NCBI GenBank assembly: GCA_041694835.1
Contig: JBGFRZ010000066.1
Location: forward strand, 1 to 30,981
DNA length: 30,981 nt
From: Ignavibacteria bacterium
GTDB lineage: Bacteria > Elusimicrobiota > Endomicrobiia > PHAN01
Reading direction: 5' to 3'
Shown here: piece by piece, positions 1-30,981 of the stretch
How the letters are laid out: the number at the start of each line of letters is the position of its first letter
Position numbering within the stretch: position 1 is the stretch's first letter
Notes under the pieces: generated by a model
The model's database searches: none
What the model saw: the letters and a program-made list of their open reading frames with translations, nothing else
Told to the model about the DNA's origin: nothing
Translations under genes and position numbers: made by a program

Positions 1-150
1 TTGGGTGAAATTTCTTTCAGATTTAATCATAGAGACGAAGACCTTTTTCCGACTATACTGAAGATGTTACAGCACACTCATTTTGATGAAAAATTAGTCC
101 GAATTGTTTAGCCATTACCAAGAATAATATTGACATTACAAAGAAAATTA

Positions 151-1188
151 TCACAACAGATTTATTGCAGCATTCATCAAACCCTTTAAATTTTTTAATT
201 CCGATTTTTTTATTTTCTGGGTCAAGTTCGTAGCATGGATAACGGAACTCATGACAAGCATACCCGCATTTTTGAAAACCGTTGCAAGGCAAAAATTATT
301 CACAACTGACTGTTCTGTATCGACAGGCACAACCCCGGACTTTTCAGATAGCACAAGCAAATCCTTGGTAATCCACATAGACAAATGAAACAAAAGCAAA
401 ATCCTGAGAGCCGCCAGTATACCATAATTAATATCCCTTCCAAACAGCGTCGGAAAAAGCATTAAAACCACAATTATTGGGATAAACCTAAAATACTTTT
501 TCGGCATAAAACTGGATCCATGAATTATGAATATCACAACAAGAGTATTCATTACTAAATAGTAATGATTACTATTTAGAAAAAAAGAGGACGCTCCAAT
601 TAATATCGCGATAAATAGTTTTAACTTGTGTTTTTTATCAAGTTGAAATCGGGAAAAACCAATTTCACTCGTATAATCGCGGTTTTTTAATTCAACTTTT
701 GGGAAAATATGCGATGAACAATAGCCGATAAAGGCGCCCGAAACAACCCCAGCCAAAGCCAGAACCGGAGCGAGATAGAGAATTTCCGGTATCTTCAACA
801 GCCAGAAATATACGAAGGCAATCTGCGATAAATTATGAGAGACAGCCCCCGCGACGCTTACACCGTAAACTGAGAATGCCCCAAAGTTTTTATCCGCCTT
901 AAAAAATATCCACATTGTCAGAAAACTTACTATTGCCGACGCAAAACTTATTATGGATCCGGCGGTAAGGAAAGAGCCTGATATTATTGCTCCGACTATC
1001 GGCCGAAAAAAGGCGACCTTAAATGCCGACGAGAAATCCAGAGTGTAGATCGCCATAACCGTTATGATATTGGCAAAACCGATTTTTGCTCCCGGCACGG
1101 GATATGGCACGAAAAATTCAACCGACTGTATAATCGCACCGACGGATATCATGCGGATTATTTTTTGGTTATCTTGAAACCGCGTCAT
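151..1188 (-). CDS. Gx transporter family / heptaprenyl-diphosphate-synthase-component-I (EetB-like ECF S-component) with C-terminal EcfT/CbiQ-like membrane segment
   Basis: N-terminal ~160 aa carry family motifs (PVPGAKIGFANI, GVSVAGAVSHNLSQ). The C-terminal half has about 4 more TM segments (QLDKKHKLKLFI..., YGILAALRILLL) resembling the EcfT N-terminus. It lies directly after a NusG-II gene, the usual partner. Confidence 0.8.
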   Translation of the reverse strand: MTRFQDNQKIIRMISVGAIIQSVEFFVPYPVPGAKIGFANIITVMAIYTLDFSSAFKVAFFRPIVGAIISGSFLTAGSIISFASAIVSFLTMWIFFKADKNFGAFSVYGVSVAGAVSHNLSQIAFVYFWLLKIPEILYLAPVLALAGVVSGAFIGYCSSHIFPKVELKNRDYTSEIGFSRFQLDKKHKLKLFIAILIGASSFFLNSNHYYLVMNTLVVIFIIHGSSFMPKKYFRFIPIIVVLMLFPTLFGRDINYGILAALRILLLFHLSMWITKDLLVLSEKSGVVPVDTEQSVVNNFCLATVFKNAGMLVMSSVIHATNLTQKIKKSELKNLKGLMNAAINLL

Positions 1189-1525
1189 ACTTTTCTTTCC
1201 CTTTTATTTTAACTAATATCTTTTTGGGAACACAGACTATCGACTCTCCCGACTTTGAAATCCATCCGACATGCTTACATGTCTGTTTCGGACAATCCGA
1301 CGAGAAAACACCGATTTTCCCGGATTTCACTTTTATCTTAAAATTTTCCCCGACATTAATCGCGGCATCTTTCGAGATATCGATATCACTCTCGGTTCCA
1401 TTTACAATTAAAATGGCCGAAGACGCTTTTTTGGACAAAAAACCTGACATCAAAAAAAGATAGCCTGATAATGCGAGTATAACCGATACTAACGCGAAAT
1501 CAAGGATGGTTAGCTTATTTTTCAT
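1169..1525 (-). CDS. NusG domain II-containing protein (DUF1312 / EetA-like), N-terminal membrane anchor
   Basis: N-terminal TM, then SDCPKQTCKHVGWISKSGESIVCVPKK, the typical CP..xC..GWI...IVC.P signature. Confidence 0.85.
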   Translation of the reverse strand: MKNKLTILDFALVSVILALSGYLFLMSGFLSKKASSAILIVNGTESDIDISKDAAINVGENFKIKVKSGKIGVFSSDCPKQTCKHVGWISKSGESIVCVPKKILVKIKGKEKYDAVSR

Positions 1526-2724
1526 TAGGACAGAGGGATTAAAACCGAAACAGCGGCTCCTTTTGATATCTTAACTTTTCCTTCAGGTATCTCGACAAGA
1601 CAATTTGATTTTGCCATAGACGTCAGAATGCCCGAACCCTGCTGTCCTGCAAGAACAACAAAATATTTTCCACTTTCGCTCTTCAGGAGCCCCCTCAAAA
1701 AATGACGTCTTTCATCGTTTTTATTGAAGTTGAATCCGGCTTTTGCGATGATTTTTATGTGCTCGTGTTTTCTCGCCGACATTTTATATATTGCCGGCTT
1801 TACAAAAAGTTCGAATGAAACAAGCGTGGAGACGGGATTGCCCGGCAGACTGAATACCATTTTGTCTTTAATGACGGCGAACGACGTGGGTCTTCCCGGC
1901 TTTATGGTTACCCCTTCAAACTTAAAGTCGGCGCCAATGGTTTTGAGGGCGTCCTTGACTATGTCGTAATCCCCCATTGACACACCGCCTGAACTTATTA
2001 TTATGTCGGCTTTTTTTAATCCTTTGCCGATCGCAGCGATGACATCGTTTTTTTTATCACTCAAATGACCCAACCAAACGGGAGACGCCCCCGCCGAATA
2101 TATGGCACCGATGAGGGAAGAATAATTCGAGTTAAAAATCTCCCCTCTTTTTAATTTTTTTGGAGGCAGTACGATTTCATTGCCGGTCGTGAAAAAACCT
2201 ATTTTTACCTTCTTGAAAACATCAACATAACTTTTTCCTACCGAGGTCAGCACTCCCATGACGGGGGGCGTTATAAGAACGCCTTTCGAAAAAACTTTGC
2301 TTCCCTTTTCGATATCTTCCCCTGCGAAGCGGACATTTTCCCACTTTCCCGCTGATTTTAATATCTTTACAAATCCACTCGGAAGCTCTCTTGAATTCTC
2401 GACCATAATCACGCAGTCCGCCCCATCGGGGAGAGCCGCTCCGGTCATGATTTTCGAACAAAAGCCTTTCTTGATTTTTTTAAGTGGAGTTTTTCCGGCG
2501 GGTATGATTTCAATTACTTGAAGCCTCGATGGAGTTTCTTTTATATCCGATGACCTGGCGGCATAACCGTCCATAGCCGAGTTGTTGAACGAAGGTATCG
2601 AAACGCGAGATTTTACATCGCGGGATAAAATACGGCCCAACGACTCTGTAATTCTTATATTCTCCGAGGCGGCTGTTTTTACGAAAGACAGAACCCCTTC
2701 CCGGGCTTTTTTAAAACCAATCAT
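1525..2724 (-). CDS. moeA: Molybdopterin molybdotransferase MoeA
   Basis: PSFNNSAMDGYA, IMTGAALPDGADCV, SGGVSMGDYD, KPGRP, LPGNPVS and QGSG motifs; 399 aa. Confidence 0.96.
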   Translation of the reverse strand: MIGFKKAREGVLSFVKTAASENIRITESLGRILSRDVKSRVSIPSFNNSAMDGYAARSSDIKETPSRLQVIEIIPAGKTPLKKIKKGFCSKIMTGAALPDGADCVIMVENSRELPSGFVKILKSAGKWENVRFAGEDIEKGSKVFSKGVLITPPVMGVLTSVGKSYVDVFKKVKIGFFTTGNEIVLPPKKLKRGEIFNSNYSSLIGAIYSAGASPVWLGHLSDKKNDVIAAIGKGLKKADIIISSGGVSMGDYDIVKDALKTIGADFKFEGVTIKPGRPTSFAVIKDKMVFSLPGNPVSTLVSFELFVKPAIYKMSARKHEHIKIIAKAGFNFNKNDERRHFLRGLLKSESGKYFVVLAGQQGSGILTSMAKSNCLVEIPEGKVKISKGAAVSVLIPLS

Positions 2725-2742
2725 TCTAATTCTTCGGCAGGG

Positions 2743-2925
2743 TTAAATCACGTCTTCAGCACCGAGCGTTTTTTTACCGCCCTCACTTTTGACTTTATCA
2801 ATAGAGGCTTTTACCGATGATTCGACTTTTTCGGATAGTTTCTGAATATAGTCGGCACCAGTCCTATAACCAGCGTCCTTAACCATTTTCTTAACTTTGC
2901 TTACAACAACTATAATCTCTGCCAT
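2743..2925 (-). CDS. Bacterial histone-fold protein (Bd0055-like)
   Basis: 60 aa with MAEIIVVVSKVKKMVK...LSEKVE...KKTLGAED. This matches the single histone-fold pattern (VV.SKVK start, long alpha2, R/KKT...D end). A GGAGG Shine-Dalgarno lies 4 nt upstream of the ATG. Confidence 0.85.
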   Translation of the reverse strand: MAEIIVVVSKVKKMVKDAGYRTGADYIQKLSEKVESSVKASIDKVKSEGGKKTLGAEDVI

Positions 2926-3006
2926 AAAACCTCCGATATCGCGTCATGATTTTACCCCGGAATGTGTTAAATTTTCGCTGTCAGACGCATTATTTTTTTG
3001 TATTTT

Positions 3007-3182
3007 GAGCTCGTTGAAAAACCTTAATCTTTTGAACGATTTGGCAGTTTCAGGTTAAAAGTTGAAATCGTTTAGACCGCAATGTCTGACGAGCAAAGCG
3101 AGGAGTTTTGCGGTCTGATTGAAACTTTTAACCGTTAAGAAACTGCTCTTTAAGTGAAAAAGATGGGTTTTTCAATAATCTC
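3007..3182. mobile_element. 176-bp palindromic MITE, copy 1 (5-bp TSD ATTTT)
   Basis: Differs from 27836..28011 at only 2 positions. Imperfect terminal inverted repeats (GAGCTCGTTGAAAAACC / GGTTTTTCAATAATCTC) and nested internal IRs. ATTTT at 3002-3006 and 3183-3187. Confidence 0.9.
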
Positions 3183-3211
3183 ATTTTACAATTTTAACAC
3201 GCTCATGTCAA
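3183..3211 (-). promoter_or_regulatory. Putative sigma70 promoter for the histone-moeA operon
   Basis: Minus strand TTGACA (3211-3206), 17 nt spacer, TAAAAT (3188-3183). Confidence 0.65.
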
Positions 3212-3338
3212 ATATTTTTTCTTTTCATCAGGCAGTCATAGACCTCATCGGCGAGTAAAAGATAGATAGCAATATTGACCGCATTCTATATACTTCATTT
3301 TATCTTTCAAATTCACCCACTAACATTTACCTGCCGCT

Positions 3339-3977
3339 TTAATATCCGATATCTTCGGGGCAAAGTATAACGGCGATGTCCGTAGATGGCGGCCTCTTGT
3401 GCATTATCTCAACGACTCTGCAGATTCTCTGTTCGCTCTCGCAGTCGCTACAAACTCCGTTCTGGGCGCAAGGCGTCTTGACATTCAACCTCTTTGCATT
3501 TATCGGAGCGGCTATGTTTTTGGCTCTGAATACCGCCGACAGTTCGTCATGGGAAATTTTGTTGAATCCCGCTACAAGTATCACCTTCCTGGGGCCAAAC
3601 GAGACGGCGGCTGAACGGTTGGCATGCATATCGATAAAGACGAGTTTCCCGTCGATGCTAACCGCCTGTGGGGAAGCGAGATAATAGTCGGAAGTAAGCG
3701 CCTCGCGTCTTCTTTTGAGCGATTCTTCCCTCGTCATATTCGGCGTATGATATATGAGTTTCTGCTCTCTTTCAAGCAACGTTTCAATTATTTTCAATTC
3801 TCTTATGCTCATCGAGCCGCCGAGCCCGACGGAAGACGCCGGGGGGATCAAATCGAGGATTCTTTTCGGAATGTCTACTTTCTTGTCTTCGACAAAAACC
3901 TCGAATAGATTTTTTTCCAGCGAGCGCGCCGTTTTTTCAAGAATTTTTTTTCTCCACCATAAAACATTTTCATCCAT
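3339..3977 (-). CDS. LUD-domain (lactate utilization LutC/YkgG-like) protein
   Basis: VGLGGSMS, DGKLVFID...NR, GPRKVILVAGFNKI, and C-terminal TPCAQNGVCSDC...RIC Cys cluster. Confidence 0.85.
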   Translation of the reverse strand: MDENVLWWRKKILEKTARSLEKNLFEVFVEDKKVDIPKRILDLIPPASSVGLGGSMSIRELKIIETLLEREQKLIYHTPNMTREESLKRRREALTSDYYLASPQAVSIDGKLVFIDMHANRSAAVSFGPRKVILVAGFNKISHDELSAVFRAKNIAAPINAKRLNVKTPCAQNGVCSDCESEQRICRVVEIMHKRPPSTDIAVILCPEDIGY

Positions 3978-4066
3978 AGATTTTCTCCCATAACATTAGT
4001 TTCCGCTCTTTTATGGGCATCCGATTTTTTAGCATTGGCCGACTTTAATTCTTATGAAATCCGCAA

Positions 4067-4152
4067 GCTCCCGATAAATCATCGGGGCTAGATTGTTGTA
4101 AATCCCCCTGATGCTTCGCTTCCCCCTTTGTTAAAGTGGGATTACGGGGGTT
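4067..4152. repeat. Cluster of REP-like palindromes (CCCGAT-N5-ATCGGG; AAATCCCCC...CCCCCTTT..AAAG...GGGGG)
   Basis: The first hairpin resembles the rnpB repeated hairpin. The second resembles the core of the 26783..26996 element. Confidence 0.55.
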
Positions 4153-4210
4153 TTTCCTGACAGTTGTGGGGGTACTATCAAAAATTTCTGTAGACTGGTT
4201 TCTTAAACTC

Positions 4211-4849
4211 TTATTCTATTATTTTTACGACCTCTTCTATTTTTTTTCGCAAGCGACGAGGAGGATTTTCAGCGGGAAATCCGATAGGAATTATCGCCAA
4301 AAGCTCGTCGGGAGGATTTATACCGAGAATATCCTCCAGTTCTTTTTTGGCTATTAAAGGTCCTGTCATCCAGCACGCCCCCAAACCGAGAGCCGAGGCG
4401 GCAAGAAGCAGATTTTCAATCGCGGCCGAAGGCCCCTGCACATTCGCCGTCGAGACATAATCGCTCTCAATGTCATAAAGTTTCATTATCCTTCTTGTGA
4501 CCGAGTCATAAGGCTTAACGATAACGCATACAACCACTGGAGCCATATCGAAAAATGTATAGTACTTTGCATATGCCAGAAACTCGCTTTTCGCTTTCTG
4601 CGAATTTATCTTGGCGGCAACGGAACCTACTTTCTTCTCAACGGCCATTTTCATATCGTTTTTCACTTTGTCGCTTTTCACTATCAAGAAATTCCAGTTT
4701 TGCTTGTTCCCCGCCGAAGGGGCCTCAACAGCGGCGTTTAAAATCCTTTCGACATCTCCCATACAGATGTCTTTTTTCTGGAATTTTCTTATGCTTCTTC
4801 TGAGTTTAAGCGTCTCTAAAAGTTTATCGTATCTCTTTGATTGAGACAT
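4211..4849 (-). CDS. Nitroreductase family protein
   Basis: RRSIRKF, APSAGNKQNW and ENLLLAASALGLGACW motifs. Start placed at ATG 4849 rather than 4915 to reduce overlap with birA. Confidence 0.9.
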   Translation of the reverse strand: MSQSKRYDKLLETLKLRRSIRKFQKKDICMGDVERILNAAVEAPSAGNKQNWNFLIVKSDKVKNDMKMAVEKKVGSVAAKINSQKAKSEFLAYAKYYTFFDMAPVVVCVIVKPYDSVTRRIMKLYDIESDYVSTANVQGPSAAIENLLLAASALGLGACWMTGPLIAKKELEDILGINPPDELLAIIPIGFPAENPPRRLRKKIEEVVKIIE

Positions 4850-5798
4850 CGCCCGCCACCACCTTGATATCTTTTCCGTCAGAGTAGAGGATAAGCTCCC
4901 CGTTTTCATCGACACCCTTTGCCATGCCCTCGTATATGTTTCCGAGCATGCTGACTATGACGTGTTTATTGGCAAGTATGCATCTTTCATTGTAAAAATC
5001 CTTGAAGATGGAGAATCCTTTTTTTGAAAATTTATCGTACATGACGGCGAATCCTGTTAGTATATTTTTCATCAGTAAAACCGATGCAATTTCTTTTCTT
5101 GCAAGCTTCTTTACATTCGTGGCTATGCCTTTGAGTGATCCGGGGAGTTCGTTGTTGACATTCACGCCCACGCCAATCACAACCCAGTGAACGCTTTCCA
5201 CATCCGTCGACATTTCGGTTATTATCCCGGCAACTTTTAGAAATCCGCCGCGATATTTGCAAACGATATCATTCGGCCATTTAACTTTCAAATCCAAACC
5301 CGTCATTTTCTTTACGGCTTCGGTAACCGCAAGGGAAGCGACCAGCGGAAGAGAAGATATTATAGACGGTGGCACATTAGGTTTTAGAATTATTGAAAAC
5401 CAAAGCCCTCCTCTGTTTGAGACCCATGCCCTCCGCAGGCGACCATACCCCGCCGTTTGTTCGTCTGCCGAAATGACGAGCCAGTTTTGAGATTTTTTTT
5501 CCGCGAGCTTTTTAGCGTAAACCTGTGTCGAACCAATCATATTGAAGTGTCTTATCGATATACCGTTTATTTCGTCGGAAAGCAAAAGCTCGAGGTTTTC
5601 ATACGTTATTTCATCGGGGAGATTCTTTAATGAATAGCCGAAATTCTTCTTAGCGTCTATCCCGTAACCTAATTTTCTTAAATTTTTTATGTGTTTATTT
5701 ACGTCGGAACGGCTTATTCCGAGATTCGACGCTATCTCCTCGCCCGAGACAGTCCCGCTATTCTTCAAAATTCCGATTATCTTTGATTTCATGTTCAT
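4824..5798 (-). CDS. birA: Bifunctional biotin--[acetyl-CoA carboxylase] ligase / repressor
   Basis: N-terminal HTH (VSGEEIASNLGISR), QTAGYGRLRRAW, KWPND, KVAGI, GVGVN. Confidence 0.95.
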   Translation of the reverse strand: MNMKSKIIGILKNSGTVSGEEIASNLGISRSDVNKHIKNLRKLGYGIDAKKNFGYSLKNLPDEITYENLELLLSDEINGISIRHFNMIGSTQVYAKKLAEKKSQNWLVISADEQTAGYGRLRRAWVSNRGGLWFSIILKPNVPPSIISSLPLVASLAVTEAVKKMTGLDLKVKWPNDIVCKYRGGFLKVAGIITEMSTDVESVHWVVIGVGVNVNNELPGSLKGIATNVKKLARKEIASVLLMKNILTGFAVMYDKFSKKGFSIFKDFYNERCILANKHVIVSMLGNIYEGMAKGVDENGELILYSDGKDIKVVAGDVSIKEIR

Positions 5799-6634
5799 TT
5801 AATTTCGAGAGAGATGTCCAGTGAAGGAGCGGAGTGTGTCAGTGCCCCGATCGAAATTCTGTCCGGCTTTAATCTCGCTATCTTTTCCACATCGTCGAGG
5901 TCTATGCCGCCCGAAATCTCTATAGCGACTTTTTTGCCTCTTTTTTTTCTTATATATAAAATCGCCTTCTTCAAATCAGAGAGATTCATATTGTCGAGCA
6001 TTATCAAATCCAAAGGCAGTTTTGAAATTTCTTTGAGTTTTTTTATGTCGTCGCATTCTATCTCGATATTCGTTTTCTCCCCATATTTTTTCCGGCAATC
6101 CGTGACAAATGATTTCAAATCGTCTATGCGCTTGATATGATTGTCCTTTATCAAAACCATCTCAGACAAATCCGCCCTGTGATTAAATCCTCCGCCGCAC
6201 CTTACTGCATATTTCTCAAGCCCCCTCAAAAGCGGCGTTGTTTTTCTTGTGTCGTATATTTTCGTAAATCCGCCGGATTTTTTAGATTTGTCCACATATT
6301 TTCCTGTAAGCGTGGCTATCCCCGAGAGACGTTGCAGAAAATTCAAAGCCGTTCGCTCACCTGCAAGAACCGCCGCGAGAGGAGATTTTATCGACATCAA
6401 GACCTCGGATTTTTTTATTTTCTGGCCGTCACTTTTATATTTTGTGACTTTCGATTTCCCGTTTATAAACTTGAAAATGCCTGCGGCGATGTTTATTCCG
6501 CAAAGCACCCCGTCGGATTTTGAAACTATTTCGGCTGTCGCCATATTTTTTCTATTCTTAAGGCAGAGGGTGGTTATATCCCTTCTGTATGCGTCTTCTT
6601 CAAGCGAAAGTCTTATTATCTTTTTTATGTCCAC
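5795..6634 (-). CDS. nadC: Nicotinate-nucleotide diphosphorylase (quinolinate phosphoribosyltransferase)
   Basis: ERTALNFLQRLSGIAT, DTRKTTP, NHR, IKDNH, IMLDN, SIGALTHS; GTG start. Confidence 0.97.
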   Translation of the reverse strand: MDIKKIIRLSLEEDAYRRDITTLCLKNRKNMATAEIVSKSDGVLCGINIAAGIFKFINGKSKVTKYKSDGQKIKKSEVLMSIKSPLAAVLAGERTALNFLQRLSGIATLTGKYVDKSKKSGGFTKIYDTRKTTPLLRGLEKYAVRCGGGFNHRADLSEMVLIKDNHIKRIDDLKSFVTDCRKKYGEKTNIEIECDDIKKLKEISKLPLDLIMLDNMNLSDLKKAILYIRKKRGKKVAIEISGGIDLDDVEKIARLKPDRISIGALTHSAPSLDISLEIK

Positions 6635-6656
6635 ATTAGTTGATTTTACAAAATTT

Positions 6657-8663
6657 TTATTTTTTCACAATCATTCCTTTTAAGGCGAATATCTTATCCC
6701 TCAGCGCTGCGGCAAGTTCGAAGTTCAGCGAGTCGGCGGCGGATTTCATCTCATCTTCAAGCTCTTTTATAAAAACGGGGATGTTTTTTTTCGCGCCGTA
6801 TTCGGCGGCGGATTCGCCGACGACAAATCTGAACGACTCCTGCTTTGCGATATACTCAAACTCATCAAGCTCGTCCACCGCTTTTATAATGGACATGGGG
6901 GTGATTCTGTGCTTTTTGTTGTAATCGATCTGTTTAAGCCTTCTGCGTTCCATCTCGTTCATCGCCTTTTCCATCGAGGCGGTTTGAGCTTGAGCGTAAA
7001 GTATTATGCTGCCATCTATGTTTCTTGCGGCGCGACCGCATATCTGTATTATGGTCTTGTCGTTCCTTAAAAATCCCTCTTTGTCGGCATCAAAAACAGC
7101 CACAAGTATTACCTCGGGCAGATCGAGCCCTTCCCTGAGAAGGTTTACCCCGACAAGAACGTCAAACTTTCCCTGTCTGAAATCTTTTATTATCTGTATA
7201 CGTTCCAGTGGCATTATTTCGGAATGCAGATATCTAGCGTTGATTTTTTTTTCGCAAAGATAATCGGTGAAGTCCTCCGACATTTTTTTCGTGAGGGTGT
7301 TTATTATCACCCTGCCGAATTTTTCATTTTTCTTTCCGGAAATGATTTTTTCGACTTCACGCACAACATCGTTCACCTGATTTTCAGCGGGACGCACCTC
7401 GACTTCCGGGTCAACAAGTCCGGTGGGCCTTATTATAAGCTCTACGGTCTCACACGATTTTTTCAACTCATAACCTCCGGGCGTGGCCGTCGTGTAAATC
7501 ATTTTATCTGTAAGTCCTTCAAACTCTGAAAACTTCAATGGTCTGTTGTCAAGAGCGGAAGGCAGTCGGAAACCAAACTCGACGAGAATCTCTTTTCTCG
7601 CTCTGTCGCCCTCATACATACCTCTTATCTGGGGTATAGTCAGATGCGATTCGTCTATCACTGTCAGAAAATCCTTTGGAAAATAATCTATGAGACACAT
7701 CGGGCGAGAACCGTCCGGTCGGTCTGCGAGATGTCGCGAGTAGTTTTCTATACCGTGGCAGAATCCAGTCTCACGTATCATCTCGATATCGTATTTTGTT
7801 CTCTGACGGAGCCGTTGGGCCTCGAGCAGTCTCTTGCTGTTTTCAAGAAAAGCCGCCCGTTCTTCAAGTTCCGCCTCTATGTTCATCAAAGCGTTTTTAA
7901 TCCTGTCGGGCGATGTCACAAAATGTTTCGCCGGATACACATAAATTTTATCTAAGACGGAGAGCGCCTCCGCCGTAAGGGGATTTACCTCTTTTATGGA
8001 ATCTATAGTGTCCCCGAAAAATTCTATTCTCACAGCTCTTTCGGCGTAAGATGGAAAAATGTCCACGGTATCGCCCTTTACCCTGAACGTGCCCCTTTTA
8101 AAATCGTGGTCATTTCTCTCGTAATAAATCTCCACAAGTCTGCTTAATACGCTTTCAATGTTTTTCTCCTGTCCTTTTTCGATATAAAGAGACATGGCGA
8201 CATATTCCTCAGGCGAGCCGAGGTTATAAATGCACGAAACCGAGGCGACAACTATTACATCTCCCCTTGACATCAGGGACGACGTGGATTTCAGACGGAG
8301 TCTGTCTATGTGCTCGTTAATTGATGCGTCCTTTTCTATATATGTGTCCGTCTGAGGGATGTATGCTTCAGGCTGGTAGTAGTCGTAATAAGATATGAAA
8401 TACTCGACCGCATTTTCGGGGAAAAACTTCTTGAACTCAGCGTAAAGCTGTGCCGCGAGTATTTTGTTCGGCGAAATGACGAGAGCGGGCTTTTGAATCT
8501 TTTCGATTACATTGGCTACAACAAATGTCTTTCCTGAGCCGGTAACGCCGAGCAACAGATTATGCTTTTTACCTGATAGAACCTGACCTGACAATTTTTT
8601 TATTGCTTGTGGCTGGTCGCCAGCGGGGCTGAAATCGGAGACTAACTTAAATCTTTTTCCCAC
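6657..8663 (-). CDS. uvrB: Excinuclease ABC subunit B
   Basis: GDQPQAI, GVTGSGKT, YYDYYQPEAY, DESH, NLLREGLDLPEV, and C-terminal UVR motif FELAAALRD. Confidence 0.98.
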   Translation of the reverse strand: MGKRFKLVSDFSPAGDQPQAIKKLSGQVLSGKKHNLLLGVTGSGKTFVVANVIEKIQKPALVISPNKILAAQLYAEFKKFFPENAVEYFISYYDYYQPEAYIPQTDTYIEKDASINEHIDRLRLKSTSSLMSRGDVIVVASVSCIYNLGSPEEYVAMSLYIEKGQEKNIESVLSRLVEIYYERNDHDFKRGTFRVKGDTVDIFPSYAERAVRIEFFGDTIDSIKEVNPLTAEALSVLDKIYVYPAKHFVTSPDRIKNALMNIEAELEERAAFLENSKRLLEAQRLRQRTKYDIEMIRETGFCHGIENYSRHLADRPDGSRPMCLIDYFPKDFLTVIDESHLTIPQIRGMYEGDRARKEILVEFGFRLPSALDNRPLKFSEFEGLTDKMIYTTATPGGYELKKSCETVELIIRPTGLVDPEVEVRPAENQVNDVVREVEKIISGKKNEKFGRVIINTLTKKMSEDFTDYLCEKKINARYLHSEIMPLERIQIIKDFRQGKFDVLVGVNLLREGLDLPEVILVAVFDADKEGFLRNDKTIIQICGRAARNIDGSIILYAQAQTASMEKAMNEMERRRLKQIDYNKKHRITPMSIIKAVDELDEFEYIAKQESFRFVVGESAAEYGAKKNIPVFIKELEDEMKSAADSLNFELAAALRDKIFALKGMIVKK

Positions 8664-9382
8664 TTTTTGATTTCTTTGAAAATAATTGGATCCGTCGTTT
8701 CAAGGTGGAGAGGTGTGACGGATATCTTGTTTTTTTCGACGGCGTAAACATCCGTGCCTCTTACGAGCATGCTTTTAAGGATATTACCGGAAAGCCAGTA
8801 GTACTTGCCCCCTCTCGGGTCTTCGCGCTCGGCTATTTTTTCGTCATAAGTTCTTTTACCGAGTGATGTTATGGCGACGCCTTTGTTTATTCTGGGATAG
8901 TTTATGTTTATATAGACACTTTTCGGCAAACCTTCGGTGAAAATAAAGTTCGCAAATTTTCTTGAAAACGCGGCGGCGGATTTGAAATTTTGATTCTCAT
9001 CCGATGACAAAGAGACGGCGAAAGAAGGTATCCCGAGCAATGTTCCCTCCCTGGCGCCGGCTACGGTCCCGGAATAAATAACATCTTCTCCCATATTCGG
9101 GCCGGTGTTTATTCCAGATACAACCATGTCAATTTTTCTGTTTATCAGATGCAACACGCCGAATCTGACGCAATCGACGGGGGTGCCCGTAGTTATATAA
9201 ACGTCTTTCGTGACTTTTTTTACCCAAAGCGGACGGTGAAGCGTAATAGAATGACTCATGCCGGATCTCTCCTGATCCGGAACTATGGCTATGACCCTCG
9301 CTATTTTATGGAGTTCTGTGATAAGCGGCAGGAGTCCCTGACCATGTATTCCGTCATCGTTCGTCACAAGTATTGTTTTCAT
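8642..9382 (-). CDS. surE: 5'/3'-nucleotidase SurE
   Basis: ILVTNDDG, GTPVDCV, SGINTGPN, YSGTVAGA. Confidence 0.97.
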   Translation of the reverse strand: MKTILVTNDDGIHGQGLLPLITELHKIARVIAIVPDQERSGMSHSITLHRPLWVKKVTKDVYITTGTPVDCVRFGVLHLINRKIDMVVSGINTGPNMGEDVIYSGTVAGAREGTLLGIPSFAVSLSSDENQNFKSAAAFSRKFANFIFTEGLPKSVYININYPRINKGVAITSLGKRTYDEKIAEREDPRGGKYYWLSGNILKSMLVRGTDVYAVEKNKISVTPLHLETTDPIIFKEIKKWEKDLS

Positions 9383-9470
9383 AATTCAAGGATTGAGAAA
9401 TAAGGATAAAATAACATATAGTGGAAAGCGGGAAGCGAAAAGCGTAGAGAGTTTAAACCGTCTTCCTTTC

Positions 9471-9746
9471 TAGTGTCCTGTCCCGCAAATACCTTTACAT
9501 TTGAAGGGTAGGATTTGAGACGGATTCAAGAAACGACGAGTGCGGTGTATCCTCTGCGATACATAAACGAGGAGTGACGCAGAAGCCGTCCAAATAATAC
9601 CCTTCCCGAAGGGCTGATGTCTTTTGTTCATCGTCGGCGTTGCTCGTCGCTTACATACCGCAGAGGGTATGCTTCGCTCCTCGCACCTTGACGCTGAAAC
9701 AAAATACTATCAGCAAATGTAAAGGTATTTGCGGGACAGGACACTA
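9471..9746. mobile_element. MITE with perfect 33-bp terminal inverted repeats (outer TA may be the target duplication)
   Basis: TAGTGTCCTGTCCCGCAAATACCTTTACATTTG at 9471-9503 has its exact reverse complement at 9714-9746. No transposase ORF. Confidence 0.88.
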
Positions 9747-9821
9747 CCTTTCGCCCATCTACCATCTCCTATCTCTCGTTTAGCGTCTTTCGTTCTTTGT
9801 CTCTCACTTCGCCTCTCTCCT

Positions 9822-10892
9822 CTATCCACTCATTAGTTTTACGATTTCTTCGAAAATTTTTTTCTGGGGGAGTTTGGTAGGCGCCTTTAAAGATTTTCGA
9901 TGGGGGTTATCAATATGGTTTGAAATTTTTTGAGCTATACTCGACGGGGTAAGATCTTTTTCTACAATAATCTCCCCAAGACCGCCGGAACTCAAATATG
10001 CCTTAGCGTTGTAATACTGATGGTTATCGGTAGCGTGTGGATATGGAATCAAAATCGCCGGCGCATCAATATATCTCAATTCCGCCACTGTCGTCGCACC
10101 CGAGCGGCATATTATGAGATCCGCGACGGCGTAGGCATATTCAATCCTGCTGAAATATCGAAGAACCGACGCTTTGAATTTTCTTTCCGAATACGTCTTT
10201 TTAACTTTTTCAAAATCATTTTCGCCGGTTATATGAATAAACTGCATATTCTCCCTGTATTCTTCCAAATATTCGAGAGAGGCCGCTACGCAGAGATTGA
10301 TTGCCGATGCCCCCTGGCTGCCGCCAAAAACAAAGACGGTAAATCTGTTTTCATCCAGATTCAGCTTATTGAAATCTTTTTTTGCGTTCAATACTTCTGT
10401 TCTTACGGGGTTCCCCGTCAAAATCGTTTTTTTCTTTCCGAAATATCTCAACGATTCTTCGAAACTTACGGCGACTTTATCGGCAAAAATCGAAAGCGCC
10501 CTGTTCGCCAGACCAGGTATGTAATTTTGTTCGTGAATAATTGAAGGGATACCGAATAATTTTGCGGCAAGCACAACGTTAAACGAGGTATATCCTCCCA
10601 GCCCGACCACAGCGGACGGACGTGTCTTTTTTATAAACATCGCCGAAGATATAAATCCTCTGACCAAAGAAATCGAAAAAGAAAAAAGCTTAAGGAAAGA
10701 ACGGCGCGGAAAACCCATGGCCGGGACTTCTTCGTATGACAGTCCATGTTCTTGCAATATTCTTATCCCCTTGTCGTTTTTTTTGACGACAAAACAAACT
10801 TTGTAATCGTATTTTTTTAATTCCATGGCGATTGAGATCCCTGGATATATATGGCCGCCTGTGCCCCCGCCTGCTATGATTATTGAGCCCAT
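9822..10892 (-). CDS. murG: Undecaprenyl-PP-MurNAc-pentapeptide GlcNAc transferase
   Basis: GGGTGGHIYP, HEQN, GNPVR, GGSQGA, RSGATT, HQYYNA. Confidence 0.97.
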   Translation of the reverse strand: MGSIIIAGGGTGGHIYPGISIAMELKKYDYKVCFVVKKNDKGIRILQEHGLSYEEVPAMGFPRRSFLKLFSFSISLVRGFISSAMFIKKTRPSAVVGLGGYTSFNVVLAAKLFGIPSIIHEQNYIPGLANRALSIFADKVAVSFEESLRYFGKKKTILTGNPVRTEVLNAKKDFNKLNLDENRFTVFVFGGSQGASAINLCVAASLEYLEEYRENMQFIHITGENDFEKVKKTYSERKFKASVLRYFSRIEYAYAVADLIICRSGATTVAELRYIDAPAILIPYPHATDNHQYYNAKAYLSSGGLGEIIVEKDLTPSSIAQKISNHIDNPHRKSLKAPTKLPQKKIFEEIVKLMSG

Positions 10893-10902
10893 AACATTAT
10901 TC

Positions 10903-12033
10903 TCATCGCGGATTCAACCTGCCAGAAATGTTGAGCAGTACGCCAGCTGCAGTCATGCTAACAATAAGCGAACTCCCGCCGAACGAAATGAACGGCAGAG
11001 TAAGTCCTTTTGTCGGAAATAATCCGCAGCTAACTCCAATATGAAACGCCGACTGCACCGAGAAGTATACGGCGATGCCCATGGCCGTTAAAGATGAAAA
11101 AAAATCCGATGAGTTCATTGATATTTTTAAGCCCCTCATAAACAGCAAAACAAAAAGACCAATGACAACTATCGAACCGAGATATCCCCACTCCTCGCCG
11201 ATAATGGCGAAAATAAAATCAGTATGCGGTTCTGGCAGATAAAAAAGCTTGAGTCTGCTGCGCCCGGGACCCGTGCCGAGCCATCCGCCGCGCTCAAGGG
11301 CTACCATTGAAGCGTCGTGCTGGGAATTTATCTCTGTGGCTAAGAGAGGACGAACATTGTCGGTGATATTGTTTTTATTAAAAATAAACTGTGATATATA
11401 TTCTTTCATCCTTTCCCGTCTGAAAGGTTTTCTCATTATTTCTACAGGGACCACCGATAGTCCAAGTAAGATAACTAATAGCAAATATTTCAATTTAAGA
11501 CCGGCGACAAAAAACATCGAAATGATTATCGCAACGAGTACTATCACACCACCCAAATCAGGCTGCAGAAGTATAAGAACAAGCGGAACGCCTATTATAA
11601 AAAGAAAATTCAGGAATCCGCTATGCGTCTGAAGTTTGCTTTTTTTTCTGTCTATATAATCAGCCATGAAAAGTATCATCGCCACTTTCATAAATTCTGA
11701 CGGCTGGAATGTGACAAAGCCTATGTCGAACCATCTTTTCGCTCCGTTTATTTCTTTGCCGAAAAAAAGAAGAGCAAAAAGCACGGCCGTCAATATGAAA
11801 TAAAAAAATCTTGAAAACTTTCTCATAGCCTTTTGCTTAAAACCTAAAGTAAAATACATAAATCCAAATCCTATTATCATCCATATAACCTGCTTTACAA
11901 AAAAACTATAAGGCGAGTTGAATCTCTGATAGGCGAATATCATGCTTGTCGAGAGAACCATTATCACCCCGAAAAGAAGTAGCGATAGAATCGTAATAAA
12001 AAGAATTTTATCGAATTTTTCCAGCTTTTTCAT
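10903..12033 (-). CDS. ftsW: Peptidoglycan polymerase FtsW (SEDS family)
   Basis: NGAKRW, FQPSEF, QPDLG, LPEPHTDFIFAIIGEE, LPFISFGGSS; position in the dcw cluster. Confidence 0.93.
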   Translation of the reverse strand: MKKLEKFDKILFITILSLLLFGVIMVLSTSMIFAYQRFNSPYSFFVKQVIWMIIGFGFMYFTLGFKQKAMRKFSRFFYFILTAVLFALLFFGKEINGAKRWFDIGFVTFQPSEFMKVAMILFMADYIDRKKSKLQTHSGFLNFLFIIGVPLVLILLQPDLGGVIVLVAIIISMFFVAGLKLKYLLLVILLGLSVVPVEIMRKPFRRERMKEYISQFIFNKNNITDNVRPLLATEINSQHDASMVALERGGWLGTGPGRSRLKLFYLPEPHTDFIFAIIGEEWGYLGSIVVIGLFVLLFMRGLKISMNSSDFFSSLTAMGIAVYFSVQSAFHIGVSCGLFPTKGLTLPFISFGGSSLIVSMTAAGVLLNISGRLNPR

Positions 12034-12150
12034 GGCGGATTTACGATTTCTTTAAAAATCAAAGTTTTCGAGCCGGTCAAGAGACGCTCATGCAGGCGAC
12101 AAAATCGTCGAAGCGCCTTCTCGTAATTTTTCGCATGTTGAATCGTTTAT
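12030..12150 (-). pseudogene. murD: Remnant of the murD 3' end
   Basis: Reads EGASTILSPA*ASLDRLENF, then after a frameshift IFKEIVNPP*. The MurD C-terminal consensus is roughly [26 protein letters not shown].V. It sits in the canonical mraY-ftsW slot and the final TGA overlaps the ftsW ATG (ATGA). Confidence 0.75.
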
Positions 12151-12194
12151 TTTTAGCGATTTCAAAACTGAAATAAAACTTCTCTTTCGAATCT

Positions 12195-13280
12195 TTATCG
12201 AAGTTTCAGAGAGGTCAGAGCTATGAGAGAAAGCATTACGGATATTATCACAAACCTTATTGTTACCTTCGGCTCCGACCATCCTGAAAGTTCAAAATGA
12301 TGATGAAGCGGGGCCATCTTAAAAATCCTTTTGCCGGAAGTCCTGAAAGAATGGACCTGAAGTATGACGGACAAAACCTCGGCAACAAACACCCCGCCGA
12401 TAATCACAAGCAATATTTCCTGTTTGATGAACACCGCCACCATACCAAGGCTCCCTCCAAGAAAAAGTGAGCCGGTGTCCCCCATAAAAATCTGGGCGGG
12501 ATACGAGTTGTACCAGAGAAAACCAAGTCCCGAGCCCATCACGGCGGCGAGATACACCGATATCTCACCTGCGCCCGGCACATAGATTACTTTCAGATAA
12601 TTTGAAAACTTGAAGTTCCCCGCAAGATACGCGAATATGGAGTATGTGAAAGAGACGATTATCAAGTTGCTTATCGCAAGACCGTCCAATCCGTCTGTAA
12701 GGTTAACACCGTTAGACGCTCCCAAAACAATAAAAATTACAAACGCTATATACAGATATCCAAAATTCACATAGACCTCTTTAAGATATGGTATATTTAC
12801 CCTCGAAAGATATCCGCTGTTCGAAGGAAAAATCCAAAGATATGCCGCCAGAGTTCCGGCAAGCAAAAACTGCCCTATAAGTTTTTTCCTGGCGGGGAGA
12901 CCTATCGGATTTTTCTTTACAAGCTTTAGATAATCGTCGGCAAAACCAAGAAGCCCCAGAAATAAAACTCCGCCCAAAAGCCATAGGATAAATCTATTAT
13001 CAAGCCTCGCCCATAAAAAAGTGGACAGCAGGATAGATATAAGCAGGGCTATGCCGCCCATAGTTGGGGTCCCTTCTTTTGAAAGATGTGTTTCCGGTCC
13101 GTCGGAGCGAACATGCTGTCCTATGCCCCGTCGGGAAAGATTCTGCATGAAAAACTTCATAAAAAAAACAGTGAATAAAAAAGAGGTAAAAATGGCGGCG
13201 AAAGACCTGAATGTGATGTACTGAAAAACGTTAAAAGGTGAAAAAATGTTCCTTAACGGAAACAAAATATGATAAAACAT
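12195..13280 (-). CDS. mraY: Phospho-N-acetylmuramoyl-pentapeptide transferase
   Basis: KEGTPTMGG, DDYLK, NLTDGLDGL, FMGDTGS, MAPLHHHFE. Confidence 0.98.
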   Translation of the reverse strand: MFYHILFPLRNIFSPFNVFQYITFRSFAAIFTSFLFTVFFMKFFMQNLSRRGIGQHVRSDGPETHLSKEGTPTMGGIALLISILLSTFLWARLDNRFILWLLGGVLFLGLLGFADDYLKLVKKNPIGLPARKKLIGQFLLAGTLAAYLWIFPSNSGYLSRVNIPYLKEVYVNFGYLYIAFVIFIVLGASNGVNLTDGLDGLAISNLIIVSFTYSIFAYLAGNFKFSNYLKVIYVPGAGEISVYLAAVMGSGLGFLWYNSYPAQIFMGDTGSLFLGGSLGMVAVFIKQEILLVIIGGVFVAEVLSVILQVHSFRTSGKRIFKMAPLHHHFELSGWSEPKVTIRFVIISVMLSLIALTSLKLR

Positions 13281-13283
13281 AAT

Positions 13284-14690
13284 TTATCCTTTCAAAATTT
13301 CATCAGATATCCTTGCGAAGAGTTCTTCAAATCCGAGCGCATGCGAAGCCTTAAAAAAAACCGCAGAATCCGAAGATAAGTAAACATCTTTTTTAAGCTC
13401 TTCAAATAAATCTTCTTTGTCCCTGAAATACTTAACATTTTTACTCTCGAGAACTTCCTTGTTTTTTCTATAGGCGTGCTCCATCTCTCCCCCGTAAAGA
13501 AAAACAAAATCAAACGGAAGTGCGATTATAAATTCTCCAAGTTTTTCATGCTCCGCAATCGAAGCATTCCCGAGCTCCAACATATCGCCCAACACAAGCA
13601 CCTTTTTGTTGCCCAAAAAAGCATCGCAAAAAGATTTCAATGCCTCCTTCATCGAAGAAGGGTTGGCGTTGTACGCATCGTTCACCAAAACACAGCCGTT
13701 CGGAAGTTCAATCTTTTCCATGCGCCCTGAAACGGGACGGAAATTTTCAAGACCCTGTTTAACCAAATCAGCGTTCAACCCGAATGCATAAGCAACGGAC
13801 GCCGCAGCGAGAGCGTTATAAACGTTGAACTCCCCGACTATTTTCATAGATATGGGGAATTTTACATCGCCATATTTCATCTGAAAACTTATCCCCTCGC
13901 GATGATTTCTTATTTCGGATGCGATTATATCGGCGGATGATGTTCCGAATGTAATTTTACCAGAAGCCATTTTTTGCGAAAACGCACAAAGCATAGGATC
14001 GTCCAGATTCAAAACTGCTATGCCGTCGCTTCTTAAGTTGTCGAATATCTTTATTTCTTCCTCGAAAACCCCTTCCAGTGACCCGAGCCCCTTGAGATGC
14101 TCCAATCCGATGTTCGTAAGAACGGCGATGTCGGGAGATGCGATTTTCGAGAGTTTCTCCATCTCTCCTCTCTTTGAAATTCCAAGCTCGAGTATCAGAT
14201 ATTTTTCAGTGCCTTTTAGATCGAAAATTGTAAGAGAAAGACCTATTTCGTTGTTATAGTTTCCGAAGCTCTTAATGGCCACGCCGTCGAGCGACAATAT
14301 GGAATGCGCCATGTTTTTGGCCGTCGTCTTTCCGTTAGAGCCTCCGAACGCCACAACCTTTCCATTATATATCCCTCTTTGATACGTCGCAAAATCAAGC
14401 ATGGCGGAAAGCGTGTCTTTGACCTTTATCAAAGCCGGGAGATTTAATATGACTCCGCCCTCGTCCAACTTTATATCGTTCCTCGAAAAAACAACCACGG
14501 ATACGTTTTTTCCTACAGCGATTTTTATAAAATCATGGCCGTCGAAGTTTTCGCCTATGAGCGCAAAAAAACAATCGTCCCTTCTCAATTTTCTTGTATC
14601 TGTTGAGACATTTTCGAAATAACCATGAGGGTCACCCGACCAGAATTCGCCGTTTATTACTTTTACAAAATCCATCAGTTTGATTTTCAT
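13284..14690 (-). CDS. murF: UDP-MurNAc-tripeptide--D-Ala-D-Ala ligase
   Basis: STDTR, DGHDF, GSNGKTT, NYNNEIG, NDAYNANPSSM, LGDMLELG. Confidence 0.96.
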   Translation of the reverse strand: MKIKLMDFVKVINGEFWSGDPHGYFENVSTDTRKLRRDDCFFALIGENFDGHDFIKIAVGKNVSVVVFSRNDIKLDEGGVILNLPALIKVKDTLSAMLDFATYQRGIYNGKVVAFGGSNGKTTAKNMAHSILSLDGVAIKSFGNYNNEIGLSLTIFDLKGTEKYLILELGISKRGEMEKLSKIASPDIAVLTNIGLEHLKGLGSLEGVFEEEIKIFDNLRSDGIAVLNLDDPMLCAFSQKMASGKITFGTSSADIIASEIRNHREGISFQMKYGDVKFPISMKIVGEFNVYNALAAASVAYAFGLNADLVKQGLENFRPVSGRMEKIELPNGCVLVNDAYNANPSSMKEALKSFCDAFLGNKKVLVLGDMLELGNASIAEHEKLGEFIIALPFDFVFLYGGEMEHAYRKNKEVLESKNVKYFRDKEDLFEELKKDVYLSSDSAVFFKASHALGFEELFARISDEILKG

Positions 14691-14703
14691 AAGTTTGATG
14701 TAA

Positions 14704-16182
14704 TTATATCATTTCGGAAGCGACCTTACAATCGCTGAAAGGCTTCCGCTCGCTCCCGATTATCTGATATGTCTCGTGCCCTTTCCCCGCCAGCAGTATT
14801 ATATCGCCTTCTGAAGCCATATTCACGGCGTATTCTATCGCTTCTTTTCTGTCGATTATGCTCTTATAATTTTTGGCTCCAATTTTTTTTATGCCGATTT
14901 CTATATCTAGAAGTATTTTATATGGGTCCTCCGTCCTCGGATTGTCGGATGTGACAATTACAAAATCACTCATTGAGCTTGCAGCCGCGCCCATGAGAGG
15001 TCTCTTCGTTCTGTCTCTGTCTCCGCCGCAACCGAAAACCGTTATTAAACGCCTATGCTTCAACTCTTTCAATGAACTTATAACTTTTATAATCGCATCC
15101 GGCGTGTGGGCGTAATCAATCACGACCATAAAACCTTTTCTGGAATGAAGGGTCTGAAGTCGACCGGGTATACCGCTTACTTTCAAAAGACCTTTTTTTA
15201 TCTCTAAAATTCCAGCGCCGCAACAGGAAGCGGCAGCTATCGACAGCATGGCATTTGAGACATTATATCTCCCGATGAGATTCATCTCAAACTCTTCTTT
15301 TTTTCCAAATATATCGCACACAAATTTAGTTTTTTCAGCGCTCATATTTACCTCGCCAACAAAAATATCGGCATTGCATAACATCGAACATTTTACGGTT
15401 TTTGTTCCCGCCACACTGAAATCCGCCAATTTTTTCACCCATTCATCGTCGATATTGATTATAGAATATTTCTTTTGTTTCGGGCTCAAGGGCAAAATCT
15501 CGGTGAAAAGTCTTGCTTTGGCGTTAAAATAATTCTCCATACTGCCGTGGTAGTCGAGGTGTTCTTGAGTAAGATTTGTAAAAATTCCACAGTCAAATTC
15601 ACAGCCATCAACCCTTCGTTGGTCAAGAGAATGACTGGATGTTTCCATAAGAACAACTTTTACTTTTCTATCTCTCATCTCCGATAAAATTTTCATCAGT
15701 TCGTGCGGAGGGGGTGTGGTGTGCATGGCGGGAATGACTTTGCTGTTAAATCTATAGTTGATTGTTCCTATAACACCCGTAACATTGTTGATATTGAAAA
15801 TCGATTCAAGCAGGTATGTTATCGTGGTTTTTCCGTTTGTGCCCGTAACGCCTATCAAGAGAAGGTCTTTCGTGGGGTTTTCATAAAAATTTGCCGCAAG
15901 CTTCGCAAAAGCGAGCCTCGAATCCCCTACTGCGAATATCTTGCTTTTATCTCCGATTGCCGCCGCATCGGATGCCGAAATCATTACCGCTGCTGAACCC
16001 TTTTTTAGCGCTTCGGCAACGTAATTTGCTCCCCTCGTATGAACCCCGTCCAATGCAGCAAAAAGATCGCCCGTCTTCGCCTGTCTTGAGTCCAACGTTA
16101 ATCCCTTGATTTCCGTTTCCAGAAGTTCATCGTTAAAAAGTGTGATATTATCCAAATCTCTCAGAACATTTTTTAGTTTCAT
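14704..16182 (-). CDS. murE: UDP-MurNAc-dipeptide--meso-DAP ligase
   Basis: GVTGTNGKTT, DYAHTPDA, FGCGGDRD, GKGHE, and the DNPR motif (meso-DAP type). Confidence 0.97.
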   Translation of the reverse strand: MKLKNVLRDLDNITLFNDELLETEIKGLTLDSRQAKTGDLFAALDGVHTRGANYVAEALKKGSAAVMISASDAAAIGDKSKIFAVGDSRLAFAKLAANFYENPTKDLLLIGVTGTNGKTTITYLLESIFNINNVTGVIGTINYRFNSKVIPAMHTTPPPHELMKILSEMRDRKVKVVLMETSSHSLDQRRVDGCEFDCGIFTNLTQEHLDYHGSMENYFNAKARLFTEILPLSPKQKKYSIINIDDEWVKKLADFSVAGTKTVKCSMLCNADIFVGEVNMSAEKTKFVCDIFGKKEEFEMNLIGRYNVSNAMLSIAAASCCGAGILEIKKGLLKVSGIPGRLQTLHSRKGFMVVIDYAHTPDAIIKVISSLKELKHRRLITVFGCGGDRDRTKRPLMGAAASSMSDFVIVTSDNPRTEDPYKILLDIEIGIKKIGAKNYKSIIDRKEAIEYAVNMASEGDIILLAGKGHETYQIIGSERKPFSDCKVASEMI

Positions 16183-17828
16183 CGTAAATATACCTCATCC
16201 GAAGGTTCTATCCTCATATAATTGAGCACACAGGATGCTACAGCGGCGAATACGGGGGCGGCGACAGTCCCCCCCCAGTAATCCCCGGTTTTCGGAGAGT
16301 CCACCATCACAAAAATCGTGAAAACCGGGTTGTCGAGAGGCAGAATCCCGCAGAACGAAGAGATATACTCGCTCTTCGAGTATCGCCGCGTCACAGGGTC
16401 CAATTTTTGTGCGGTTCCAGTTTTGCCGCCGACGCGATAGCCTATCACAGCGCTCAATCTGCCCGTGCCATAATTGACCACATCGCCAAGCATTTCTTTT
16501 AATGTCTCTATCGTCTTGCCATCAATCACCTGCCTTATGACCTTTTTTCCGCTTTGATATATTATTTTGTCCTTTGAACGAATTTTTTTTACTATCTTAG
16601 GCTCAAGCAAGTATCCGCCGTTTGCGATTGATGAGTAAGCGTTTACGATCTGAATCGGTGTGGCGGAAATACCGTGGCCGTACGAAACCGTTACGACTGT
16701 CAGAGGATCCCATTTTCGGGGCATCAGTCCCTTTTCCTCGCCGGGGATGTTAATTCCAGAAAGAGAGCCAAATCCGAAATTTCTTATAACCGAGTGTATT
16801 TCATCTTTTGAAAGCCTCTGGGATATTTTCGCACATGCTATGTTGGAAGAAAAAGCGAATGCCTCTCTTATGGTAAGCATGGCTTTTTTTTCATAGTCGT
16901 TTATCTCGTGGTTGTATATCCTGTACTTTCCGTTTTCGCAAAATATCAGCTCATCTTCCTTTACTACCCCTTGTGATAAAGCGGCGGCATATGTGAACAA
17001 TTTGAACGTAGAACCGGGCTCGAAAATGCTCCCAACAATCGGAGTGGCGTCGCTTTTTGTGGTTTTGCCGGAGTTTTTTTCAACCGATGCCAAAGCAAGC
17101 AACTCACCGCTCTGGGGAGACTGGACGACAATTATCACCCTTTTTGCATCGCTCTTTTCCTGAACCGATGAAGCGACACTCTCCGCTATATACTGGATGT
17201 TTTTGTCGATTGTAAGATATACATCCGAACCCTTCGTCACCGACTCCAAATAAAAATCAGATGGTATGTTGCGTCCGGCGCCATCGCGCTGTTTTGTTAT
17301 TTTTACAGACTTTCCAGAAAGATGTTTATCGTATGCAAGTTCTATCCCCGTTTTGACATTATCGTTGCAAATTCCTATAAAGCTCTTCGACAGTTCGCCT
17401 TCCGGATATATCCTCTTCATCTCTTCCTTGAAACCGACGCCTCTGATTTTTTGCTCCTTTATTTTTTCCGCTTCTTCGTAAGACAGCTCGCAATCAAGCG
17501 GCAGGTATCTTTTCCCGGTTTTCAAAATTTCCCTCAAATCGGCTTTTGATACTTTTATGTGTCGGTTCAATTTTTCGTAAAGTTCGTCGGAATCACTTAT
17601 TAATTTCGCATCTAAGAAAGGTCTTATGATTTTCCGGCTCATCACAAGGGGTTTGCCGTTTCTGTCATAAATGTTACCCCTTTGTCCGTTTTGATATAAG
17701 GATTTCATCCCGAAGTCATCAACGGAAGATTTCTTCGACCATACCTGAACAGAAAAAAGCCGAATGGCGATGCTGAGCCATATCGCCATAAAAAACACAA
17801 AAAGTGTTATCGTTCTTTTTTTTGACAT
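16179..17828 (-). CDS. ftsI: Division transpeptidase PBP3
   Basis: N-terminal TM, RGNIYDRNG, and the catalytic motifs EPGSTFK (SxxK), SSN and KTG; between ftsL and murE. Confidence 0.92.
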   Translation of the reverse strand: MSKKRTITLFVFFMAIWLSIAIRLFSVQVWSKKSSVDDFGMKSLYQNGQRGNIYDRNGKPLVMSRKIIRPFLDAKLISDSDELYEKLNRHIKVSKADLREILKTGKRYLPLDCELSYEEAEKIKEQKIRGVGFKEEMKRIYPEGELSKSFIGICNDNVKTGIELAYDKHLSGKSVKITKQRDGAGRNIPSDFYLESVTKGSDVYLTIDKNIQYIAESVASSVQEKSDAKRVIIVVQSPQSGELLALASVEKNSGKTTKSDATPIVGSIFEPGSTFKLFTYAAALSQGVVKEDELIFCENGKYRIYNHEINDYEKKAMLTIREAFAFSSNIACAKISQRLSKDEIHSVIRNFGFGSLSGINIPGEEKGLMPRKWDPLTVVTVSYGHGISATPIQIVNAYSSIANGGYLLEPKIVKKIRSKDKIIYQSGKKVIRQVIDGKTIETLKEMLGDVVNYGTGRLSAVIGYRVGGKTGTAQKLDPVTRRYSKSEYISSFCGILPLDNPVFTIFVMVDSPKTGDYWGGTVAAPVFAAVASCVLNYMRIEPSDEVYLR

Positions 17829-18067
17829 AAACGAATATGGATTATCTCGTTTGCTTTGGGAAATGTGAATTTATTTAAAGCGGCAAAATGCATCATCTTA
17901 TCGGAAGATTTAAGTTCCATCAATTTGGAAAAAAGCCTGGAGTTTTGAGATTCCACCCTGGCAAGCTCTGCGTAGTGTTTCTTAAGTTCATATGCCTTCC
18001 TGACACTTTCAAGTTGTTGCCATATCACTAAACCGAGAAAAACGAACGTGTATATCAACGTTTTCAT
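17807..18067 (-). CDS. ftsL: FtsL-like cell division protein
   Basis: 86 aa with a TM followed by a coiled coil, in the canonical slot between rsmH and ftsI. Confidence 0.65.
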   Translation of the reverse strand: MKTLIYTFVFLGLVIWQQLESVRKAYELKKHYAELARVESQNSRLFSKLMELKSSDKMMHFAALNKFTFPKANEIIHIRLCQKKER

Positions 18068-18078
18068 TTTGTGGTTTT

Positions 18079-18960
18079 TTAAACTATCTTTTCAGCGCAT
18101 CTGAGTTTTGCGGAACGGCTTCTTGGATTATTGTTTTTTTCGTCGTCTGAAGGCTCTATGGGTTTTTTGGTAATTATACTGTAATATCCATCACTCCGAC
18201 CTTCGCGGAATTTTTGCTTGACAAGTCTATCTTCTCCAGAATGATATGATATCACAACAACACGCGCATTCTTTTCAAGAATAGAAGGAACAACTTCAAT
18301 GAATTTCTCTATGTTTTCGAGCTCTCTGTTTACGCAAATTCTGAGCGATTGAAATACCTTTGTGGCGGGGTGGAGATTGTGTCGCATTCTTTGCGGATAA
18401 CACGATACGACTATATCCGACAGTTCTTTTGTTGAATTTATCATCTTCTTCTTTCTTATATCCACTATCCGTCTGGCTATTCTTCTCGAGAACTTCTCCT
18501 GTGCATATATGTAAAATATATCCGCAAGCTCTTCTTCGGAGAGAGTGTTTACAACATCGCGGGCCGTTAAAAATGTTCTTTTATCCATCCTCATATCAAG
18601 CGGAGCCTCCGACTTAAAACTGAAACCCCTTGCGGCTTCGTCCAATTGTATTGATGAGACCCCAAAATCCGCTATGACGCCAGAAACCTTATCTATACCC
18701 GATTCCGATAAAACTTCTCGAACAGCCGTATAACTTTTGTTGAAAAACTTTACTCTTTTTTTGTAATCGGACAAGTTGATTGACGCCATACCAAGTGCAT
18801 CCGAATCGACATCCATGCATATAATGCAACTTTCGGGATGAGCTTCAAGTACGGATTTTGCATGGCCTCCGCAACCGACCGTGGCATCCAAATACACCCC
18901 GGGTGACCTTAACTTCAAATAACTTACAACTTCCCGAACTAAAACCGGAACATGTGTCAT
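18079..18960 (-). CDS. rsmH: 16S rRNA m4C1402 methyltransferase
   Basis: HVPVL, DATVGCGGH, GVSSIQLD, PLDMRMD, SYHSGEDR, NPRSRSAKLR. Confidence 0.97.
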   Translation of the reverse strand: MTHVPVLVREVVSYLKLRSPGVYLDATVGCGGHAKSVLEAHPESCIICMDVDSDALGMASINLSDYKKRVKFFNKSYTAVREVLSESGIDKVSGVIADFGVSSIQLDEAARGFSFKSEAPLDMRMDKRTFLTARDVVNTLSEEELADIFYIYAQEKFSRRIARRIVDIRKKKMINSTKELSDIVVSCYPQRMRHNLHPATKVFQSLRICVNRELENIEKFIEVVPSILEKNARVVVISYHSGEDRLVKQKFREGRSDGYYSIITKKPIEPSDDEKNNNPRSRSAKLRCAEKIV

Positions 18961-18962
18961 CT

Positions 18963-19388
18963 TTATACGTCGAGTTTGTCCGAAAGCGATTTGAAGGCTT
19001 TTTCAGCGACGCTGGAAGAGTAATCCTTCCACCTCTTTGCGTCCCAGATTTCTATTCTGTCGCCCATGCCTATTATCGCGGTATTTTTTTTGATACCCGA
19101 ATACTCAAGCAGGTGCATGGGTAAAAGCAGCCGCCCCTGCCAATCTATTTTGTTTTCTGTGGCGCCGGCCAGCAAAATCCTTTTAAACGCCCTTTGCTGG
19201 GATTTATCCGACCACGAAAGCGATTCGAATTTTTCAAGCACTCGCAACCATGTGTTTTTGTCGAAAAGATAGAGAGAACGCTCGAAGCCTCTGGATATAA
19301 TGTAATGCGAATTTTTTGTTCGGAATTTTGATGGGATAAAAATTCTGTTTTTTTTATCTACGGAATGAAGGAAGAAACCTATATACAT
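18963..19388 (-). CDS. mraZ: Transcriptional regulator MraZ
   Basis: Two DxxxR motifs (DKKNR, DWQGR) and IEIWD; first gene of the dcw cluster. Confidence 0.95.
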   Translation of the reverse strand: MYIGFFLHSVDKKNRIFIPSKFRTKNSHYIISRGFERSLYLFDKNTWLRVLEKFESLSWSDKSQQRAFKRILLAGATENKIDWQGRLLLPMHLLEYSGIKKNTAIIGMGDRIEIWDAKRWKDYSSSVAEKAFKSLSDKLDV

Positions 19389-19403
19389 GTATCTTGAATT
19401 TTA

Positions 19404-19430
19404 AACACTTTTCACCACTTTACACCACTA
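19404..19430 (-). promoter_or_regulatory. MraZ-binding direct repeats
   Basis: Minus strand AGTGGTGTAA-AGTGGTGAAA-AGTGTT: three GTG(G/T) boxes at 10-nt spacing just upstream of mraZ. Confidence 0.75.
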
Positions 19431-19438
19431 TGGCATAA

Positions 19439-19467
19439 AGTTTATAAAATAATTCGGCCGTTGTCAA
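19439..19467 (-). promoter_or_regulatory. Putative sigma70 promoter of the dcw operon
   Basis: TTGACA (19467-19462), 17 nt spacer, TAAACT (19444-19439), immediately upstream of the MraZ boxes. Confidence 0.7.
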
Positions 19468-19507
19468 GTGTTTTTGAAAAAAAATCGGATGAAATGCTAC
19501 CGGAAGG

Positions 19508-19828
19508 TTATTTTTCAGGCTCTCTGCTTTTTTGGCTTAACTTTAATATAACTAATGCTGCAAGAATTATCGTAGTTATTTCGCTTATGATTGAGAGTTC
19601 TTCCCTTATATATCGGAGCCTGGCTCCGCAGTTGGTGCAATAGAATCTGGTCGGTGAGATTTTCCTTATTTCTTTGTGGCTGCAATTTTTTTTTCTGCTT
19701 TCGGCGATGTAGCCCCAGTAGTTTTTTTCTCTGTCTACAAACACCTTCCCCGTTAGACGGCCGAAAATATATCTCGCAAATTCGGCATAAGACTTCAACC
19801 TGTGAGACAGAAAAGCTAAAATATTCAT
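19508..19828 (-). CDS. Hypothetical 106-aa protein with CxH...CxxC motif and C-terminal TM
   Basis: Fills the rnpB-mraZ gap on the coding strand. Contains CSH-x12-CTNC and the hydrophobic tail IISEITTIILAALVILKL. Confidence 0.5.
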   Translation of the reverse strand: MNILAFLSHRLKSYAEFARYIFGRLTGKVFVDREKNYWGYIAESRKKNCSHKEIRKISPTRFYCTNCGARLRYIREELSIISEITTIILAALVILKLSQKSREPEK

Positions 19829-19841
19829 GACACAGAGCACT

Positions 19842-20296
19842 AGGCAGCCTATACCCCGGATTCTGTACTCCGATGTTAGAACCCGCCAAAAGCGGGAAAT
19901 GTCGGAGTGTGTATCATTACTCTGCCCCCGATGTCGCCATCGGGGTGAAGCGACCCACCTTTTTGGTCTTGCTCCCGGGTAAGGATTTAGCCGTTTCATC
20001 CCTGCATTACTGCAGGACTTTCCCCGATGTAACATCGGGGATGCTTAACCTTTCGGTCGAGCGCGTTTCTGTTCGCACCTCTATCCCACAACCTGCCTTT
20101 TTGCCAACAGGCAAAACTTTGTTTTCGAGGCGGGCGGTGGGATGGTGGGTGTTACCCACTACCTTTTCCCCACCACCTGTCTGTCGACCAAAGGTCGGCT
20201 TTGAAGTCGGCCCTTTCGAGCCAAAAACAGGTGGTGGGAATGGGAGTCCGGAATTTCCTCCCCGATGTAACATCGGGGCGATACACCGGCTGCCGA
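19842..20296 (-). ncRNA. rnpB: RNase P RNA (atypical architecture)
   Basis: Minus strand carries GAGGAAATTCCGGACTCC, AGGTGCGAACAGAAA, TGAAACGG..GGAGCAAG and ACAGAATCCGGGGTATAG. P1 is GGCAGCC/GGCTGCC and P2 is GTGTATC/GATACAC. Lies next to RNase H and zinc-ribbon genes. Confidence 0.92.
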
Positions 20297-20332
20297 ATCT
20301 ATAACAATAAGCGTTTATATTTTTGCTAAATT

Positions 20333-20764
20333 TTATATTTTTAAATTTATCGCTTTCTGTGCGAGTTTGTCGGCGATTTTATTTTTTTCTCTCGGTAACC
20401 ATTCGAAATTAACACTGCTGAAAATCCTGATTTTTCCGCGAACGACTTCGAACATCTCCTTCAATTTTTTATTCCTTATCCGATATTCTCCCTTTAGCTG
20501 TTTATACAAAACTTCGGAGTCAAGGTATATAAGCAAATCGGCGGCGCCAAATTCATTTGCCTTTTCGAGGGCAAATATAAGGGCGGAATACTCGGCCTGG
20601 TTGTTTGTTGCGACGCCGAGATATTTTGAAAATTTATTTATTACATTCCCATTGAAGTCGCACATAACGACGCCGGCAGCGGATTCACCCGGATTTCCCC
20701 TTGAGGCTCCGTCTATGTAAATTCTTAATCGCGAAAAATTCGTTTGCAACTTTGGTTGTAACAT
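20333..20764 (-). CDS. rnhA: Ribonuclease HI family protein
   Basis: IYIDGASRGNPG, TNNQAEY, YLDSE, PREKNKIADKLA. Start placed at ATG 20764, past the upstream stop. Confidence 0.9.
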   Translation of the reverse strand: MLQPKLQTNFSRLRIYIDGASRGNPGESAAGVVMCDFNGNVINKFSKYLGVATNNQAEYSALIFALEKANEFGAADLLIYLDSEVLYKQLKGEYRIRNKKLKEMFEVVRGKIRIFSSVNFEWLPREKNKIADKLAQKAINLKI

Positions 20765-20772
20765 CGAAAACT

Positions 20773-21522
20773 TTAAATTTTTGGAAGCCCTTCGGGTAAA
20801 TATAGTATTCTCGAACAGTTTTCGCACTTAACCAGATTTGAAGTATTTGACTCTTCATGATAAAGACGATAAAGCTCGTTAAGATTCTGATAGGACAAAT
20901 TCATATGGCAGCCGCCGCATCCGCGCCCCTCTACAGGAACAACGGCCACGCTGTTTTTCTTGCTTCTCAGTTGTTCATAACCCGAGACATAGTTTGAAGA
21001 GATCTTTGACGCGCAATCCTGTCTTCTCATCTGCAAGGAATCGAGTTCCTCTTTCATCTTCACAGCATCCGAGTTTAAAGACTTTATTCTGTCCTGTGCG
21101 TCGACTTCATGCTTTTTCAGTTCTTCAGACTTTTCGCCTATTTTTTTCGTCTCGGCATCTGTTTTCTCAAGGATACCGATAATAAAATCTTCTATCTCGG
21201 ATTTTAGCTTCTTGGCCGCTTCTATTTCGTCAAGAAGCGCCCTGTATGCCTGATTGGTCTTAACGAGATTAAGTTCCGTTGTGTGCTTTTTTATAGCCTG
21301 CTCGACTGTTTCGAGTTCAAGGTTTTTATTTCTCAACTCTATATGCAGTTTTTGTATCGTTCCTTTCTCCGCATCCAGAATCGCTTTCAACGCTTTTATT
21401 CGTTCGCTGATTTTCTCTATTTCTTTCGGTATGTCTTCTATCTTCGATATAAGTCCGCCGATTACAGTATCGAGTTTCTGCAATTCAACAAGGTTGTTCA
21501 ATTCTGTTAAGATTCCAGACAT
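20773..21522 (-). CDS. Coiled-coil protein with C4-type zinc ribbon (DUF164 / CT398-like)
   Basis: LVELQKLD start, long heptad coil, then CGGCHM...CENCSRILY. Confidence 0.9.
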   Translation of the reverse strand: MSGILTELNNLVELQKLDTVIGGLISKIEDIPKEIEKISERIKALKAILDAEKGTIQKLHIELRNKNLELETVEQAIKKHTTELNLVKTNQAYRALLDEIEAAKKLKSEIEDFIIGILEKTDAETKKIGEKSEELKKHEVDAQDRIKSLNSDAVKMKEELDSLQMRRQDCASKISSNYVSGYEQLRSKKNSVAVVPVEGRGCGGCHMNLSYQNLNELYRLYHEESNTSNLVKCENCSRILYLPEGLPKI

Positions 21523-21528
21523 AATTTT

Positions 21529-21638
21529 ACCCCGCGCCACAGAAAGCCCAGTCTGTAAAGACGGGGATGAAGGGGAACGGTTTTCCCGCAGGGTTATTCC
21601 CCGAAGCCGCGCCTGTAAAAGCGGGGTGCGGAGTTTAC
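21529..21638. repeat. Composite REP-like element: two AAGCC..CTGTAAA..CGGGG units 60 nt apart around a GGGGAA/TTCCCC stem
   Basis: Units at 21544-21566 and 21604-21626. The end GTGCGGAGTTTAC is nearly the reverse complement of GTAAACTCCGCGC at ~26920. Confidence 0.55.
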
Positions 21639-21667
21639 TAATGACTTCAACTTGCAGTCGGAGACAT

Positions 21668-21741
21668 TGGGCTCGTCCAGATTCGAACTGGAGACCTCTA
21701 CGGTGTGAGCATAGCGCTCTAACCAGCTGAGCTACGAGCCC
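21668..21741 (-). tRNA. tRNA-Val(CAC), CCA not encoded
   Basis: GGGCTCG/CGAGCCC acceptor stem, D arm TAGCTCAGCTGGTTAGAGC, anticodon arm CTATG-CTCACAC-CGTAG, T loop GTTCGAATC. Confidence 0.93.
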
Positions 21742-21883
21742 GTCTCTGAGATCGCGAACGAAAGGCTCTCACGATTAAGCCCATCGGCGACTAACGTGCT
21801 TTGAATACTTTCGAAGGAAAACCGCTCGGCGCTCACCAACCCTATGGTGCCCTTTTAATAAATGTGCATAAAAAAATTTGGCC

Positions 21884-21960
21884 CCGTTAGAAATTTCTGA
21901 TGGATGCGTATTTGAGTGAAACTTTTAGTTTCTGCCTAAGAAGTGAGAAATTTCTAACGG
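21884..21960. repeat. Small palindromic element with perfect 15-bp inverted ends
   Basis: CCGTTAGAAATTTCT (21884-21898) and AGAAATTTCTAACGG (21946-21960). Confidence 0.75.
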
Positions 21961-21962
21961 TG

Positions 21963-22036
21963 TGGGCCCGGTAGGACTTGAACCCACGACCCGTCGATTA
22001 TGAGTCGACTGCTCTAACCAACTGAGCTACGGGCCC
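21963..22036 (-). tRNA. tRNA-Ile2(CAT) (lysidine type), CCA not encoded
   Basis: GGGCCCGTAGCTCAGTTGGTTAGAGCAGTCGACTCATAATCGAC... has a CAT anticodon, a G1-C72 pair and no initiator GGG/CCC anticodon stem. Position after rpoD fits Ile2; elongator Met cannot be fully excluded. Confidence 0.85.
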
Positions 22037-22253
22037 GCTTTTTTAAATTATAGTTTAGCAAAAAAACTCCTCATCAGTCAAACAAAAAAACATTGACCGC
22101 AGAGTTTGTGGAAAATGCAGAGAATGAAGTTTCAAAAGTTCCAAATTCATCCCGCCAATGCGGGACAGGTCTAGACCTTGAAACATTGAACCTTGAAACC
22201 TGAAACTTCTTGATTTTATGTCTTTATGGCCGCTGCGGTATCCTTGGTTGGTG

Positions 22254-23972
22254 CTATATGTATTCCTTGAGATATTTGCTTCTGGAAGGATGCTTCAATT
22301 TTCTCAAAACTTTTGCCTCTATCTGACGGACGCGCTCCCTTGTTATGTTAAAAGCCTGCCCAACTTCCTCAAGCGTCCTCTGATGGCCGCCGTCGAGACC
22401 GAATCTCATCCTGATAATCTCGGCCTCCCTCGGATACAATGTGGAGAGAACTTTTTCTATATCAAGCCTGAGACGCAGCTGATGGAGGGCGCGATTGGGA
22501 GAAAGACTGTTTTGATCTTCAATCAAATCCTCCATGCGGGTTCCTTCATCATCGTCTATGGGATTTGACATTGATACCGGCTCCTGCATAAGGGAGAGTA
22601 TCTCGCGCGTCTCCTGGGCATTTAATCTTAAACACTTCGCGTATTCGTATATGTTGGGCTCCTTAGCGTATTCTTGCTGATATTTTCTCCTGATTTTCGA
22701 TATCTTCGAGATCATCTCTTTTTTGTGGACGGGTATCCTTATCGTCCTGCCATGGTCGGCTATGGCTCTGTTTATCGACTGCCTTATCCACCAGGTTGCA
22801 TAAGTTGAAAACTTAAATCCTCTTTTCCATTCAAATTTTTCAACCGCTCTCATAAGGCCGTGATTACCTTCCTGAATTAAATCGGCTAATTCCAATGGAC
22901 TCTGACTTATGTATTTTTTCGCTATAGAAACCACAAGCCGCAAATTGGCGCTTGTAAGTTTCGATTTATCCTGATGAATTTGTCTTTCAAGATCTTCTAT
23001 CTTTTGTTTTATGTAAAAAAGTTCGGTTGACTGTATGGGGATTGTGGACTCGAAATCTTTTAGATGTTGGGCGGACGCGCAATACTGCCGATGCATCTTA
23101 TCGCTCAAAGATGCCGCAACAAATGTTCTCTTTTCAAACTCCCGTGAAGTGATTTTTCTCTTTTGTAATTTCGAGTGCAACTCCCTGAACTCCGGGAAAG
23201 GAACCGACATCCTTTTTTCTATGTTTGTCATAGCTTTTTTCAGTTCCAAACCCTTATCGGCCAGTGTTTTTATCTTGTTTATAAGACGTTTTATCTTGCT
23301 CTGGTTCAAGTTGAGCGATATAATCTGATTTAGCAGAGTCAGCTTTATCGCTTCAACCTTTTTCGTGATTTTGTCGTGCTGAACTTTTGGAAGTCTCTTT
23401 GATTTCAATTCTTCAAAAAGTTTGTTCATGGTCTTTTCCATTCTATTTATGGAATAGACGACTTTTTTTATTTTGCTCCTCATATAAGCAAGTTGGTTGT
23501 CGGATTTCCTGCCGCGCTGCATCAGCTCCTTTTCGGTCATCTCTTCCTGGTCAATCAGAGCCGCCCAGTTTTTTATTTCTTTGAATATTATCGGGGAAGA
23601 AAGTATAAGAAGCTCAAGATGCCTTTCATTTTCCCTTATTTTCTTCGCCAGAACCATCTCCTCTTCCCAGTTAAGCAATGGGGTCTTCGCCGTCTCCCTC
23701 AGATACATCCTGACAGGATTATCAAGCGATTCTTTGTCTATGGCGGATGTTATCTCAGATGCACCGTGAGGGGTGGGTGGGAGGGAAGCAGTCGCTTCCG
23801 GTTTGTCATCCGCCGTTATCCCGGATTCGGCGAGAATCCTGAAGAGCTTGTCTATGAATTCTCCTGAAATATACTCGAGAGGAAGCCTTGAATTTATCTC
23901 ATCGTACGAGATATGGTTGCCGTGAGATTTTGCGTAATTGATTATTTCCCTTATGATTTTTGATTCGGTCAT
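22254..23972 (-). CDS. rpoD: Primary RNA polymerase sigma factor
   Basis: Region 1.1, DNPVRMYL, non-conserved region, [33 protein letters not shown]; downstream of dnaG. Confidence 0.96.
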
Positions 23973-23976
23973 AAAA

Positions 23977-25713
23977 TCAATTTGTTTGCGCCAAAGAATT
24001 TTTCAGAGTTTTTGTCAGATTGGAATACTCCTCGTACCTGGCTTTGTCTATATTGCCGGACGAAATCATATTCTTGACCTCGTCTTCAAGAACCTTCTGT
24101 CTTGTCTTGAGAATGGCATAATTCATCTCACTATAGATTTTTTCCACGCATTCCTCGATATTTACGTTTATTTCAAGCATGGAAATCTCCGTGAACCAAT
24201 TTTTCATATCGTCGGGAAGTTCGTTCAAAAGCATATTGAAGTCGAGCTTTTTTTGTTCTGAAAACTTCTCGTTTATTTTGCTCCAAACAAGCATACATCT
24301 TTTGTCCAGAAACATCTCTCCCTTGAATTTTGTGGAATACCCGGGCATGTTTATAAGGATGTTTATGAGGGTCTCTTCGCCAGTTAAAACCCGCACATCA
24401 TTTAATTTTATTACTTCCGGGGAATTTCCATAGTCGGGTTTCTTCCAACCAGAATATTCCGCGCACACAAGATTGATATCCACGTCGAGCCTTTCGGATG
24501 CTGTCTTCAGCGCATCCTGAGCGACGAGCGGACTTTTTATTTTTGAGATGTTTTTGAATAATTCTCTAAGTATTTTCACTTTTTTATCGGATATCTCGGC
24601 GCCGACAGTATTCGCAAGATATTCGCAGTGAAATTCAAAAAAATCTTTTTTGTTCCTGCGGATATAATCCACGAACGAATCCTTGCCCTTCAATGCCAGA
24701 AAATCGTCGGGGTCGCATCCATCCGGCAAAGAAACTATAAAGAACTTCGTCTCCGTGTCAAGAAGGTTTTCGGCCGCCCGTATCGCGGCCCTGACTCCGG
24801 CGTCGTCCGAATCGAATATCAGAGCCAACCTTTCAATATATTTTTTTATGATGTTGACATGGGCAGAAGTCAGAGCGACCCCCAGGCAGGAAACCGTGTT
24901 CAAAAGGCCGTGCTGGTGAGAAGCTATGACATCCATGTATCCTTCCACGACTATGACCTCTCTCGTTTTTTTTATGGTCTCAAGCCCATCACTGAAGCCG
25001 TAGAGGTTTGAGCCCTTTGTAAATATTGTAGTCTCAGGCGTGTTGAGATATTTCGGCTGGCGAGAGTCGTCCACCGTTCTTCCGCCAAAAGCTATAACCC
25101 TGCCTTTAGTATCCTTTATGGGGAAAACTATCCTTCCGCTCATGTATTCAAAAATGTTTCCGTCAGATATTCTTATTAAACCGCTTTTGGCAAGAACGAA
25201 TTTGTCGAAGCCGGATTTCGCCATCGCGGCTGGCACATCGCCCCGACTAAAACCGATCTGAAATTTTCTTATGATTTCTTCCGAAAGTGCCCGGGACTTC
25301 AGATATCCAAGCGCATTTTTACCTTCATATGTCTCAAAGAGTTGCTTCTGATAGTGCTCGACGGCATTTTGCAAAGCGTCGTAGAGTTTTTGATTTTCTT
25401 TTTCGACAAAGGATGGTCTATCTACAACCTCGACACCAACAATCTCGCCGAGTTTTTTCACCGCTTCGGGCCAGGTAATATTTTCATATAGCTGGATGAA
25501 CTTAAAAACATCGCCCGATTTTTGACAACCAAAGCAGTGGAATATTCCTTTCTGTCTGCTGACTGTGAACGACGGGGTTTTTTCAGGATGGAACGGGCAA
25601 AGAGCCACATGGTTTCTGCCAGCTTTTTTCAGAGACGGGAGATACTTTTCGACAACATCTACTATGTCGGCCTTCAACCTGATTTCTTCTATGGTTTTTT
25701 GAATTATCGACAT
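23977..25713 (-). CDS. dnaG: DNA primase
   Basis: CPFH..CFGC zinc finger, [23 protein letters not shown] / DSDDAG / DPD. Confidence 0.98.
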
Positions 25714-25716
25714 GTA

Positions 25717-26700
25717 TTATCCCTGCCCGACGGCAGGCGCAGGGCGATTTATTCTTCTAAAGCCCGAGCAATCTATCGTCTCGATCGCGCCAATTTTTTT
25801 TTCGATTTCGTCAAAAAGAAGGTTCAACCCCAGGTTATCGGAGGAGATATGACCGGCTATTATCGCGTTTATGTGATTTTCCTTCGCTTTCTTGAAATGC
25901 TCCTCGCTCATATGCATAGCTATTATGGTTCCGACACCCGATGTCTGAAGACTGGCAAACACATCTTTCGACCCCTCCGTTCCGCCTGTCATGTCCACAA
26001 AAATCTTCCCGGCCCGGGCTTCCTTATCGCCTATAAGAATAAACGGTCCGCCACCTTCCTTCTTTGCGAGTTCATATTCGGGAATTTTTACAAGCAAATC
26101 CAAGACATCGCCGAGACATTCAGGCATTTTTTCTTCAACTAGACCGCTCAAAAATGACGAAACCATGTTGTCAGCCGGAGTGTGAATACATAAAAACGGA
26201 ATATTCAAAAGTTTGGCCGCGTCCACCGCTCTTTGATGATTGGCGGGAGCCACCTTTCTTGAAACCTCGGCTTTGCGATCCAATGTCAGAGACTCCGAAA
26301 CGTTTATCGGAACGCCGACTTTGTTTAATATATCCGCCTGCATTCCCATGACTTCATAAAACCGGGCGTATGCCCGGCCTTCGGGATGATGACTTATCGC
26401 GGCGTCAATTCTCCTGCCACTTTGCCTGAGAGAGTGAGCAATCATAATTTCGGGTGATTCGATGTCAATGCCAACAATCACCGACTTCACAACATCGGCA
26501 TCATTTCCATTTAGTATTCTGGTGTCGGCATAAGGGTTTTCGAGTTTCTCCAAATCGTAATCGGATTTTTCCTTTTCCGGCAGGTTTTTATATTTCTCTA
26601 ACTCTCTTTTCAAAAGATTTCTGACCGTTCCTTCGCCCCTGGGATCGAACGAAATGCCAACTTCAACCATTTGTTTGTAGATTTCTTTTAGCGTGGCCAT
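25717..26700 (-). CDS. NIF3-like (NGG1p-interacting factor 3) metal-binding protein
   Basis: VGID, SHHPEG, HTPADN, DMTGGTEG, IAGHISSD motifs. Confidence 0.8.
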   Translation of the reverse strand: MATLKEIYKQMVEVGISFDPRGEGTVRNLLKRELEKYKNLPEKEKSDYDLEKLENPYADTRILNGNDADVVKSVIVGIDIESPEIMIAHSLRQSGRRIDAAISHHPEGRAYARFYEVMGMQADILNKVGVPINVSESLTLDRKAEVSRKVAPANHQRAVDAAKLLNIPFLCIHTPADNMVSSFLSGLVEEKMPECLGDVLDLLVKIPEYELAKKEGGGPFILIGDKEARAGKIFVDMTGGTEGSKDVFASLQTSGVGTIIAMHMSEEHFKKAKENHINAIIAGHISSDNLGLNLLFDEIEKKIGAIETIDCSGFRRINRPAPAVGQG

Positions 26701-26782
26701 AAACGGAATACCCCTGTTTTAAAAATTAGGTGGATAAATGATTAGATTGAGCCAAAAACACCAACGGCTCAGCCCCCGTCAG

Positions 26783-26996
26783 TAGTGCTCTGTCTCTTTA
26801 ATATCTGCTCTTTCAGCGGTGCTTCCATTAAATCCCCATTAAATCCCCCTTTTATTCCCCCTTTAATAAAGGGGGGAAGGGGGGATTTAGGGGGAAGCCC
26901 CGCACAATAACTGTGCGGGGTAAACTCCGCGCAGGGGGATTTGCAAAGTGGGATTGTGCCGTCGGTATTGACAGTTATTTGCGAAACAGAGCACTA
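26783..26996. mobile_element. Degenerate MITE with nested palindromes, related to the 9471 element
   Basis: Ends TAGTGCTCTGTCTC / GAAACAGAGCACTA match at 13 of 14 positions. The right end read inward (TAGTGCTCTGTTTCGCAAATAAC) resembles TAGTGTCCTGTCCCGCAAATACC. Internal CCCCCTTTA-A-TAAAGGGGG and CCCCGCACA..TGTGCGGGG hairpins. Confidence 0.7.
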
Positions 26997-27036
26997 TCAC
27001 ATTCGTGAAATATGCAATTTGTATCGGCCTTAAACT

Positions 27037-27249
27037 TTATCCTCTTTTTAAACTATATGACGATTTATACGATCTGCGTCTGAGCTTCCTTTTGAGCTCA
27101 TTTTTTTTCTCTTTTTTGACGACGCTTGGCGGCTTGTAGTACTCCCTCTTTCTTATTTCCTGCAAAACGCCGTGCTTCTCACATTCGCGCTTAAACCTGC
27201 GTAAAGCCTCCTCAATTGATTCCCCTTGTCGCACTAGAACATTAACCAT
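27037..27249 (-). CDS. rpsU: 30S ribosomal protein bS21
   Basis: V.VRQGESIEEALRRFKR...RKREYYKPPS. Confidence 0.96.
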   Translation of the reverse strand: MVNVLVRQGESIEEALRRFKRECEKHGVLQEIRKREYYKPPSVVKKEKKNELKRKLRRRSYKSSYSLKRG

Positions 27250-27344
27250 TTTTTATTTACACCGCCTTTCAGTTTATTCTTTATTCCGCAATAAATTGTT
27301 CACGACTCGTTGCTTGTGAGTTTATCGCACAGCAAAGCAGTAGC

Positions 27345-27478
27345 AGAGGACAGAGGTCAGGGGACAGAGAATAAGTTTAGAGAACTTAGTTTAGAGTTTA
27401 GAGATACTCGGCGACATCTCTCAACTCTAAACTCTCAACTCTTGAACTCTCACCCCTCATCTCTCACCACTCACCTCT
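27345..27478. repeat. Degenerate heptamer tandem repeats in inverted arrangement
   Basis: AGAGGAC/AGAGGTC and AGTTTAG units face CTAAACT/CTCAACT/CTCACCN units. Confidence 0.7.
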
Positions 27479-27483
27479 ATTTG

Positions 27484-27822
27484 CTATCCCGGCGGCCAGC
27501 CCAAATGCCTTCCTCCCAAAAGATGGAAATGCAGATGGTACACAGCTTGACCGGCGTCTTCTCCACAGTTTGCAACTACGCGATATCCGTTCTTCAAACC
27601 CAACTTTGCCGCTATCTCCCTGGCAGCGATTAAAATTCCTCCGAGGAGAGCTCTTTCGTCTTCTCCAACAGTCTCAAGGCTTTCTATATGCTTTTTAGGA
27701 ACTATAAGCACATGCTCGGGCGACTGCGGATTCGTGTCCCGAAATGCAATTACCTCTTCGGTTTCATAGACGATTTTGGAGTTAATCTCATGCGACGCGA
27801 TCTTGCAGAATATACAACCCAT
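27484..27822 (-). CDS. hinT: Histidine triad nucleotide-binding protein
   Basis: CIFCKI, HVLIVPKKH, GQAVYHLHFHLLGGR, WPPG. Confidence 0.96.
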   Translation of the reverse strand: MGCIFCKIASHEINSKIVYETEEVIAFRDTNPQSPEHVLIVPKKHIESLETVGEDERALLGGILIAAREIAAKLGLKNGYRVVANCGEDAGQAVYHLHFHLLGGRHLGWPPG

Positions 27823-27835
27823 AAATTTATATAAT

Positions 27836-28011
27836 GAGCTCGTTGAAAAACCTTAATCTTTTGAACGATTTGGCAGTTTTAGGTTAAAAGTTGAAATCGT
27901 TTAGACCGCAATGTCTGACGAGCAAAGCGAGGAGTTTTGCGGTCTGATTGAAACTTTTAACCGTTAAGAAACTGCCCTTTAAGTGAAAAAGATGGGTTTT
28001 TCAATAATCTC
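27836..28011. mobile_element. 176-bp palindromic MITE, copy 2 (5-bp TSD ATAAT)
   Basis: Near-identical to 3007..3182. ATAAT at 27831-27835 and 28012-28016. Confidence 0.9.
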
Positions 28012-28029
28012 ATAATACACATCTTATCT

Positions 28030-28058
28030 ATTATAGCAAAAATTATTTCTGTCGTCAA
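28030..28058 (-). promoter_or_regulatory. Putative sigma70 promoter upstream of hinT
   Basis: TTGACG (28058-28053), 17 nt spacer, TATAAT (28035-28030). Confidence 0.7.
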
Positions 28059-28061
28059 GGT

Positions 28062-28988
28062 TTATTTTGAAGTGAGTACGGTGAAGTTAAAGCCGTTGCT
28101 TATTATGAACACATCCCCGTCAAAATCCGTTCTGTAAACATAGACTTCGCTATTTTTATACCTCGAAAGTGTTTCGGGGCTGGGATGGTTGAATTGATTG
28201 TTTCTCCCGCAGGAAATCACCGCCACCTCCGGTCTTACCGAATTTATAAATCGCGGAGTCGAAGATGATCGCGAACCGTGATGAGGCGATTTAAGAACGT
28301 TTGACTTCAATTGTTTTTTGTATTTCGAAGATATGTAGTTTTCTGCCTCAGTCTCGGCGTCTCCGGTCAGAAGAACCGAAAACTCTTTATAAGTCATTTT
28401 CATTACTATAGAGTTGTTGTTAGCGCCTTCAAACTGGAAACTCTGAGGAGGAAGAAAAACTTCTATCTTCAGATCCGGATCTAAATCTATCGTGTCGCCT
28501 TCGGCGACTATTTCATACGGTATACCTTTCTTCTTTATTATTTCGAGACATTTTATATATTCAATATCGCCGCGTTCGTATCCGCTGTCATAAACCTTCT
28601 TAATCGGTATATCTTTGAGCACACTCATCATTCCCCCCACGTGATCAGCGTGAGGATGAGTCATAACGACGGCGTCCAAATAAATCTTGCCTTTTATGTT
28701 TTTTTCAAGAAAAGGTATAACGTATTCGTATCCCGTGTCTCCGACTCCTCTCCATGAAGGGATGCCTCCTGCATCCACCAGCATGCGCTTCCCATTGGGT
28801 GTTCTCACATAAATAGAATCCCCCTGCCCGACATCTATGACCGTTATTCTTATGTCGTTTTCGGTGGATATGTAATCCGAAAAAGGAACGAAACTTCTTT
28901 TTGTATGAATCGTCGCGCAGGAAGTTAAAAAAAAGAAGCAAGGCAGGAATGTCAACAACAGAAAATTTGTTGCACGGTGGAAATTCAT
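28062..28988 (-). CDS. ComEC/Rec2-type MBL-fold hydrolase, probable lipoprotein
   Basis: LTSC lipobox, IDVGQGDS, THPHADHVGG, NNNS, TGD, HHGS, HP; lacks the ComEC membrane domain. Confidence 0.88.
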   Translation of the reverse strand: MNFHRATNFLLLTFLPCFFFLTSCATIHTKRSFVPFSDYISTENDIRITVIDVGQGDSIYVRTPNGKRMLVDAGGIPSWRGVGDTGYEYVIPFLEKNIKGKIYLDAVVMTHPHADHVGGMMSVLKDIPIKKVYDSGYERGDIEYIKCLEIIKKKGIPYEIVAEGDTIDLDPDLKIEVFLPPQSFQFEGANNNSIVMKMTYKEFSVLLTGDAETEAENYISSKYKKQLKSNVLKSPHHGSRSSSTPRFINSVRPEVAVISCGRNNQFNHPSPETLSRYKNSEVYVYRTDFDGDVFIISNGFNFTVLTSK

Positions 28989-29968
28989 TTAAATCCCAAC
29001 TTTTCAACTTTATACGACTCGCCGTCCGTCCTTACCACAATCGTGCCGTCGGCGTCGTTCCTGTAAAGTTCGCAGCCAAAATCTTTTAACCTTTTCACAA
29101 CCGAAGGATGCGGGTGGCGGAATCTGTTAAAACGACCAACCTGGATTATCGCGACCTCAGGATTCACGGCATCTATGAAATCATCGGTAGAAGAGGTTTT
29201 TGAGCCATGGTGTGGCACCTTCAGTATGTTCGACTCAAGACCATACTTAAAAATCCTTACGAGGGAATCTTCACCATCGCCTTCCAGGTCGCCCGTAAAG
29301 AGAAATGAGATTTTTTTGTACGTGATTCTCAAAATGATTGAGTTGTTGTTAGGATCATCCCACAAAAGACGCTTTGGGGGGCCGAGCACTAGAATTTCTA
29401 CGGAAGGATCCATCTGGATTTTCACGCCTTCTCTGGCTACGAAGTATTTTATATTCCTTTTATTTATCAGTCTGAGAAGTCTTTCATATATGGGCGAAGG
29501 GTAAGCGTATCCCGAATCGTAAACAAAAGAAACCGGAAAGTTTTTTATTATATGCGACAGCCCACCTATATGATCTCTATGAGCGTGCGAAATAACGACA
29601 GTGTCTATACTTTTGATACCGATGTTATTGAGATAAGGCTCCACGACCTCTTTGCCGGAATCGAAGTATTCGTCCTCAGGACCGCCATCTATCAATATAT
29701 TTTTTCCGTTGGGCAGCTGGATAAATATGCAATCACCCTGACCGACATCAATGAAATGAGCGGTAAGCGTTCGGGCCGCGAGTGGTCTTTCCGCATAAAG
29801 CGGCGAAAGTAAGAAAGAAAAGGACAGCAAATAGCAAATAGCAAATAGCAAATAGCGAATAGTGGATGGTGGCTGGTGACTGGTGACTGGAGGAAACGAG
29901 CCACGAGCCATGAACCACGAACCACTACTGCTCCGCTGCTCTCTCTTCTGACTTCTGTCATCTCTCAT
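28985..29968 (-). CDS. ComEC/Rec2-type MBL-fold hydrolase, secreted; start uncertain (29968 or 29911)
   Basis: IDVGQGDC, SHAHRDHIGG, NNNS, TGD, HHGS; the N-terminus is encoded by heptamer repeats. Confidence 0.88.
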   Translation of the reverse strand: MRDDRSQKREQRSSSGSWFMARGSFPPVTSHQPPSTIRYLLFAICYLLSFSFLLSPLYAERPLAARTLTAHFIDVGQGDCIFIQLPNGKNILIDGGPEDEYFDSGKEVVEPYLNNIGIKSIDTVVISHAHRDHIGGLSHIIKNFPVSFVYDSGYAYPSPIYERLLRLINKRNIKYFVAREGVKIQMDPSVEILVLGPPKRLLWDDPNNNSIILRITYKKISFLFTGDLEGDGEDSLVRIFKYGLESNILKVPHHGSKTSSTDDFIDAVNPEVAIIQVGRFNRFRHPHPSVVKRLKDFGCELYRNDADGTIVVRTDGESYKVEKLGFK

Positions 29969-29994
29969 CTTACTTTTTATTTCTTATTTCTAAT
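29825..29994. repeat. Drifting heptamer tandem-repeat tract
   Basis: TAGCAAA x3, TAGCGAA, TGGTGAC x2, CGAGCCA x2, YGAACCA x2, TTCTGWC, TTCTWAT, with a largely 7-nt period. Confidence 0.8.
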
Positions 29995-29998
29995 TTTT

Positions 29999-30931
29999 TT
30001 AAAATCCAAAACCGAGTTCAGCTCTGTGAACAAGTCCTAAATCTCCCTGAGTCGAAAAAGAGTAGTTGAAACTGTAATCAAAATCTTGAAGATAGTGGAA
30101 ACCAAATCCAAGTGTAAGCGCTGAAAGTCCTGTAACATCTGAATTGTTGAATCTGTATCCCGAACGGAACACGAACATATCCGAAAGTTTTATTTCAATA
30201 CCGACACCCATATTTGGAATGCCCGCGAAAGGATGGATGTAATCCGCCGAGAGCGTCAGAGTGTCTTTTAATGGCTTCAGTCCTACGCCGGCGCGCACAA
30301 GAGAAGGTAATGAAAACTCTTCCCAAATTTTGGAACCTATGTTCTGGACGGAAATTCCGAATGCAGTTTCTCCGAAATCAAATATCGTCCTGTAATGGGC
30401 GCCAAAATCAGCAGCGAAACCCGACGTTGATTTGTCTTTTATCGTCTCGCTCAGAAATTTTGCAGCAGCGCCGAAAGACACGCCTTCGAAAAATTCGTTG
30501 CCATATCCGACCTGAAAAGCAAAAGCGGTGTTTTTATAGGTGCCGATTAAATTTTTGGTATTTCCCCTTTCTTCGATCGCACCCGAATCAAAGTATGTTA
30601 TGCCGGCCGCGACGGAACCATATTCACCGAAAGTATGAGCGTAAAGCAAATGCGCCAAAGATGTATCGATGAGCCATCTGTTATACATAACTCCGATTTC
30701 GTTAAACTCAAGTTGAGAAAGCCCGGCGGGATTATAGTAAAGCGCCGTCTTGTCGTTTGAGACAGCCGTAAAAGCCCCGCCCATTGCTTGAGGACGCGAC
30801 CCGGGGAGAATTTTCAAAAATTCGGCAGAAGTTGTTCCCGCAGCGTAAACATTAGCGAACAGCGAATAGCGAATAGCGAATAGTAAGCAAATAGCGAATA
30901 GCGAATAGCGAATAGTAAATGGTTTTCTCAT
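29999..30931 (-). CDS. PorV/PorQ-family (UPF0164-like) outer-membrane beta-barrel protein
   Basis: Signal peptide, AEFLKI.PGSRPQAMGGAFTA...ALYYNPAGL plug motif, amphipathic beta strands, C-terminal Phe. Confidence 0.85.
   Translation of the reverse strand: MRKPFTIRYSLFAICLLFAIRYSLFANVYAAGTTSAEFLKILPGSRPQAMGGAFTAVSNDKTALYYNPAGLSQLEFNEIGVMYNRWLIDTSLAHLLYAHTFGEYGSVAAGITYFDSGAIEERGNTKNLIGTYKNTAFAFQVGYGNEFFEGVSFGAAAKFLSETIKDKSTSGFAADFGAHYRTIFDFGETAFGISVQNIGSKIWEEFSLPSLVRAGVGLKPLKDTLTLSADYIHPFAGIPNMGVGIEIKLSDMFVFRSGYRFNNSDVTGLSALTLGFGFHYLQDFDYSFNYSFSTQGDLGLVHRAELGFGF
30853..30919. repeat. TAGCGAA heptamer tandem repeat inside the signal-peptide coding region
   Basis: About 9 units (6 exact TAGCGAA) with one 4-nt interruption. 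Confidence 0.85.
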
Positions 30932-30981
30932 TGTCGGTCTCTTAAATTTTGAATGATGCCTTCAAGCATTCTGCTTACTTC

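Follow-up and report, generated by a model that had tools for sequence, protein, structure and literature searches.

A further histone of the HBb/Bd0055 family in Elusimicrobiota, with altered loop residues and a mobile element in its putative promoter

Does a reading frame of only 60 codons in the 30,981-nucleotide stretch of DNA analysed here (the window) encode a bacterial histone, and what would such a protein do on the chromosome? The original prediction described a lysine-rich protein of 60 residues, preceded by a strong ribosome-binding site (RBS) and resembling the Bdellovibrio histone HBb (Bd0055). The translation is identical to the one quoted in that prediction and contains 11 Lys and 1 Arg vs. 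9 Asp and Glu residues, as counted from the translation. The gene and its RBS are located as follows.

2743..2925, minus strand, stop codon included (2746-2925 without it): histone gene, ATG start, 60 codons; singlet histone fold of the HBb/Bd0055 type, 'bacterial dimer', alpha3-truncated
2930..2934, minus strand: GGAGG, RBS of the histone gene, 4 nt 5' of the ATG, read from the sequence

At the position equivalent to this RBS, a relative from the same family (L022) has GAGGAGG. A search for homologues of the protein yielded 276 proteins at E<=1e-3, nearly all of them 59-61 amino acids long. In an alignment of 25 of the histone sequences, 21 columns are invariant, and the start codon and the length are conserved. 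Comparison with 19 loci from other genomes gave a pN of 0.15-0.26 against a pS of 0.63-0.97 per site (saturated), with pN far below pS in all 19. Because of these homologues, invariant columns and substitution patterns, the ORF is a real gene under purifying selection, well beyond a chance frame. Only one copy is present in the genome, which measures 1.9 Mb and has a completeness of 97%.

Searches of Pfam-A (2025 copy) and NCBIfam 20.0 with the ORF returned no family even at E<=10, and this includes PF00808 (CBFD_NFYB_HMF) of Pfam. Therefore, the family membership rests on matches in the PDB and on profile matches. Almost all relatives in the databases are unnamed or 'hypothetical' because the current Pfam and NCBIfam models miss this clade entirely, an annotation gap. 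Among the close homologues listed, those with a named source all belong to the Elusimicrobiota. One homologue carries the source label 'predicted lactoylglutathione lyase', and one of ten representatives of the relatives outside the Elusimicrobiota is labelled 'histone H3/H4'. More distant relatives include tandem doublets and fusions: P0123 has a signal-peptide-like N-terminus followed by two histone folds, in P0149 the fold is preceded by an unrelated N-terminal domain, and P0131 has an N-terminal extension of 220 residues.

With the single sequence, a match to HBb/Bd0055 (PDB 8fvx_A and 8cmp_A) was found at E 3.9e-07 over residues 1-60. The Bd0055 termini that the original prediction had given are those of chain 8fvx_A in this alignment. 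Two family profiles were also matched against the PDB, i.e., a clade profile of 25 sequences (A1) and a broader profile of 24 sequences (A2), with the following E-values.

HBb (8fvx, 8cmp): A1 1.4e-11 (47.4 bits); A2 4.6e-21 (78.1 bits)
HTkC (9f2c): A1 9.9e-07; A2 1.4e-16
HLp (9qt0): A1 1.3e-06; A2 6.9e-14
Methanopyrus (M.) kandleri histone (1f1e): A1 not listed at E<=1; A2 7.7e-07
HmvA (8bdk): A1 not listed at E<=1; A2 9e-06
HMfA and HMfB: A1 not listed at E<=1; A2 2.4e-04 and 3.4e-04, respectively
Eukaryotic H4 and NF-YB: A1 not listed at E<=1; A2 0.02-0.04 (weak)

Thus, HBb ranks first among the PDB chains with the single sequence as well as with either profile, which supports the assignment of the protein to the HBb/Bd0055 family of alpha3-truncated bacterial histones. 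The 'bacterial dimer' class was defined by sequence clustering, and an RKTxxxD motif was ascribed to its members, according to the accessible part of Schwab et al. (2024, PMC11390915). Members of the class are singlets of about 60 amino acids in which alpha2 is shortened and alpha3 comprises only 3-4 residues. This fits the protein, which ends two residues past the clamp Asp and has almost no alpha3 tail, as had been predicted. In the same portion of Schwab et al. (2024), the Elusimicrobiota are listed as one of the phyla in which 'bacterial dimer' histones occur; the phylum is also named for bacterial histones in the accessible text of Hu et al. (2024, PMC11317129). The gene, thus, adds an unannotated member to a family that is known, was described recently and was already reported in this phylum, and it is not a new discovery. 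Neither a characterisation of an Elusimicrobiota histone nor a mention of its Lys clamp or loop-1 Arg was found in the full-text literature searched, which covered main texts; supplements may show the two residues. [quoted passage not shown]

The AF2 model of the monomer (mean pLDDT 71.8) consists of helices 2-17 and 23-48, followed by coil without a long helix. The original prediction had proposed searches against HMfB and Bd0055 by profile and by structure. The profile half succeeded, with HBb as the best match and HMfB at 3.4e-04. The structural half was uninformative: Foldseek of the monomer against the PDB gave nothing at E<=0.001, with HLp (9qt0_A) at rank 9 and E 4.4, and in VIA-align, run on 48,161 chains, the monomer reached its highest Z (4.7) with helical proteins that are unrelated. 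This was to be expected since the monomer is half of an intertwined dimer. Judging from the model, fold searches with a 60-residue, two-helix monomer of this pLDDT are uninformative and provide no evidence against a histone fold. An antitoxin or ribbon-helix-helix protein was considered as well and was rejected: its resemblance is restricted to weak monomer matches (MazE and PrpA; Z 3.6-4.3), no toxin gene is adjacent, and the histone profile matches are strong.

The prediction of a handshake dimer fared better. A two-copy homodimer model scored 0.77 vs. 0.00 for the best of three controls. Of 30 proteins whose solved structures are same-chain pairs, 20 attained the mark that it passed, vs. 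1 of 23 whose solved structures are single chains (a rough yardstick, own alignment used). Contact agreement between the runs was at least 98%, and the pLDDT of the partner was at least 88. In the model, residues 34:34 and 7:7 are in contact at the dyad, alpha1 (residues 11, 14 and 15) lies against alpha2 of the partner (residues 38 and 42), and loop 1 (residues 20-23) pairs with loop 2 of the partner (residues 53-55). The contact with the lowest expected error is that of R21 with T53 and L54 of the other chain. These modelled contacts correspond to the histone handshake geometry, but the pass may reflect likeness to the solved HBb structure and is no independent proof. Full-length match to HBb, profile matches and dimer model all agree with a Bd0055-like bacterial histone, as originally proposed.

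The explanation we favor, and which we regard as probable, is that the protein is a small, basic nucleoid protein of the abundant type that forms a handshake dimer and organises DNA beside HU and IHF. Its basis is homology, conservation, purifying selection, distribution over the phylum and the dimer model, and from these we infer DNA binding, abundance and bending mode. Two chains, each consisting of one histone fold in which alpha2 is short and alpha3 almost absent, would clasp each other in a handshake, with the alpha2 helices crossing at residue 34 and each loop 1 pairing with loop 2 of the partner. The dimer would bind the DNA backbone without sequence preference. Contacts would be made by a Ser-Lys/Lys cluster in alpha1 (S9, K10, K12, K13, and K16) and by the paired loops, i.e., by R21 and T22 of one chain and K52 and T53 of the other. 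The DNA would be bent or coated, as by HBb, rather than wrapped in nucleosomes, and the protein would serve general chromosome organisation in Elusimicrobiota, alongside HU/IHF.

The residues that would mediate these contacts are in large part conserved. S9, K10, K12, K13, and K16 are invariant in all 25 aligned sequences; the alpha1 lysines and the S9-K10 motif are described in the available text of Hocher et al. (PMC10627809) and Schwab et al. (PMC11390915). The main DNA contacts of HBb are, in ranked order, N22, R57, S9, T53, T8, S24, K10, K12, K52, and K16, as given in the accessible part of Hu et al. (PMC11317129). Six of these ten residues are identical here in the alignment with HBb (S9, K10, K12, K16, K52, and T53), and these positions are invariant or nearly so in the clade. 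The other four are changed (N22 to R21, R57 to E57, T8 to Val, and S24 to Gly). They include both residues at the top of the ranking: N22 is replaced by an invariant Arg (R21), and R57 by Glu, a charge reversal. As four of the ten contacts are changed, including the top two, the binding geometry may differ from that of HBb.

The original prediction pointed at another difference, in loop 2, where it read KKT with an extra residue in place of the canonical RKT and considered the Arg-Asp clamp to be altered. The motif itself is present, and the additional residue relative to HBb is real; it corresponds to position 50, which varies in the clade (G, K, N, S, T, or D). It is no peculiarity of this gene, since K-K-T-x-x-x-E-D in loop 2 is the norm in the Elusimicrobiota clade, being found in all 120 close homologues among those listed, as is [YFLM]-R-T-G in loop 1. 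Likewise, Lys 51 does align with the clamp Arg of relatives (R51 of HBb), and D58 of the clamp is kept; this Arg-to-Lys change is a conservative one, and the two residues interchange within the subfamily. In three relatives, the extra residue is likewise present but stands before R-K-T, and Arg and Lys at the clamp position flip at least twice in a tree of 72 rows and 61 columns, many forks of which are unresolved. This tree was built with 20 of the 120 close homologues, i.e., every sixth, and with those representative domains that cover profile positions 8-48. The difference from HBb is larger at N22 and R57, which the original prediction missed, than in the KKT motif.

R21 aligns with an Arg of HTkC and of the archaeal histone 1f1e. 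In archaea, the 'sprocket arginine', R19 of HMfB, is held by T54, and it is not conserved in bacterial histones according to the available part of Hocher et al. (PMC10627809). In the Elusimicrobiota clade, however, an Arg is invariant at the corresponding place, and the contact between R21 and T53 in the dimer model matches the R19-T54 pair described for HMfB in that text. The residues in loop 1 and at position 57 were compared in 52 histone-fold domains from 43 proteins, i.e., the query and 42 of 49 library representatives, seven having been dropped for partial coverage.

Loop-1 Arg, 31 domains: position 57 is Arg/Lys in 0, His in 3, other in 28
Loop-1 Lys, 1 domain: position 57 is Arg/Lys in 0, His in 0, other in 1
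Loop 1 neither Arg nor Lys, 20 domains: position 57 is Arg/Lys in 15, His in 2, other in 3

Thus, a loop-1 Arg and an Arg or Lys at position 57 are mutually exclusive, with 0 of the 31 loop-1-Arg domains combining the two, and we infer that the positive charge at the composite DNA site formed by loop 1 and loop 2 sits on either one of the partners. The domains of the type that lacks the loop-1 Arg are largely from tandem doublets, and since most of them lie on one side of a single branch (support 99/94), the pattern reflects about one evolutionary split and not many independent events. Perhaps the Elusimicrobiota clade even constitutes a distinct DNA-binding subtype, in which the 'sprocket' Arg is kept, R57 is replaced by Glu and the clamp Arg by Lys, with a predicted grip on the minor groove; we put this forward only tentatively and consider it rather doubtful. 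If it were true, a minor-groove grip like that of archaeal histone dimers would be a third bacterial mode beside bending or coating by HBb and wrapping by HLp, and the clade would offer a natural test of the residues that set the DNA-binding mode.

The loop-1 Arg also bears on the oligomeric state because it is shared with HTkC and not with HBb. Together with the matches of both profiles to HTkC (9.9e-07 and 1.4e-16) and HLp (1.3e-06 and 6.9e-14), it is in line with another reading, i.e., a face-to-face (FtF) alpha3 histone like these two, which would form stable tetramers that wrap about 60 bp of DNA. The profile scores are, however, higher for HBb: 47.4 bits vs. 31.9/31.5 with A1 and 78.1 bits vs. 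63.8/55.2 with A2. Moreover, the residues that are conserved for the FtF tetramer in HLp, R49, N53, and R55 in the accessible portion of PMC12701072, map to K44, E48, and K51 in a gapless alignment; none of the three is identical, and position 48 varies in the clade. The Elusimicrobiota are also placed under 'bacterial dimers' in the available text of Schwab et al. (PMC11390915). Since the FtF residues are not kept and HBb scores higher, the dimer class is favored, and we consider an FtF tetramer unlikely. The original description of the protein as 'dimer-only' is plausible on the same ground, as the residues that hold the FtF tetramer together are not conserved.

A histone fold might also serve a role other than DNA organisation, as proposed for DUF1931, for example as a partner of the products of a neighbouring operon, and the genes around the histone deserve attention in this respect. 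In the window, the gene is followed by moeA.

1525..2724, minus strand: moeA (Pfam MoeA_N / MoCF_biosynth / MoeA_C), 18 nt downstream of the end of the histone gene

A scan for terminators in the interval between the two genes gave no match, and they are possibly co-transcribed; with 18 nt and no terminator match between them, an operon-linked role is still conceivable. The order LUD-histone-MoeA is also found in the same-family genome L022. ORFs were scanned from 18 of the 19 other loci. In seven of these 18, which are from other classes, the histone gene lies directly before a gene for Methyltransf_28 (MidA), and NuoA comes next in the two of the seven whose following ORF was scanned. NuoB is nearby in two further loci, and the remaining loci have MoeA, ribosomal protein S2, Rex or others. 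Thus, the neighbours vary between classes, which fits a general and not a pathway-specific role. Furthermore, neither NuoA (PF00507) nor MidA (PF02636) was matched in the 97%-complete genome studied here, and yet the histone is kept under purifying selection, which speaks against a function bound to the nuo operon. It is true that not all prokaryotic 'histones' need to organise genomes, as stated in the accessible part of Schwab et al. (PMC11390915), but the DUF1931 proteins are said, in the available part of the HLp paper, to lack DNA-contact residues such as those of HBb that are invariant or nearly so in this clade. A role without DNA organisation is, therefore, quite improbable. A DUF1931 pseudodimer, with two folds per chain, was rejected too: the protein has a single 60-aa fold, it keeps the DNA-contact residues, and it has no match to DUF1931 of Pfam. 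As for the label 'DUF1931' of entry 9qt0, this is what its depositors called HLp. Weakest of all is the idea that the ORF arose by chance or is a remnant without function, for which the very short length, the missing Pfam/NCBIfam match and the nearly always unnamed or 'hypothetical' relatives might speak, but which is already refuted by the conservation set out above, together with the strong RBS, and has practically no chance of being correct.

The preferred reading, a general DNA organiser, also has to accommodate the distribution of the gene over the phylum. With the clade profile, the histone was detected in 86 of 301 sampled Elusimicrobiota genomes (74 of 234 high-quality ones) and in 25 of 34 families. 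In two large families, with genomes of mostly 1-2 Mb, the survey found it in 0 of 89 and 0 of 88 genomes; hence, it is not indispensable phylum-wide. It is rare (2 of 22) in a third family, the three families without or poor in histone being f2, f20, and f24, whereas 83 of the 101 genomes outside these three have it. In ten Elusimicrobiota genomes, a second, distant match to the profile was seen (E 6e-7 to 9e-4; e.g., G078:C37:13556-13720), possibly a class of paralogues. HU/IHF genes were found in 288 of the 301 genomes, histone-negative families included, and the genome studied here has two; the coexistence of HU/IHF with bacterial histones has already been published. The histone locus is part of the core chromosome (dcw cluster, dnaG-rpoD, uvrB) with a uniform GC content. 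Two ORFs between well-known genes of the window gave no Pfam family at E<=1e-5.

19508-20035, minus strand: ORF of 175 aa, on the mraZ side
25717-26700, minus strand: ORF of 327 aa, on the dnaG side

The gap upstream of the histone gene is unusual. It measures 413 bp vs. 94 bp in the same-family relative L022, and it contains a putative promoter and a miniature element (MITE), a second copy of which is present elsewhere in the window.

3183..3211, minus strand: promoter match, TTGACA-17-TAAAAT, sigma-70-like, 11 of 12 positions; the junction with the MITE falls within the -10 box
3006..3183, no strand: MITE, 178-bp palindromic, between the promoter match and the histone gene, with a TTT duplication at 3003-3005 and 3184-3186
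27835..28012: MITE, second copy in the window

Promoter-like sites are not in excess in the region (two vs. a shuffle mean of 2.0), but the promoter match is supported by TTGACA-17-TAGAAT about 63 nt before the ATG in L022. The boundaries of the MITE were set from an alignment of seven copies. The genome contains 31 full-length copies with 89-100% identity and 15 partial ones, some of which are truncated because the contig ends there; several contigs end in the element. Identical AT-rich flanks of 3 bp are found in 30 of the 31 full-length copies (TAA in 11, TTA in 7, ATA in 5, TCA in 4, TTT in 2, and AGA in 1). The element was found in none of the 25 relatives searched, and no parent transposase was seen: the partial copies inspected are either at contig ends or lack an adjacent transposase-like ORF. 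The MITE was inserted within the A-run of the -10 box, and the hexamer is left unchanged by the insertion, since the first letter of the element on this strand is T. Without the element, the leader of the histone mRNA would be about 76 nt. As leader RNA, the MITE is predicted to fold with -61.3 kcal/mol (z -4.1), and none of 200 shuffled sequences was as stable. Thus, if this promoter is used, the histone mRNA would now carry a hairpin leader, while the histone gene itself is intact. A riboswitch or other leader RNA was rejected as an explanation of the upstream sequence, as there was no match in Rfam and the long hairpin is a repeated mobile element.

What these observations add is modest because the family was already reported in Elusimicrobiota: the residue pattern of the clade and the insertion of the MITE in the putative promoter add a little but amount to no discovery. 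As far as the literature was searched, in main texts, neither the combination of a loop-1 Arg with Glu at the position of R57 of HBb nor the promoter MITE is in print. Nevertheless, the histone emerges as a core, strongly constrained chromosome protein in most families of a phylum with few cultured members. The mechanism of HBb is disputed in the literature, with DNA bending and end-on filament formation as the opposing views, and a clade in which both top DNA-contact residues of HBb are naturally swapped provides a ready-made comparison. The MITE in the -10 box is likewise a small natural experiment on the tolerance of expression to a 178-nt hairpin leader.

Among the known systems, HBb of Bdellovibrio bacteriovorus, with the PDB entries 8fvx, 8fw7, 8cmp, 9ezz, and 9f0e, is the closest. 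The two proteins belong to the same length class, they align over their full length, both have a very short alpha3, and both coexist with HU/IHF. They also share an N-terminal hydrophobic stretch followed by S9-K10, K12, K13, and K16, as well as K52-T53 in loop 2 and D58 of the clamp. They differ, besides the contact residues discussed above, in loop 1, which is one residue shorter here, and in the clamp, where R51 of HBb is a Lys that is preceded by one extra, variable residue. With HLp of Leptospira perolatii (9qt0) and HTkC of Thermococcus kodakarensis (9f2c), the protein has the alpha3-truncated fold and an S-K-V-K motif in alpha1 in common and, in the case of HTkC, also the loop-1 Arg, in which it is unlike HBb. 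The relation to the archaeal histones HMfA, HMfB, and 1f1e is more distant: a profile is needed to pick up the common histone fold (2.4e-04 to 7.7e-07), and the [RK]-K-T...D motif in loop 2 is shared. In contrast to the archaeal nucleosomal histones, however, alpha2 is shorter and alpha3 is nearly absent, and there is, therefore, no counterpart of the four-helix-bundle contact of the archaeal tetramer, so that wrapping of DNA is not expected.
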